This document shows, piece after piece, positions 1 to 64,000 of a stretch of 64,000 nucleotides of DNA. This DNA comes from Rebecca billardiae RCC1528 (lineage: Eukaryota; Protista; Haptophyta), in NCBI GenBank assembly GCA_965240325.2, contig OZ251246.1, positions 62,001 to 126,000 of the forward strand, given 5' to 3'. Within the stretch, counting starts at the first letter, position 1. Each line of letters begins with the position of its first letter. A model generated the notes under the pieces. That model did not search any database and had not been told where the DNA came from. It was given only the letters and a program-made list of their open reading frames with translations. The position numbers were made by a program, and so were the translations under genes.

Positions 1-331
1 CTCGCCCAGCGCGCCGCGCAGCAGCTCGAGCACGCCGCGCCCGCCGCGGTGCGCCCGGTATGCCTCAATGCACACGGAAGCCATCGCGAGCGCGCGGCCG
101 CGCGCCGACAGCGGCAGCGGCGCGGCGAGCGCGCCGAGCGTCGACGCCAGCGCGGCGTGGTCGTCGGCGAGCGCGCCGGGCGCGTCGGGGTCGAGCAGCG
201 CGGCGCACCACCGCGCGTACAGCTCGAAGCACAGCGCGGGAGGCAGCGGGTGCAGCGCCAGCGGGCCGTACGATCCGACGTCCGCCGCGGCCGCGCCGAG
301 CGCGCCGCCGGCCGCGCCGCCGGCCGCGGCC

Positions 332-374
<43 letters not shown>

Positions 375-970
375 TCAGCGCGCCGCAGCGCGCGATGCCG
401 TCGTCGTCGGCGCCGCCGTCGGACGCGGCGACGGCGACGCGGAGCAGCAGCTGCTCCAGCCGCGACGCCACCGCGTCCTCGTCCACCGCCACGCCCGAGT
501 CAGCCGCGCGCCCGCCGCCGCCCGCCGCGCCGCCGCCCGCCGCGCCGCCGCCGCCGCCGCCGCCGCACGCGGCGGCGCAGCGGTCGGCGGCGACCTCGGT
601 CAGAAGCAGTGACAGGTCGACGGCCGCGTGCGCCGCGCCCGCGCCCGCCACGCGCACGCCGCGCAGCTCGAGCCAGCCGCCCAGCGCGCACGCGTACGTG
701 CGCACGCGCCGGGCCGAAAACGCCTGCAGCTGGCGCGCGCGCGCCGCGCCGGCCGACGCGCCGCCGCCGCCGCCGCCGCCGCCGTCCGCTCGCGCCGAGA
801 TTGCAATCTCGGGCGCGCCCAGTAGCGCGAGCTGGTAGCCGAGGGAGAGGAGGCACTCGGGGTGCGCCGCGCGCAGGCGCTGCGCCGCCGACGCGCCGCC
901 GAGCACCGCCGAGCTGCCGCCGAGCCCGCCGCCGACGCTCGGCGCGCCGCCGCGCGCGAGCGCAGGCGGC

Positions 971-1007
<37 letters not shown>

Positions 1008-1133
1008 GCTCGGCGGCGGCGAGGCCGAGCTGCACGCTGAGCCGCGCGTGCGTGCGCCGCGTCACCTCGAGCGCCAGCCGCACGCGCTCCTGCGCCGCGT
1101 GCGCGCGCTGCCGCGCCGACTCGCCGCCGCCAT

Positions 1134-1173
<40 letters not shown>

Positions 1174-1996
1174 CGGCGGCGGCGGCGGCGGCGGCGGCTG
1201 CTGCGCGCCGCCGCGCGCGTGCACGGCGGCGCAGAGCAGAAGCAGTTCGTACGCGGCGGTGCGCGCGGCCTCGTCGTCGTCGAACCCGCGCGGCGAGAGC
1301 GCCGCGCGCGGCGCCTCCCACCGCGCGCCGCCGCCGCCGCCGCCGGCCGCGCCGCCGGCGCGCGCGCGCGCCGCGCGCCGCGCCGCCGAGATTGCAATCT
1401 CGGCGGCGTCCGCGTCGTCAGGCTCGTCCAGTAGCTCGGCGCCGCTGTCGGCGGCGGCGGCGCGCGGCGGCGTGCCGGCCGTCGGCGGCGTGCCCGCGCC
1501 CTCAGCGCGACCGCCGCCGTCCGCGCGCGCAGGCCGCGCGCCGCGCGGCGGCGAGCCGCGCGCCGCGCCCGCCGCGCCGGCCGCCGCGCCGCCGCGCGCC
1601 GCCGCCGCCGCCGAGATTGCAATCTCGCCGCCGCCCGCCGCGTCGTCGTCGTCGTCGTCGGTCGAGAGCTGCGAGAACGAGACGGTGGGCGCGACGTCGG
1701 GCGCCGCCGGCGCGCCGCGCGCCGCCGCCGCCGCCGCGCGCGCCGCGAGCGAGATCGCGCGCTCCACGTCCACGCGCTCGAGATCGCGATCTGGCACGAC
1801 CCGCCGCCCCGAGATTGCGCCGAGATCGAGGCCGCTCGGCAGGCTGTCGGCGGGCCGGCCGAGGAGGGCGGCGAGCTCGGCGCGCGGCAGCGCGCTCAGC
1901 GTGTGCCGCAGCAGCTCGGCGCGCTCGCGCCGCGCCGCACCGTCCGCACCGTCGCCGCCGTCCGCGCGCGCCGCGCCGCTGCCCCCGCCGCCACCC

Positions 1997-2059
<63 letters not shown>

Positions 2060-3078
2060 AGCGCGGCCGCCGCCGCCGGCCCCGGCCCCGGCCACAGCCT
2101 CGCCGTGGCGGCGAGCTCGAGCACGGCGGCGCAGCCGGCGTGCCTGCGGTCGGGCGCGGCGGCGCACGCCTCGAGCGCGTCCTGCGTCGCCGCCGCCTGC
2201 GCCAGCTGCCGCGCGTACACCGCGACGAGCGGCGCGGCCGCGCGCGGCAGCTCGGTCGTGCGCGCGCGCCACTGGCCGCCGAGCAGCGCGCACATTAATT
2301 CGGTCTGAATAAAGAATAAATCGAGCGCGTCGCGGATCGCGTCGAGGCGCGCGGAGCACACGGCCTCGGACGCGCCGGTGAGCCCGTCGCCCGACGCCGC
2401 GCTCCGCCCCGGCCCGAGCCCGCCCGCGCCCGCCGCCGCCAGCGCGAGCGAGCACAGCCGCTGCACGGCCGGCAGCTCGGCGGCGGCGGCGCCGAGATTG
2501 CAATCTCGCCACGAGCGCTCGCGCCGCGCGGCGCGCACGCGCGGCGCGTGGGGCCACGCGGCGAGCGCGCCGACGAACGCGCCGTACTGCCGCGCGAACG
2601 TCGCCTCGTCCGCGCCGCGCGCGCCCGGCCGCGCCGCCGCGCCCGCGCCCGCACCCGCGCCGCCGCCGCCGCCGCCGCCGCCGCCGAGCGCTCCAAAGCT
2701 GAGCGCGTCGTCGGCGGCGGCGGCGGCCGCGAGCGGCGCGCGGCCGCGGTGGAGGAGGAGGTGGACGAGCTGGGCGGCCTTGAGCGCGGCGTGCGCGCCG
2801 GAGGCGGGCGCGGCGCGCACCGCCGCGCGCACCGCCTCCACCACCTCGCCCTCCGCCACGCCGCCCTGCGCGCCGCCGTCGCCCGCCGAGCCAGCATGGC
2901 CGCCGCCGCCGCCGCCGCCGCCGAGATTGCGATCTCGGCTCAGCTCGACGATGGTCTGCACGTGCTTCTCCTTGAGCGCGAAGGCGGTGGGCGCGGTGCA
3001 CTTGTACAGCGCCACCTCCAGCGGCGCGCGCCCCGCCGTCTTCAGGTTCGCCTGCAGCTGCCGCAGTCGCTTGTCCAT
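1..3078 (-). CDS. ANTH/ENTH-like N-terminal domain protein, low-complexity, 3' end outside window
   Basis: ATG at 3078: MDKRLRQLQANLKTAGRAPLEVALYKCTAPTAFALKEKHVQTIVELS...ALKAAQLVHLLLHRG resembles ANTH motifs KAT...PKxKH and ALKxLxxxHxLLxxG. The frame was open at every point checked down to position 1; it is absent from the ORF track because it runs off the window. Confidence 0.6.
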
Positions 3079-3638
3079 CCGAGCCGGCGCGCGCGGCCGT
3101 CGCGCCGTGGGCGCCGCGCGAGGGACGAGCGACGGCGGTGCGCCGCGCGCGCGTGGACGGCGGGGAGGGGAGGGACGAGGTGCTGCGCCGCCGGCGCGCT
3201 GCGAAGGGCGGCTGCTGCCGCCGAGCGCGCGCGGGCCCGGGGCTGCGCCGCCGTGCGCACGCGCTGCGCGCCCGTCCGCCGCGGCGTTCCGTCGCACGCG
3301 CTTGCGCGGGTTCCACCTGATTTCATCGCCGCTGAGGATTTTCATTTCCGATGATGCGCATTTCTCGCGGTCATATTTTCTCCCAAGATGCCGGGCGGGA
3401 ATGGTGGACATCTGTGGCAGATCGAGACCATTCTAAATGATTTGTCCCGCCTTTTCTACGAGAGCTGTCCGCTGACAATGCGTCCAGCCGGCAACCATGA
3501 CTTGTTACCAATCATGAATCAGCCAGCGCAAACTAAGTAGCATAGTTACAACTAGCATGCCGATACTATTTAAACGATGTGGGAAGCAAGCCGCGACGCG
3601 CCATCGGCCGCGGCGCGGCGCGGACGCGCGCCGGCGCC

Positions 3639-4287
3639 TCACACCGTGCGCTCCGTCTCCGCGATCGTGCGCACGATGGCGCCCGGCCCCGTGCGCGCCG
3701 TCAGCGCCGCGTGCCACCGCAGCCACGCCGCCGAGTGCGCCGACGGCGCGCCGAGGAAGCGGTAGACGAACTTGACGAGGAGCTCGCACTCGTCGTCGCT
3801 CAGCGCGGAGACGCAGCCGTCCGTCTCGCCCTCGCGCACGCCCAGCATCGCCGCCTGCACCACCGCCGCGTTCTCCGCCTGCGGGGCCGCGCGGCGCGCC
3901 GCGGCGCGCGGAGGCGCGGGCGGGTGACACGCGAGCGCGCGGCGGCAGCGGGCGCCGCCGTGGGGCGGCGGCGGCGACGGGGCGCCGACGCGCGGATGCG
4001 CGCACCTTGGGCGCGTCGAGCGCGCTGCCCATTGGCGGGTCCTGCAGCGCGAGCCTGAGCGCCTCGAGCGCGCTCGTCCTGCGCGCGGCGCGGCGCGGCG
4101 CGGCGCGGCACGGCAGGTCAGCGCGGCGCCGCCCGCGGCGTGGGCACGGCTCGCGGCTCGCAGCGGGCTGGCGCCGCGCGGGGTGGGCGGGCGCGCACTT
4201 GAGCAGCGCCTGCACCCGCTCGCCCCGCGCGCTGATCTCGGCGAGCCACTGCGCCTCGGGCTTGGCGCCGGCCGACGCGTCCGCCAT
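3639..4287 (-). CDS. ARPC5: Arp2/3 complex subunit 5 (p16-Arc), 3 exons: 4287-4199, 4078-4006, 3878-3639
   Basis: Spliced product ends ...LSDDECELLVKFVYRFL...WLRWHAALTARTGPGAIVRTIAETERTV, matching the ARPC5 C-terminus (DLLMKYIY...LLxWHE...GxGSIVRVL..RKTV). GT-AG introns 4198-4079 and 4005-3879 keep the frame. Confidence 0.85.
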
Positions 4288-4364
4288 GGCTGTGTTGGCC
4301 GCCACGCGCGCGCGCAGCACGGAAAGAGCGGCCGGTGCGCTGGCCGCTGCCGCCGCAGAGCACG

Positions 4365-5411
4365 ATGGCGGCGTCACCCGCGGCCTCGGGGCCGCAGCCG
4401 CCCCCGCACCTGGAGGCGCGGCTCTGCGCGGCGTTCTGCGCCGCGCGGCCGGGCGTGCCGCGGCGCAAGGAGCTGCACGAGGCCTTCGCCTTCTTCAAGG
4501 CGGCGGACAAAGAGCTCAAGCGCCGGCGCCCATGGCCGCTGGTGATCGACGTGGCTGGCGGGCACGGGATGGTTGCGGCGCTCTGCCTCGCGTACGGCAA
4601 GGCGAGCCGCGCGCTCGTGCTCGACCCGCACCGCCCCGCCTCCGCGGACGCGCTCCTCGCCGCGTGGGCCCCCTTCCTCCCCCGCCACCCCGAGTACATC
4701 CAGCAGCCGCTCGCAGACGCGCTGCCGCGGCTGCTCGAAGGCGCGGCACACGCGGCGGAGGCGGAGCGCGGCGCCGAGGGCGCGGCGCCGGCGGACGCGG
4801 GGTCGGTGGACGCGGTGGAGGCGGAGGCGGGGAAGCGTGATGCCGCCGCCACCGCAGCCAACGCTCCCGCCGCCGCAGCCGATGCCGCCGGTGCGGCGGC
4901 GACCGCGCCGGACACGGATGCGGCGGGCGGCGCGGCGGACGCGCCGCCCGTCGCGCTCGTGCTTGCGTGCCACGCGTGCGCGCACCTCTCCGAGCAGATC
5001 GTCGCCCTGTGCGGCGCGGCGCGCGCGCCCGTCGACTTTGTCCTCCTCCCCTGCTGCCAGCGGCCGCCGCGCTCGCTCAAGCCCGCGCTAGCCGCGCTCG
5101 GCGTGCCGCCCGCGGTAGCCATGGATCTCACGCTGCTCGGCCGCGCCATGCAGCTTGGGTTCGACGTGTCGCTGCGGCTGGTCGACGCGGCGATCACGCC
5201 GCAGAACCGCGTGGTCGCGGGCCGCGCGCCGCGACCTGCGGAGCGCGCCGCCGCCGACGCCGACGCGGAGCGACGGCTGACGCGCGCGTACGCGCGCGCG
5301 CACGGCGGCGCGCTGCCGCGCGCGCGAGCGCGCGCCGCGGCGGCGGCGGCGGCGGCGGCGGCGGAGGAGGAGGATGAGCGGCGCGCCGACGACGAGGGCG
5401 CGGCACGCTGA
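4365..5411 (+). CDS. Class I SAM-dependent methyltransferase-like protein (Methyltransf_32-like)
   Basis: Motifs KELHE, VIDVAGGHG, LACHACAHLSE and VLLPCC; Ala-rich insertion in the middle. Confidence 0.7.
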   Translation: MAASPAASGPQPPPHLEARLCAAFCAARPGVPRRKELHEAFAFFKAADKELKRRRPWPLVIDVAGGHGMVAALCLAYGKASRALVLDPHRPASADALLAAWAPFLPRHPEYIQQPLADALPRLLEGAAHAAEAERGAEGAAPADAGSVDAVEAEAGKRDAAATAANAPAAAADAAGAAATAPDTDAAGGAADAPPVALVLACHACAHLSEQIVALCGAARAPVDFVLLPCCQRPPRSLKPALAALGVPPAVAMDLTLLGRAMQLGFDVSLRLVDAAITPQNRVVAGRAPRPAERAAADADAERRLTRAYARAHGGALPRARARAAAAAAAAAAEEEDERRADDEGAAR

Positions 5412-5873
5412 GGGCGCTACTGCCTGACGACGGCGCGTGAAGGCCGCCCGCCCGCTGCTGCATACAGCATATATATACATGCGCGCGCGTGCTCGGTACG
5501 TGTGCGCGCTGATCTCGTCGTCGCGATCGCGTCGCGACGATCGCGACGCCATGCGCCGCCGGATGATGCGCGCGCGCAGTCGTCATCACGCCGCATCGGC
5601 GCGGCCGCCGCGGGCCGGCCGCCCGGGCGGCCGCGCGCTCGCGGTCGACTCCGCCGCGGGCCAGTCGTCCAGCGCTCGGAGCGGGCGGCCTGCCTCCGCG
5701 CGACTCGCCGAGTCCGACCGCGCGTCGTCCGGCGGGTCACTCGGTCCGGCTGAGTGGCGCCGCAGCAGTAGTGATAATGATGATGATGCTGATGCGCGCG
5801 TGCGCTGTAGCGGCCTCAGCGCGCAATCGCGTCGTCTCTTATTCGAAGTGCTGCTGATGATGATGACGAAGAG

Positions 5874-6089
5874 TGTCAAAGGAATCGCGCCAATCTACAC
5901 TCTACAGTGATTTCCAATTTCCAATCCAACATTTTACTCGCAGTCACACACTACACAGTGGCGGCGCGACCGCTGCGGCGGCGCTCGCACAAAATCCTCC
6001 AAAATCAACCTGAACCTCATCCTAAAATACAGCAGGACAGCATGGCTGGCGGCGGCATCTGGAAGCATTCTAGATGCTTCCGAAACTCG
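5874..6089 (+). repeat. 5' LTR, left part
   Basis: Near-identical to 13523-13729; differences seen are a GC duplication, a 7-nt duplication and one substitution. Confidence 0.9.
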
Positions 6090-6594
6090 GGGCGATGGCC
6101 GACGCGACGGGAGTGGTGGGTTTGGCAGTCCGCGGCGGTTATCGCGTTATGACTGCCGCGTCGCTGCTCCGCCGCCGCCCGTGCCCCTCCCCGCTAGGTG
6201 GGGGTACCCGGCCGGACGCGGGCTCGGCGCTCGCAGCGGCATCGCCGGAGTGACCGGACGGCGACGAGATGTGAGTCGGAAGCAGCTCGCCTTTGCGGCG
6301 CGGGTACCAAGCGGAAAGTGAGCGTACCTGCAGGCGGGCCGACCCTCGGCGTGACAGGCGCACCTTCGGGGCCGGTCAGGGCAGCCCACGTCGTGCAGTC
6401 GACCGCTTCCGCCGCGACTGCCCCCCGGCGCACCCTGCCCCGGCCGACGCCTGAGCACAGCGGCCCCGCCCGGGCCCGGGCCCCCCGGGCGGCAGGCCGC
6501 GGCGGCGCCGGCACACTCACGGACAGCCAGCGGCGCTCCTCCGCCTCCTTCGTTCTTCGTTCCTCGGTGTCCCCTCGGTGTGGCGAGCAGCGCG

Positions 6595-7340
6595 CGCATT
6601 CATCCCGCCCGGCCTCATGAAATTGCACCCGTGCTGCTTCTGGGTCGCCTGCGGCTTCCGGCGCTGGGCGCACAGTGGAGCGGAGTGTGAGGGGGCGGTG
6701 CGCTGCCGTCCATCGTGCGCGCTCTTCGCTCGTCACCACCCTCTGCCTCGCTCGAGCGAGGCGCGCGCTCCGCGCATTCTGCCTCGCTCGTGCGCCAGCG
6801 CGCTTTTATCCTGGGGATGACGCGTGCATCCGTGCTGCTTCGGCGTCCTCCTGCACCGTCCGGCGGCCGAGCGCACAGCGGGGCGACGCGGGAGGTGCCG
6901 GTGCAGGGGCGTCCGTCGCGGTCACTCAGCGCTCATCGCCATCTGCTTCGCTCGAGCGAGAGCGCCCTCAGCGCATTCATCACGCCCGGCCTCATGCAAT
7001 TGCACCAGTGCTGCTTCGGGGTCCCCTGCGGCTTCCGGCGCTGGGCGCACAGCGGAGCGGAGCGCGAGGGAGCGGTGCGCTGCCGCCCGTCGTGCGCGCT
7101 CCTAGCTCACCACCCTCTGCTTCGCTCGAACGAGCCGCGCGCTCCGCGCCTTCTGCTTCGCTCGAGCTCGAGCGCGCTTGTATCCTGGGGATGACGACGA
7201 GTGCATCAGTGCTACTCCTCCTGCAGCGTCCGGCGGCTGAGCGCGCAGCGGGGCGCCGCGGGAGGTGCCGGTGCGCGGGCGTCCGTCGCGGTCACTCAGC
7301 GCTCATCGCCGTCTGCTTCGCTCGCGCGAGAGCGCACTCA
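6595..7340. repeat. Two diverged tandem copies of a ~378-bp unit inside the nested element
   Basis: GCATTCATC(C/A)CGCCCGGCCTCATG...GGCTTCCGGCGCTGGGCGCACAG recurs at ~6596 and ~6973. Confidence 0.8.
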
Positions 7341-7559
7341 TCATCACCTTCCGCCACCTCGCTCGAGCTGTGGATGGAGCGCGCTTCGGCGGGGCGGGCA
7401 GTGGCCACATCCATGCTGCTACTTCTACGTCCTTCGGCAGCGCGCGAAGGCGGGGCGCATATCGATACGGACCAAGCCGCTCGCACGCGGCATGCTCGTG
7501 TCACGCACGCCGCCGCCGCTCGCCGCCGCTCGCCTGAACCCGCACTCGCGCGGCTGCGT

Positions 7560-8045
7560 GTCAGCCTGCGCCCAACTTCTCCGAGCGTCACATGCGCGTA
7601 ACTTTGCTCCTTACATGCGCGTGTCTTTGCGCCTCACTGCGCCTAACCTCTCCGCGCATCACATGCGCCTAACTTTGCGCCTTACATGTGCGTAACTTCG
7701 CGTGTCACTTGCGCCTAACGGTCACTTGCGCCTAACTTCTCTGCGCCTCACTGCGCCTAACTTCTCCGCGCGTCACATGCGCCTAACTTTGCGCCTTGCA
7801 TGCGCGTAACTTCGCGCGTCACTTGCGCCTAACGGTCATCACTTGCGCCTAACTTCTCTGCGCCTCACTGCGCCTAACTTCTCCGCGCGTCACAATCATG
7901 CGCCCAACTTTGCGCCTCACATGCGCGTATCTTTGCGGGTCACTTGCACCGCCTATGATAACTTCTCTGCGCCTCACTGCGCTTAACTTCTTCGCGCGTC
8001 ACATGTGCCTGCCTGACGTTGCGCCTCACATGCGCGTAACTTCTC
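7560..8045. repeat. Minisatellite built from GCGCCTAACTT / GCGCCTCAC / GCGCGTCACAT subunits
   Basis: Seen directly; many degenerate copies. Confidence 0.85.
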
Positions 8046-8049
8046 GTCC

Positions 8050-9000
8050 GCGCGCGTCACCCTCCGCTTCGCTCGAGCGTGAACGGGCGCATCGTCAATC
8101 ACCTCATGCCTATCGCTCGAGCAGCGGCCTTCAGTTCCGTTCCCGTGCGCGGTACGAGCGTTCCACTTCCATTTACTCACGCTGCGCATTCCTCTCCTTC
8201 ATCCCAGTCAATCATCCGCACGCGTCACCTTCTGCCTCGCTCGACGTGAACGCGCTCATCGTCAATCACCCTCTGCCTATCGCGCGAGCAGCGGCCTTCA
8301 TTTCCGTTCCCGCGCGCGGTCCGAGCATTCCACTTCCGTCTCACGCCGCGCATTCCTCTCCTTCATTCCAGTTTCGTTCCGATCTACACGACGCGCGTGC
8401 GTCCTTTTCCTCACGCCGCGCGTGTCTGTTCCGTCTCCACAGCCATGAGCCAATCCTATCCTGCACTCCTGGCCAGTCATCCACGCGCGTCACCGTCTGC
8501 TTCGCTCGATCGTGGACGCGCTCATCGTCAATCACCTTCTGCCTCTCGCTCGAGCAGCTGCCTTCAGTTCCGTTCCTACGCGCGGTCCGGAGCGTTCCAC
8601 TTCAGTGTCACACCGCGCGTTCCTCTGACTCTCCTTCAATCCGGTTCCGTTCCGATCTACGTGCATTCCCTGCCTCACGCTGCACGTTCCTGGTCCTTCC
8701 CATCTCGCACCGCGCGTTCCTTTCCTTCATCCCAGCTCCGCCTTTCTCGCTCGCCACCTTCTGTGTCGCTCGAGCGGGGACGCGCTCATCATCGGCAATG
8801 ACTTTCTGCCTGTCGCTCAAGCAGCTACTTTCCGTTCCGTTTCGTTCCTACTACACGTGTTCCATCCCTCGCGCCGGGCGCACCTGATCCTTCCCGTCAC
8901 GCACCGCGCGTTCCTTTCCCTCATTCCTGTTCCATCTTCCTCACTCATCACCTTCTGCTTCGCTCGAGCGTGATGGCGCTCATCGTCTATCTTCGAGCCG
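8050..9000. repeat. About 5 diverged copies of a 170-270-bp pyrimidine-rich unit
   Basis: TCACCTTCTGCTTCGCTCGAGCG...GCTCATCGTCAATCACC...CAGTTCCGTTCC recurs near 8050, 8220, 8485, 8750 and 8945. Confidence 0.75.
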
Positions 9001-9004
9001 CTGG

Positions 9005-9240
9005 GCGTGATCGTCACGCGCGCGCACGGTCATGCGCGCGCACCGATCATTATGTGCCGATCATCAGTTCATCATGCGCGCGCTCCGATCATCATGCGTG
9101 CGTGCCGATCATCATGCGCTTGTGCCGATCATCATTCGTGCGCGCCGTCATGCGCGCGCACCGATCATCATGCGCCGATCATCACGCGCGCGCGACCATC
9201 ATGCGTGCGCCGCGCGACCATCACCATCCGTGCGCGTCGT
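9005..9240. repeat. CCGATCATCATGCGCG minisatellite
   Basis: Seen directly. Confidence 0.8.
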
Positions 9241-10557
9241 CTCGCACACATTTTTCGGCGCGCTTTCATGGGCGCACGTGGTGTCTGCGGCCGGGGCGTG
9301 ATTGACGACGTTGTCGGCGAACCGGCGTCGATACCTGAGCCTCTTGGCGGCTCGGGCGTGTGCCGCGGCAGCTCGGGCGTATGCGCTCTTGCCGGCCGGC
9401 GGCCTCGGCGGCGGTGCGCGCGTGCTGCTGGGCGATTTCGGGCGAGTGGACGGCGCATGGCCTGCTGGTCACCTGCAGCGCCTCGCCTGGCCGGTGCCGG
9501 CGCGCGACGACGGGCAGGTTACCCCACTGCTCGGAAGGTCGCTGCCGGGCTCTCGGCGACCTCTGGGAAGGGCTGAGCGCTCGGGAGGGGGCGTCACGCC
9601 ACCCGCCGCGCAGCGGCCAAACCCGCCGCGCAGCGGCCAAGCGCCGGCGGCGTGCTGTGGAGTGGTGGGCAGGGCGCTGCGCCTCTGGGGGTCGGGGCCG
9701 GGCCTGGCCTCGGCCGCGCCGGCCGACGCCGGCCATGCCGGCGTGGCGCCTGGCGCTGCGCCCCTTTGGGCGGGCGCTGCCTCGCCGCCCTGCCCCCCGC
9801 GTGGCGACTGGCGGCCCCAGGCAACCCCTGCAGCATCATCAGCGTATCGTAACACCGGATCGCCAGAAGGAGCACGACGCGCGCGCGGTTATGGGGCGAT
9901 GGCCGACGCGACGGGAGTGGTGGGTTTGGCAGTCCGCGGCGGTTATCGCGTTATGACTGCCGCGTCGCTGCTCCGCCGCCGCCCGTGCCCCTCCCCGCTA
10001 GGTGGGGGTACCCGGCCGGACGCGGGCTCGGCGCTCGCAGCGGCATCGCCGGAGTGACCGGACGGCGACGAGATGTGAGTCGGAAGCAGCTCGCCTTTGC
10101 GGCGCGGGTACCAAGCGGAAAGTGAGCGTACCTGCAGGCGGGCCGACCCTCGGCGTGACAGGCGCACCTTCGGGGCCGGTCAGGGCAGCCCACGTCGTGC
10201 AGTCGACCGCTTCCGCCGCGACTGCCCCCCGGCGCACCCTGCCCCGGCCGACGCCTGAGCACAGCGGCCCCGCCCGGGCCCGGGGCCCCCGGGCGGCAGG
10301 CCGCGGCGGCGCCGGCACACTCACGGACAGCCAGCGGCGCTCCTCCGCCTCCCGCCCGCCCTCCCTGGCGTGGGATCGCCGCGCTGGGGTGGGTGCGGCT
10401 TGAGTCAGCGTCCACGGGGGGGGAGCGGGGCGCTGCGGGCGGGCGCTGCCTCGCCGCCCTGCCCCCCGCGTGGCGACTGGCGGCCCCAGGCAACCCCTGC
10501 AGCATCATCAGCGTATCGTAACACCGGATCGCCAGAAGGAGCACGACGCGCGCGCGG

Positions 10558-10666
10558 CGAAACATGAGCCGATCACACAAAACACGCTGAGCTCACCACC
10601 GCAAATAAGAGCCGAAGCCGTCGACCGACCTCGCGACCGTCAAGCCTCGAGACGCGTTCCCTGACA
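10558..10666 (+). repeat. 5' LTR, right part
   Basis: CGAAACATGAGCC...CCCTGACA matches 13734-13842. Confidence 0.9.
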
Positions 10667-13257
10667 TGCTAGCACGGTGCTGGGAGAACTTGGGCAAGGA
10701 TGGAGACGATGAGAACAGCGGCAAGGACGTGAACGGCCATCAGCCCGCCCCAGTTGCTCCCCTCATTGGGTTGAAGCCAGGCGTGGCAGAGCGCGCGGCA
10801 ATGCCGCGCGGCTCATCGGCGATCGCGCGCAAGCGCACGCCAGACTACCTCGCCGCTGCCCTGAGGGGCATGCAGGCTGAGAAGAACCGGCAAGGCGAGA
10901 AGCTCACGCTTCTCCGCAAGCCCATCTCCAGCGCTTACGGGCCTGGCAACACCGCTGACCTGTACTCAGGCAGCCACGCGTCGAGTGCGATCGCACCGCG
11001 TGTTGACCGGATTCATCATGCCGAGTCAATCAAGGATCACCTTGAGGAGGAGGTTCGCGCACAGCGCGGTGAGGAGGAGCGTTGCCGCTCGCATCCCCCG
11101 CCATCGCGCCACTCCATCCGCACGCACGTCGTTGCGCAGGGGATCTCAACCACTACCGCCCGGGACTTGGCGCCCGCAAGCGCGGCTGAGCGCGAGGCCG
11201 AGTGCCCGCAGCTCAAGGAGTGCCTTGCTGCCTCCGAGTCATCGAACGAGGTCACCGAGCGTTCCGGGGCAGATGTAGCGCTCGACGCTGCTGCCGCTGA
11301 TGCCGCTCCGACCGTCGAGGCCCTCGAGCCTGCCGACGCTGCTCGGCGTGCTGGCCTTCTGGCCGCCGCCAATGACAGCGCGGTCGTGACCGCAGTCAGT
11401 CTGCAGCCTCGCGCGCATGACACTGTGTCTGAGTCTGACCGATCGAACGATGACATTAGCACCGATGAGTGCGACTCAAACGACCTGTATGGTCTGGCAG
11501 AGCAAACTATGCTCCAAGATGCTACGACGCGTGACTCAGTCACCGCGAGCACCAGCCCCAATATTCATTGCCAAGGCCGAACCAAACCCATCGTATTTTT
11601 GGAGATGACCAACAAATACGTTTACCCCAAAATTCACGGGGCCCTCGCAGGCCTCACGATGGCTTCCGAAGCCGAGCTGCTCGCCACGAGCGACACAAGC
11701 AGCCGCGAGATGACCGCCGCAGAGACGGCAGAGTCCTCGTCTGGCACGTATCGACTCGCGTCGAACGTAGGAAGCGCATACGATGCAGGGGGGGCATCAT
11801 ACATCTGCTTGACGGCAAAGCCGCAGCAAAACCAAGTTGGCGAGCGCGACGCGCGTGCGCATGCATCAGCTGCGTCAGCCATCACAACGCCACACTCTTG
11901 CAAGGAAGAGTATTCCGCCGAAGCTGCCGCGGATGCACATGCATCACCGCAGGACAGAACGAGCGTGAAGAAGCCCAAAGAAGGCACCACAGCCTCGACG
12001 AGGGTCACTCCTCGCTCGAAGGTAGAGCGCGAATCGCCACAGAGCGCGCGCGACACATCGACCAATGCACTTGAGTCGAAGAAACGTGACTGGATAGTCA
12101 TCGAAGGAGGAGTCACAGACTCTAATCCAACCAAGAAGGAACGTGTGTTCATGGCACGCGAATCCTCGGCAGGAGTGGATACACCCGCCACACACAAGCT
12201 GACACAGTCGGCTCTGAAATCCAAGCGCGCGGTACACAGCGCGATACGGGATGCACTCGCAGAAGTGAGCACCTACTACAAGGGCAAATCCTCAGATGTC
12301 ACACCTGACATAATGGATCCCAAGGATAGCAAGCTATCCGGCTTTCAACTCATTGCCAAAGACAAATGGGTGAAAGACGCAGCCAAAATCGATCCATACA
12401 AGGCTGACAACGCTGACGCCAACAAGATCGGATCGGTCTACGATCGATCTGCGGCAGCGATATTCAAGCAGCTGAAGGACTCTATTGAGCCTCAGTTATT
12501 CGCCTATCTGGAATCGAAGCTGCACATCAGCGATCCGACCAAGAACTACTTGGATCTGGCGCTGCTGCTACAGATATTCGAGCGCGAGCTCAAGATCACA
12601 ACTATGTCCGAACTCAGGGATGAATTCCTGAAGTTATACCCGACAAAGGTGTCGCCCATTGGCGCATCGGACATTATCAAGAAATCCGTCGAGCAAGTCC
12701 GCTCATCTCGATATGGGAATCTGGACGATGCCACGATGTTGGTCTTCAAGCTGTATAACAGCATGCACGACCATCCCCAAGTCTACGAGTCAGTTATCTC
12801 GCACTTCGGTGCGCTCACGCCCGAGCAATGTGTGGATAACACTGACCAGATAATGGCCCAGATGGAAGATGCCTACAAAAGGCACGGCTCAATGAAGCTA
12901 CTCCATCAGAACAATACCAAGGGGAGAGAGACCGACAATTATTCCAAGATACGCCAAAATGCTGATTATCAGCAAGGCACGCGGCGACGCGGTGACTTTG
13001 AGGGCGCCGAAGTCTTCGCCGCTCAGGCCCAAAAGGCTCCAGCCAATGGCGAGAGCGGGCCGAATAACTCGGACACCGGCAAACGGTGCACTCACTGTGG
13101 TCTCAAGAACCATACTGCCCAGCAGTGTTGGAAGCTCCACCCAGAGCTACGCCCCAAGGCCAACAATTACAACAAAGGCAAAAACAAGGGAGCCAACAAA
13201 TTTCCCAAGGAGCGTATCCATTTCCTGGATATTCCTGCTCCGGATGCCTATGATTGA
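10666..13257 (+). CDS. gag: Retrotransposon Gag-like protein (863 aa) with C-terminal CCHC zinc knuckle
   Basis: CTHCGLKNHTAQQCWKLHPELRP = CX2CX4HX4C followed by a Copia-like W..HPE; GC lower than host genes; lies between the LTRs. The true start is uncertain. Confidence 0.8.
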   Translation: MLARCWENLGKDGDDENSGKDVNGHQPAPVAPLIGLKPGVAERAAMPRGSSAIARKRTPDYLAAALRGMQAEKNRQGEKLTLLRKPISSAYGPGNTADLYSGSHASSAIAPRVDRIHHAESIKDHLEEEVRAQRGEEERCRSHPPPSRHSIRTHVVAQGISTTTARDLAPASAAEREAECPQLKECLAASESSNEVTERSGADVALDAAAADAAPTVEALEPADAARRAGLLAAANDSAVVTAVSLQPRAHDTVSESDRSNDDISTDECDSNDLYGLAEQTMLQDATTRDSVTASTSPNIHCQGRTKPIVFLEMTNKYVYPKIHGALAGLTMASEAELLATSDTSSREMTAAETAESSSGTYRLASNVGSAYDAGGASYICLTAKPQQNQVGERDARAHASAASAITTPHSCKEEYSAEAAADAHASPQDRTSVKKPKEGTTASTRVTPRSKVERESPQSARDTSTNALESKKRDWIVIEGGVTDSNPTKKERVFMARESSAGVDTPATHKLTQSALKSKRAVHSAIRDALAEVSTYYKGKSSDVTPDIMDPKDSKLSGFQLIAKDKWVKDAAKIDPYKADNADANKIGSVYDRSAAAIFKQLKDSIEPQLFAYLESKLHISDPTKNYLDLALLLQIFERELKITTMSELRDEFLKLYPTKVSPIGASDIIKKSVEQVRSSRYGNLDDATMLVFKLYNSMHDHPQVYESVISHFGALTPEQCVDNTDQIMAQMEDAYKRHGSMKLLHQNNTKGRETDNYSKIRQNADYQQGTRRRGDFEGAEVFAAQAQKAPANGESGPNNSDTGKRCTHCGLKNHTAQQCWKLHPELRPKANNYNKGKNKGANKFPKERIHFLDIPAPDAYD
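10667..10680 (+). other. Putative degenerate primer-binding site
   Basis: TGCTAGCACGG lies immediately after the 5' LTR, one mismatch from the TGGTAGCA start of tRNA-iMet-type PBSs. Confidence 0.4.
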
Positions 13258-13522
13258 CTATCAAGGCAGGGCATGACCCAATAACAAGGTCCAAAATCAA
13301 GGCCAAAGAGTGAACATTTGGTGCAAATAAGCCCAGGACTGACTCGGGTTACCCAAAACCGTCACACGGAAGTCCCAGCACATGACCCGTATCCTGGCAT
13401 TGGCAACCATTACTGACTCCAATTCACTCATGCACACAGATGCACAAACAATACCAAGCCCAAAATCACTCATAATCCAAGCTTAGTCCTCACAGACGAG
13501 CGCATATTGGATTGAGGGGGGG

Positions 13523-13842
13523 TGTCAAAGGAATCGCCAATCTACAGTGATTTCCAATTTCCAATCCAACATTTTACTCGCAGTCACACACTACACAGTG
13601 GTGGCGCGACCGCTGCGGCGGCGCTCGCACAAAATCCTCCAAAATCAACCTGAACCTCATCCTAAAATACAGCAGGACAGCATGGCTGGCGGCGGCATCT
13701 GGAAGCATTCTAGATGCTTCCGAAACTCGTGAACGAAACATGAGCCGATCACACAAAACACGCTGAGCTCACCACCGCAAATAAGAGCCGAAGCCGTCGA
13801 CCGACCTCGCGACCGTCAAGCCTCGAGACGCGTTCCCTGACA
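13523..13842 (+). repeat. 3' LTR (320 bp, uninterrupted)
   Basis: TG...CA termini, preceded by the PPT and followed by the TSD. Confidence 0.9.
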
Positions 13843-14064
13843 AAGAGAGTCACTGCGCGCTGCTATGACGGGCAAGTGTCGATCATCGGCGTCGGGCACC
13901 GCCGCCGCACTCTCTGTCAGACTCTCTGATCGATATGCGGCCGACGCGACGCGACTACTAGCTACACTCGCACTATACCGCCGTGTGCATGCTGCGCTAC
14001 TCTAAAAAATAGCAGCGGCGCATTGTTAGGCGCGCGCGAGCAGCTGACGGCGGTGTGCGCCGCA

Positions 14065-15350
14065 CTACGACTGCCGGACCACTGCTGCGGCGGCGTATGA
14101 TGCAGACGCGTGCCGCCAGCAGCCCCAGCTCGCCACCGAGTTCGCCCGCGCGCAGCCTGACTCCAGTGCCGCCTGCTTGGAGAGCGCGACCGCCTGGAGC
14201 CGAAGCCCGCGAGCAAGGCTGTGCGCGCGCCACATGCGCCACGCGCCCGCCAGCAGCGCCGCGAGCAGCACCGCCGCGCCGGAGGCCACGCCCACGATGA
14301 CTCCCGTGCGCCGTGCGCGCGTGCCGTCGTCCTCTTCCTCGCCAAGCAGCAAGCTCCACGGCGCTGACGCCCACCTCCGGCGCGAGCGGGAACTGGACGC
14401 GCGAGCACAGACTCCCAAACTTAAAGACCAAATCGCAGCCGTGATGCCCTATGCACTGCTTGGTGTCCCAGCCGGACTCGTAGGCGAGGACGCCGTCCAC
14501 GTGCGCGCGCAGCAGCACGCGGCCCATGAGCGAGTGCGCGTTGCTGGCGGAGCTCCCGCCGCAGAATTTTACCATGTCCCCGGTCTCCAGCTGGACCTTG
14601 AGCTGGTTGTTGTCGTGCGCGGCGGCGGAGGCGCCGAGGGCGTCGCCGCACTTCGCGTACCCAGCGCACTCTGGCTTGTTGGGGTTCCGTGTGCGCTTGC
14701 ACGTTCTCCGCTTTTGGCCATCGATCTTCACCGTGAGCGTCTGGCCAGGATGCCCTTGGCCAAAGTGCCCCGCGAACTGCGTCCAGACCTCCCAGTCGAT
14801 TGCCGTGCATGGCGGCGGCGCTGGTGGCGGCGATGGCGGCGCTGGCGGCGGCGATGGCGACGGCGGTGATGGCGGCGGCGGCGATGGCGGTGATGGTGGC
14901 GGTGATGGCGGCGGTGGGGGCGGTGGCGACGGCGGCGGCGGGGATGGTGGTGGCGATGGTGGCGGTGGTGGCGGTGGCGACGGTGGCGGTGGCGATGGTG
15001 GTGGCGAGGGCGGCGGTGGTGGCGGTGGAGACGGCGGTGGTGGCGAGGGCGGCGGCGAGGGCGGAGGCGGGGGCGGTGGTGAGGGCGGTGGCGGCGAGGG
15101 CGGCGGTGAGGGCGGCGGTGGGGGCGGTGGCGACGGCGGCGATGGGGACGGCGGTGGCGATGGCGGCGGTGGTGGCGGTGGCGACGGTGGCGGTGGCGAT
15201 GGTGGTGGCGAGGGCGGCGGTGGTGGCGGTGGTGACGGCGGCGGCCGGCGACGGCGGCGGCGAGGGCGGCGGTGGCGGCGGCGGTGTGCCCCGCACGGCT
15301 GCCGTCGCAGCGCCCAGAAGGATGGCAGTCAGCGCGCGGCCGATCGACAT
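14065..15350 (-). pseudogene. Frameshifted type I membrane protein: signal peptide, PPSP stalk, Cys-containing domain, TM helix
   Basis: Signal MSIGRALTAILLGAATAAVRG, the PPSP repeat plus CTAIDWEVWTQF... domain, and TM GVIVGVASGAAVLLAALLAGAW lie in three different frames. Single extra bases near 15246 and 14350 would join them. Confidence 0.6.
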
Positions 15351-15489
15351 GATCGGGGCGGGCACAAGTCCACCACGTACACGATCGATCGCGCCGAATC
15401 GCCGATACAACGAACGTGTCACGAGTCAAGACGCCGCCGCGAACTCTACTTAGTATAATAATCTTATACTAGCTATATATAAGAGTTTA

Positions 15490-15491
<2 letters not shown>

Positions 15492-15545
<54 letters not shown>
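15492..15545. repeat. (CT)n microsatellite, about 27 units
   Basis: Seen directly. Confidence 0.95.
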
Positions 15546-15549
<4 letters not shown>

Positions 15550-15671
15550 GCTAATAATAATCGTCAGTTGGCGTTGGAGCGGCCCCGGCGGACCGGGCCC
15601 GCTTCTCGGAGCGTCGTCAGGAGTCGTCAGCCGCGCGTGCGGGCCGCCCTCGCCCCGCGCACGCGCTCGGC

Positions 15672-17872
15672 TCAGGCGTAGTGCGCCCTCACCCAGCGCA
15701 CGAGCTCGGCCGCGCCGTGCGGCCCGAGGTAGCGCAGAGCCGCGCCGCCCGCCGCGCCGTCCGCGCCGCCGGCGCTCGCGCGGAGGCGGCCGGTCCCGGC
15801 GCTGCTGTTGCGCAAGCCGGCGTCGTCGTGGACGGCGGCGGCGTGGCCGGGCGCCGCGCCCGCCTCGCGCGGCGCCGGCGCTCCCGCGCTGCCCGCGCCG
15901 CGCGTGCCGTTCGCCGCGCCGCCGCGCGGCCGCAGCAGCAGCAGCGTCGGCAGCTCCGGCGCGCGGCCGCGCGCCAGCCCGAGCGCTCGGCCGAGCGCGG
16001 GCGCGATGTCGTTGGCCGCGACGTCGAGGGTGGCGACACGCACGGGCGCGGCGCCGCAGCGCGGCGGCGAGGCGGCGGCGCGCTCGGCGGCGCGCGCAGC
16101 CCCGCCGCCCCCGCCCTCGGCGCGCGCGTCCGCCGCGAGCGCGCTCGCCGCGCGCCACAGCGCGCCGCCGCGCGCCGTCAGCCGCTGGCAGTGGCCGCAC
16201 CAGCGCGCGGTGAGCGCGAGCAACACGCACGCGGACGGCGCGGGCAGCGCTGCGCTCGCCTCGGCGGCGTTGAGCCGAACGAGCGCGGGCGCGGGCGGCG
16301 CGCGCGCCCACACGGACGCCGAGCCGCCCGCCGCGCCGCCGGCCGCGGCGGCCGCGGCGGCGCCGCCGAGCGCGGACGGCGCGGACCGGAGCAGCGGCGG
16401 CGCGCGGCCGCCGAGCGCGGCGCTGAGCCAGCGGCCGAGGGCGGCGGCCGCGGCGGGCGGCGCGCCGTGCGCGGCGGCGGCGGCGGCGGCCGCCTCGGCG
16501 GCGGCGGCGTCGACCGCGGCCGCGGCGCGGTCCGCGCCGCCGCCCGCGCCCCGCGCCGCCTCGGCGCCGCCGCCGCTGCTGTTGCCGCCAAAGCCGCCGC
16601 CCTCGCCGCCCGCGCCGAGATTGCAATCTCGCGCGCCGAGCCACGCCCAGCGCGCGCCGTACGCGCGCTCGGCGCGCAACTCCAGCAGCAGCAGCACGCC
16701 CAGCGGGCCGCGCGCGGAGATTGCAATCTCGCCGCTCGCGCCGCCGTGCGCGGCGCGCGCACGCTCGCAGCGCGGCGCCGGCGGCAGCGCCGCGTCGCCG
16801 CCGAGCCGGCCCCAGAGCAGCTCGAGCGTGCTGTGGCGCGCGCCGCCGCGCTCGTGCGCGCCCGCCGGCGCGGCGGCGGCGGCGGCGGCGCCGCCGAGGG
16901 CGGGCGGGAGCGGCGCTGTGCGCTCGGCGACGAAGACGGCGACGCCCGAGGCGCGCGCGGCCGGGCGCGCGGCGCGGGGCGCGCGCGGCGGCGGCGGCGG
17001 CGCGGGGTTGTGCGCGCGCGCGCCGCCCGGTGCGTCCGCGGCCGCGTCCGCGTCCGCGTCCGCGGCGGCGGCGGCTGGCGGCGGCGGCGGCGGCGCGGCG
17101 CCGGCCAGCGCGCCCGCCGCGCCGCGCTGCGCGGCGAGCGCGCGGCCGCGCGCCGTGAGCGCGGCCGCGGCGGCGCGCAGCGAGGCGACGGCGCACGCGC
17201 GCGACGGCAGCGCGGCGCCGCCGCACGCCTCAGCCGCGGCGCCGCCGCCCTCCGCCTCCGCGCCGCAGCCGGCCGGCAAGCTCTCGATAATCAACACGGC
17301 GCGCGCCTTGCGCCGGCCGCCGCCGCCGCCCGCACCGCCGCCGCCGCCGCCGCCGTCGGCTGCTGCTGTCAACAGCTCGCTCAGCGCCGCCGCGCTGAGC
17401 GAGCCAGGCTGCACGCTGGCCGCGGCGGCGGCGGCGGCCTCGGCGGCGTCGTCGGACGGCGGCGGCGGGCCGCCTGCCGCGCCGCCCGCGCGCTCACCCA
17501 CGCCCCCGCCCTCGGCGGCGCGCGCCGCCGGCTCGGCCGCCCCCGCACCGTCCACGCCCGCCGCGTCCGCCTCGGCGCCCGCGCCCGCGGCCCCGGCGGG
17601 ACCGGCCGCGCCGTGCGCGCCCGCGGCCGCGGCGTCCGCGTCGGCGTCCGCGTCGGCCGCCTCCACCGCCATCGCGGCGCCGAGCGCCCGCGCGGCAATC
17701 AGCCGCGCCGAGCACGCCGCCGAGATTGCAATCTCGGCGCGCGCCGAGCTCGCGAGCTCGGCGTCCCCCCCGTCGGCCGCGTCCGCGCCGAGCGCGAGCG
17801 GCGGCGCGTCGGCCAGCGCGCGCGCCGCGCCGAGCACGCGCACGGCTGCGCGCGTGACGAGAACGACACGCG

Positions 17873-17960
<88 letters not shown>

Positions 17961-19034
17961 CTCGGGTGCCGCCTCGCCCGCGGCCTCGCCCGCCGCCTCG
18001 GTCGGCTGCTGCGGCGGCGGCTGCTGCGGCGCGGCTGTCGGATCGGGCGTGAGCACGAGCCACGAGACGAGCGGACGCTCAGCCGCGCAGCCGGGGCTAG
18101 TGCTGGGCTCAGCACAGCCGGGGGTAGGGTTAGGGGTAGGGTTAGGGGTAGGGGTAGGGCTGGGGTTGGGACGCTCAGCACCGCGTGGGTGGTGCGTGCC
18201 GGGGCCCGCGGCTGGCGGCGGGGTCTCGGGCTCGTGCGCGGCCGCGCGCACGTGCACCACCAGCGCCGCCTGGCTGAACGCCAGCTCCGCCGCGCGGCCA
18301 TCGCACGGGGCGCTGGCGGCCGTGGCGGCGGCGGCGGCGCGGTTGTCGTCGGCGCTCGTGCTGCCGCCGTCGTCGCTGCCTGTGCCACTGCGGCGGTCTG
18401 CGCCGCCATCGTCGCCGCCGCCCGAGCCCCCTTCCGCCGCCGCCACCGCCGCCCCGCGCGCGCGCGGCAGCAGCAGCACGGCCGCCACGCCCGAGATTGC
18501 AATCTCGGCGGCGGCGCCGACGGCCGCGGCCGCGTCCGCGGCGGCCGCGCGCGCGGCGAGCGGGTAGGGCACGCGCGTGAGCGCGCGCGCGATGGCGGCG
18601 GGGTCGTCGGCGTACGCCCCCGCGCCGAGGCCGAGCGGCAGCAGCGCGCCCGCCTCGAGCAGCGCGAGCTGCGGCAGCGCGCCGAGGCCGTGCGCGGCGC
18701 ACAGCGGCCGACCGCCGCCAACGCACTCGACGCGCGCGCAGAGGTGCGGCGCGGCGGGCGAGCCGAGGGCGCGGAGGTGCGCGCACGCGGACGCGACCGC
18801 CGCCTCCACGCGCGCGCACCCCGCCGACGCCGGGTGCGCGAACAGCACGAGCGCGCGCGCGCCGCCCTCGGCCGCCGCCTCGAGCTCGGCCGCGCTCCGC
18901 GCCGGCAGCCGCGCGCCGGCGGGCGGCGCGGGGAAGGCGGCGTACGCCGGGGCGGGGGAGGGGTCGGCGGGCGGGTCGGGGGCGGCGTGCGCGCCGAGCG
19001 CCGCGGCGAGCGCCGCCCAGCGCGCCAGCCGCAT
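15672..19034 (-). CDS. Secreted/ER thioredoxin-fold (PDI-like) protein with large low-complexity insertions
   Basis: Signal MRLARWAALAAALGAHA; degenerate N-terminal Trx (LVLFAHPASAGCARV...ARVEC...HGLGALPQLALL); C-terminal Trx with ARWCGHCQRL, VRVATLDVAANDI and LPTLLLL. Confidence 0.7.
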
Positions 19035-19505
19035 GCCGCTCGCGACGAGGCGCCGCACGCGGCGCGTCGCCGAGCCGGCACGGACGGCCGCCCCTGGCCA
19101 GCGGTGGCGAGCGGTGGGCCGCGCGTGCCGGCGTGCGCGGCCGAGCCAGCGTGCGCGAAAATTGAATTGAACTGCTCGCGCGCGTGCGCGGGCCAGCGGC
19201 GGTCGACGGATGATGTCGACCGCCGCGTGCGCACGAGCACGATGGCTGCCGGCCGCTCGCCGCCCCATCATATCGTCCTCTAGCTATCTACGGTGCAAAA
19301 CGACGATGGCGTCGCGTCCGGAGCATGCTGCCAACAGAGCGGGGTGGCCGTCAGCAGGCTGAGCACCACGGTCGTGCGGCTGCTCACACGCCACCGAGCC
19401 AGTGAGCCACCACCAGACACCAGTCTGGCAGTCACCCGACCCGACCGCCGCGCCGCGCGCGGCAGGTGTCACGTAGTCCGCGTCCGTCATCGCCCGCCTC
19501 GTCCG

Positions 19506-22177
<2,672 letters not shown>

Positions 22178-22414
22178 CGGGGGGCGCGCGCCGCGCGTGC
22201 GCGTCGCCGTGCGGCCGCACCGGCCGGCGCGGTGCGCGCAGCGAGCAAGCAGCACAGGCGGGGCCGGCTGTTGCCGCCCTGCTGCCCAGCCCTGCTGCTC
22301 GGGCAACAGTTTGGGTCCGGGCGCTCACGAGACCGGACACCGTCCACTGCGCCGCTCTGGCGATCTGGAGATCGAAGCAAGTCGCTGCTTGGTTGAAAAA
22401 TGATTTATTCGTCA

Positions 22415-24226
22415 TCATGCAATCACTCCACGACGCATGCGCGCGAGCGCAGCCTGCCGCAGCAGGTACTGCGTCCACATGAGGTGGCTGATGCGCACCG
22501 CGTCGTCGCCGCCGTGCTGCTGCTCTCGCGCCCGATGCTTTTTTTCGCGCGTCGTCCGATGCTGCTTTTCGCGCGGCCTGAGCGCGTGTCGCTCGGCGCC
22601 GACTGGCACGCCGCCGGCCTGCGGCGCGTGCCAGCGCTGCGACAACGCGAACGGCGCGTCGCCGCCGCCGAACGGCGCCGCGCCGCCCTCGCCGCCGAAC
22701 GGCGCCGCGCCGCCCTCGCCGCCGAACGGCGCCGCGCCGCCGCCGCCACCCAACGGCGCCGCGCCGCCGCCCAAGGGCACGCCGCCGCCGCCGCGCGGCA
22801 CGTCGCCGCCGCCGGGCCCGCCGCCGCCGCCGCCGCCGCGGCCAGGCCTGGCGCGGCCAAACGCCTTGGCGGCGGCGGCGGCGGTCAGCTCGGCGCCGGG
22901 CGGCAGGAAGGCGGCGAGCTGCGCGGCCGCGCCGCCCTTCACGCCGCGGGGGCAGCGCTCGGGGTCGGGCGTCTCCGGCGGCCGGAGCAGCGCGACCGGG
23001 TGGTGCGCGGGGTCGTACGCCGCGCTCGCCGTCGAGAGCAGCGCGAAGTTGCGGCCGCCGAGCGCGCGCGCGTTGGCGCGCAGCGCGGGCAGCGGCGCGG
23101 GCGTGGCGGCCTCGGTCGCGTTGAGCCGGCGCAGGCGGCCGTCGGCGTGCAGCGCCGCCATGAGCGAGGCCATCGCCATCTCGGGCGTGCCGGGCTGGCA
23201 CTGGTGGTACCCGAGCGCGTACTCACACTCGGGCTGGCCGGGGGCCTTGGCGTTGCACCACAAGCGCTCGAGCGCGGCCGTGCGGAGCGCGTGCGTGCGC
23301 GCGCCCGGCACCGCGCAGTCGTACGCAAAGTCGCGCTGCCAGTCCTTGACGTGCAGCACGTGCGGCGCGTGGCGCAGCGCGGCGAACGCCGCGTGCACGC
23401 GGCGCAGCCGCTCGCACGGGAACTCGCGCACCGCCGCCTTCTCCTGGTCGGCCCACTTGCCCGTGCACGGCGCGCGCGGCGCCTCGCACGCCTTCCACTG
23501 GAAGAAGCACGGCGAGTTGGGCTGCATGAGGAGGACGTGGGTGGGTACGAGCGCGTCGCCGAGCCGCGTGGCGAGCGTCACGACCGCGTCCGTCTCGTTC
23601 CGCGCGTGCTGCAGCCCCACCGCGTTCTGCACGACGCTGAGGCGCGCGCCGTTCGGCAGCAGCGCCGACCACGACTCGGTCTGCGCGTGCGTGTGCGCGG
23701 CCCAGGTCTCGCACGCGGGCGCGGCGCGGAGCGGCACGGCGGCGCGCGCGAGCGCGGTGGGCGCGACGCACGCCGCCGCGCCGTCCAGCCGGCGGATCGC
23801 CAGCGGCGCCGGGTTGTTGCACAGCAGCACCTCCGCGAGCTGCAGGCTGATGGACGTGCCGTACAGCAGCACGTGCGCCTCGGGCGGGAGCAGCAGCGCC
23901 TCGCGCTCGAGCGGCGGCATGCGCTCGGGGAAGAGGCCGCGGTACTTGGCGCCGTTGCACCGGAAGTTGGGCCGGATGTACGGGCAGCGGCTCTCGGCGT
24001 ACGTGCGGCGCGGACCGAGCGCGCCGCGCATCGACGCCCACTCGGCGTGCGACACCGTCACGAGCGAGAGCGGCTCGTGCGGCTGCTGCGCCGAGCTCGG
24101 CCGCGCGCACAGCAGCGCGAGCAGCGCGAGCGCGCGCGAGCGCGCGCGCGGCACGCAACGCCCCGGCCGCGCGCCGCCGGCCGCGCCGCCGGCGACAGCG
24201 CGCGCGCCACGCGCGGTGGGGTGCAT
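22415..24226 (-). CDS. Secreted SGNH / PC-esterase (TBL-like) acyltransferase/esterase
   Basis: Hydrophobic leader ALALLALLCARPSSA; CPYIRPNFRC, LLYGTSISLQ and GYHQCQPG resemble the TBL CPFI..F.C, GDS and DxxHWCxPG motifs. Start uncertain. Confidence 0.5.
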   Translation of the reverse strand: MHPTARGARAVAGGAAGGARPGRCVPRARSRALALLALLCARPSSAQQPHEPLSLVTVSHAEWASMRGALGPRRTYAESRCPYIRPNFRCNGAKYRGLFPERMPPLEREALLLPPEAHVLLYGTSISLQLAEVLLCNNPAPLAIRRLDGAAACVAPTALARAAVPLRAAPACETWAAHTHAQTESWSALLPNGARLSVVQNAVGLQHARNETDAVVTLATRLGDALVPTHVLLMQPNSPCFFQWKACEAPRAPCTGKWADQEKAAVREFPCERLRRVHAAFAALRHAPHVLHVKDWQRDFAYDCAVPGARTHALRTAALERLWCNAKAPGQPECEYALGYHQCQPGTPEMAMASLMAALHADGRLRRLNATEAATPAPLPALRANARALGGRNFALLSTASAAYDPAHHPVALLRPPETPDPERCPRGVKGGAAAQLAAFLPPGAELTAAAAAKAFGRARPGRGGGGGGGPGGGDVPRGGGGVPLGGGAAPLGGGGGAAPFGGEGGAAPFGGEGGAAPFGGGDAPFALSQRWHAPQAGGVPVGAERHALRPREKQHRTTREKKHRAREQQHGGDDAVRISHLMWTQYLLRQAALARMRRGVIA

Positions 24227-25357
24227 CCCGACGCCCCGCAGCCGCACCCTTAACCGGTACGCGCGAGATGCGCGGGGCGTCGTTGTCATTGGCCAGTCAT
24301 CACCGACGCGCGCAGATAGATAGAAAGAAGAGCCTACAAAATCCGAATTTGCCGTTCGCGGCTTCACGCCTGACGAACCCGAAATCAGCTCGCTACAATC
24401 GTCATCATCTCCGTAGTATGATAGTATGACTACTGTGTCATAAGATCCGCCTGATTATTCCATTACGAGGGTAGGTTGTCTTCAATAATGATAGGAGCGT
24501 GCATTACTGCAGCGATATATCTCTTGACTCAGAATGCACCACCCCCAATGAGGTTTTTGAGGTGAAAGTTGATCTGGGATTAATATTGGACGCGGCCTTG
24601 CGACGGTTCGCCGAACTGGGTAGCAGTCGTCACTCGATATCTTCCGACGATGAGTTTTGAGTAGAAGAAAACCCCGCCTGGCCATAATAATGAGTTCGCT
24701 TTCGTCAACCTCCACCGATTCTCGTTTCTCATCGGTGATTCAATCAGGCTTGGCGGGTGGATTGGTGTATCGTAGCAAACGGAATTGCACGCTCGACCTC
24801 CTCTCGTGGGCCGTGCATCCACTCTGGGACGCAGGCCGACGTACGGCAAAGAGCTTCGAGGACAACCGCGGCCGGGCTCGGCGGCTTCGGCGGTTTTTCG
24901 GCCATCGCGGCCACCGCCGTTGCGCCGGCCAGGGCGGCAAGGGCCACACGTCTCGTTGTCTGCAAAAACTCGGAGGCGTGGCCACATGCACGCTTCGAAC
25001 GGCGTCGGCGGCATACCGACGACGCTTTTGGTCGGTTATCGAAACGGCAAGGCGTTCAGCACGGCATAGGAAAGTACGAATGGCATATGCGAGCGAGTAC
25101 TTCTCCACACATTCTTGTAGGTTGTCCTAGGAGGCCGGTTTGTATGAAAGTAATCCCCACGCCACATACAAAGAATCGAGATCGCGCGCGCGGACATTGT
25201 CGTATTTGCCAATACGGTAGAGGAGTCGGGGGGGGAGCATCAGGTAAAAGTGTGTTGTGCGTAAATACAGTTTACTATGTTTTAACGTGCACACTTGGTT
25301 AAGGCGTGATACCAGCAGCTTTCAAGGACATACTAATCACCGGGACGCCCCCGCCGG

Positions 25358-25386
25358 CTACGCCTCAGCCCGCGCGTCACCGGGCT

Positions 25387-25418
<32 letters not shown>

Positions 25419-26599
25419 CCGCCGAGCGCATCGGCCGCTGCGCTGGGCTTGAGCATCCCGGCGCCCGGCGCGGCGCCCGGCAGCGGCGAGGGCGAGACGC
25501 GCGCGCCGGCGGCGGCGCCGCCGCCGCCGCGCTCGGCGGCGGCGGCGGCGCCGCCGTCGGCCGCGAGCTGCACGTCGGCGGTGACGGCGTTGAGGTCGAG
25601 CGCGCCCGTCTCGGCGGCGACGACGGCGGAGAGCGCGACGGCGTCGATCGCGCGCCCCGCGAGCAGCGCCACGCCCGCCACGTTGAGCACCACGCCCGCG
25701 CCGAACACGCCGAACTGCCACGGCGCCGAGCCGTCGAACTCCTCAAAGAAGAGCGCGCCCATCACGATCGAGCCAAAGCACCAGAACGAGTAGAAGGCGG
25801 GTACGATGAAGAGCGCCTCGAAGTGGCGCAGCCCGGCGTTGAGGTAGCGGATCTGCATCGGCGCGCTCACGAGCGCGCCGAGCAGCAGCACGTACGCCTC
25901 CCACCGCCCGAGCTGCGACGCGCCGCGGAACGTCGCCTTGAGCAGCTCGCCGATCGACTTTGTGAGCAGCACCGTCCACGCGGCGTACATCGAGCCGAGG
26001 AGCGCGTACGCGAAGCGGAGGCGCTGGCGGGTGCGCGGGGCGAGGGCGGCGGTGGTGCCGCCGCCCGCGCGCATCTCGCCCTCGCGGCGCAGCACGTACC
26101 CGTTCGTCAGCACCAGCCCGCCCAGGTGCGCCGCGGCGAAGCCGACAAACGGCGGCCGCTGCCAGCGCCGCAGGATCGACTCGACCGTCTCGGACGTGCA
26201 CGCGGAGTCGGCAGAGACGACGATGGCGACGACGCCGCCGATGATGAGCGCGACCGCGCCCAGCGTCCGCCCGCCCACGCGCTCGCCGAGCAGCACCCGC
26301 GCGAACGCCAGGTTGGACACGAGCGAGACGGAGCCGATCGGCGTGATCACGCTCTGCGGCGTGAACGTGAGACCGACCGCGTCGCCGAGGTTGCCGACGA
26401 GGAAGATGGCGAAGCCGAGGAGCCAGAGCGGCTCGCGCACGTACGCCCGCCGCTCCGCCGCCGGCCGCGCGAGCGAGCGCACGTGCGCCAGCCGCTGCAC
26501 GTTCAGCCCGAGGTTGAGCACGATCGAGCCGAGCGTCGACGCGCCGATCCCGAGCCAAAAGTCGGGGACGGCGGCGGAGGAGGAGGGCTCGTCGCACAT
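25358..26599 (-). CDS. NIPA-family (DMT superfamily) magnesium transporter
   Basis: About 9 TM segments; GSIVLNLGLNVQR, PLWLLGFAIFLVGNLGD, FTPQSVITPIGSVSLVSN, YLNAGLRHFEALFIVP and GALFFEEF. Confidence 0.88.
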
Positions 26600-27343
26600 G
26601 GCGGGTGGAGGCGGTGGGGGGGCGCGCGCGCGCGGCTGCGCGGGTGGGCCCACGCCGGCCGCGGGCGCCGAGGGGCGCGCAGCCGGAGCGAGCGCGGTGC
26701 GGGCCGCCGCGGTTGCCAACGCCCGCCTGCCCCAGCACCGTGGCGCCCAAACAAAGCAGCAGCAGATCTGCGCTCGCAACCTCCTGAATTCTGATGCAGC
26801 AGATCCCGAGTCAATATTGACGTCGTCGTGCTGCGGACCTGCTTGGTGCTGGCGCCTATGTGATGCGGGTAATGAGTAACGACGGCTATATATATGCCGA
26901 TCAAGATGCTCATCGCCCGCGCGCGCATGGCGCACGTGCGCCCGGGGGCACGCGCCCGCGGGGGCGCTGCATACGACGACTACTTCGAGACGACGGCTGA
27001 CGACGCGTGGCACCGCGACCACCGCGGTGGCGCGTGCGCGTCGACGCCAGACCGCAGACGGTGCGTCGAGCTTAACCGCTCGGCGATGGAGTGATGGGCG
27101 ACTATGAGGGGCGGGGGGACGACGGCGAGGAGCGCTGATCCTGGTGTTTGTCTCTGCTGCTCGATCTGCTGCTACAGCTTGCTGACTCTGACGCCTGCCC
27201 GTTGCATACCACGTCGTTAATATATGCCGATCCGTCGATCGACTGTTTTTTTTAATACGGTGAGAAAACGCCTTACGCCGCGCCGTTTGGGGCCGCCGCG
27301 AACCGGCAGCGGCGGCCAGGATTGGGCGCACGATGGCGGCCCC

Positions 27344-29891
27344 TCATTCCTCGGCCGCGTCGTCGTCGTCGACGCCGCCGCCGCGGCGCAGCTGGAGCGC
27401 GGCGTCGAGCGGCGCCTCGCTGCCCGCGCTCGCCCAGCGCGCGCACTCGCCCGGCGCGCGGCGCGACGAGCAGTACGCCGCCTCGCCGCGCGCGGCCGCG
27501 CCGAGCGCGCCGCCGTCGGCCGCGCCGTGCGCGCCCGCCGCCGCCGCCGCCGCCGCCGCCGCGCAGCGCGACGCGTCGATCCGCGGCGTGGGCGCGGCCG
27601 AGCTGCCGGGCGTGGAGAGCGTGGGCGAGCGGCGCACGCGGCACGTCGCGCCGCCCGCGTCCGCCGCCGTGGGCGAGAGCAGCGGCGCCGGCCGCGCGAG
27701 CCCTGCGGCGCCGAGCCGCGATCGCGCGAGCTCGACGGCCATCTGCGCGCGCGCGCGCCCGAGCCCGCGCTCGTCGGCCCAGCGCGCGGGCGCGGCGCGG
27801 CTCGGCGGGCTCGGGCCGGGCGGGCTCGCCGCCAGGTCCATCTCGCCGTGCGGCCGCACCGGCGGCGGCCGCGGCGGCCCGCCCCCGCGCCCCGCCGAGC
27901 GCACCGTCTCCTCGGCGAGCGCGCGCGCGGCCGCGAGCGCGCGCTGCCGCCGCGCCTCGTCCGCGCCGCACGCCGAGCGCGGCGAGCCCACGCTGGGCGA
28001 GGGCGTGCGCCGGCTCGGCGCGTACGAGCTGGGCGGCGCGTACCCGCCGCCGCCGCCGTAGTAGTACGGCGGCGCGCCGCCGCCGTACCCCGCGCCGCCG
28101 GGCGGCGGCGAGGTGGGCGTCACCGGCAGCCGCGCGCCGGGCGGCGGCGGCGCGTAGCTGTGCGGCGCGCGGTAGCCGTGCGCGCCGGGCGGCGGCGGCG
28201 GCGGCGGCGGCGGGCCGTAGCCGTAGCCGAGCGGCGGCTCGTCCGGCTCGTCCGCCCAGCCGAACAGCGAGCTCAGCCCGTCGCCCAGGCTGGCGAGCAC
28301 GCCGCGCGGCCGCGGCGGCGGCGCGCGGTGGTAGTAGGGCGGCGCGCCGCCGTGCGCGCCGCCGCTCGCGCGCGCGGGCGGCGCGCCGTAGCCGCCGCCG
28401 TAGCCGGGCGCGCCGCCGTGCGCGCCGCCGCCGCCGAGGCCGAGCAGGCTGCCGAGCACGGCGAGCGGGCCGGGCGGCGGCGGCGGCGGCGGCGGCGGCT
28501 GCGCGTACAGCTGCGCGGGCGGCGGGCCGCCGTAGTACGCGCCGCCGCCGCCGCCGCCGTACTGCGCGCCGTCCGGGCGGCCGTGCTGCGCGCCGTCCGC
28601 CCACGGGTCGTAGGGCGGCGTGGGCGCGGCGTGGTGCGGCGGCGGCGTGGGGCGGCGCGCGGCGAGCTCGCGCTCGCGCGCGCGCGCGGCGGCGGCGGCG
28701 AGGCCGGCGCGCGCGCCCGGCGGCGGCGGCGGCGGCGGCGGCGGGCGCGGCGCTCGCGGCGGCCTCGCCGCCGCCGAGCCGCGCGACGGCGCGGCCGACG
28801 CGCGCGGCGGGCGCATCAGCTCGACCGCGCGCTCCGCCTCCGCCTCCGCCGCCTCGCCGCCGTCGTCCGTCGCGTCGTCGTCGTCGTCGTCGGCGCGGCG
28901 CGGCGGCTCGGCGGGCGGCGTGAGGCCGCGCGAGGGCGGCGTGCGCGCGCCGCGCGCCGCCGAGCGCGGCCTCGACGCCGCCGACGCCGCCGCGGTGGAC
29001 GCGACGGCCGACGAGCCGGCCGAGCGCCCCGACAGCCCGTCCCAGCTCGCGCCGTCGAGCGCGTCCGCGACGCCGCGCTGCCGCCGGAAGAGGGCGAGGC
29101 GCTCGCGCGCGGTGGCGACGGCGTGGAGCGGGCGCGCGGTGCCGTCGTCCGCGCCCGCGCGCGCCGACGGCCGGTTGCTGCCGTACAGCGGCGCGAACTC
29201 GGGCTCGGGCGGCGTGCGCACCGGCGCGCCGCGCGAGCGGCGGCGGCGGTGCGGCGGCTGCTGCTGCTGTGCGCGCGGCGGCGTGAGGCTTTGCGCGCGC
29301 GCGCCGCCGCCGCCGCACCCGCCGCCGCCGAGCGCCGCGAGCGCGGCGACGGCGGAGGCGTGCGTGCGCGCGTCGGTCGCGCACGCGCGCGGCGGCGCGG
29401 CGCCCGCGCCGCAGCCGCCGCCGCAGCCGCCAAAGCTGCCGCTGCCGCCGTCCGCAGTGCTTGCGCTGCCGCTGCCGCCGCCGCAGCCGCACCCGCCGGC
29501 CTCCGCGCGGTAGCAGCCGCCGTCGGCGCCGCGCGCAGAGTCGACGAGCCGCGCGGCGCGCACGGCTGCGCGGGCGCGCGCGCGCACGCGGGGGGCGGGC
29601 GGCGCGCGCGTGAGCCGCACACGCGCACGCACGCTCGGCGCGCGCGCCGCCCGCTGCGCGCGGCGGGCGCGCACCGCGAGAGACCACCTGATTCCACGAG
29701 CGCGCGCTCGGCATGGCGGAGGAGGCGGCGGAGGGGCGCGAGGGGCGGGCCGAGTCGTGCGGCGTGCCCGGCTCGGAGGGCGGCAGCGACGGCGGCGGCG
29801 GCGCCGCGTGCGCCACGTCCTCCGCCATGCGGTACGCGATGTCCGACGCAGCGACCGGGTCCTGGTGAGGCGTGGCCGCGCGCGGTTTCAT
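27344..29891 (-). CDS. Hypothetical low-complexity Pro/Gly/Tyr-rich protein (probable intron ~29674-29566)
   Basis: Protein-like composition in the 27344-29674 frame. An upstream exon MKPRAATPHQD... can be joined in frame through a GTGCGC donor and GCGCAG acceptor. Confidence 0.45.
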
Positions 29892-30085
29892 GTCGTGTGG
29901 TCCCGTGGGGGGTGGGTTTGGGGGGTTTTTGGAGGCGGGGGCGGGGGCGGGGGCGGGGGCGGGGGCGACAGAGGGGGCGGGGGCGGGGGCGACAGAGGGG
30001 GCGCGGGGGAGGGCGGCGGCAGGCGGGGCGGTGAGGGCGGCTGCCGCCGCGGCCGAGCGCGCGGCGCCGCGGGCACACCGCCGCC

Positions 30086-30195
30086 ACGCGCACACACACG
30101 CACACGCACACACACGCACGCGCACACGCACACGCACACACGCACACACGCACACGCACACACGCACACGCACACACGCACACGCACACACACGC
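30086..30195. repeat. (CA/CGCA)n compound microsatellite
   Basis: Seen directly, intergenic. Confidence 0.9.
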
Positions 30196-30223
30196 CCACT
30201 TTTGGGCAGAAGCGAAAAAGCAA

Positions 30224-33200
30224 TCAGCCCCGGAGGGCAACGGCGGCGCGCGCGCGCGCACGAGAGAGAGAGGGCGCGCGGGAGGCGCGCGCGCGCGCGC
30301 GCACCGCGGCGAGGCCGGGCGGGATGGCGGCGGCGATGTCTTCGTACGCCGCGGCGCGCCTCCGCTCCTGCGCGCGCACCCACGCGTCGTGCCACAGCCG
30401 CGCGCGCCGCCGCTCGAGCGCGTTGGCCGAGGCGGGGAAGGCGGCGGCGAGCGGCGGCGGCGCGGCGCCCGGCTCCGAGCCGACGGCGCCGCCGCCCGAG
30501 CGCCGGCCGGCGGCGAGCGCGGCGACGATCGCGGCGGCGCGCGCGTCGGCGGGCGCGTCGGCCGCGGCCGCGCCGGCCGGCCCGCGCGGCGGCGGCGCGC
30601 CGGGCGGCGGCGCGTCGGCGGACGCGGACGCGCCCGCCGACGCGGCGACGGCGCGCGCGGGCGTGGCCGCGCCGGCGGGCTCCGCGCCCGGCCCGCCGCC
30701 GTCGGTCGTCGAGGCGACGGGCGGCGCGCCGCGCGCCGAGCCGCGCGCGCTGCCGCCGCCGCTGCGCGCGCTGCCGCCGCCGCTGCGCGTGCGCGCGCTG
30801 CTCGCGCCCGAGCCGGCCGCGCCGCCGCCTGCCGCCTGCCGCTGCGCGGGGCGGCGCGCGTCCGCGCCCGTGCGGCCGACGACGCGCACGTCGTCTGCGC
30901 CGGCCGCGGCCGCGGCGCCGCCGGCCGCGGCGCCGTCGGTCGTCGAGGCGTCGGCGGGCGGCGCGGCGCGCGCCGAGCTCCCGCCTGCGCGCGGCGTGGG
31001 CGCGGGCTCGTCCGCGTGCGCGACGGCGCCGAGCGCGAGCGGCGGCGGGCGGCGCGGCGGCGGCGGCGCGTCGGACGCCGGCGCGCCGCCCGCCGCCGCC
31101 GCCGCCGCCGCCGCCTCGCCCGCCGCCTCCGCGTCCGAGGCCTTGGGCTCGGCGCCGTAGCACGGGTGCTCCCCCCTGCGCACGCGCCGCGCGCACACGC
31201 ACGCCCAGCACAGCAGCAGCACCAGCACCGCGCCGCCGATCAGCGCGTACAGCCACGCAAAGCCGAGCGAGACGCCGGAGGCCAGGCCGTCCACCGCCAC
31301 CTCGAACGGAGTGCGCGCCTCGGCCGACTGGCCCTGCACCTCGTCCGCCTCCTCGGCGGGGGCGCGCGCGGAGGAGGCGCCGTCCTCCTCGTCCTCGCCC
31401 TGCGCGTCCGAGCCGGCGCCGCCCGGCGGCGGCGGCGACGGCGGCGGCGACGGCGGCGGCGACGGCGGCGGGCGCGGCGGCGGGCGCGGCGGCGGCGCCG
31501 GCGGCGGGCTCGGCGGCGGGCTCGGCGGCGGAGCCGGCGGCGGCGGGCTGGGCGGCGGGCCCGGCGGCGGGCCCGGCGGCGGGCTCGGCGGCGGCGAGGG
31601 CGGCGGGCTCGGCGGGCTGGGCGGCGGGAACGGCTCGGTGCGCGGCGGCGGCGGCGGCGCCGGCGGCGGGCTCGGCGGCGGGCTCGGCGGCGGAGCCGGC
31701 GGCGGCGCGTACACGCACCCGCCGTCCGAGAAGTGCGCGCTCGACTCGTAGTTGGCCGCGGCCGGGTCGACGCAGCCGGCGTAGCGGCACGAGCCGTCGT
31801 CGAGCTGCGCGCTGGGGAGGTAGTTGGCCGCGGCCGAGTCGGTGCAGCCCGCCACGGGGTACACGCAGCTGCCGTCGTCCACCGTCGCGCTCGAGTCGAA
31901 GTTGGTCGCGGCCGAGGCGGCGCACCCAAAGTGCACGCAGCTGCCGTCGTCCGCCGCCGCGGCCGACGCGTAGTTGGGCGCGGCCGAGTCGGTGCAGCCC
32001 GCCACGGCGTACACGCACGTGCCGTCGTTCACGTTGGCCGTCGAGTCGTAGTTCGCCGCGACCGGCGCGGTGCAGCCGCGGTAGATGCACGAGCCGTCGT
32101 CCGCCGCCGCGGCGGAGAGGTAGTTCTCCGCGGCCGCGTCGGTGCAGCCCGCGCGCGCGTACGCGCACGAGCCGTCGAGCACGGAGGCGGCCGAGTCGTA
32201 GTTGGCCGCGGCGGTGTCGGTGCAGCCGGCGCGCACGCACGAGCCGTCGTCCCCGCCCGCGTCCGAGTCGTAGTTCTCCGCGGCCGAGTCGGTGCAGCCC
32301 TGCGCGACGAACGCGCACGAGCCGTCGTCCGAGTCCGCCGCCGAGTCGTAGTTGGTCGCGTTGGGCACGGTGCAGCCCGGCGCGAGCCGCCGGCCGTGCT
32401 GCTGCGGCGGCGGCTGCGGCTGCGGCGGCGGCTGGAGCAGCAGCCGCCGCCGGCCCGGCGCGTACACGCAGCCGGCCGGCTGCTGCACGTTGGCGGCCGA
32501 GTTGTAGTTGTACGCGGCCGAGTCGGTGCAGCCCGCGCGCGCAAACACGCACGCGCCGGCCGCGTAGTGCGTCGCGCTCGAGTCGAAGTTGAGCGCGCCG
32601 GCGGCGGCGCAGCCGAACGCGGGCACGATGCAGCCGCCGTCGTCCTCCGCCGCGTCGGACGCGTAGTTGAGCGCGGACGGCTCGGTGCAGCCGCGCGCCG
32701 GGTACACGCAGCCGCCGTCGTCGAGCGTCGCGGCCGAGTTGTAGTTGGACGCGCTCGGCGCCATGCAGCCGCCGAGCGGCAGCACGCAGCTGCCGTCGTC
32801 CACGGCCGCGGCGGACGCGTAGTTGAGCGCGGACGAGTCGGTGCAGCCGCCGAGCGCGAAGACGCAGCTGCCGTCGTTCACGCTCGCGCTCGAGTCGTAG
32901 TTGAGCGCGGCGCGCGCGACGCAGCCCGGCGCCGCGTACGCGCAGCCGCCGTCGTCCGCCGTCGCGTCCGACCAGTAGTTGGCCGCGGCCGCGTCGGTGC
33001 AGCCCTGCCGCGCGTACGCGCACGCGCCCGCGCCCGGCAGCTGCACCGCCGCGCCCGAGTCGTAGTTGGACGCGAGCGGGTCGAGGCAGCCGTACGACGG
33101 CGGCGGCGGCGACGGCGGCGGCGACGGCGGCGGCGGCGACGGCGGCGGCGACGGCGGCGGCGGCGACGGCGGCGGCGCGGGCGGAGGCGGCGACGGCGGC

Positions 33201-36200
33201 GGAGCGGGCGAGGGCGAGGGCGGCGGCGACGGCGGCGGCGACGGCGGCGGCGACGGCGGCGGCGGCGACGGCGGCGGCGACGGCGGCGGCGGCGACGGCG
33301 GCGGCGCGGGCGGAGGCGGCGACGGCGGCGGAGCGGGCGAGGGCGACGGCGGCGGCGACGGCGGCGGCGACGGCGGCGGCGACGGCGAGGGCGACGGCGG
33401 CGGCGACGGCGGCGGCGAGGGCGGCGGCGGGCTCGGCGGCGGGCTCGGCGGCGGGCTCGGCGGCGGGCTCGGCGGCGGCGAGGGCGGCGGCAACGGCGGC
33501 GGCGAGGGCGGCGGCGGCGAGGGCGGCGGTGAGGGCGGCGGCGAGGGCGGAGGCGACGGAGGCGGCGCGGGCGGCGAGGGCGGTGGGAACGGCTCGGTGC
33601 GCGGCGGCGGCGGTGGCTGCGGCGGCGGGCTCGGCGGCGGCGAGGGCGGCGGGCTCGGCGGCGGGCTCGGCGGCGGAACCGGCGGCGGCGGGCTCGGCGG
33701 CGGGCTCGGCGGCGGGCGCGGCGGCGGCGTCGGCGGCGGTGACGGCGGCAGGCTCGGCGGGGGCGACGGCGGCGGCGACGGCGGCGGCGGGCGTGGAGGC
33801 GGGCGTGGCGGTGGCGAGGGCGGCGGCGAGGGCGGCGGCGAGGGCGGCGGACGTGGCGGCGGCGGCGACGGCGGCGGCGACGGCGGCGCGGCAGGCGGCG
33901 GCGACGGGGGCGGCGACGGCGGCGGCGCGGGCGGGGGCGAGGGCGGAGGCGACGGCGGCGGGCTCGGCGGCGAGGGCGGCGGGAACGGCTCGGTGCGCGG
34001 CGGCGGCGGCGGCTGCGGCGGCGGGCTCGGCGGCGGCAAGGGCGGCGGCGAAGGCGGAGGGCTCGGCGGCGGCGACGGCGGCGGCGTAGGCGGCGGCGGG
34101 CTCGGCGGCGGGCGCGGCGGCGGGCGCGGCGGCGGGCGCGGTGGCGGCGACGGCGGCGGCGACGGCGGTGGCGATGGTGGTGGCGAAGGGGGCGGCGCCG
34201 GCACGCCCGTGGGCGGCGGCGGGCTCGGCGGCGGGCTCGGCGGCGGGCGCGGCGGCGGGCTCGGCGGCAGGCGCGGCGGCGAGCTCGGCGGCGGCGCCGG
34301 CGGCGGCAAGGGTGGCGGCGTGGGCGGCGGACGTGGCGGCGGCGGCGAGGGCGGTGGTGACGGCGGCGGCAAGGGCGGCGGCGACGGCGGTGGGCTTGGC
34401 GGCGAGGGCGGCGGGAACGGCTCGGTGCGCGGCGGCGGCGGCGGCTGCGGCGGCGGGCTCGGCGGCGGCGAGGGCGGCGGCAACGGCGGCGGCGAGGGCG
34501 GCGGCGGCGAGGGCGGCGGGCTCGGCGGCGGCGACGGCGGCGGCGTAGGCGGTGGCGGACTCGGCGGCGGGCTCGGCGGTGGGCTCGGCGGCGGCGAGGG
34601 CGGCGGCGACGGCGAGGGCGACGGCGGTGGGAACGGCTCGGTGCGCGGCGGCGGCGGCGGCTGCGGCGGCGGGCTCGGCAGCGGCGACGGCGGCGGCGCG
34701 GGCGGAGGCGGCGACGGCGGCGGCGACGGCGGTGGCGACGGCGAGGGCGACGGCGGCGGCGACGGCGGCGGCGACGGCGGCGGCGAGGGCGGCGGCGATG
34801 GTGGTGGCGAAGGGGGCGGCGCCGGCACGGCCGTGGGCGGCGGCGGGCTCGGCGGCGGGCTCGGCGGCGGGCTCGGCGGCGGGCTCGGCGGCAGGCGCGG
34901 CAGTGGGCTAGGCGGCGGCGCCGGCGGCGGCGCCGGCGGCGGCGAGGGTGGCGGCGAGGGTGGCGGCGTGGGCGGCGGACGTGGCGGCGGCGGCGGCGGC
35001 AAGGGCGGCGGCGACGGCGGCGGGCTCGGCGGCGAGGGCGGCGGGAACGGCTCGGTGCGCGGCGGCGGCGGCGGCTGCGGCGGCGGGCTCGGCGGCGGCT
35101 GCGGCGGCGGGCTCGGCGGCGGGCTCGGCGGCGGGCTCGGCGGCGGCGGGCTCGGCGGCGGGCTCGGCGGCGCGCGCGGTGGCGGCGACGGCGGCGGCGA
35201 CGGCGGCGGCGACGGTGGCGGCGACGGTGGCGGCGCCGGCACGGCCGTGGGCGGCGGCGGGCTCGGCGGCGGGCTCGGCGGCGGGCTCGGCGGCGGGCTC
35301 GGCGGCAGGCGCGGCAGTGGGCTCGGCGGCGGCGCCGGCGGCGGCGCCGGCGGCGGCGAGGGTGGCGGCGAGGGTGGCGGCGTGGGCGGCGGACGTGGCG
35401 GCGGCGGCGGCGGCAAGGGCGGCGGCGACGGCGGCGGGCTCGGCGGCGAGGGCGGCGGGAACGGCTCGGTGCGCGGCGGCGGCGGCGGCTGCGGCGGCGG
35501 GCTCGGCGGCGGCTGCGGCGGCGGACTCGGCGGCGGGAACGGCGGCGGGCTGGGAGGCGGGCTCGGCGGCGGAGATGGTGGCGGCGGGCTCGGCGGCGGG
35601 CGCGGCGGCGACGGCGGCGGTGAAGGCGGTGGGCTCGGCGGCGGACTCGGCGGCGGGCTCGGCGGCGGGGACGGCGGCGGGCTCGGCGGCGGGCTCGGCG
35701 GCGGCCGCGGCCGCGGCGGTGGCGACGGCGGCGACGGCGGAGGGCTTGGAGGCGGCGACGGCGGCGGCGACGGCGGCGCGGGCGGCGGCGAGGGTGGCGG
35801 CACCGGCGGCGGCGGCGACGGCGGCGGTGACGGCGGCGGGAGCGGAGGCGGCGACGGCGGCGGGCTCGGCGGCACGGGCGGCGGCGGCGATGGTGCCGGC
35901 GGCGGCGGCGGCGCGGGCGGCGCCGACGGCGGCGGGCTGGGCGGCGGCGAGGGCGGCGGCGAGGGCGGCAGGCTCGGCGGCGGCGAGGGCGGCGACAGCG
36001 GCGGCGAGGGCGGCGGCGAGGGCGGCGGGCTCGGCGGCGCGCCCGGCGGCGGCGAGGGCGGCGGCGAGGGCGGCGAGGGCGGCGGGAACGGCTCGGTGCG
36101 CGGCGGCGGCGGCGGCGCGGGCGGCGGGCTGGGCGGCGGCGAGGGCGGCGGGCTCGGCGGCGGCGAGGGCGGCGGCAAGGGGGGCGGTGGGCTGGGCGGC

Positions 36201-39200
36201 GGGCGCGGCGGCGTACTGGGTGGCGGGCTGGGCGGCGGCGCGGGCGGCGGCGCCGGTGGGGGCGAGGGCGGAGGAGTAGGCGCGCCCACAGCGGGCGGCG
36301 GGCTCGGCGGCGGAGAGGGCGGCGGGCTCGGCGGTGGGCTCGGTGGCGGCCTCGGCGGCGGGCTCGGCGGCGGGCTCGGCGGCAAGGCCGGCGGCGGCGA
36401 CGGCGGAGGCCGTGGCGACGGCGGCGACGGCGGAGGGCTTGGAGGCGGCGACGGCGGCGGCGACGGCGGCGCGGGCGGCGGCGAGGGCGGCGGCGCCGGC
36501 GGAGGCGGCGACGGCGGCGGTGACGGCGGTGGGCTGGGCGGCGGCGAGGGCGGCGCCGAAGGCGGCACGGGCGGCGGCGGCGATGGCACTGGCGGAGGCG
36601 GCGGCGCGGGTGGCGCCGACGGCGGCGGGCTGGGCGGCGGCGCGGGCGGCGGCGAGGGCGGCAGGCTCGGCGGCGGCGAGGGGGGCGGGAGCGGCGGTGA
36701 GGGCGGGGGCGGGCTCGGCGGCGCGCCTGGCGGCGGCGAGGGTGGTGGCGACGGCGGCGATGGCGGCGGGAACGGATCGGTGCGCGGCGGCGGCGGCGGC
36801 GCGGGCGGCGGGCTCGGCGGCGGCGCGGGCGGCGGGCTCGGCGGTGGCAAGGGCGGCGGCGAGGGCGGCGGTGGGCTGGGCGGCGGGCGCGGCGGCGGCC
36901 GCGGCGGCGGGCTGGGCGGCGGGCGCGGCGGCGGCGCGGGCGGCAGCGACGGCGGAGGCGTCGGCACCGCGGCGGGCGGCGGGCTCGGAGGCGGCGCGGG
37001 TGGTGGCGACGGCGGCGGCGACGGCGCGCCGGCGGCCGGCGGCGGGCTGGGCGGTGGCGCAGGCGGCGCGGACGGTGGTGGCGAGGGCGGCGGCGACGGT
37101 GGCGGTGTGGGCGGTGGAATCGGCGGCGGCGCAGGGGGCGGCATCCGCGGCGGCGGCGACGGTGGCGGCGTAGGCGGCGGCGTGGGCGGTGGCGGGCTCG
37201 GCGGCGGGCTCGGCGGCGGGCTGGGCGGCGGCGAGGGCGGCGCCGACGGCGGCACGGGCGGCGGCGGCGATGGCACCGGCGGCGGCGGCGGCGCGGGTGG
37301 CGCCGACGGCGGCGGGCTGGGCGGCGGCGAGGGCGGCGGCGAGGGCGGCAGGCTCGGCGGCGGCGAGGGCGGCGGCAGCGGCGGCGAGGGGGGAGGCGAG
37401 GGCGGCGGGCTCGGCGGCGGTGACGGCGGCGGCGACGGCGGCGGCGAGGGCGGCGAGGGCGGTGGCAACGGCTCGGTGCGCGGCGGCGGCGGCGGCGCGG
37501 GCGGCGGGCTCGGCGGCGGCGAGGGCGGCGGGCTCGGCGGCGGCGAGGGCGGCGGCGAGGGCGGCGGTGGGCTGAGCGGCGGGCTCGGCGGCGGGCGGGG
37601 CGGCGCACTCGGTGGCGGGCTGGGCGGCGGCGCGGGCGGCGGCGACGGCGGTGGCGTTGGCGCGCCGGCCGCGAGCGGCGGGCTCGGCGGCGAGCTCGGC
37701 GGCGGGCTCGGCGGCGGCGACGGCGGCGGCGACGGCGGCGGCGACGGCGGCGGTGAGGGCGCGCCGGAAGCGGGCGGCGGGCTGGGCGGCGGGCTCGGCG
37801 GCGGCGACGGCGGCGGCGACGGCGGCGGCGACGGCGGTGGTGAGGGCGGCGGGCTCGGCGGTGGGCTGGGCGGTGGGGGGCTCGGTGGCGGCGACGGTGG
37901 CGGCGACGGTGGCGGGCTCGGCGGCGAGGGCGGCGGTGCGGGCGGTGGGCTCGGCGGCGGCGCCGGCGGCGCCGGCGGCGGGAACGGATCGGCGCGCGGC
38001 GGCGGCGGGGGCGCCGGCGGCGGGCTCGGCGGCGGCGCCGGCGGCGGGCTGGGCGGCGGGCTCGGCGGCGGGGCTGGTGGTGGCGGGCTCGGCGGAGGTC
38101 TGGGTGGCGGCCTCGGCGGCGGGTTCGGTGGCGGCGATGGCGGCGGGGACGGCGGCGGCGCGGGCGCCGCCTGCGGCGGCGGGCTCGGCGGTGGGCTCGG
38201 CGGGGCGGCCGGCGGGGGCGAGGGCGGTGGTCGCGGCGGCGGCGCTGGCGGTGGCGACGGCGGCGGCGACGGCGGCGGCGCTGACGTGGGCGGCGGGCTC
38301 GGCGGCGGCGTGGGCGGTGGGAGCGGCGGGGGCGACGGCGGCGGCGCGGGCGGCGGCGCGGGCGGCGGCGACGGCGGTGGCAACGGCGGCGCGGGCGGCG
38401 GCGACGGCGGCGGCGTGGGCGGCGGGAGCGGCGGCGGCGCCGGCGGCGGCGCCGGCGGGCTCGCCGGCGGCGGCGAAGGCGGCGGCGCCGGCGGCGGCGC
38501 CGGCGGGCTCGCGGGCGGCGGCGAGGGCGGCGGCGCGGGCGGCGGGCTCGGCGGCGGCCGCGGCGGCGGGCTCGGCGGCGGGTGCGGCGGCGGCGGGCTC
38601 GGCGGCGGCAGCGGCGCCCCGATCACCGCCGTCGAGAGCAGCGGGCTGAACGTGTACAGGAAGTCGGCGTAGAACTGCGCGGACGAGCCGAGGAACGGGA
38701 ACTTGCGGTCGTCCGCGCCGTTGCCCAGCGCGTCCGTCGTCTCGATCATCACAGCAACGCCCAACGACCCGCTGAGCGTCTGCGGCCACCCGCCGCTCGG
38801 GTACACGCCCACGCTGAACACGCCGTTGGCGTACTCGCCGCGCCCCACCCAGTAGCCTTCGGTCGACGTGCCGTTGTCCGTGCCGTTCACGTACACTGGC
38901 GTGTATGACGCAGCGGCCGCTCCGATCTCGAAGAAGACGCTCGTCTGGCTGTCGTCGGCGACGGTGTTGTCGTCCTTCGTCACGACGACGGACACCACGA
39001 GCGGGTCGCTCGTGCCGACGCCGATTGCGCCCGACGTGATGCTGTAGCTCGTCAGGAAGCGGTACTTGCCCGCGACTGCGCGCAGCAGGTACTGCGCATC
39101 CTGCGCGCCCGTGCTGTTGTCCAGCGTCGGGTCGAGCGCGGACGCGCACGTCGTCAGCCCGGACACGCCGACGATGTACTGCGAGAGCACGCGCACGTCG

Positions 39201-42200
39201 AATGAGGTCAGGGCGCAGTCACCGTTCACATCGCCGGCAACGCCAGCCGAGCAGCCCGAGCACTCCGCCAGCCGCCGCGCGCGCGCCGCCCGGCTCGACT
39301 CGGTCGGCACAAACAGGGGCGGCACGTGCTCAGCGGCCAGCGCGAGCGCGCGCCGCCGGCTGACGGTCGTCGTGAGGCCGCCTGCACCCGCGAAGACGTC
39401 GGCGTTCTGCACGCGCGTCTCGGTCGCGCCCTGCACGGTCACGAGCTCGACGATGCTTCCCGTCAGCGACGTGCTCGCCGAGGACAGCACGTCGAATGTG
39501 ACGGAGCCGATCGAGGCGGCAGTGCCGCTGGTGATCTGCGATGCCGTGTTGCCCACAAACCTGACCTCGTTCAGCGGATCGTTGATCGTGCACTCGGCCC
39601 ACGAGAGCGTGCTGCACGACGTCGCGACCAGGACAGCGCTGTCGATGGCCAGCTCGATCTGGAAGTTGACCAGGTACTCCGAGCCGCCACCCGTGTTCAC
39701 GCGCACGGGCACCGTCAGCGAGTTGCCAGACTGCTGGAACTGCAGTCCGCTCGCTGAGCCGAGGTCCACGTCGTACGTGCCAGGCTGCAGGTTCGCCGTC
39801 ACGTCGAGGGCGTCGGCCGCAGCGCCGGCATCGCGCGACGTCGCGGTGATCGAGTTCGCCGCGTCACGGCTGTTGCCAGCGATCGTCACCACGCCGTTCG
39901 GGTCGACGCCGAGCACGGCCGCGTCGTCGCTCTCAAAGCTGAGCACCTCTGACACGCTCACGTACCCCAGCGACATCAGGTTGGTGTACTGCACGCCGTC
40001 CTCGAGCGTGACGAGCGCACTCAGCGTGCTCGACGTGCCGTTGGTGGCCAGCAGCGACGCGCCGGACGTCAAGCCGCCCAGGCCCAGCGTCAGCGCCGTC
40101 ACCTTCACCGCCGTCGCGTCGACGTAGACGGTGGCTGACGCTGTGAGCGTGCCCCACGTCGCGTTGATGAGCGCAACGCCCGCGCCCACGCCGATGACAG
40201 TGCTGCCCGACGTGGTCGCGACGAGCGTGTTGTTCGACGCCAGCACCATCTCGGCGGCCAGCAGCGTGGGCGAGACCACCGTGCCGTCGCTTAGCGTGGC
40301 CGATGGCGTCGTGGCCGTGCGCTGGAACGTGGTGGACGCGCCGATCAGCCCGAGCGTGTCGTCGTCGAACGTGATCTCGAATGACGCGCCAGCAGCCGTC
40401 ACGACCGGCACCTCGACGAAGCCATTCAGGAGGTACGAGTCGACGAAGACGGTCACGTTGAGCGCAGTGCACGTTGCACCGCTCGCCATCGTCACCTGGT
40501 TCACGCCGTCGAACGTGGCGCACGACGACGGCACCGAGAGCGTGATGTTGGTGCGCGGGTCCGTGGTGAAGTCCACCTGTGACTCGTCTTCAAACGTGAC
40601 CGTGATCGTGACGGTGAGCGACGTGGGCAGCGACGTCGGCGGCTCGGCAGCAGGGTCGCCCGGCACGGTCACCTTGGCGGCCGATGTGCTCACGCCCACG
40701 CTCACCGCGTTCGGCAACTCTAGATCCACGCGCGCGCGGCCCGTCGCGAGCACGGCGCTGCACGAATCAATCCAGCTCGCGTCGAGGAGCAGGCCCTCCT
40801 GCGACGTGGCAAACGTTGCCACGGCAGCCGTCCACGGCGACGATGCGTCTCCCGGCGCACCGACGGTGAGACTCGACGTGCGGCTCGTCAGCGTGACCTC
40901 AGTCGACGGCACGAGCTCGTACGAGCCGTCGCCGAGGTACGCGTACGTGTACACGCTCACCGTCTGCCCTTCGGCCGTGAGCGTCTGCCCGAGAGCAGCC
41001 GACGCGTCGAAGCCGCTCGTCGCACCCACACTCAGCGTCGACGGCGGCGAGTCGACGAACGCGATCGAGTTGAACGCCACGGGCCGGAGCGATGCGACGA
41101 GGCGCTCCACGTCCGTCGACACCACGATCGTCGACGAGATCGACGGGCTCGAGCCGGATGCGCTGATCGCAGCCGAGCCGACGCCCACGCCCGTCACCGT
41201 CACCACGCCGGTCGTGCCGGACGTGAAGATGCTCGCGACGCCGGCGTCGCCCGAGGCGAGCGTCGCCTCGCGTGTCACGTCCACGTTGCTCACCGTGCTC
41301 AGACCCGTGCCGCCAAACGACGCGACGAGGCTGGCCGTCGTCGACTGGAACGCCTGCGTGCCGCACTGGCCGGGCTGCGACGCGCCCTTGATGGCAAAGA
41401 GCGTACCGTACCCGAAGCGGATCTCTGCGGACAGCGGGTGCCACACGCGCAGCGGCACGCTCGCGACCACCGCGCCGCTCGAGACGCGCGTCACGTTCAC
41501 AAGAGTCGTCGCGGCGCCCGACGTGCTCGAGCTGCTCGCCACCACCGTGCACGGCGACCCTGAGCTGATGCCGAGCACGCTCGAGTCGAGCGCGAGGCAC
41601 GAGTAGCCGCTCGACTGAGTGGCAGACGCAGTGGCGGCGCGGCTGTACAGCTCGAGCACGCTGAGCGCGGTGGTCGCGTCGGTGCCGGAGAGCGGCGCGG
41701 TGTTGACTAGCTCGCCCGAGGCGACGTATGCGAGCCAGCCCTGCACCGCCACGGTCTCGACCACGAGCGTGCCGCTCGCTGACGCGCCGTCGTCCGCGTC
41801 GGCAACCACGCCCGCCTGCTCGCTCACGTACACCTGCGTCGCGTCGTTCACGTACTGCTCGATCTCGACCGAGATGGCGCCGGCGTAGCTGCCAGCGGAG
41901 GCACCACCGGCCACGCTCATCGTCAGCGTGATCAGCTCCACGGCCGTACCGGTCACCTGCGCGTTGGTCGTGCCACCGGTGAGCCCCGTCGCGATGATCG
42001 ACACGAGGCCGGCCGCGTTGTCGTTCACCTCCGGTGAGTTGTACGTGCTCGCGACCGACGTGCTGGCGACGCTGAGCACGCTCGAGTTGTACGCAATGTT
42101 GATCTGCCAGGTGATCAGCGCGACGCCACCCGTGTGCGCGTACAACACCAGCTCGAAGCTGTCGCCCGCGAACACGGGCGACTGCGCCATCTGGCCCAGC

Positions 42201-44632
42201 AGGCCGACCGATGGGAGTGTGTACGCGGTCGGGCTCTCGGCGAGCGTGATCGCGCCCGCACGAGAGCACGAGTCGACTGTGCCGCCGCCGTAGTTGAAGT
42301 CGACGAGCACGTCGACGCTGCCCGCTGCGGCCGTGCTGAACCAGCCCGAGCTCACGGTGGCCGAGCACTCGCCCACGCCCGTCGTCGCGCTCGGCGAGCC
42401 GCACGAGAAGCTCTGGTCGGTGCCGCCCACCAGCGACAGCGTCAGGCTCACGCTCAGACCCGTGGTGAGCACGGACGAGCGGTGCGCCGCATCGCGAAGC
42501 TGGTACGCGACGCGCACGCCCGCGCGGTCCACGTACGCCGTCGGCGTGCGCACCGCGCAGTCCACGCTCGCCGCCTGCTCGGCGGTCACGCTGTAGCTGC
42601 TCGCCACGCCGAGATCGATGCCGTGCGACGCGGCGCGCACCGTGCCGGACGCGCCCACAGACGCGCCCGCCAAGAAGCCCGCCGTCAAGTTGTGCCGGTT
42701 GCCGGCGCTGCTGACCGTGCCGTGCACAGCCGCGCCCGGGCTGCTGCTCGTCGTGTACAGCGTGATCTGAGCGTCCGAGACCAGCGCATCCGCGCCGAAC
42801 ACGAACGGCGGAAGCGGCGGCGACGGCGGCGACGGCGGCGGGAATGGCAGCGTGCGCGGCGGCGGCGGGCTTGGCGGCGACGGCGGAGGGAGCGGCGGCG
42901 GCGGGCTGGGCGGCGGCGCGGGTGGTGGGCTCGGCGGCGGCGATGGCGGCGGGCGCGGCTGCGGAGGCGGCGGCGACGGCGGCGGCGAAGGTGGCGGCGA
43001 CGGCGGAGGGCTCGGTGGCGGCGTGGGTGGCGGCGCGGGCGGGGGCGAGGGTGGCGGCGCGGGCGGCGGCGGCGACGGCGGCGGCGTCGGCGGCGGGCGC
43101 GGCGGCGGCGATGGCGGCGCCAGCGGCGGCGGTGATGGCGGCGGGAGCGGCGGCGGGGAAGGCGGCGGGGACGGCGGCGGCGACGGCGGCGGCGACGGCG
43201 GCGGCGACGGCGGTGCCGCCGGCGGCGGCGACGGGGGCGGCGAAGGCGGCGGCGGGCTCGGCGGCGGGCGCGGCGGCGGCGACGGCGGTGGCGTGGGCGG
43301 CGGGCTCGGCGGCGGCGCAGGCGGCTCGCGCGGCGGCGGGCTGGGCGGCGGGCTCGGTGGTGGGGCGGGCGGCGGAGAGGGCGGCAGGCGCGGTGGCGGC
43401 GGCAAGGGCGGCGGGCGCGGTGGCGGCGAGGGCGGCGGCGACGGTGGCGGCGAGGGCGGGGGGCTTGGCGGCGGAGGCGAGGGCGGCGGCGACGGCGGGG
43501 GCGAGGGCGGCGGACGCGGCGGCGGCGGCGATGGCGGCGGCGACGGCGGCGGCGATGGCGGCGGGGCAGGCGGCGGCGACGGGGGCGCCGACGGGGGCGG
43601 GGGCGACGGCGGGGGCGACGGCGGCGACGACGGCGGCGGCGACGGCGGCGGCGATGGTGGCGGGCTCGGCGGCAGGCCGGGCGGCGGCGAGGGCGGCGAC
43701 GGAGGCGGGAAGGGCTCCGTGCGCGGCGGCGGCGGCGGCGCCGGCGGCGGGCTCGGCGGGGGCGACGGCGGGGGTGGCTGCGGCGGCGGGCTCGGCGGTG
43801 GCGACGGGGGCGGGCTCGGAGGCGGCGCGGGCGGCGGCGAGGGCGGCGGTGGCGAGGGCGGAGGGCTCGGCGGTGGGCCGGGCGGCGGGCTGGGCGGCGG
43901 CGACGGCGGCGGCGACGGCGGCGGCAGCGGCGGGCTCGGCGGCGGTGGGGTTGGCGGGGTCGGCGGAGGCCGCGGCGGCGGGGGCGACGGGGTGGGCGGC
44001 GGCGGTGGGAAGGGTGGCGCCTTGGGCGGCGGGCTCGGCGGCGGGCGCGGGGGCGGCGCTGGCGGTGTCGGCGACGGCGGTGACGGCGGCGGCGACGGCG
44101 GCGGCGAGGGTGGAGCGGGCGGCGGCGGAGACGGCGCTGGAGGCGGCGGCGGCGCGGGCGGCAGGCTGGGCGGCGGGCTCGGTGGCTGGCTCGGCGGCGG
44201 CGAGGGCGGTGGGCTCGGCGGCGGCGAGGGTGGCGGGACGGGCGGCGCGGGCGGTGGTGACGGTGGCGGCCGCGGCGCGGGCGGCGGCGACGGCGGCGGC
44301 GACGGCGGCGGCGACTGCGGAGGCGGCCGCGGCGGTGGCGGGCTGGGGTGCGGCGGCGGCGGCGGGTCCTCCTGAAGGGCTCGGCCGTGCTGCCGAGGCC
44401 GCGCCGTCGACGCGGGGACCACGCTCCGCCCGCCGCCCGCCTGCGGCTGGTCGGCGGGCGCGGCGGCCGCTTGCTGCGCCGCGAGGGGCGCGAGCGTGCC
44501 GACGGGCGCGCCCGCGAGGGCGAGGATGGCGAGCGCGCGCACGAAGGCGAGCGCGACGCGTGCGCAGTGCGCACGGCTCGACGGGCAGCGCCGTTCGCCG
44601 CCGCGCGGCCACGGGTGGCCGCGCGCCACCAT
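30224..44632 (-). CDS. Giant (~4800 aa) type I membrane surface protein: PPSP stalks, TMEM132-like cohesin/Ig module, second cohesin-like domain, dockerin-like domain, 17 GCTD Cys repeats, TM helix
   Basis: Single open frame; first ATG at 44632; signal RVALAFVRALAILALAGA; globular region ~42805-38615; Cys repeats ~33095-31710; TM FAWLYALIGGAVLVLLLCWACVC ~31265-31195. Confidence 0.85.
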   Translation of the reverse strand: MVARGHPWPRGGERRCPSSRAHCARVALAFVRALAILALAGAPVGTLAPLAAQQAAAAPADQPQAGGGRSVVPASTARPRQHGRALQEDPPPPPHPSPPPPRPPPQSPPPSPPPSPPPAPRPPPSPPPAPPVPPPSPPPSPPPSPPPSQPPSPPPSLPPAPPPPPAPSPPPPAPPSPPPSPPPSPPSPTPPAPPPRPPPSPPPKAPPFPPPPPTPSPPPPRPPPTPPTPPPPSPPLPPPSPPPSPPPSPPPGPPPSPPPSPPPPSPPPAPPPSPPPSPPPSPPPQPPPPSPPPSPPPAPPPPPRTEPFPPPSPPSPPPGLPPSPPPSPPPSPPPSSPPSPPPSPPPPSAPPSPPPAPPPSPPPSPPPSPPPPRPPPSPPPSPPPSPPPPSPPPSPPPSPPPSPPPRPPPLPPPPRLPPSPPPAPPPSPPPSPPPREPPAPPPSPPPTPPPSPPPRPPPSPPPPSPPPSPPPAAPPSPPPSPPPSPPPSPPPSPPPLPPPSPPPLAPPSPPPRPPPTPPPSPPPPAPPPSPPPAPPPTPPPSPPPSPPPSPPPSPPPPQPRPPPSPPPSPPPAPPPSPPPPLPPPSPPSPPPPRTLPFPPPSPPSPPLPPFVFGADALVSDAQITLYTTSSSPGAAVHGTVSSAGNRHNLTAGFLAGASVGASGTVRAASHGIDLGVASSYSVTAEQAASVDCAVRTPTAYVDRAGVRVAYQLRDAAHRSSVLTTGLSVSLTLSLVGGTDQSFSCGSPSATTGVGECSATVSSGWFSTAAAGSVDVLVDFNYGGGTVDSCSRAGAITLAESPTAYTLPSVGLLGQMAQSPVFAGDSFELVLYAHTGGVALITWQINIAYNSSVLSVASTSVASTYNSPEVNDNAAGLVSIIATGLTGGTTNAQVTGTAVELITLTMSVAGGASAGSYAGAISVEIEQYVNDATQVYVSEQAGVVADADDGASASGTLVVETVAVQGWLAYVASGELVNTAPLSGTDATTALSVLELYSRAATASATQSSGYSCLALDSSVLGISSGSPCTVVASSSSTSGAATTLVNVTRVSSGAVVASVPLRVWHPLSAEIRFGYGTLFAIKGASQPGQCGTQAFQSTTASLVASFGGTGLSTVSNVDVTREATLASGDAGVASIFTSGTTGVVTVTGVGVGSAAISASGSSPSISSTIVVSTDVERLVASLRPVAFNSIAFVDSPPSTLSVGATSGFDASAALGQTLTAEGQTVSVYTYAYLGDGSYELVPSTEVTLTSRTSSLTVGAPGDASSPWTAAVATFATSQEGLLLDASWIDSCSAVLATGRARVDLELPNAVSVGVSTSAAKVTVPGDPAAEPPTSLPTSLTVTITVTFEDESQVDFTTDPRTNITLSVPSSCATFDGVNQVTMASGATCTALNVTVFVDSYLLNGFVEVPVVTAAGASFEITFDDDTLGLIGASTTFQRTATTPSATLSDGTVVSPTLLAAEMVLASNNTLVATTSGSTVIGVGAGVALINATWGTLTASATVYVDATAVKVTALTLGLGGLTSGASLLATNGTSSTLSALVTLEDGVQYTNLMSLGYVSVSEVLSFESDDAAVLGVDPNGVVTIAGNSRDAANSITATSRDAGAAADALDVTANLQPGTYDVDLGSASGLQFQQSGNSLTVPVRVNTGGGSEYLVNFQIELAIDSAVLVATSCSTLSWAECTINDPLNEVRFVGNTASQITSGTAASIGSVTFDVLSSASTSLTGSIVELVTVQGATETRVQNADVFAGAGGLTTTVSRRRALALAAEHVPPLFVPTESSRAARARRLAECSGCSAGVAGDVNGDCALTSFDVRVLSQYIVGVSGLTTCASALDPTLDNSTGAQDAQYLLRAVAGKYRFLTSYSITSGAIGVGTSDPLVVSVVVTKDDNTVADDSQTSVFFEIGAAAASYTPVYVNGTDNGTSTEGYWVGRGEYANGVFSVGVYPSGGWPQTLSGSLGVAVMIETTDALGNGADDRKFPFLGSSAQFYADFLYTFSPLLSTAVIGAPLPPPSPPPPHPPPSPPPRPPPSPPPAPPPSPPPASPPAPPPAPPPSPPPASPPAPPPAPPPLPPPTPPPSPPPAPPLPPPSPPPAPPPAPPPSPPPLPPPTPPPSPPPTSAPPPSPPPSPPPAPPPRPPPSPPPAAPPSPPPSPPPQAAPAPPPSPPPSPPPNPPPRPPPRPPPSPPPPAPPPSPPPSPPPAPPPSPPPAPPPPPRADPFPPPAPPAPPPSPPPAPPPSPPSPPPSPPPSPPPSPPPPSPPPSPPPSPPPSPPPSPPPSPPPSPPPSPPPASGAPSPPPSPPPSPPPSPPPSPPPSSPPSPPLAAGAPTPPPSPPPAPPPSPPPSAPPRPPPSPPLSPPPPSPPPSPPPSPPPSPPPSPPPAPPPPPRTEPLPPPSPPSPPPSPPPSPPPSPPPSPPPSPPLPPPSPPPSLPPSPPPSPPPSPPPSAPPAPPPPPVPSPPPPVPPSAPPSPPPSPPPSPPPSPPPPTPPPTPPPSPPPRMPPPAPPPIPPPTPPPSPPPSPPPSAPPAPPPSPPPAAGAPSPPPSPPPAPPPSPPPAAVPTPPPSLPPAPPPRPPPSPPPRPPPRPPPSPPPPSPPPLPPPSPPPAPPPSPPPAPPPPPRTDPFPPPSPPSPPPSPPPGAPPSPPPPSPPLPPPSPPPSLPPSPPPAPPPSPPPSAPPAPPPPPVPSPPPPVPPSAPPSPPPSPPPSPPPSPPPPAPPPSPPPAPPSPPPSPPPSPPPSPPSPRPPPSPPPALPPSPPPSPPPRPPPSPPPSPPPSPPPSPPPAVGAPTPPPSPPPAPPPAPPPSPPPSTPPRPPPSPPPPLPPPSPPPSPPPSPPPSPPPAPPPPPRTEPFPPPSPPSPPPSPPPGAPPSPPPSPPPSPPLSPPSPPPSLPPSPPPSPPPSPPPSAPPAPPPPPAPSPPPPVPPSPPPSPPPLPPPSPPPSPPPPVPPPSPPPAPPSPPPSPPPSPPPSPPSPPPRPRPPPSPPPSPPPSPPPSPPPSPPPSPPPSPPPSPPRPPPSPPPPSPPPSPPPSPPPFPPPSPPPQPPPSPPPQPPPPPRTEPFPPPSPPSPPPSPPPLPPPPPPRPPPTPPPSPPPSPPPAPPPAPPPSPLPRLPPSPPPSPPPSPPPSPPPPTAVPAPPPSPPPSPPPSPPPSPPPRAPPSPPPSPPPPSPPPSPPPSPPPQPPPSPPPQPPPPPRTEPFPPPSPPSPPPSPPPLPPPPPPRPPPTPPPSPPPSPPPAPPPAPPPSPLPRLPPSPPPSPPPSPPPSPPPPTAVPAPPPSPPPSPPPSPPPSPPPSPPPSPSPSPPPSPPPSPPPPAPPPSPLPSPPPQPPPPPRTEPFPPPSPSPSPPPSPPPSPPPSPPPSPPPPTPPPSPPPSPPPSPPPPSPPPLPPPSPPPSPPPQPPPPPRTEPFPPPSPPSPPPSPPPLPPPSPPPSPPPPRPPPTPPPLPPPAPPPSSPPRLPPSPPPRPPPSPPPSPPPPTGVPAPPPSPPPSPPPSPPPSPPPRPPPRPPPRPPPSPPPPTPPPSPPPSPPPSPPPLPPPSPPPQPPPPPRTEPFPPPSPPSPPPSPPPSPPPAPPPSPPPSPPPAAPPSPPPSPPPPRPPPSPPPSPPPSPPPRPPPRPPPPSPPPSPPPSLPPSPPPTPPPRPPPSPPPSPPPPVPPPSPPPSPPPSPPPSPPPQPPPPPRTEPFPPPSPPAPPPSPPPSPPPSPPPSPPPPSPPPLPPPSPPPSPPPSPPPSPPPSPPPPSPPPSPPPSPSPSPPPSPPPSPPPSPSPAPPPSPPPPAPPPSPPPPSPPPSPPPPSPPPSPPPSPPPSPSPAPPPSPPPPAPPPSPPPPSPPPSPPPPSPPPSPPPPSYGCLDPLASNYDSGAAVQLPGAGACAYARQGCTDAAAANYWSDATADDGGCAYAAPGCVARAALNYDSSASVNDGSCVFALGGCTDSSALNYASAAAVDDGSCVLPLGGCMAPSASNYNSAATLDDGGCVYPARGCTEPSALNYASDAAEDDGGCIVPAFGCAAAGALNFDSSATHYAAGACVFARAGCTDSAAYNYNSAANVQQPAGCVYAPGRRRLLLQPPPQPQPPPQQHGRRLAPGCTVPNATNYDSAADSDDGSCAFVAQGCTDSAAENYDSDAGGDDGSCVRAGCTDTAAANYDSAASVLDGSCAYARAGCTDAAAENYLSAAAADDGSCIYRGCTAPVAANYDSTANVNDGTCVYAVAGCTDSAAPNYASAAAADDGSCVHFGCAASAATNFDSSATVDDGSCVYPVAGCTDSAAANYLPSAQLDDGSCRYAGCVDPAAANYESSAHFSDGGCVYAPPPAPPPSPPPSPPPAPPPPPRTEPFPPPSPPSPPPSPPPSPPPGPPPGPPPSPPPPAPPPSPPPSPPPAPPPRPPPRPPPSPPPSPPPSPPPPGGAGSDAQGEDEEDGASSARAPAEEADEVQGQSAEARTPFEVAVDGLASGVSLGFAWLYALIGGAVLVLLLCWACVCARRVRRGEHPCYGAEPKASDAEAAGEAAAAAAAAGGAPASDAPPPPRRPPPLALGAVAHADEPAPTPRAGGSSARAAPPADASTTDGAAAGGAAAAAGADDVRVVGRTGADARRPAQRQAAGGGAAGSGASSARTRSGGGSARSGGGSARGSARGAPPVASTTDGGGPGAEPAGAATPARAVAASAGASASADAPPPGAPPPRGPAGAAAADAPADARAAAIVAALAAGRRSGGGAVGSEPGAAPPPLAAAFPASANALERRRARLWHDAWVRAQERRRAAAYEDIAAAIPPGLAAVRARARASRAPSLSRARARAAVALRG
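33097..38612 (-). repeat. Coding PPSP (extensin/pherophorin-like) repeat with higher-order RTEPFPPPSPP modules
   Basis: About 5.5 kb of GGC-rich repeat. A second stalk lies at 42810-44365 and a short third at 31425-31707. Confidence 0.9.
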
Positions 44633-45039
44633 GTGGAGGGCGAGTGTGGAGCCGCCTGCCACCACGCTGCTGCTAGCTGCTGCTGCGGCGCTGCCACAGG
44701 CGCCTTGGCCACCGTGTCGTGCGCGCCAATATCAAATGAGCGACCCACAAGCTGTTTTTGGCGGAGCTGGCCTTTGCGCGGTTGGGGCGAGTGCCCCCTA
44801 GCTGCCCCTCGATCTCGCCGCGGCGCGGAGGCGATCTCGCGCCGCGCGCCGTTAGTCGACTATTCGGAGCGCGCCAAAATCGGCCGAAAGCCCGTGCCGT
44901 TTGGCTTAAACCCGTAGCAATCCAGTGAAACGGACGAGGTACAAAAGTAGTACGTACGGGAGGAGCCAACCCACCGGAGCCCATCTGCTTTTGGCCGGAT
45001 GATGAAAGCAGTAGCTTTGCGTGGCGGCGAGCGGCGACG

Positions 45040-45999
45040 ATGGCGGCGCTTGTGCTCGCCGCCATGGCCGGCACGTGCCTGGCGATGCACGCGGGGCAGG
45101 TGCGCGCGCTGCACGGCGTGCTCACCTCGCCCAAGAACCCGGCGGTTAAGGCGCTCCGCCGCCTCGAGCAGCGCCGCCACCGCGAGGCCGAGGGCCTCGT
45201 GCTGCTCGAGGGCGTGAGGCTGGTGGCGGACGCGCTCGCGGCCGGCTGCGAGCCCACGGCCGTGCTCGTGACGGAGGCGGTGCTCGGGGAGCACGCGGAG
45301 CTGCGCCGCGCGTGCGAGGCGATGGGCGAGGGCGTCGTCTCGCTCGCCGACGAGCGCGCCGTCGCCGCCGCGTGCACCACCGTCACGCCGCAGGGCGTCG
45401 TCGCCGCGGTGCGCCGGCCCGCGCCGCTCGCGCGCGCGCCCGACGGCGCGTCGCTCGTGCTCGTGCTCGACGGCGTGAGCGACCCGGGGAACGTGGGCAC
45501 GCTGGTCCGTGGGGCGGCGGGGTTCGGCTGCGACGCCGTCCTCTGCGTCGGCGCGTGCGCCGACGTGTGGGCGCCCAAGGCGCTGCGCGCCGCGATGGGC
45601 GCCACGTTCCGCGTGCCGCAGCTGGCGCCCGCGCGAGCGTGGGCGGACGCGCGGCGCGAGCTCGAGCGCGCGGGGCTGCGGGCGTGCGCGGCGGACGGCA
45701 GCGCGGGCGCGTGCGCGCACTACGACGTGGACTGGACGGCGCCCGCCGCCGTGCTCGTCGGCAGCGAGGGCGCGGGCCTCTCCGCCGACGTGCGCGAAGA
45801 CGTGCGCGCGGGCACCGTCGCACCGGTCGCCATCCCGATGGCCGCCGGCCTCGAGTCGCTCAACGCGGCGATGGCGGGCACAGTCATCCTCGCCGAGGCG
45901 GCGCGGCAGCGCGCGGCGGCGGTGGGGCGGCGGACGGGCGGCGCGGTGGGCGCGGGCGGTGCTGGTGGCAGCGCGTCGACCCGGCATCAGCGCGGCTGA
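45040..45999 (+). CDS. TrmH/SpoU-family RNA 2'-O-ribose methyltransferase, probably organelle-targeted
   Basis: TSPKNPAVK, LLEGVRLV, LVLDGVSDPGNVGTLVR, VLVGSEGAGL and IPMAAGLESLNAAMA; hydrophobic leader. Confidence 0.92.
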   Translation: MAALVLAAMAGTCLAMHAGQVRALHGVLTSPKNPAVKALRRLEQRRHREAEGLVLLEGVRLVADALAAGCEPTAVLVTEAVLGEHAELRRACEAMGEGVVSLADERAVAAACTTVTPQGVVAAVRRPAPLARAPDGASLVLVLDGVSDPGNVGTLVRGAAGFGCDAVLCVGACADVWAPKALRAAMGATFRVPQLAPARAWADARRELERAGLRACAADGSAGACAHYDVDWTAPAAVLVGSEGAGLSADVREDVRAGTVAPVAIPMAAGLESLNAAMAGTVILAEAARQRAAAVGRRTGGAVGAGGAGGSASTRHQRG

Positions 46000-46437
46000 T
46001 GAGGGACACTGACAGTGACACTCTGACGGCTCACAGCGACGACCGCCGCCTGCTGCTTCGGCGCGCCGCGGACTCGTCATCATCAGGATTCGTCGGCGGG
46101 ATCGTTTTTTATTTCGCGGCGGCTTTTTTCATCAGCCTCAGTCACTCTTCATCAGGCCCCGCCCTTCTGAGCTAGTCCGCGTCGTCGTGACCGGGCGGCG
46201 CGCGGACCGTCCGGGCGCTGCTTAGTCGTATATACCGTCGTACGCGGTCGGACCGCGAACCGTGCCCGTGGCCGTGTCGGCCCGTGGCGGCGAGCCCGAC
46301 GCGGGCGGGTCACTCGGAACCCGCCGGGAGCCGCCAGCAGAGCCCGGGAGAGCCTGCTGCTATACGCGACGACTTGCGCACGCGTCGCACGCGAGCATTT
46401 GCCCCGGCGCGCGGCTTACTAATATATATATGATGGC

Positions 46438-47240
46438 CTATGTCTCGTCCTTGGGCGCGTTGGCAGCAGCAGCGGGCTCGGTCCAGCCCGCCCACTCGTC
46501 CTCCGCGGCTTCGAGCTCGCGCTCTCGCTTCCGCAGCTCCTGCATCTCCTTCCACTTGCGCTGCACGATGTCCTGGTAGCTGCCCTTGCGGCCGAGCCGC
46601 TCCCACTCCTTCTCCGCCTCCTTCGTCACCTCGTCCAGGTTGGGCATGTCGCCCTTCTGCCGGTCCTCGATGCGCTTGCGCTGCCAGTAGTCCTCGACCG
46701 CGCGCGTGAGCTCGCGGTCGTACCGCGGCACGGGCACGCCGCGCTTGCCCGTCTTGATCTCGATCTCGTCGAGCTCCTCGTCGTAGTCCTTGTACTTTGC
46801 CCAGTCGACGCTCATCTGCGGGTGCTGCGTCGTCCCCTTGAGCAGCTGGAACCAGCGCACCTGCGTCTCGGCCTTCCACAGCGTGAGCTCGATGCGGTCG
46901 CGGTGCGTGAACCACTTGCTCCGCCCGGCGTCGATCTTGCCGTAGAGGGCGAGGTCGAGGGTGTACGTCTGCCCGTCGTGCTGGCTGCGCGCGCGCACGT
47001 GCACCTCGCCCTCGTCGCGCAGATCGATCGACTCCTCCGTGAGCGAGGGCACGAGCACAGTGAGGAAGACTTTGTCCACGCGCTCCGCCCACTTGAACGC
47101 GGGCGTGCTGTCGGGGCGGGGGGAAGAGGCGTGGGCGGGTGGCGGGCGGGGCGGGACGTGGCCACGGCGGGGAGGCGGGCGTGCGCGCACGGTGAGGGCA
47201 GCCCAAAGAGTCCGAGCGCGACGACGGCCAGCGCCGCCAT
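46438..47240 (-). CDS. p23/CS-domain protein with signal peptide and KDET C-terminus (exons 47240-47191, 47107-46438)
   Basis: PAFKWAERVDKVFLTV...LDLALYGKID...SKW...WFQLLK...MSVDWAKYKDYDEE is the p23 signature. An 83-nt GT-AG intron joins MAALAVVALGLFGLPSP in frame. Confidence 0.8.
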
Positions 47241-47417
47241 TGATATGATGAACAGCGTGGGTGGGCCCGGCCGCGGGGCCCGGCGTCTGGACTGAACGGA
47301 ATCAGATCCGCGGGCCGGGCCCGCCCTTTCGAGTTTTGGATGACGATTATGTTTTCCAGTTTTCGGCCGCAAGAACGGCCTCTCGTCGGCTCAGCAGGAC
47401 GCACGGGACCGCCCACG

Positions 47418-49202
47418 ATGGCGGCCGCGCGCGGCAAGGCCGTGCGCCGGCCGCCCTCGCGAGCGCTCCTCGCGCTCGCGCTGGGCGCGTGCGTGCTCGT
47501 CGGCTTGCGCTCGTGGGCGCACACGAGCGCCGCGCGCGCCGCTGCCGCCTCGCCCGCGCTCGTCCTCCTCCCGCCCGTCCCGCCCGTGCGCTCGGTGCAG
47601 ATCCGCGCCGAGCTGCCGCAGCTGTGGGCGGAGGAGCGCTTCGAGTCGGGCGTGGAGGTGGGCGTGCACCAGGGCGGCTGGAGCGGGTGGGTGCTCTCGC
47701 GCTGGGCCTCGTGCGCCTCGTACACGCTCGTCGACCCGTGGGCGCACCAGCAGCACTACGCCGACGGCGCGAACCACGAGCAGGCTCAGCAGGAGGCCAA
47801 CATGGCGCTCGCGCTCGCGCGCACTGCGCCGTACGGGCGCAAGGTGCGCGTGCTGCGCAACGCGTCGCTCGACGCGGCGGCGCAGTTCGCGGACGGCTCC
47901 GTCGACGTGGTGTACATCGACGCGCGGCACGACTACACCTCCGTCTCCGCCGACCTCCGCGCGTGGTGGCGCGTGGTGCGGCCTGGCGGGCTGCTGTGCG
48001 GCCACGACTACGTGGACGCGGCCGAGGAGCACGAGTGGCGCACGTGCACCGGGCTGTTCGGCAGCCACCCGCTGTTCGCGCCGGACTGCACGCCGTGTGG
48101 CGGCGGCGCGCCCGGCGGGCACGGCTGCGCCGCCGACTGGTCCGTGCAGCCCGACGGCTCGCGCGAGCGCCGCGCGCGCGCCGTCAAGTCGGCGGTGGAC
48201 GAGTTCGCGGCCGCGCGCTCCGTGCAGCCGCAGGTGACGTACAAGGACGAGGCGTCGTCCTTCTTCTGGGAGTCGTGGGTGCTGCGCAAGCCGCCGTCGC
48301 TCGCCGTGTCCGGGCACCTCGCCACCGCGCTCGGCGGCGCGGCCGACGCGCCGCGCCGCGCCGCCATGCCGCGCGCGCTGCCGCTGCCCACCTTCCGCTC
48401 GCGCGCCGAGCTGCTCACAGCCACGCTGCCGCGGCTGCGGCTGAGGCGCGGCCTCGAGCTGGGGCAGCCGCTGCTCGACGAGCTCGCGCTGCCCGGGCCG
48501 TGGGCGGGGTGCGAGTCGTACGTCGCCGTGCGCCAGCGCCCGGCCGGCGGCGCGGCCGGCGCAGCCGGCGCCGACGGCGGCGCGGCCGGCGCCGCCGACG
48601 GCGGCGGCGAGCGCGGGGGCGGCGGGGGCGGCTGGCGCGCGTGGCTCCGCGGCGCGGCGAGCGCAAGCGCGCCGGCGGGGCGCGCGCGCGCGCGCACGCG
48701 CGTGGTCGACGACCTGCGCCGCGCGCACGAGCGCGTGCCCAACGCGTCGCTCGACTTCGTCTGGCTCGGCCTCAGCGTCGGCTTCTCGCACGGCGCGCTC
48801 GGCGACGCGATGCGCGCGTGGTGGCCCAAGCTGGCGCGCGGCGGCGTGCTCGCAGGCCCCGCGTACGTGGAGGTGCGCGAGCTCGAGGAGCGCGCCAACT
48901 GCTCGGGGCTGGTCGAGAGCACGCTGCGCTGGCGCCGGCTGTGCACGCGCGTGTGCACCGCGCCGGTGCGCACGCCGCGCGACGCGCTCGAGCTCGCCGC
49001 GCGCGCCGACTCGGACGCGCGCCGCTGCCTGCCCGACCTGCGCACGCAGCCGGACGGCTCGCTCGAGCCCGCGCGCGGGCTGCGCTCGGCGGTCGACGCG
49101 TTCGCCCGGCAGCACAGCCGGCAGGTGCAGCTCGGGTACCGCGAGACGGGGCTGCCGGCGGCGCTGCCGCTCTTCTTCACCACGTGGGCGCTGCGTGCAT
49201 GA
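47418..49202 (+). CDS. Type II membrane class I SAM methyltransferase (Methyltransf_24-like), tandem domains, second degenerate
   Basis: TM ALLALALGACVLVGL; GVEVGVHQG, LVDPW, DVVYIDARHDY and RPGGLLCGHDY; second copy GLELGQ, LDFVWL and KLARGGVLAGPAY. Confidence 0.85.
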   Translation: MAAARGKAVRRPPSRALLALALGACVLVGLRSWAHTSAARAAAASPALVLLPPVPPVRSVQIRAELPQLWAEERFESGVEVGVHQGGWSGWVLSRWASCASYTLVDPWAHQQHYADGANHEQAQQEANMALALARTAPYGRKVRVLRNASLDAAAQFADGSVDVVYIDARHDYTSVSADLRAWWRVVRPGGLLCGHDYVDAAEEHEWRTCTGLFGSHPLFAPDCTPCGGGAPGGHGCAADWSVQPDGSRERRARAVKSAVDEFAAARSVQPQVTYKDEASSFFWESWVLRKPPSLAVSGHLATALGGAADAPRRAAMPRALPLPTFRSRAELLTATLPRLRLRRGLELGQPLLDELALPGPWAGCESYVAVRQRPAGGAAGAAGADGGAAGAADGGGERGGGGGGWRAWLRGAASASAPAGRARARTRVVDDLRRAHERVPNASLDFVWLGLSVGFSHGALGDAMRAWWPKLARGGVLAGPAYVEVRELEERANCSGLVESTLRWRRLCTRVCTAPVRTPRDALELAARADSDARRCLPDLRTQPDGSLEPARGLRSAVDAFARQHSRQVQLGYRETGLPAALPLFFTTWALRA

Positions 49203-49770
49203 TGGAGTCGGATCTCCTCGCGCTGCAGCTGCTCTGCGAGTGGCGCGGTCGCTGCACTGCCGAGCTGCTCGGCCAGCGGGTCGGGCGCAGCGGAGCGCTG
49301 CTTGCACAGGCGGAGCGCGGCGGTGGCCGTACTCCTCCAGCGCGGCCGCCCGCACAAGGCGGGGAGGTTCCAGCCGCGCAACCGCGATATTGGATTTGGC
49401 AGCCAGGCGCGCCGCGCCGGCATATAAGATGATGACTACCGCAGACTGGTGCCGACGAGACAGAGAGTGCGGAGTGCCTGATGTCGATGACTACAATAAC
49501 GTACGTCGTAGTAGTATAGCAGCAGAGTGAGGCAGTATAGTGAGGGCCCCGGCGGGGCTCCACGCTACGCGGCGCCCTGCCCTGCACGCCGCGGGCCATA
49601 ATTTTCAGCCCGCCGTCAGTGTAGTTGAAGCAGTAGTTGCTGAATAACCTACTGGCTGGCTGCGCGCTATCGGGCCGATCGGGCCGATCGGGGCCACCGC
49701 GTGACCCGGTGAGCGGAGACCCGGCCGCCGGCACTCTGACAGTCTCTGACTCGTCAGCCGCTACGGAGGC

Positions 49771-50465
49771 TCACTCAGCCGAGGTTGCACTCGGATCGCC
49801 GCCCGTCACCTCGAGCAGCTCGTCCTCGCGACCCGGGAGCGAGACGAGCTCGAGCTTGTACGTGAGCGGCGCGTTGGGCGGGATGGACGGCTGGCCGGGC
49901 GTGGCCTTCTTGCCCGACTTGCCAAAGCCCTGCTCGCCCGTCAGCTCGAGCTGCCAGATGTCGCCGACGTGCATGAGCTTGACGGCCTCCTCCACGCCCG
50001 GAACGAGGTTGCCGCTGCCAACGCCTGCGGGGCCACGGGCGCGCCGCGGCGCCAGCGCGCCCCGGGTGAGCATCGCGGCGCACGCGCTGCGCGGCGGGGG
50101 ACGCGGGCGGGGCGCGCACGGTGGTAGTAGTAGTCGTTCTTCTGGTAGAGGTCGTCGAAGACCTTGCCGTTGAAGGATGCCTGCCAGCGCAGCACGACCA
50201 GCTCGCCCACCACGGGCACCTGCCCTTTGCCCTGCTGGAGCACCTTGTAATTCAGGCTGGACGCGCCCGTCTCCGCCGAGCATGCCGAGAGCAGCGGCGA
50301 GAGCGCCGCCGCGCCGAGCACGGTGCCAAAGCCGCGCCGCGTGGTGCGTGCGGGGGCGCGCGCGCACGCCGGCGCTGCCACGCTCGGCGCTGCCGCCGGG
50401 CGGCCGGTGGCCAGGCCGCACGCCAGCGGGCACGCCGCGAGCAGCACGATGGACGTCGGCGTCAT
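49771..50465 (-). CDS. FKBP-type peptidyl-prolyl isomerase, probably thylakoid-lumen (exons 50465-50120, 50024-49771)
   Basis: YKVLQQGKG, GKVFDD, VGSGNLVPGVEEAVKLMHVG and IPPNAPLTYKLELVSLPG; signal peptide followed by twin-Arg TRRGF and a hydrophobic stretch. Confidence 0.88.
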
Positions 50466-50610
50466 CCCGATGGAAGCGCGCGCCGATCTCGCTGCTGCTG
50501 ATTGCGGCCCTGCGGCGGTGGCGGCTGCCCACGGGCGGGGTCGCTCGCAGCGGCCAGGACTCGCACTGCCGCTCCGCTGGGCGCGGGCTCGTCTGCATCG
50601 AAGAATCAGG

Positions 50611-51900
50611 ATGGCGAAGCTCCGCGTCGCGACGCTGCTGCTCGCCGCCGCCGCGGCGGCGTCGGCGCTGCAGTCGGCCGCGGGGGCGCGCGCGCACCCG
50701 GGCGCGCGCGGCGTGCGCGCACGCGCGCGGCCATGCACGCGCTCGCGGTCCTCGGCCTTCGCGAGCGCGTCCGGCGGCGCGCGCGCCGTGTGGGAGGAGG
50801 CGGCGGGCTGCCACGTCGTGCGGCCCGCGGGCACGCCTCGCGCGGTGGTGCACTTCTTGGGCGGCGTGTTCGCCTCGCCCTCGCCGCAGGTGCTCTACCG
50901 CGCCTTCCTCGAGCGCCTCGCCGCCCGCGGCTACCTCGTCGTCGCCACGCCGTACGCCTCCCGCTTCGACTACCTGCAGGTGGCGGACGAGGTGCTGAGC
51001 GCGTACGAGGCGGCGCTGCCCGCGGCGCTCGCGCCGTACGGCGAGGCGGGCGCGGGGCTGGCGCAGCTGGGCGTGGGGCACTCGCTCGGCGCGCTGATGC
51101 TCACGATCATCGGCTCGCTCTTCGCCGACAGCGCGCCGCCGTACGCGGGCGCGGCGCTCCTCGCGCACAACAACAAGCAGCTGAGCGACGCCGTGCCCGG
51201 CTTCGAGGCGCTCGTGGCGCCGGCGCTCGCGCCGTACGCGTCGCTCGCGGGGCTGCCGTCGTACAGGCCGTTCCTCGAGGCGGCGAGCTCCCTGCGCACG
51301 AGCACGCTCGCCCTCGCGCGCGACGCCGCCGCCGCCTCGCCCGGCGGGCGCGCGTGGGGCGGGCTGCTGGACGACGTGGCCGCGCTCGGCGCGCTCGCAG
51401 ACCAGCTGCCGCCCCTCTTCGAGGAGATCGCGCAGGGGGTGACGGAGTTCACGCCGGCGCCGGCGGAGCTGCGCGAGGCGCTCGTGGCGTCGTACGCGCT
51501 GCCGAGCACCCTCGTCCTCTCCTTCTCCGACGACTCGATCGACGAGTCGGACAAGGTGGCGGCGGCGCTCGAGGCGCGCGGCGCGGCCGCGCTCGAGCGG
51601 CTCAGCCTGCGCGGCACGCACGTCACGCCGCTCACGCCCGACCCGGCGGCGCTGCCGCTGCAGCTGGCGGAGGGCGCGGCGGTGCCGGCGGGGCTCTCGC
51701 CCACGCAGCTCGCCAAGCTGCTCGACGGCGTGCAGAGCGCCACGCTCGCCGACCTCGAGCGGCTCGTCGACGCGGTCGACGAGTGGGGCGGGCGCGCACT
51801 CGAGCGCCGCGCGGCGGCGGCCGCGGCCCCGCCTGACGCCGCGCCGACGCCCGCGGCGCCGAGCGCGGTGCCAACCGAGCCGCCGCCGGCCTCAGCCTAG
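50611..51900 (+). CDS. DUF1350-like alpha/beta hydrolase, probably plastid-targeted
   Basis: PRAVVHFLGG, PQVLYRAFLERL, GYLVVATPY, GVGHSLGA, FSDDSIDES and GTHVTP; signal peptide. Confidence 0.82.
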   Translation: MAKLRVATLLLAAAAAASALQSAAGARAHPGARGVRARARPCTRSRSSAFASASGGARAVWEEAAGCHVVRPAGTPRAVVHFLGGVFASPSPQVLYRAFLERLAARGYLVVATPYASRFDYLQVADEVLSAYEAALPAALAPYGEAGAGLAQLGVGHSLGALMLTIIGSLFADSAPPYAGAALLAHNNKQLSDAVPGFEALVAPALAPYASLAGLPSYRPFLEAASSLRTSTLALARDAAAASPGGRAWGGLLDDVAALGALADQLPPLFEEIAQGVTEFTPAPAELREALVASYALPSTLVLSFSDDSIDESDKVAAALEARGAAALERLSLRGTHVTPLTPDPAALPLQLAEGAAVPAGLSPTQLAKLLDGVQSATLADLERLVDAVDEWGGRALERRAAAAAAPPDAAPTPAAPSAVPTEPPPASA

Positions 51901-52473
51901 CCCGGTTCGCACGGCTGACTCCGACGACGTGCATTCAATGGATTGGTGATGCAACGGGCAGTCGGCGGCGGCAGCATGGCACTCTCATTGTCACATCTGG
52001 ATCGCCACCGGGGATCCGCCTATATTCCTAAGCCGCTCTGCCCGCCGCCGCCGGCTCCGGCGGCGCGGACTGAGGGTGCAACGGCACTATATATAGCTCC
52101 CCTCCGCCCTGGCAGAGGGTGCCGTGCAATCTGAATGATAACGGCTGATGCATGACGATGCTTCAGCTTGGCTGCAGACAGTGCGTGACTGTCGGCCGAG
52201 CTGTGTCGCGCGGCCGGGAGGCGCCCGGCGCTAACTAACATCACTCACATCAGTCCGTAATGCCATCCGTGAAGACCGGCGGCGGACGATGAGCAGCTTA
52301 TACGCGACTACATCAACTAGCGAGCGCAGCAGTATAGTGCTGATGCACGTATAAATATACTCAGACGACTCGGTGCGCGCGGCCTAGCGCATTCTGGCCG
52401 GCCGCCCCCCGGGCGGTGCAGCCGAGTGTCATGGCTGAACGGTAGCAGCTAGTACTACCGGGGCAGCAGTAAT

Positions 52474-53161
52474 TTATTCCGCATCAGCGGGCGCCGCTGC
52501 GCGCTCGTCGTCAGCTGGGTCGTCGGAGAGGCCCGCGCCGTATAGCGTGGCGTTGGCGGCGGCGAGCGCCTCGCGCGCCTCGCCTTCGACCGCGCCGGTC
52601 ACCTTGGCCGGCCGCTCGAGCCCGTCCGACGCGTACCAGAGCGCGCACACGTGCGTGTCGCCCTCCGGCATCGGCATCGCCTCGCCCGACTTCTCGCGCA
52701 GCCTGGGCGCGGCGTGGCGCGGCGTGGCGACGGGCGTGAGGCGCACGCGTGCCCGCGTGCGCGGCGTCGCGCGCGGCGTGCGCGGCCGCGCCGCACCAGA
52801 CGGGCGGCCCCTGCGCGAGGAGGCGGCGCGTGGTCGCCGCGCAGTCCGAGTTCTTGAGCTGCTCGGTGTACTCGTCGAACTGCGTGTCGAGCAGGCGGCG
52901 GACGACGGCCTCGGAGAGCTTCGCCGGGCGCCACGTCCCCGACGGCGCGGACTGGTACTCCACGTAGTTCGTCTCGTCGATGTCGTCGAACGTGACCATG
53001 CACTCGAGCCCGTCCGGCGGCGGGCCGTGCGTCGCGCGCGCGTCCTCGGCTGCCGGGGCGCCGGGCGCGGGCTCTGCCATGGCGGCGGCGCTCGGCGCGT
53101 CAGCCGCGTCCTTCCCGGGCGAGAGGAGACTCGCCACGCCGCGCAGGCACGAGCTGAGCAT
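52474..53161 (-). CDS. Conserved-looking hypothetical protein, 2 exons (intron 52796-52703); alternative start 53080
   Basis: Globular sequence LECMVTFDDIDETNYVEYQ...DCAATTRRLLAQGPPVW joined in frame to LREKSGEAMPMPEGDTHVCALWY. Confidence 0.7.
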
Positions 53162-53434
53162 GCACACGCGGCCGCCCGCAGGAGCGGCGACCGCCGCGGC
53201 CTTCAACACCGGTGCACGCTTGGTCCCGCTTGCACGCGCGAGCTCGAGCGGGCGCCCGAGCACCCGCTGCGCACACAGTGCACCGGTGCAGCCTGAATGT
53301 CCGGACAAGGGCCGCCCTCCGGCTGGGCAGGCCGAGGCGTGTCCATCGCCTGCGGCGAGGGCGGCGCAATCTCGGACGAGGCTGACTGCGTGCCGCGAAG
53401 GCCGTCCGCCGCGCGTGGCTGCGGGGCGCGTGAG

Positions 53435-56400
53435 ATGGCCGCGGAGGCGACCCTCGTGCTGCTCAAGCCCGACGCGTACGCGCGTGGGCTGCTCTCCGAG
53501 ATCACCCGCCGCTTCGAGGCCGCCTCGCTCCGCATCGCCGGCCTCAAGCTGCTCATCCCGTCGCGCAAGCTCGCGCGCGCGCACTACGCGCTCGGCTTGC
53601 TCGACGAGGCGGACGGCGCGGACGCGGAGGAGGAGGACGCGCGCGTGGAGCGCGAGCTCGACGAGCGCTCGACGTTCCTGAGCTCCGGCCCCGTCCTCGC
53701 GCTCGTGCTCGAGGGCGCGAGCGCCGTGTCCAAGGCGCTCGCGCTCGCGGGCGAGCGCGACCCGCGCGACGCGCCGCCCGGCACCGTGCGCGGCGACCTC
53801 GCGTCCGCGCCGTCGCGCAACCTGGTGGAGTGCTCGGCGGACGTGGCGACGGCGAAGCGCGAGATCGCGCTGTGGTTCAAGGCCGACGAGCTCGCCGCGC
53901 ACCCGCAGGAGGCCCCCGTCGGCGCGGCGGGCGCGGGCGGCGCCGTGACCGCCGCGGCGCGCGCGGTGCCGCCGGGCGCGCGGCTGCCGCGCAAGGGCGC
54001 GCGCAACGTGCTGGTGACGTCGGCGCTGCCGTACGTGAACAACGTGCCGCACCTGGGGAACATCATCGGCTGCGTCCTCTCCGCCGACGTGTACGCGCGC
54101 TACATGCGCCAGCGCGGCGCCAACGCGATCTACATCTGCGGCACGGACGAGTACGGCACCGCGACCGAGATCAAGGCGCTGGCCGAGGGCCTCACGCCGC
54201 AGCAGATCTGCGACAAGTACCACGCGATCCACAAGGCGGTGTACGAGTGGTTCGACATCCAGTTCGACCACTTCGGCCGCACCTCGCGCCCGTACCAGCG
54301 CGAGATCGCGCAGGCCATCTTCATGGACGTGCACGGCAACGGCTACCTCCTCGAGAAGTCGAACAAGCAGCTCTACTCGGCTGCGCTCGGCAAGTTCCTC
54401 GCCGACCGGTACGTGCAGGGCACGTGCCCGCACTGCGGGTACGACGACGCGCGCGGCGACCAGTGCGACGCGTGCGGCAAGCTGCTCAACCCGACCGAGC
54501 TCGTCAACCCGATCTGCGCCGCGTCGGGCACCAAGCCCGTCGAGCGCGAGACGTCGCACCTGTACCTCGACCTGCCGCGGCTCACGGACGCGCTCACGCG
54601 CTGGATCGAGCGCACGGCCGTCTCGGGCTTCTGGACGAACAACTCGGTGACGACGACGCAGTCGTGGCTCAAGACGGGGCTGCAGCCGCGGTGCATCACG
54701 CGCGACCTCAAGTGGGGCGTGCCCGTCCCGCTGCCCGGCTGGGAGGAGAAGGTCTTCTACGTGTGGTTCGACGCGCCGATCGGGTACATCTCGATCACCG
54801 CCGGGTACGCGGGCGAGGGCTGGCGGCAGTGGTGGCACCCCGCGCCCGAGATGGAGGTGGAGCTCGTGCAGTTCATGGGCAAGGACAACATCCCGTTCCA
54901 CACGGTCATCTTCCCCGCCACGCTCATCGCGACCGGCAAGCCGTGGCTCATGCTGCACCACATCTCCACCACCGAGTACCTCAACTACGAGGACGGCAAG
55001 TTCTCAAAGTCGCGCGGCACCGGCGTGTTCGGCGACGCGGCCAAGGACACGGGCATCCCCGTCGCCGTCTTCCGGTACTACCTGCTCGTCAACCGGCCCG
55101 AGGTCGCCGACTCGGTCTTCAAGTGGGACGACCTCGCCGCCAAGAACAACACCGAGCTGCTCGCCAACCTGGGCAACTTTGTGAACCGCGCCGCGACGTT
55201 CATCAAGTCCAAGTTCGACGGGCGCATCCCGCGGCCCTCGTTCGACGGCCCCACCGAGCGCAAGCTCAAGGCGGACGTGGACGAGGCGCTCGCGGCGTAC
55301 ATCAAGGCGCTCGAGGCCGTGTCGCTCAAGGAGGGCCTGCGAATCGCGATGAACATCTCGCGCCTCGGCAACGTGTACCTGCAGGAGGCCGAGCCGTGGA
55401 AGAAGATCAAGGCGGACAAGGACGCAGCGGGCGTGTGCTGCGCCGTCGCGGCCAACCTGTGCCGCTTGCTCGCCGTGATCTTCGAGCCGTACATGGGCTG
55501 TGCGCGCCGCGCCGCGCGCACGCACCGCCCGGCTCGCGCCGCCGCGCGCGCGCTCGTCTATACCAGGCGCGCCGTCGCACCCTAGCACGGCGCGCCTTGT
55601 TTTCGGAGCGCACACCGATGTCTGCATCAAGCTACACTGGAAGCGACAGACTCCACTCGCCACAGCGATACTTGCTTGCAACACGCAGCCGTCCACCGCG
55701 CCCCCGCCCCCTTCCCCCCCACAGCCGCCGCCTGCACGCACGCGTGTGGCATGCCTCACTCGCGCCGACCACCGCCCATGCGGCGCGCGCGTCGCTCACC
55801 CGCCGCCCGCAGCTGAGTTTGCTGCGCGCGTGTTTGGCATGTTTGGGCTCGAGCACAACGCGCGCACCAACTTCATCCCAGACACATTCGAGATCACGAT
55901 GCCCGAGGGCCACGCCATCGGCGAGCCCGTCCTCCTCTTCAAGACGATCACGGACGAGGAGGTCGCCGCCCTCCGGAAACGGTTTGGCGGCACGCAGGAG
56001 GATGCCGCGCCCCAGGACGTCGAGCCCGTCTTCGCCCCGGACCTGCGTGTCGGGCGGATCGTCAGCGCGGACGACCACCCGGAGTCGGCAGATAGGCTGT
56101 GGGTGCTCAAGGTCGACCTGGGCAGCGAGACACGCCAGATCGTCGCCGGCGTGCGCGAGTACTACAAGACACCGGCGGAGCTCATTGGTCGCGGTGTGGT
56201 TATTGTGTGCAACCTCAAGGCCGTCTCACTGCGCGGCGTCGAGTCGCAGGGCATGATGCTGGCCGCCACGCGCAAGGACGCCTTTGGCCTGCTCCGCGCG
56301 CCGGAATCTGCGACACCGGGCAGCAGGGTTAACGCCGGTGATCTGCGCAACCCGGGTGAGGAGGTACGTGCTCACCCCCGCGTGTGCGAGCACGCGCGCG

Positions 56401-56843
56401 TCGATCCCTGGCCTGTTCGTTCCATTCCAGTCTGTCTGTCTGTGTGCGCACCCCATGGTTCTGGCTCATTCGTCGATCCGTGGACGAGCCAGTGGTGTCT
56501 ACCGTGGTGCTATAGTGGCGCACATGCGCACCCCGGGTGGAGCGGGCTGCCGCCATGCCCGCCTCACCCTAACGCAGTGCGACATGCTTTCTGCGCCGCG
56601 CCTGGCGGCACTGCCCTTTCATTGGGGCGCGCTTCCTCATCTTTCGCCTCCTGCCCACGCGATTGCGACTGTGCACAGGCGGGCACTTGGAAATACCCCA
56701 CCCTCGACCTGAAGGAGTTTCAGAAGGTGCCCCTGACGATCGGCGCGGGGTCGGTGGCGTTCTTCAAGAAGGCGCACCAGCTGCATGTTGGCGGCGAACC
56801 CGTCCTCGGCGAGAACGTGCCCGAGGGCGCTAAGATTAAGTAA
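53435..56843 (+). CDS. MARS: Cytosolic-type methionyl-tRNA synthetase with N-terminal NDK-like domain and C-terminal EMAPII/Trbp111-like tRNA-binding domain (exons 53435-55499, 55813-56363, 56679-56843)
   Basis: TSALPYVNNVPHLGNIIG (HIGH), Zn knuckle CPHCGYDDARGDQCDACG, YVWFDAPIGY, KFSKSRG (KMSKS); DLRVGRI...IVCNLKAVSLRGVESQGMML. GT-AG introns keep the frame. Confidence 0.93.
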
Positions 56844-57011
56844 GCCAGCCCCCCTGTCGCGGATCCGTCAGCCGAACGATCGCTGCTGCTGCCGCTGTTG
56901 ATCGCAGGGCGGCAAGCTAGAATAGTATCGCTCAGGCTCCATAAGCGATGAATTAGACGACGTGTCCGACTTGACAGCAGCGTCAATCACGTCAAGAGCA
57001 ATGAATAAATG

Positions 57012-60000
57012 CTACCGACCGGGCTCAGGCGAGGGGAGGGGCTCGGTGCTTGGAGCACCCGTGTTGCCTTCATTGAATGTCGGGCGCATCCGTAGGCGCG
57101 CGTCGCCCGACCACGTCACCGTGAAGCCATCCACCGCCCGATCGTTGACCCTCAGGACCGGCGATGGCTTAGGCGGCAGCGCGGGCGCCCCCTTCGGCCG
57201 TTCGCGCTTGACCATGCGAGTCAAAGACTTCAATGGCCCGTCGGCGTAAGTGCCCGCCATGAAGACGGAGCGCATCCACGGCACGTAGCCGATGTGCGCA
57301 TCGGGCCCGAGGTCATCTGCCGGCACGTCCGCACCGAATGGCGTCTTGTCCAAGCCTGCGATGCAGTGGGGCGGGCGGGCAGCAGGCAAACACGTCAGCG
57401 ACGAGCGTGCGATGTGGGGCGCACGCAACATGCGCGCGCGCGCACTTTGGTTGAAGAGCGCGCGCTGCTCCTTCGGCGCGATCGAGCCGAATGCTGCGCT
57501 GAAGGCATGATGCTCTTCCTGCAGGGTTGGCATCCGGGCGCGCATCCAGGGTGTGCGCACGCGGGGATCGCAAGGCGGGTTAGCCTGCAAGCACGCGGCA
57601 CAATCGAGCACAGGGTGAGTGAGGGTGCCAATTCGATGGTCAGTGAGCACGCACCCTCTTGGTGAGCTGCCGCTGGGGCTCAGACGCGTCGTCAATGCAC
57701 GGGAGCGTGCGCATCCGCAGGAGGATGCGCCCGCCGTCCGCCTCGACGAGTTCGAGCTTACGGTCGGCTCGCTCGAGCGTGCGCTCACGTCGCCCGTACG
57801 CGCTGTCATCCGCCACCCGCCTGGCTCTCGCCTCGGCAGCCTCCTGCTGCTTGCTCGCCTTGGCACGGGCCGCCGCCTCCCTGCGCTCCTGCGCACGCTC
57901 GCGCCGTGCTAGCTCGCGCTCGTGTCGACGTAATGCCTCGGCGTGCTGCTTCTGCTCCGTCCTCTCGAGCTGCTGCACCACCTTCTCGAGCACAGCCGCG
58001 CACACCCGGCGCACTTTCTCCGCGCCGCGGGGTTGCGACAGCGCCCTGCGGGGCGGCGCCTTCTCCGCCCTGATCGCCATTCCGTCGCCGAGTGCTCGAT
58101 TGAGCTCGGACCGGTCTGCCAGGCTCGCCGGCGCAATCGAAGAACGGAAATGTGGTGCCAAGGAGGGGTTGCTCAACGGGGCCATCGACTGCGCCGCCGA
58201 AGCGCCGGCCCGGCCGAGCGCGGTGAGGGGCACGCCGCCGGCTGCGTCTGCCGGGAGCGGCATGCCGAAGATCACCTGGCCGAGTACTGGTGTGCTCGTC
58301 GGGCCGTGCCCGTTCGGCGACTGGTCCTCGCGTGGTAGCGGGCACGAAGAGGAATTCTTAGACTTCTTCTTCTTGCGCTTGCCAGCTGGCGGATGCGCAG
58401 CAGAGACGTCTCCGACGTTCCCGGGCAAGACGTCCTCGCGCGCCGGCAGATGTGCTGGGAGGACGCCCTCGCGCGTCGCGAAGAAGTGCTGGGGCGGGGC
58501 GCTCTCGTGCGTCGGTGGTGGCTGCGCACCTTCGCGCGGCATCTGCGCTGAGAGCGCGCCATCGCGCGTGAAGAACACGTGCTGGGGCGGCGGCGCGCCC
58601 TCGCGCATCGGCATCTGCGCTGGGAGCGCGCCCGGCCCGCGCGTCGGCAGGTGATCGCCCTCGCGCATGTAGAACACCTGCTGAGCGCCCCCACGCATCA
58701 GCGGCTGCTCTTGGAGCGCGCCCTCACGCGTCAACGGCTGCGCGGCGGGCATGCCCTCGAGCGCCGCCATCAGATGCGCGTGACCGCTGCCCAGCAGGCC
58801 GCCGTCGCCCTGCAAGCGGCGTGCCTGCGCGCGGTGCTCGCTGCCGGCGGCGTCCTCGTGTGCCGCGGAGGGCTTCTTACGCTTCTTCTTGCGCGGCTCA
58901 CCCTCGACGCCCTGCAGGCCACCGCGACCCACGTGCGGCTCTGCCTCCAGGTCGGCGCCGCCTTTTGGCGGGCGCCCGCGCCCGCGCCCACGCCCGCGCC
59001 CGCGCCCACGCCCGCGCCCGAGCTGCGCGCTCGCGTACGCGGGCAGGGCGCTGGGGTCTGCGTAGCCTGCCACGACGGGCTGTGGCGCCGGCATCGACGA
59101 GCCCGTCGGCGCGTGCCCGACGGGCCAGTCGCACGCGGACGCACCGAATGGCTGCGAGGAGGCCGCCCTGTGCATGCCCCACGCGCCGTCGAGCGCAGCG
59201 CCGTAGCTCGTCGGCGGGAGCGCAGCGCCGCCGAACGCGCAGGGCCCGTGCGCCGCGTGCGCTGGGTGCGAGGGCGGCGGCTGTGCGGCGTGGGCGCCCG
59301 TCGACGCTTGGCGCGGCAGCTGCTCCCAAGGCTGCTGCTGCGCGTGCGCCGCGTGAGGCGGCTGCGAGTACGGCACGCCCGCGGGCTGCCCGATGGGCGC
59401 CGCCTGCGCCTGCGCGTAGGGCTCGAGCCCGGGCGCGGCCCCGACGCCCATGCGCATCTGCGGCGGCGGCGCGGACTGCGGCTGCGGTGGCGCGCTGAAG
59501 CTCTGCAAGCTGTCGCACGTGTGCTGGAGCGCGGCCGCCTTCGACTTGCTCTCCGCCTCGATTTCGAGCCAGTGCTGCTCGAAGGCCGTGGCCTCTGCGA
59601 TGCGCTGCGCCACGTGCGCGCGGCGCGCGGCGAGCGTGTCGGGCGGGGCGCCGGGGCGGCCGCCGCGCGGGGGCTGAGTGAGGGGCCGGCCCGGGCGCGC
59701 GCGATCGCGGCGCGCGCATGCGCGCGAGCCGAGCCGGCGCGCCCGCAGCCGTCCGCCCGTCTCGGCGCGCGCGCGCGCGCACACCTCCTGGGCCTCCTGG
59801 ACCTGCGCGTACTCGGAGCGCGCCTGCGCGCCGAGCTGCTCGAGCGCGTCGTGCATCGCCTCGAGCATGTGCGCGAGCTGCGGGATGTAGCGCAGCGACT
59901 CGACCTCGGCGGCGCGGCCGGTGTGCTGCTCCATCGTGCGCAGGTACGCGCCCTCGCGCTCGCGCCGGTGCGACTCCCACTGCGCGGTGCGCGCGCGCGC

Positions 60001-60552
60001 CGCCACGACCTTGGCGGCGGCCTCGTCGCACGCCGCCTCCGCCTCGCGCAGCCGCGTGCGCACCATCGTGAGCAGCTCCGCGCCACCCGGCTGGCCGCGG
60101 CCGGCGCCGCCGCCCGTGCGGTGCGCTTGGTGGTGGTGCGCGTGTGCGCCGCACTGCGGCGGCTGCTGCTGCCCCAAGGCCGGCGGCGCGGCGCCGTGCG
60201 GCGCCATGGCGTGCCCGGCGGCCGAGGGGTGCTGCAGCTGCGCGTGCGGCACGAGCGCGTGCGCGGCCGCCGCGGGTTGCGCCACGTGGCGCGGCTGGCC
60301 GTGCGCCGCGCACGCCGAGGGCTCGCCGTAGCCGCCGGATGGCTGCGGCGGGTGCGCAGCCGCGGCGGCGGCGTGCATCGGCGCGGAGTGCGCCAGCCCC
60401 CTCGGCCAGTGCGCGGCGGCGGCGCCGTCGTCGGCTCGCGCGCGCGGCGTGAGCTCCGCGCCGCCGCTGCCGCAGCGGCCCGGCGGCGGCGGCGGCGGCG
60501 CGAGCGCGGCGGCGGCGGCGCGCGCGGCCGCGACCGCGTGCGCTTCCGCCGT

Positions 60553-60588
<36 letters not shown>

Positions 60589-60716
60589 CCACTCGGCTCC
60601 GGCCGCCCAGTAGGGCTGCGGCGGGCGCGGCGAGGGCGCGACGGGCATGCCGACGACGGCGTAGCCGAGCGGCGGCGGGGCGTACGGTCGCGGCGGCGGC
60701 GGCGTGCGCGCGTACA

Positions 60717-60754
<38 letters not shown>

Positions 60755-62855
60755 GCGGCCGCGGCGGCTGCGGCGCCGGGCGTGTCGGGCTGCGGCCTGT
60801 GCCGCAGCTGCTCGAGCAGCCCCTCGCGCCGCGCCTCCGCCTCGTGGTGCGCCACCACCCTGCTGATCAGCGTGCCGAGGCAGGTGGCGACCTCGCGCAC
60901 GCTCGCCTCCTCCTCGTGCTCGCGCGCCACCCTCGGCGCCTCGAACGCGATCAGCTGCGCGTGCAGCTCGTCGGGCAGCTCCTCCTCCTCCACCCACACG
61001 GACGCGCCCGCGCCCGCAGAGGGCGCGGAGGGCGCGGCGCACGGCCGAGCGGGCGTGCCGCCCGCGGACGCGCGCGGCGCGGCGGCGGCGCGCGGCGGCG
61101 GCGCGGCGCGGCGGCACAGGTAGCGCCGGCCGCCTTCGTCGCGCAGCAGCGCGTCGGCGATGACGACGGGCTCGGCGCACGCGTCCGCGTCGCCGTCCGC
61201 GCGCGCCGCGCCCAGCCTGCGCGCCTTCTCGCGCTGCCGCTGCAGGTGCTCCCAGCGCACCGCGCGCAGCAGCGCGCACAGCGCGAGCGAGAGCTGGCCG
61301 AGCGTGGACACGCGCGCGGCGCCCGCCCGCCAGCGCGCGCGCGGCGTGGGCCGCGCGCCGCCGTCGCGCACGCGCGCCGCGTGCGCGCAGCTCTCGCAGT
61401 GCCAGTCGCCGTCCGGGATCTGCGCGTCCGCCATCGGGGCCCACAGGCAGTAGGTGTGGTGCGCGCCGTCGCACCCGTCGCACAGCAGCAGCCGCGCGTC
61501 GTCGTCGTTGCCGCCGCACTCGGCGCACACGACGTCGTCCGCGCCGGCGCCCGGCTCGTCACCCGCCACGGAGGAGGCGGGGCTGCTGCCGCCGCCGCCG
61601 CCGTCCGCGCCGTCCAGGGCGCCGCCCCCGCCGCCGCCAGCGCCGCGGCCGAGCGCGGCGCGCCGCCGCCCGCCGCCGCCCGCCGCCGCCTCGTCGGCGG
61701 CGGCGCGCTCGGCGGCCGCTGCGCCGTCCGCGCCCGCGCCCGCGTCCGCGTCGTCGTCCGCGCGCTCGGACGAGTCGGAGCTCTCGTCGGCCTCGGCCTC
61801 CTGCTCCTCCTCCTCCTCCTCCTCCTCCTCCTCGTCGCGGACGACGCGCCGACCGCGCCCGCCGCCTCGCCCGCCGCGCCCGCCGCGCCCGCCGCGCCCG
61901 CCGCGCCCGCCGCCGCGCCCGCCGCGCCCGCCGCGCCCGCCGCGCCCGCCGCGCCCGCCGCGCCCGCCGCGCCCGCCCGCGCCGGCGCCGCCCTCCGCGT
62001 TCGCGCGCGCCGCCTCGCGCCGCGCGGCCACGGCCGCGGCGAGCGCGTTCTTCGACGGCAGTCCGAACACGCCGGTCGCGACGTTGTGCACGGCCAGCCC
62101 CGCCGCGTGCTCGAGCGCGCGCAGCCGCGCGCACGCGCCGCCGGGCTGCACGGGGAGCCACTCGTCCCACGCGGGGCCCCAGCCGTCGAAGCGCACGTGC
62201 AGCGCGCCGGGGCGCGCGCCGTCGATCTGCGCGGGGCACCAGCGCCCGCCCTCGTCGAGGCAGAGCACGCGCGCGCCCACGCGCAGCCCCGCGCCCACGC
62301 CCATGGCCCGCGCGGCGCTTGCCGAGCAGGCCTCGCAGAACCAGTCGCCCTCGGGCGGCTGCACGAGCGGCACCTTGAGGCAGAACGTGTGGTGCGCGCC
62401 GCCGCAGCCGTCGCACAGCATCAGCGACGCCTCGTGCGCCCCCGAGCCGCAGCCCAGGCAGTGGATCGCCTCGGGCCCGTCGACGGGCGTGAGGTCGTGC
62501 GGCCGCGCGTTCGAGATCGCGATCTCGCGCAGGGACGCCGTGTCCGTCAGCTCGTACCACTCGCGCGACCCCGACTCCGAGCCCTCGTCCGAGTCGGAGG
62601 GCGAGTCCGAGGCGCTGCCCGCCGCGCGCGCCGCGCGGCCGCGCGCGCCGAGCTCGACGAGCACGCGCGCGCCCTCCGCCACGCCGCCGTGCGCGGGCAC
62701 GCGCTTGCAGACGGTCGCCAGCCGCCAGGCGCCGCGCTTGTCGCGCGCGTGCAGCCGGTGGCCGGGGACAAACGCGTCGAGGCGCGCGACGCCCAGCGCC
62801 TCGCGCGCGCCCTGCGCCGCGTCGGGCGCGTCGGTCGCGGCGGCGACCGCGGCGT

Positions 62856-62901
<46 letters not shown>

Positions 62902-64000
62902 GCCGCCGGCCGACGCGCCGCGCAGCACGGGCGGCGGCGGGTGGTGCGCAGCGCCGTGCGCGCACCCGCGCTCCGCGTGCGACGCGCCGCCCGCGCACGC
63001 GCTCGCGCACGCGCCGGCAGCGCCCCCGGCGCCGGCGCCGGCGCCAGCGCCGCGCCCGCCGCCCCGCCCGCGCCCGCGCCCGCGGCCCCGCCCGCGCCCG
63101 CGCCCGCCGCCGCGCCCGCCGCCGCCGTGCGCCGGCCCCTCGGCCTTGGGCCGCTTGGGCGCGCGCCCGGCCTCGGGGCCGTCCTCGTCCTCGTCCTCGT
63201 CAGAGGCAGCGCTGCCCGCGGCCGGCGGCGGCGGCGGCGGCGGCGGCATCGACGCGCGCGTCGCCGAGCGCGAGGCGCGGTCCGTGCGCGCCACCACGAC
63301 CGCGCTCGCGTTCTTGCGCGGCCGCCCGCGCTTCTTGCCCACCGCCTCCACCGCGGGCGCGTCGTCGGCCGCGGGCGCGTCGGCCGCGGGCGCCGGCGCG
63401 CCGTCGGGCGGCCACAGCCGCCTGCCGCCCGGCGGCGTCGCCGCCGGTGCGGCCGGCGCGTCGGCCGGCGCGTCGGGAGCCGCGGGCGCGGCGGCCGCCG
63501 GCACCGTGGCGCGCGCTTCGCCACCACCGGCCGCGTCGGCCGCGGCGGGCGCGTCGGTGGGCGCCGCGCCGTGCGCCGCAGCCTCCGCGCAGGCCGCCGG
63601 CGCCGCCGCGCCGTCCGCGTCCGCGCCGCCGCCGGCCGTCCCGCCGCCCGCCGCCCCTCCGCCGCCGCCGCGGCCGGCGACAGCGCCCGCGGCGGGCGCC
63701 GCGGCCGCGCCGCGGGTGCCGGCGCCCTCCGCCGCCGCCACCGCGGGCGCGCCGCCGCCGCCGCGCTCGGCGTCGGCGTCCGCGTCGGCGCCCGCGTCGG
63801 TCTCGCCGGCGAGCAGCGCGGCGCGGCGGCGGCGGCGGCGCTCGCGCTCGGCGCTACCGCGGCGCGCGTCGTCGTCGCTGTGGCGCTGCGCGCGCGAGAT
63901 CTCGGCGGCGAGCGCGGCGGCGGAGCGCGCGCTCGCGCCGACCGAGCCGCCGAGCGAGTGCCACGCCCGCGCGAGCGCGACCGAGTGCAGCGCGCGCTCG
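57012..64000 (-). CDS. Large chromatin reader: two PHD fingers, two Tudor/MBT-like domains, AT-hooks, BPTF/DDT-PHD-like motifs; 5' end outside window, 3' exons tentative
   Basis: CLGCGSG...LMLCDGCGGAHHTFCL...WFCEAC (~62465-62330) and CAECGG...LLLCDGCDGAHHTYCL...WHCESC (~61530-61385); HVRFDGWGPAWDEW; KKRGRPRK and GRGRPPK; TLGQLSLALCALLRAVRW...WVEEEELP. Frame open to the window edge. Confidence 0.8.

Follow-up and report, generated by a model that had tools for sequence, protein, structure and literature searches.

Here, we report that one long open frame in the window, i.e., the whole 64,000-nucleotide stretch of Rebecca billardiae RCC1528 DNA that was analyzed, encodes a eukaryotic protein that combines a TMEM132-type module with a dockerin, for which a canonical interface is predicted. 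The same cassette holds two domains that, according to their structural models, are true cohesins in fold, and the second of them is predicted to bind the dockerin. Cohesin–dockerin pairs are among the strongest known protein–protein bonds, and nearly all work on them concerns bacterial cellulosomes; the TMEM132 proteins are animal adhesion molecules with links to disease. If the pair binds, it would be the first eukaryotic cohesin–dockerin pair with a defined partner, it would provide a concrete hypothesis for the former ligand of TMEM132-type cohesins, and it would represent a new kind of joint, detachable or able to bear force, in giant surface fibres of algae.

The open frame and its family

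The original prediction placed the protein at 38615-42805. All of the features that it listed, including FESDDAAVLGVD, are present at their places in one minus-strand frame (all coordinates below refer to this strand); as an extent, however, the span covers only the globular middle, a 1,397-residue cassette within one open frame of 4,813 codons including the stop (30224..44665, with the first ATG at 44630-44632). We take this frame as a single gene that has no introns and encodes a type I membrane protein. Its N-terminus (44471..44632) reads as signal-peptide-like, with a basic stretch and then the hydrophobic run VALAFVRALAILALAG. It is followed by a 521-residue SPPP rod of about 70% proline (42806..44368), the cassette, a long SPPP rod of 1,840 residues with interspersed PPPPPRTEPFPPPSPPSPPP motifs (33095..38614), and 17 repeats with two cysteines and a length of about 26 residues each, GCTDxAAxNYxSxAxxDDGSC (31706..33094), which have no match to any known family. 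Long Ser-Pro(3-4) repeats, with about 70-77% proline over the 521 and 1,840 residues, make both rods extensin-like. A single membrane helix and then RRVRR were read at 31190..31273; because RRVRR comes after the helix, the N-terminus would be outside the cell. The frame ends in an Ala/Gly/Arg-rich low-complexity tail (30227..31189), part of which may be non-coding GC-rich DNA that the frame reads through, and no Pfam match was found in the C-terminal 992 residues.

A long frame can also be a by-product of base composition, here 75-88% G+C, and not a single expressed gene; long open frames are indeed present on both strands of the same DNA, in other reading frames as well. We consider this reading very improbable, and for the cassette we reject it, so that the doubt is limited to how far the rods and the tail extend. 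The cassette is conserved at full length in 14 collinear paralogues (34-98% identity), and its dN/dS is 0.17-0.39 against five close copies with 95-99% nucleotide identity. It is also collinear in alignment with annotated proteins of other algae (Diacronema, 46% identity; Prymnesium, 35%; Pavlovales sp., 35%). This pattern of substitution and alignment marks the cassette as a coding unit under constraint.

There are about 25 copies of the cassette in the genome. An exhaustive homologue search gave 5,287 cluster representatives, with about a thousand strongly matching clusters, and the best 150 of the 5,287 are all full-cassette relatives; a word-based search returned 8 relatives only. The family includes "hypothetical" proteins of Prymnesium, Diacronema, and Cymbomonas, and the named members that we looked up are labelled hypothetical, uncharacterised, or by the TMEM132 fourth domain only. 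We found no paper describing the cassette family in the literature.

Cohesin, dockerin, and TMEM132-type domains

The cassette opens with a 197-residue region that is kept in all paralogues and has no family match (42215..42805). Then come cohesin 1 (41750..42214), a TMEM132-type fourth Ig domain (41435..41728), two further Ig-like domains (40706..41434), a beta-rich middle (39782..40705), cohesin 2 (39359..39781), a linker (39239..39358), the dockerin (39077..39238), and a conserved C-terminal beta-sandwich, GVAVMIETTDALG...FPFLGSSA (38615..39058), for which a fold family was not found.

The cohesin fold is a nine-stranded jelly-roll beta-sandwich, and both cohesin-like domains of the original prediction proved to have it in the predicted models; they are jelly-rolls that superpose on solved cohesins over the whole domain. 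The AF2 model of the cohesin 1 region has a pLDDT of 89.6. Cohesin 1 was isolated from the multi-domain model by VIA with residue ranges and aligned to cohesins with Z of 11.1-14.1 (best Z 14.1, rmsd 2.2 Å, 130 residues), and its best 42 VIA rows are cohesins, with two pilin chains excepted. For cohesin 2, the VIA Z to cohesins is 10.4-12.9 (rmsd 2.5-3.2 Å, 123-131 residues), nearly all of the best 28 rows are cohesins, and Foldseek also matches it to cohesins (E 1e-6). In addition, the profile of cohesin 2 matches cohesin 1 (E 2.1e-6). The Pfam Cohesin model (PF00963) gives 20 bits for cohesin 1 (E 8.6e-4), under the gathering score of 24.1, and no match for cohesin 2; it passes at both homologous positions in paralogues and in 15 of 31 distant homologues. 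Please note that the assignments rest on the folds, because the profile matches of the two domains to PDB sequences are weak: streptavidin noise and ScaB (E 1.1) for cohesin 1, ScaB (E 0.16) and Coh5 (E 0.64) for cohesin 2. The multi-domain Foldseek search with cohesin 1 and the Ig domains returned mainly S-layer, cadherin, and NUP210 Ig arrays.

The TMEM132-like module that had been proposed stands in part, i.e., in the fourth Ig domain and in the order of a cohesin followed by Ig domains, and this link to animal TMEM132 is drawn from Pfam models only. Ig_TMEM132_4th (PF16070) scores 37.4 bits (cut-off 27, E 2.6e-9), with both ELVNTAPLSG and PLRVWHP inside the match, and it is matched in all 13 of 13 paralogues. 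The other TMEM132 models did not bear the proposal out. TMEM132_3rd (PF23039), the cohesin-like domain of animals, has no match among the cassettes of the genome, its position being taken by the cohesin fold of cohesin 1. Ig_TMEM132_5th and Ig_TMEM132_6th (PF23486, PF23487) are without a match in the 38615-42805 copy and give below-cut-off matches only in other cassettes of the genome; among the 31 distant homologues, the 5th is found in four (best E 8.2e-9) and the 6th in three. By hmmscan, the N-terminal, 2nd, and C-terminal models (the last comprising the membrane helix plus cytoplasmic region) were found neither in the 13 paralogues (E up to 0.1) nor in the 31 homologues (E up to 0.01).

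The two Ig-like domains at 40706..41434 occupy the positions of TMEM132 domains 5 and 6 and are of Big_2 type; LigA aligns to residues 155-369 of the AF2 model with a VIA Z of 10.0. At least one more Big_2-type domain lies in the beta-rich middle, in the ASNNTLVATTSG region. Of the Big_2-type repeats that had been read from the letters, the LASGDAGVASI and ASNNTLVATTSG regions match the Big_2 structures LigA and LigB in PDB profile searches (E 0.004 to 5e-5). The profile of the middle itself (39782..40705) matches LigA (E 5e-5), LigB (E 0.003), and, in four stretches, a teneurin-like protein (E 2.4e-11). Designer PPR proteins also appeared when the profile of cohesin 1 and the Ig domains was searched against PDB; they have zero significant stretches, and we judged them compositional.

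The duplicated calcium-loop motif is, on its sequence, a true calcium-loop dockerin. Pfam Dockerin_1 (PF00404) passes when the domain is scored alone, with 23.5 bits against the 22.9 cut-off (E 6.7e-5, profile positions 1-55 of 57); the score is 23.3 bits in the genome scan and 17.5 bits within the 1,397-residue query. Against PDB, 16 of 18 profile matches are dockerin modules or dockerin-bearing endoglucanases. The domain has two 12-residue calcium loops of the dockerin type, defined by D/N at positions 1, 3, 5, and 12 and a helix after each loop; the helices are seen in the predicted model, where the pLDDT is 85-95. Loop 1, DVNGDCALTSFD, is canonical. In loop 2, DPTLDNSTGAQD, positions 3 and 9 are T and G, so the second loop may hold calcium less tightly. 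Invariant in the 13 paralogues are D1, D5, and D12 of loop 1 and D5 and D12 of loop 2. A disulfide in the dockerin is likely, since a Cys at loop position 6 is accompanied by a second invariant Cys.

Predicted pairing of cohesin 2 with the dockerin

The multimer prediction was run for cohesin 2 with the dockerin, and it supports binding of the two. The score is 0.69 (0.71, 0.62, and 0.69 in the runs), the best of three controls being 0.00, although it may mirror no more than a resemblance to solved complexes. The mark that it passes is one that 51 of 78 solved complexes attained, as against 2 of 108 mismatched pairs; this calibration is rough here, with calcium included and eukaryotic chains. 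The pLDDT of the partners is at least 78, and 100% of the contacts agree between runs. In the predicted interface, helix 1 of the dockerin and the end of its helix 3 lie against one cohesin sheet in the canonical way, and positions 9-11 of the calcium loop (T-S-F) make contact together with helix 1 in the manner of type I dockerins. Nine of the 18 interface residues of cohesin 2 are invariant or nearly so (p = 0.015); on the dockerin side, 4 of 14 are conserved, which is at chance level and the same as in the rest of the dockerin by hand count.

It is also conceivable that no pairing takes place, that these modules serve as structural spacers, of beta-sandwich and of calcium-binding type, or bind other ligands such as glycans, scales, or partners of the TMEM132-like head, and that the linker is a hinge. 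We regard this as rather unlikely. For cohesins and dockerins outside cellulosomes a known partner is often lacking, the basic linker is missing in some homologues, and the complex score may reflect the model's memory of solved cohesin–dockerin complexes. According to Sanchez-Pulido and Ponting (2018), dockerins cannot be detected in vertebrates, which leaves the TMEM132 cohesin of these animals without a known dockerin partner (PMC6030884). The canonical interface that is predicted well above its controls, the enrichment of conserved residues on the cohesin 2 side, and the invariant calcium-loop residues argue against such a reading, and so does the strict co-occurrence of cohesin 2 and dockerin.

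This co-occurrence holds throughout the genome. The search for dockerins in the genome gave 25 matches; every one of them belongs to a giant cassette frame, in 23 cases a cohesin 2 immediately precedes the dockerin, and no dockerin-bearing enzymes were found. Recruitment of separate enzymes or cargo in the way of a cellulosome was therefore rejected. Because dockerin and cohesin 2 adjoin one-to-one, pairing within the cassette is the arrangement that we favor.

The linker between the two is a low-confidence stretch of 40 residues (pLDDT 41-57) and is probably cleavable. The two basic sites of the original prediction are there, RRRAL (39344-39358) and RARRL (39269-39283), both of RRxL type and strictly conserved in position: the RR dipeptide is confined to the linker and absent from the remaining cassette, the motif [RK]R-x(0-1)-L occurs solely at the two aligned linker sites across 13 paralogous cassettes, and both sites are kept in most distant homologues. 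Four distant homologues have a short cohesin 2–dockerin connector without a basic site, so cleavage would not be universal. At least one proprotein-convertase P-domain match is present in the genome (P_proprotein, one hit), which makes it a convertase candidate and not thereby the responsible enzyme. The S1P N-domain model (PF23001) has no match in the genome, but it has none in the control genomes either.

We give about even chances to the following explanation. Within each cassette, cohesin 2 and the dockerin would pair in the canonical mode, and a subtilase of the secretory pathway would cleave at the RRxL sites of the linker. What lies outward of the cut, i.e., the N-terminal rod and the TMEM132-like head, would then stay on the membrane-anchored stalk through a clasp that replaces the peptide bond and that would be non-covalent, calcium-dependent, and mechanically strong; cohesin 1 and the Ig domains would be left free to adhere to other ligands. 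The earlier idea of a protein that is cleaved and redocked is a reasonable model in this form, given the conserved basic sites, a dockerin on the membrane-proximal side of the linker, and the predicted binding of cohesin 2. A more far-reaching version, to which we assign a clearly lower and only modest probability, has a convertase excise the RRxL-flanked linker and the cis cohesin–dockerin pair bear the load from an adhesive TMEM132-like head to its stalk, and holds that the cassette is ancestral to TMEM132/coherin and that animals lost the dockerin; if this is true, the orphan TMEM132 cohesin gains a testable ligand class.

The dockerin may instead bind cohesin 1 or 2 of another molecule, and the rods may polymerise into an extracellular mesh or coat. 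With two cohesins per dockerin one is always spare, sister genes have three to nine cassettes per frame, and the pass in the complex prediction tells neither which family member binds nor whether it does so in cis or in trans. We consider assembly between molecules possible and on the unlikely side, since the one-to-one adjacency (23 of 25) speaks against it, the 40-residue linker is sufficient for binding in cis, and the stretch from cohesin 2 to the beta-sandwich, modelled as a monomer, reaches a pTM of 0.82 despite the disordered linker, which suggests a fixed intramolecular arrangement. Of the adhesion or scaffolding system that was originally envisaged, the domain calls hold, the pairing of cohesin 2 is supported by the complex prediction, and intermolecular polymerisation is less favored on account of the adjacency.

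Comparison with known systems

Animal TMEM132 is the closest counterpart of the outer module (PMC6030884). Both are type I membrane proteins with an ectodomain in which a cohesin precedes tandem Big_2-type Ig domains, and the fourth-domain signature LVNTAPL.G ... VW.P is above the Pfam cut-off in the algal cassette. The TMEM132 cohesin is without a known partner, one reason being that vertebrates have no detectable dockerin, and the origin of the TMEM132 architecture has been placed in early holozoans (PMC6030884), whereas the cassette protein is algal. Beyond what its animal counterpart has, the cassette contains cohesin 2, the basic linker, the dockerin, and the C-terminal beta-sandwich, and it is flanked by micrometre-scale proline rods.

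With bacterial type I cohesin–dockerin pairs the cassette shares the folds, the two-repeat calcium-loop pattern, and the predicted canonical interface formed by helix 1 and helix 3. In contrast to bacterial cellulosomes, however, the partners are in one chain, one-to-one, and in a eukaryotic host, and the dockerin differs from bacterial type I dockerins by the Cys at loop position 6 and the second invariant Cys.

In sequence, the long SPPP/SPPPP runs recall the rod-like spacers of the hydroxyproline-rich glycoproteins of green algae and plants; the host is of haptophyte type, and the membrane anchor and the different globular head set the protein apart from extensin-like proteins. As to the proposed logic, the same scheme of a cut in the secretory pathway, halves held together non-covalently, and a force-sensitive joint is found in SEA-domain mucins, GAIN/GPS adhesion receptors, and furin-cut Notch; in the cassette, unlike in these, a cohesin–dockerin pair would do the holding, and a protease acting at RRxL, not autoproteolysis, would do the cutting.

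The giant reading frame and its cassette

The globular, proline-poor cassette (38615-42805, 1,397 residues) is contained, in frame, in a 4,813-codon open frame (30224-44665), as checked by translation of the coordinates; all features of this protein lie on the reverse strand. A signal-peptide-like start (first ATG at 44630-44632) is followed by an N-terminal SPPP rod of 521 residues, the cassette, a second SPPP rod of 1,840 residues in which PPPPPRTEPF motifs recur, 17 two-cysteine repeats (31706-33094), a short rod, a single membrane helix with RRVRR after it, and an Ala/Gly/Arg-rich tail at the C-terminal end. The anatomy of the protein is established, in contrast to its mechanism. The cysteine repeats are tandem units of about 26 residues (GCTDxAAxNYxSxAxxDDGSC) that found no match in Pfam or PDB; the clusters closest to them in ESM-Atlas consist of uncharacterised haptophyte proteins. 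A near-identical motif, PPPPPR(T/A)(E/D/L)P(F/L)PPPSPPSPPP, interrupts the SPPP rods 13 times (ORF residues 312, 601, 2221, 2393, 2625, 2853, 3062, 3200, 3338, 3410, 3554, 3686, and 4339), so that the rods are made of super-repeats, roughly 70-290 residues each.

The G+C content of the window is 53-89%, and long frames therefore occur also on the opposite strand and in alternative frames. On both strands of 32878-38672, frames of 1,400-1,900 codons for poly-Arg, poly-Gly or poly-Ala overlap the DNA that encodes the rods. We rejected these as genes and consider them by-products of the CCN-rich repeat. That our own frame is an artefact of the same kind is a reading that applies solely to the rods and the tail, and we hold it to be very improbable. 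The cassette, judged from its sequence, is genuine coding sequence: dN/dS is 0.17-0.39 against five close copies (95-99% nucleotide identity), and annotated proteins of Diacronema lutheri (46% identity), Pavlovales sp. CCMP2436 (35%), and Prymnesium parvum (35%, 97% coverage) align with the whole of it. Across the 72-Mb genome (41 contigs), Ig_TMEM132_4th has at least 20 matches, spread over some ten giant frames, and 14 cassettes from it align collinearly and at full length to this copy, with 34-98% identity. Five are 95-98% identical to it in protein, of which three (97.6-98.4%; G000:C30:168400-204600, L023-L025) lie on the same contig at a distance of 60-100 kb; close copies are also found at G000:C1:4923600-4928200 (L029) and G000:C21:46400-51000 (L030). 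These five near-identical cassettes indicate that the 4.2-kb unit was recently duplicated or gene-converted.

An exhaustive search for public homologues gave 5,287 cluster representatives with E of 0.001 or below, of which 992 had E of 1e-30 or below; the best 150 of the 5,287 are all strong matches, most covering nearly the full cassette. Named homologues are called 'hypothetical' or 'TMEM132 fourth domain-containing'; they come from Prymnesium, Diacronema, Pavlovales sp., and Cymbomonas, a prasinophyte. No paper describing a TMEM132-type cassette that has a dockerin, or cohesin-dockerin in haptophytes, came up in a full-text literature search.

Cohesin and dockerin modules

Cohesin 1 (41750-42214) was modeled by AF2 together with three Ig domains (mean pLDDT 89.6). 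In the VIA structural comparison of model residues 3-157, the best 42 rows are cohesins except for two pilin chains (top row rmsd 2.2 Å, 130 aligned), and Pfam Cohesin scored 20 bits (E 8.6e-4), below the 24.1 cut-off. Cohesin 2 (39359-39781) had no match in a Pfam scan; its VIA comparison with cohesins gave Z 10.4-12.9 (rmsd 2.5-3.2 Å, 123-131 residues), the partners being cohesin types I, II, and III and non-cellulosomal cohesins, and its Foldseek E is about 1e-6. A cohesin-2 profile recovers cohesin 1 of this cassette at E 2.1e-6; the two are thus mutually homologous. Both cohesin-like domains of the original prediction are borne out by their modeled folds, with Z up to 14.1 for cohesin 1 and 12.9 for cohesin 2. 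Elsewhere in the genome, a 4,835-codon frame contains a cohesin-2-type match (G000:C8:542461-542907, reverse strand, E 5e-16) that no dockerin match adjoins at E up to 0.01.

The duplicated calcium-loop motif (39077-39238) had been called dockerin-like, and it is matched as such by Pfam Dockerin_1 (23.5 bits and E 6.7e-5 over positions 1-55 of the 57-position profile when scored alone; 23.3 bits when the genome was scanned) and by a paralogue profile against PDB, in which 16 of 18 matches are to dockerin modules or to endoglucanases that bear a dockerin, with both repeats aligned in several. The first loop, DVNGDCALTSFD, is canonical, and the second, DPTLDNSTGAQD, carries T at position 3. D1, D5, and D12 of loop 1 and D5 and D12 of loop 2 are invariant among paralogues. 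Two cysteines are conserved, one at loop-1 position 6, which suggests that the pair forms a disulfide; bacterial dockerins are not known to have one. A conserved beta-sandwich (38615-39058), for which no family match was obtained, ends the cassette.

Predicted pairing across the linker

Cohesin 2 (a 150-residue piece, 39350-39799), the dockerin, and two calcium ions gave a predicted complex with a score of 0.69 (runs 0.71, 0.62, and 0.69), the best of three controls reaching 0.00, in keeping with the pairing that had been proposed; of 78 solved complexes 51 attain the score mark, as do 2 of 108 mismatched pairs, counts that hold only roughly here, and a pass may reflect likeness to complexes already solved for the family. 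Partner pLDDT is at least 78, and the runs agree in 100% of contacts. The predicted interface is the canonical cohesin-dockerin one, formed by loop-1 positions 9-11 (T-S-F), helix 1, and the end of helix 3 of the dockerin and by residues 44-47, 69-71, 74, 80-86, 117-120, and 129-131 of the cohesin 2 piece. On the cohesin side, 9 of 18 interface residues are invariant or nearly so versus 38 of 150 overall (p = 0.015); on the dockerin side there is no enrichment of conserved residues. That the two domains do not pair at all is rather unlikely in our view. The monomer model has a pTM of 0.82 in spite of the disordered linker, which fits a fixed arrangement of the domains.

A dockerin profile search of the genome found 25 copies, all in giant cassette frames and 23 of them directly after a cohesin-2 copy, and no free-standing dockerin on other kinds of frame; dockerin-bearing proteins of another kind, for which the original prediction had proposed a search, did not turn up. 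Such a distribution favors a self-contained, one-to-one pair and speaks against cellulosome-like recruitment. Pairing in trans, which would polymerise the rods, is a lesser possibility, if somewhat more probable than no pairing. We put at about even the chances of pairing within one cassette, i.e., cohesin 2 would bind the dockerin of its own cassette across a putatively cleavable linker, and the N-terminal rod and TMEM132-like head would thereby be held on the stalk non-covalently. In two divergent cassettes (G000:C24:909986-918403 and G000:C5:2417807-2425423), some 5.4 kb separate the dockerin from the nearest cohesin-2-type match, so the arrangement there differs.

Cohesin 2 and the dockerin are joined by a linker of 40 residues and of low confidence (pLDDT 41-57), with RRRAL at its start and RARRL near its end, the basic sites that had been pointed out. 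The cassette is 2.6% arginine, and RR is confined to the linker; [RK]R-x(0-1)-L is confined to two aligned linker positions in 13 of 13 aligned paralogous cassettes of about 1,400 residues each. One or both sites are retained in the majority of distant homologues, that of the green alga Cymbomonas among them. Only R-x-L is invariant, which falls short of a full furin site. Subtilases of the S1P/SBT6.1 type cut sites of the RRxL kind, and those of the kexin or furin types cut dibasic ones; P_proprotein has a single match in the genome, and a model of the S1P N-domain matched neither this genome nor any control genome. We infer that the linker may be cleaved at these sites. Four distant homologues (P0143, P0145, P0154, and P0156) have a short connector without a basic site, which contains Cys (LLDPDCPDG...) and joins cohesin 2 to the dockerin; these could be natural 'uncleavable' variants and possible controls.

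Likeness to TMEM132

The fourth domain (41435-41728) is matched by Pfam Ig_TMEM132_4th at 37.4 bits (cut-off 27), and the proposed TMEM132 motifs ELVNTAPLSG and RVWHP both fall inside this match. C-terminal to it are two Ig-like domains and then a beta-rich middle region with at least one further Big_2-type domain; profiles of these regions match the Big_2 structures LigA and LigB (E 0.004 to 5e-5), supporting the Big_2-type repeats originally described. Among TMEM132 models, that of the fourth domain is the only one to reach its cut-off in this copy. Across the genome no cassette is matched by TMEM132_3rd, the cohesin-like model of animals, the 5th and 6th give sub-threshold genomic matches alone, all in other cassettes, and the N-terminal, 2nd, and C-terminal models are absent from the matches of this copy, its paralogues, and diverse homologues. 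Among 31 diverse homologues, the 4th model matches 24, Cohesin 15 (best E 7.5e-14), the 5th four (best E 8.2e-9), Dockerin_1 four, and the 6th three. A language-model look-up ranked a chordate TMEM132 cluster second (0.89), which serves as a lead only. The TMEM132-like module of the original prediction thus stands in its fourth domain and domain order, and not in the 3rd, 5th, 6th, N-terminal, 2nd, and C-terminal models. On sequence grounds, the fourth domain is firmly homologous to that of TMEM132, and for the ectodomain as a whole homology is plausible. The origin of the TMEM132 architecture has been placed in early holozoans, and a dockerin is undetectable in vertebrates (PMC6030884). The domain order cohesin, fourth domain, Ig, Ig is common to the cassette and TMEM132.

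Follow-up and report, generated by a model that had tools for sequence, protein, structure and literature searches.

An NDK-fold pseudoenzyme at the N-terminus of a methionyl-tRNA synthetase in the haptophyte Rebecca billardiae

Judged from its sequence, a gene of Rebecca billardiae RCC1528 is a cytosolic-type methionyl-tRNA synthetase (MetRS) of a pavlovophyte-like haptophyte, built of a dead NDK domain, a linker, the MetRS core and a plant-type C-terminal tRNA_bind domain. The fusion of the NDK domain to MetRS is confirmed as a real observation. Related domains, here called NDK-E, are found N-terminal to three synthetases: the present type of MetRS (MetRS1), a second type (MetRS2) and HisRS.

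Results

Gene structure

The window, i.e. the whole stretch of 64,000 nucleotides that was analysed, contains the NDK-MetRS gene in three exons, from the ATG at 53435 to the stop at 56843, with a product of 926 codons. The open reading frame (ORF) 53297-55585 on the + strand encodes the NDK-like segment and the MetRS core in a single frame and in the same exon. This is the arrangement proposed in the preliminary description, and PF00334 and PF09334 were both found by Pfam in the one translation. The features of the gene are as follows.

53435-53437, + strand: start codon of NDK-MetRS; the orthologues begin at the equivalent site (MERT...)
53435-53890, + strand: NDK-fold pseudoenzyme domain, amino acids 1-152, from PF00334, PDB NDK matches, AF2 and Foldseek
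53600-53668, + strand: acidic insertion, amino acids 56-78, in the alphaA/alpha2 hairpin; a gap in 40 canonical NDKs and in the HisRS-type domains
53828-53830, + strand: GAG, Glu132, replacing the catalytic phospho-histidine (human His118), from sequence and alignment
53891-53995, + strand: Ala/Gly/Pro-rich linker, amino acids 153-187, of varying length among orthologues and with neither Met nor stop
53996-55499, + strand: MetRS catalytic domain and most of the anticodon-binding domain, the remainder of exon 1 (PF09334, PF19303)
54050-54061, + strand: HLGN, the HIGH-type motif, invariant across orthologues
54998-55012, + strand: KFSKS, the KMSKS-type motif, read in the translation
55500-55812, + strand: intron 1, GT..AG, phase 1, from tblastn of orthologues P0001 and P0004; no codon periodicity
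55813-56363, + strand: exon 2, the end of the anticodon domain and an EMAPII/Trbp111-type tRNA_bind domain (PF01588, PF19303, tblastn)
56364-56678, + strand: intron 2, GT..AG, phase 0, from tblastn and a codon-periodicity check
56679-56843, + strand: exon 3, with a TAA stop at 56841-56843, from tblastn (64-69% identity to orthologue C-termini)

The position of intron 1 is that of the retained intron in the Diacronema lutheri read-through model P0002. In L002 an in-frame TGA lies 9 nt 5' of its ATG.

The NDK part and the MetRS part each have a GC3 of 0.99 and the linker has 1.00, whereas the upstream part of the ORF (53297-53434) has GC1/2/3 of 0.72/0.76/0.80 and shows no codon periodicity. The step in GC3, from 0.80 upstream to about 0.99 from the NDK part onward, indicates that the segment is coding sequence read in this frame, with the ATG at 53435 as its start. 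In the translated ORF the stretch from the NDK part to the HLGN motif contains neither a stop nor a Met. The next Met beyond the initiator comes only after HLGN, and no active MetRS lacking the NDK domain can therefore be produced from this gene.

The MetRS part has the properties of a class I MetRS: the HLGN and KFSKS motifs, a zinc knuckle (CPHCG...CDACG) and an anticodon-binding domain. Pfam matches are PF09334 tRNA-synt_1g at residues 192-586 (E 8e-148), PF19303 in the exon 1 translation (E 1.6e-14) and PF01588 tRNA_bind in exon 2 (E 1.3e-27). No GST family, and thus no GST_C/GST_N-like domain, is found among the Pfam matches with E up to 0.1, and in the AF2 model the N-terminus is wholly occupied by the NDK fold.

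The NDK domain

Residues 4-152 match PF00334 NDK in Pfam with E 3.5e-29 and a score of 101.8 bits (cutoff 27), and phmmer against the PDB gives NDK matches at E 1e-28. The AlphaFold (AF2) model of the domain has a pLDDT of 95.4 and a pTM of 0.89. Compared with solved NDKs in Foldseek it gives a TM of 0.81-0.86 and an rmsd of 1.7-3.3 Å. By both the Pfam gathering score and the alpha/beta fold the domain belongs to the NDK fold, and this fold, first read from the letters alone, is established by Pfam, the PDB matches, AF2 and Foldseek together.

The catalytic histidine that defines an NDK enzyme is absent. The motif is RNLVECSAD as against the canonical RNxxHGSD, and codon 132, read directly at 53828-53830, is GAG; the reported change of phospho-His to Glu at 53828 is thereby verified. 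The nucleotide-binding set Lys12/Tyr52/Phe60/Arg88/Thr94/Arg105/Asn115 is incomplete, with Phe60 changed to Glu, Arg88 to Leu102 and Thr94 to Arg108. Loss of the Arg88 equivalent had been suspected and proved correct, while loss of the base-stacking Phe60 was not in the preliminary list. Lys11, Tyr51, Arg119, Asn129, Ser134 and Glu143, corresponding to human K12, Y52, R105, N115, S120 and E129, are retained, in agreement with the equivalents of Lys, Tyr, Arg105, Asn and Glu129 that had been named as kept. Ping-pong phosphotransfer appears to be no longer possible for the domain. Since Phe60, Arg88 and Thr94 are lost, canonical nucleotide binding is unlikely, and canonical holding of the nucleotide has probably disappeared. 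The preliminary description had suggested an oligomerisation or nucleotide-sensing module, and the nucleotide-sensing half of this suggestion is weakened.

The acidic insertion, also noted earlier, is real, with 12 D/E against 3 K/R in residues 53-80. It is modelled by AF2 as helices 44-58 and 64-82, forming a longer alphaA/alpha2 hairpin. Its conservation among the orthologues is 30-35%, and on the alignments it is specific to the MetRS1 subgroup. The canonical NDKs nearest in the tree (P0035, P0046 and others) were considered as its source and rejected; they have an insertion in the Kpn-loop region instead, and their His is kept. The domain as a whole is acidic, with a net charge of -6 and a pI of about 5, and direct RNA binding was set aside for this reason.

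Orthologues of the fused gene

The same NDK-MetRS architecture was found in D. lutheri KFE25_002505 (930 aa) and in three environmental clusters, so that the NDK domain is present in all four MetRS1 orthologue clusters. One orthologue is a transcript-like contig of 3252 nt with an unbroken ORF of 931 codons that spans both intron positions, and its first in-frame ATG coincides with the start of the NDK domain. From these relatives we infer that the fused form is expressed from the R. billardiae genome. The joint NDK and MetRS profile scored 392 bits in the exhaustive search. An artefact of the gene model, with a separate NDK gene or pseudogene upstream and MetRS transcripts that begin downstream or splice the NDK part out, is hardly credible: chance long ORFs are expected at about 75% G+C, but stop and Met are both absent before HLGN, GC3 is 0.99-1.00 over the junction, the joint profile scores as given and the fused ORF is kept in four other clusters, one of them the intron-free contig.

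Compared with the orthologues, the NDK core is 62-73% identical and MetRS 76-80%, and the linker 37-43%. Selection appears to keep the NDK domain nearly as conserved as the MetRS enzyme. The residues at the His site of the orthologues are E, E, E and D; the exchange of histidine for an acidic residue, for which a check in orthologues had been proposed, is conserved in every one.

The NDK-E family on other synthetases

Queried with the NDK region of the window, a word-index search found the four MetRS1 clusters only and missed the HisRS fusions, and the same type of search with the HisRS NDK region missed the MetRS fusions. The two were linked by the exhaustive profile search of 1.84 billion representatives. 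On HisRS, NDK-E was found in Prymnesium parvum (AB1Y20_017612), Calcidiscus leptoporus (A0A7S0P618) and Tara contigs, and on MetRS2 in contigs from Tara/ENA/Logan records. The HisRS of D. lutheri does not have an NDK domain.

In the alignment the His site is E or D in 31/31 family members and H in 40/40 canonical rows. Arg88, present in 97% of the canonical rows, is mostly Leu in the family and kept in 6 of its 31 rows, including the P. parvum HisRS domain. Thr94 (95% of the canonical rows) is mostly Ala, and Phe60 (33/40) is A, E or G. The equivalents of Pro96, Gly92, Arg105 and Glu29 are retained; the retention is 87% for Lys12, 100% for Arg105 and 87% for Asn115. Glu129 and Asp121 are not conserved across the family, and the MetRS2 subgroup has kept neither Asn115 nor Lys12 (DSLVEC, LLRPDA).

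The phylogenetic tree of NDK domains made without the trait columns shows all NDK-E on one side of a single branch (94/95), with each of the three partner groups monophyletic. In another tree the NDK-E branch has an SH-aLRT of 97. All features proposed for an NDK-E module were found, i.e. an acidic His site, replacement of Phe60, replacement of Arg88 and Thr94 in most members, an N-terminal position and a common branch. Because the domains group on one branch apart from the canonical NDKs, NDK-E looks like a single reusable pseudo-NDK module.

The HisRS domains from Prymnesiophyceae, which are known as database entries only, share with the R. billardiae domain the Glu at the His site, the loss, in most cases, of Arg88, Thr94 and Phe60, the N-terminal position followed by a low-complexity linker and the side of the tree branch. 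They differ in having a class II partner and a Lys-rich linker and in lacking the acidic hairpin insertion.

A metagenome scan with a 6-row alignment gave no new partners. Ordinary bacterial NDKs, which are also matched by one of the two patterns used (...WF...EL), made up 79 of the 80 loci kept, and L019 was the only locus of the dead type. Look-ups in the ESM Atlas returned generic HisRS and NDK clusters only, which carried no indication of taxon or domain architecture.

Discussion

No paper describing a fusion of NDK with an aminoacyl-tRNA synthetase was found in the literature search. The fusion is already public as automatic annotation, both in D. lutheri KFE25_002505 and in UniRef as 'methionine--tRNA ligase' with PF00334. 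The earlier remark that no described NDK-MetRS fusion was known therefore holds for the literature searched but not for the databases. Nor is the fusion unique: orthologues share it, and its NDK domain is part of a wider haptophyte family with Glu in place of His that also occurs on HisRS and MetRS2.

Appended non-catalytic domains such as GST-like domains, WHEP, EMAPII and leucine zippers are the route by which eukaryotic synthetases acquire complexes and additional functions. To our knowledge, almost all such domains come from animals, fungi, plants and a few parasites. The NDK-fold pseudoenzyme is a new kind of synthetase-appended domain in a major marine algal group. Its use is recurrent, on two types of MetRS and on HisRS, and the remodelling of its active site is strikingly uniform, with His replaced by Glu or Asp in every member of the alignment. 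With its 150 residues, the domain offers an entry point to the organisation of synthetases outside the usual models and to the reuse of a 'dead' NDK.

Catalytically impaired NDK folds are found in the animal group II NME proteins (NME5, NME7, NME8 and NME9) and in the C-terminal domain of RP2. They belong to multidomain proteins, lack the full set of kinase residues and serve in binding or assembly, and their partners are Dpy-30, thioredoxin and tubulin cofactor C-like domains. We know of none that is joined to a tRNA synthetase, and of no systematic replacement of His by Glu among them. Nor do we know of an N-terminal appended domain in MetRS of the plant type or the C. elegans type, in contrast to the dead NDK of R. 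billardiae. These MetRS resemble the present one in having the core followed by a C-terminal EMAPII/p43-like tRNA-binding domain (tRNA_bind, PF01588), and they lack an N-terminal GST domain (PMC4394549).

MetRS enters complexes through assembly by GST-like domains at its N-terminus (PMC8216282, PMC3930741, PMC4394549). As in the GST-domain enzymes, a non-catalytic domain derived from an enzyme fold is placed on a linker at the N-terminus of a cytosolic MetRS, and the appended domain is common to other synthetases of the same group of organisms. The folds are unrelated, ferredoxin-like in NDK as against GST. In Mycoplasma penetrans, tandem N-terminal ancillary domains dimerise MetRS (PMC13215547). 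That enzyme, too, is a MetRS that has gained N-terminal domains of enzymatic origin and oligomerises through them, but it is bacterial and the domains are aminotransferase-like and nucleotidyltransferase-like rather than NDK (PMC13215547).

By analogy with these systems the NDK domain is proposed, with moderate confidence, to be a tethered module for protein-protein assembly or docking. The loss of the chemistry in a domain that is nearly as conserved as the enzyme favours such a module. NDK-E would then employ the self-association surfaces by which NDK folds form dimers, tetramers or hexamers, and the domain would serve either to oligomerise MetRS or to link it to other NDK-E proteins or to NDK itself. 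In this way it would do the job of the GST-like domain in yeast and animal MetRS. A point against the assembly reading is that the HisRS of D. lutheri carries no such domain.

A doubtful but possible extension of the assembly reading is that haptophytes have a multi-enzyme assembly of their own in place of the GST-based multi-synthetase complex, with NDK-E as its homotypic 'glue'. Mixed NDK-like oligomers would form from the NDK-E domains of different proteins, and catalytic NDK subunits might also join them. In Pavlovales MetRS would be among the members, and in Prymnesiophyceae HisRS and the second MetRS type. If this were true, the methionine cycle or nucleotide metabolism would be physically coupled to tRNA charging.

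The main rival to assembly or docking, rather unlikely in our judgement, is that the remodelled pocket binds a molecule other than NDP/NTP and tunes MetRS allosterically. Candidate ligands are an adenosyl metabolite or a molecule of the CoA type, with the Glu or Asp of the His site as part of the new binding site. The persistence of Lys12, Tyr52, Arg105 and Asn115 together with the strictly acidic His site suggests that the pocket is still under selection, and ligand binding then fits at least as well as pure scaffolding. Lys12 (87%), Arg105 (100%) and Asn115 (87%) are kept and the His site shows no drift (E/D in 31/31), while the holders of the beta-phosphate and the base, Arg88, Thr94 and Phe60, have become Leu, Ala and others, a pattern of re-specification rather than decay. 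Solved structures of NME1/NME2 in which CoA, succinyl-CoA or myristoyl-CoA occupies the nucleotide pocket (PDB 7zl8, 8oov, 7kpf) are also in line with ligand binding. However, it is not obvious how the HisRS fusions would be connected with methionine metabolism, the MetRS2 subgroup lacks Asn115 and Lys12, and the long flexible linker offers no obvious allosteric route.

It is improbable that the domain is a neutral or nearly neutral relic, i.e. that an accidental NDK fusion lost its activity and remained as a folded, functionless N-terminal cap. The lost catalytic residues and the fast evolution of the insertion and the linker would agree with this, but the core is 62-73% conserved where linkers are only about 40% identical, three synthetases in two classes of haptophytes have retained the module, every family member has an acidic His site and none of the four MetRS1 orthologue clusters has lost the domain.

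Even less probable is a domain that is still catalytic, with Glu or Asp either taking up phosphate as an acyl-phosphate or serving as general base for a novel phosphotransfer or hydrolysis; we know of no precedent for an NDK working through a carboxylate. An acidic residue stands at the position of the nucleophile in 31/31 members, with Lys12, Tyr52 and Arg105 kept around it, but the loss of Phe60, Arg88 and Thr94 and the lack of conservation at Glu129 and Asp121 across the family speak against it.

Gene structure and neighbourhood

A single plus-strand open reading frame (53297-55585) continues without a stop through the NDK-like segment, the linker and the MetRS core. The translation from the ATG at 53435 matched the Pfam families NDK (PF00334, residues 4-152, E 3.5e-29, 101.8 bits with a cutoff of 27), tRNA-synt_1g (PF09334, residues 192-586, E 8e-148) and Anticodon_3 (PF19303), which bears out the preliminary description of NDK-like segment and MetRS in one exon and one frame. 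Searches with tblastn of the Diacronema lutheri protein and of P0004, an NDK-MetRS relative, against the window gave three collinear blocks, and the exons were searched one by one for domains. The resulting three-exon gene model totals 926 codons.

Features of the NDK-MetRS gene
53435-55499, plus strand: exon 1, from tblastn blocks and junction sequence
55500-55812, plus strand: intron 1, GT..AG
55813-56363, plus strand: exon 2, tRNA_bind (PF01588, E 1.3e-27)
56364-56678, plus strand: intron 2, GT..AG
56679-56843, plus strand: exon 3, TAA stop
35 residues, plus strand: Ala/Gly/Pro-rich linker between NDK-like segment and MetRS core

Translation starts at ATG 53435, since the codon-position G+C supports both frame and start. 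The NDK and MetRS parts each have a GC3 of 0.99, and the linker between them reaches 1.00; the value is lower, 0.80, in the stretch of the reading frame before this ATG (53297-53434), and the introns have 0.74 and 0.61. The orthologues begin with M-E-R-T directly at beta-strand 1, in agreement with this start. Within the gene (53435-56843, plus strand) exon 1 has a GC3 of 0.99, as against 0.85 for exons 2 and 3.

The neighbouring minus-strand gene (52782-53081) is divergent and starts at 53081, leaving a 353-bp upstream region common to both genes; its first 100 residues gave no Pfam match. In the DNA loci L002 and L003 the gene divergent from the orthologous MetRS belongs to the RidA family (PF01042) instead; the surroundings of the gene are thus not conserved. 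At 57640-63741 (minus strand) lies an open reading frame of 2033 codons, likely a chromatin reader, whose product has long GR/RGG repeats, polyQ and polyA tracts and a pair of PHD fingers (PF00628, E 1.8e-17).

Support for the fusion

Between the NDK part and HLGN there is neither a Met nor a stop, and the next Met is downstream of HLGN; an active MetRS from the window gene must therefore include the NDK domain. The P0004 reading frame comprises 931 codons on a 3252-nt JGI contig. It crosses both intron positions of the window and D. lutheri genes unbroken, and the contig therefore resembles a spliced transcript; for these positions it was compared with P0002, a read-through model from D. lutheri. 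The NDK start is the first in-frame ATG of this contig, with no ATG in the preceding 273 nt, and L002 has an in-frame TGA 9 nt upstream of the NDK-MetRS ATG. The NDK core of the window gene shares 62-73% identity with three orthologues and the MetRS part 76-80%, as against 30-35% for the acidic insertion and 37-43% for the linker, so the NDK domain is constrained to a degree comparable with the enzyme itself. Sequence and relatives together give strong, indirect support for a real fusion, and a gene-model artefact is very unlikely.

Fold and active site of the NDK domain

A phmmer search of PDB sequences matched about 115 NDK chains (best E 1.3e-28). The AlphaFold2 model of residues 1-157, with the 71-row alignment as input, had a mean pLDDT of 95.4 and a pTM of 0.89; superposition with solved NDK structures gave TM 0.81-0.86 and an rmsd of 1.7-3.3 Å. 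In the model the acidic insertion lengthens both helices of the alphaA/alpha2 hairpin (44-58 and 64-82).

In residue-level phmmer alignments RNLVECSAD is opposite RNIIHGSDG of PDB NDKs, and the Glu noted earlier at the phospho-His site is Glu132 (GAG, 53828-53830). Among relatives the position of human His118 is acidic, Glu or Asp, in every domain of this catalytically dead type.

Active-site residues in the 71-row alignment (31 dead-type and 40 canonical rows; human NDK numbering)
His118: canonical H 40/40; dead-type E 26, D 5 (acidic 31/31)
Arg88: canonical R 97%; dead-type mostly Leu, Arg in 6/31
Thr94: canonical T 95%; dead-type mostly Ala (window: Arg)
Phe60: canonical F 33/40; dead-type A/E/G (window: Glu)
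Asp121, Ser122: canonical D 97%, S 88%; dead-type Ala, Asp
Glu129: canonical E 100%; dead-type E in only 52%
Lys12: canonical K 100%; dead-type 87% kept
Tyr52: canonical Y 100%; dead-type 77% kept
Arg105: canonical R 100%; dead-type 100% kept
Asn115: canonical N 97%; dead-type 87% kept

The dead-type rows also retain Glu29, Gly92, Pro96 (the Kpn-loop proline) and Gly106-Asp107. For the window domain the alignment agrees with the preliminary description that His and Arg88 are lost and the Lys, Tyr, Arg105, Asn and Glu129 equivalents kept, and adds Thr94 and the base-stacking Phe60 to the losses. With His118, Arg88, Thr94 and Phe60 lost, a ping-pong mechanism via phospho-His would be impossible for the dead-type domain, and canonical binding of base and beta-phosphate is unlikely.

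Phylogeny and distribution

In a quick maximum-likelihood tree with 91 NDK domains, the 31 dead-type domains all fell to the same side of one branch (SH-aLRT 97). With the trait columns (Arg88, Thr94, His motif and Glu129) excluded, an IQ-TREE analysis of the 71 rows required a single change between dead and canonical (support 94/95; 94% of bootstrap trees agree). The cytosolic-type MetRS1 of the window gene and its orthologues (100/100), the second type MetRS2 (100/99) and HisRS (98/94) were each monophyletic. Within the limits of an unrooted tree of only 134 columns, with a bootstrap not fully settled and an unbalanced set of the 40 best-scoring canonical rows, this favours a single pseudo-NDK ancestor that would later have been joined to different synthetases.

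Residues 1-190, used as the query in a word-index search, retrieved four clusters of proteins whose precomputed domains are PF00334, PF09334 and PF19303 (and PF01588), one being D. lutheri KFE25_002505 (930 aa, UniRef name 'methionine--tRNA ligase'). HMMER was run against 1.84 billion cluster representatives with a joint profile covering the NDK part and the first 40 MetRS residues. A strong match over its full length came from a single 50%-identity cluster (392 bits, next best 170 bits), so the cytosolic-type fusion is narrow in distribution. The architecture is thus already catalogued, as automatic database annotation, but is not widespread. A full-text literature search found no description of an NDK-MetRS or NDK-HisRS fusion, as the preliminary description had also held for NDK-MetRS; the one paper in which these subjects met names NDK only incidentally, and a 2015 review on synthetase complexes in evolution mentions neither NDK, algae nor haptophytes. 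The fusion is therefore undescribed in the literature, yet visible in public databases; appended non-catalytic synthetase domains and NDK-derived pseudoenzymes are known as classes.

With the joint profile, other N-terminal NDK domains that have Glu in place of the His were also found, on HisRS (P0010/P0154, 647 aa, and many fragments ending in the HisRS start motif) and on MetRS2 with the signature NYANGPPHMGH (P0012, P0081, P0088). The MetRS2 locus L007 (6001-9092) has downstream Anticodon_3 and tRNA_bind reading frames. MetRS2, with its N-terminal His-to-Glu NDK and C-terminal tRNA_bind (also L091-L094), was found in marine Tara, ENA and Logan contigs only. Other matches were NDK with a C2 domain (P0036) and 4-7 tandem NDK domains, the first with Tyr/Phe at the His site (P0006, P0045).

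A full NDK-HisRS query identified Prymnesium parvum (AB1Y20_017612) and Calcidiscus leptoporus, both Prymnesiophyceae, as carriers; the remaining copies were from Tara Oceans and other marine contigs. Since D. lutheri HisRS (KFE25_007287) has no NDK domain, the module sits on MetRS in Pavlovales and on HisRS in Prymnesiophyceae. In NDK-HisRS a Lys-rich linker (GKSK..AKEAKK..AKK) joins the dead NDK to the HisRS core (L004:1014-2957, L005:4235-6178, L006:6001-7944 and the P. parvum protein P0180), and recalls the Lys-rich/WHEP-type tRNA-binding helices of other eukaryotic synthetases. In the D. lutheri HisRS (P0191), about 165 extra residues at the N-terminus precede a similar Lys-rich helix; residues 1-165 gave no Pfam match besides a weak AsnRS_N (E 0.049).

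Possible function

The NDK-MetRS fusion is solid and conserved, and the rebuilding of its active site is unusually uniform; the functional role is put forward as a proposal. Sequence and predicted fold give an overall arrangement of a conserved non-catalytic NDK domain, a variable low-complexity linker and an intact MetRS. The NDK domain may act as a tethered protein-protein assembly or docking module for MetRS. This role is given an even chance. Several points favour it: NDKs that have been characterised are obligately oligomeric; the nucleotide pocket has been taken apart while the scaffold, including the Kpn-loop proline, is kept; and the module recurs on several enzymes, each time at the N-terminus and joined by a linker. 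The role would resemble that of the GST-like domain in the same N-terminal position of yeast, animal and apicomplexan MetRS (PMC8216282, PMC3930741, PMC9136112, PMC4394549) and that of the N-terminal ancillary domains that dimerise the MetRS of M. penetrans (PMC13215547).

The main alternative to assembly or docking is a pocket re-specified for another ligand. Retention of Lys12, Arg105 and Asn115, together with the strictly acidic His site, argues for a pocket still under selection, and PDB entries have CoA derivatives bound in the same pocket of NME1 and NME2; this reading is nevertheless considered rather improbable. Direct RNA binding by the NDK domain is unlikely given its acidity (net charge -6, pI about 5).
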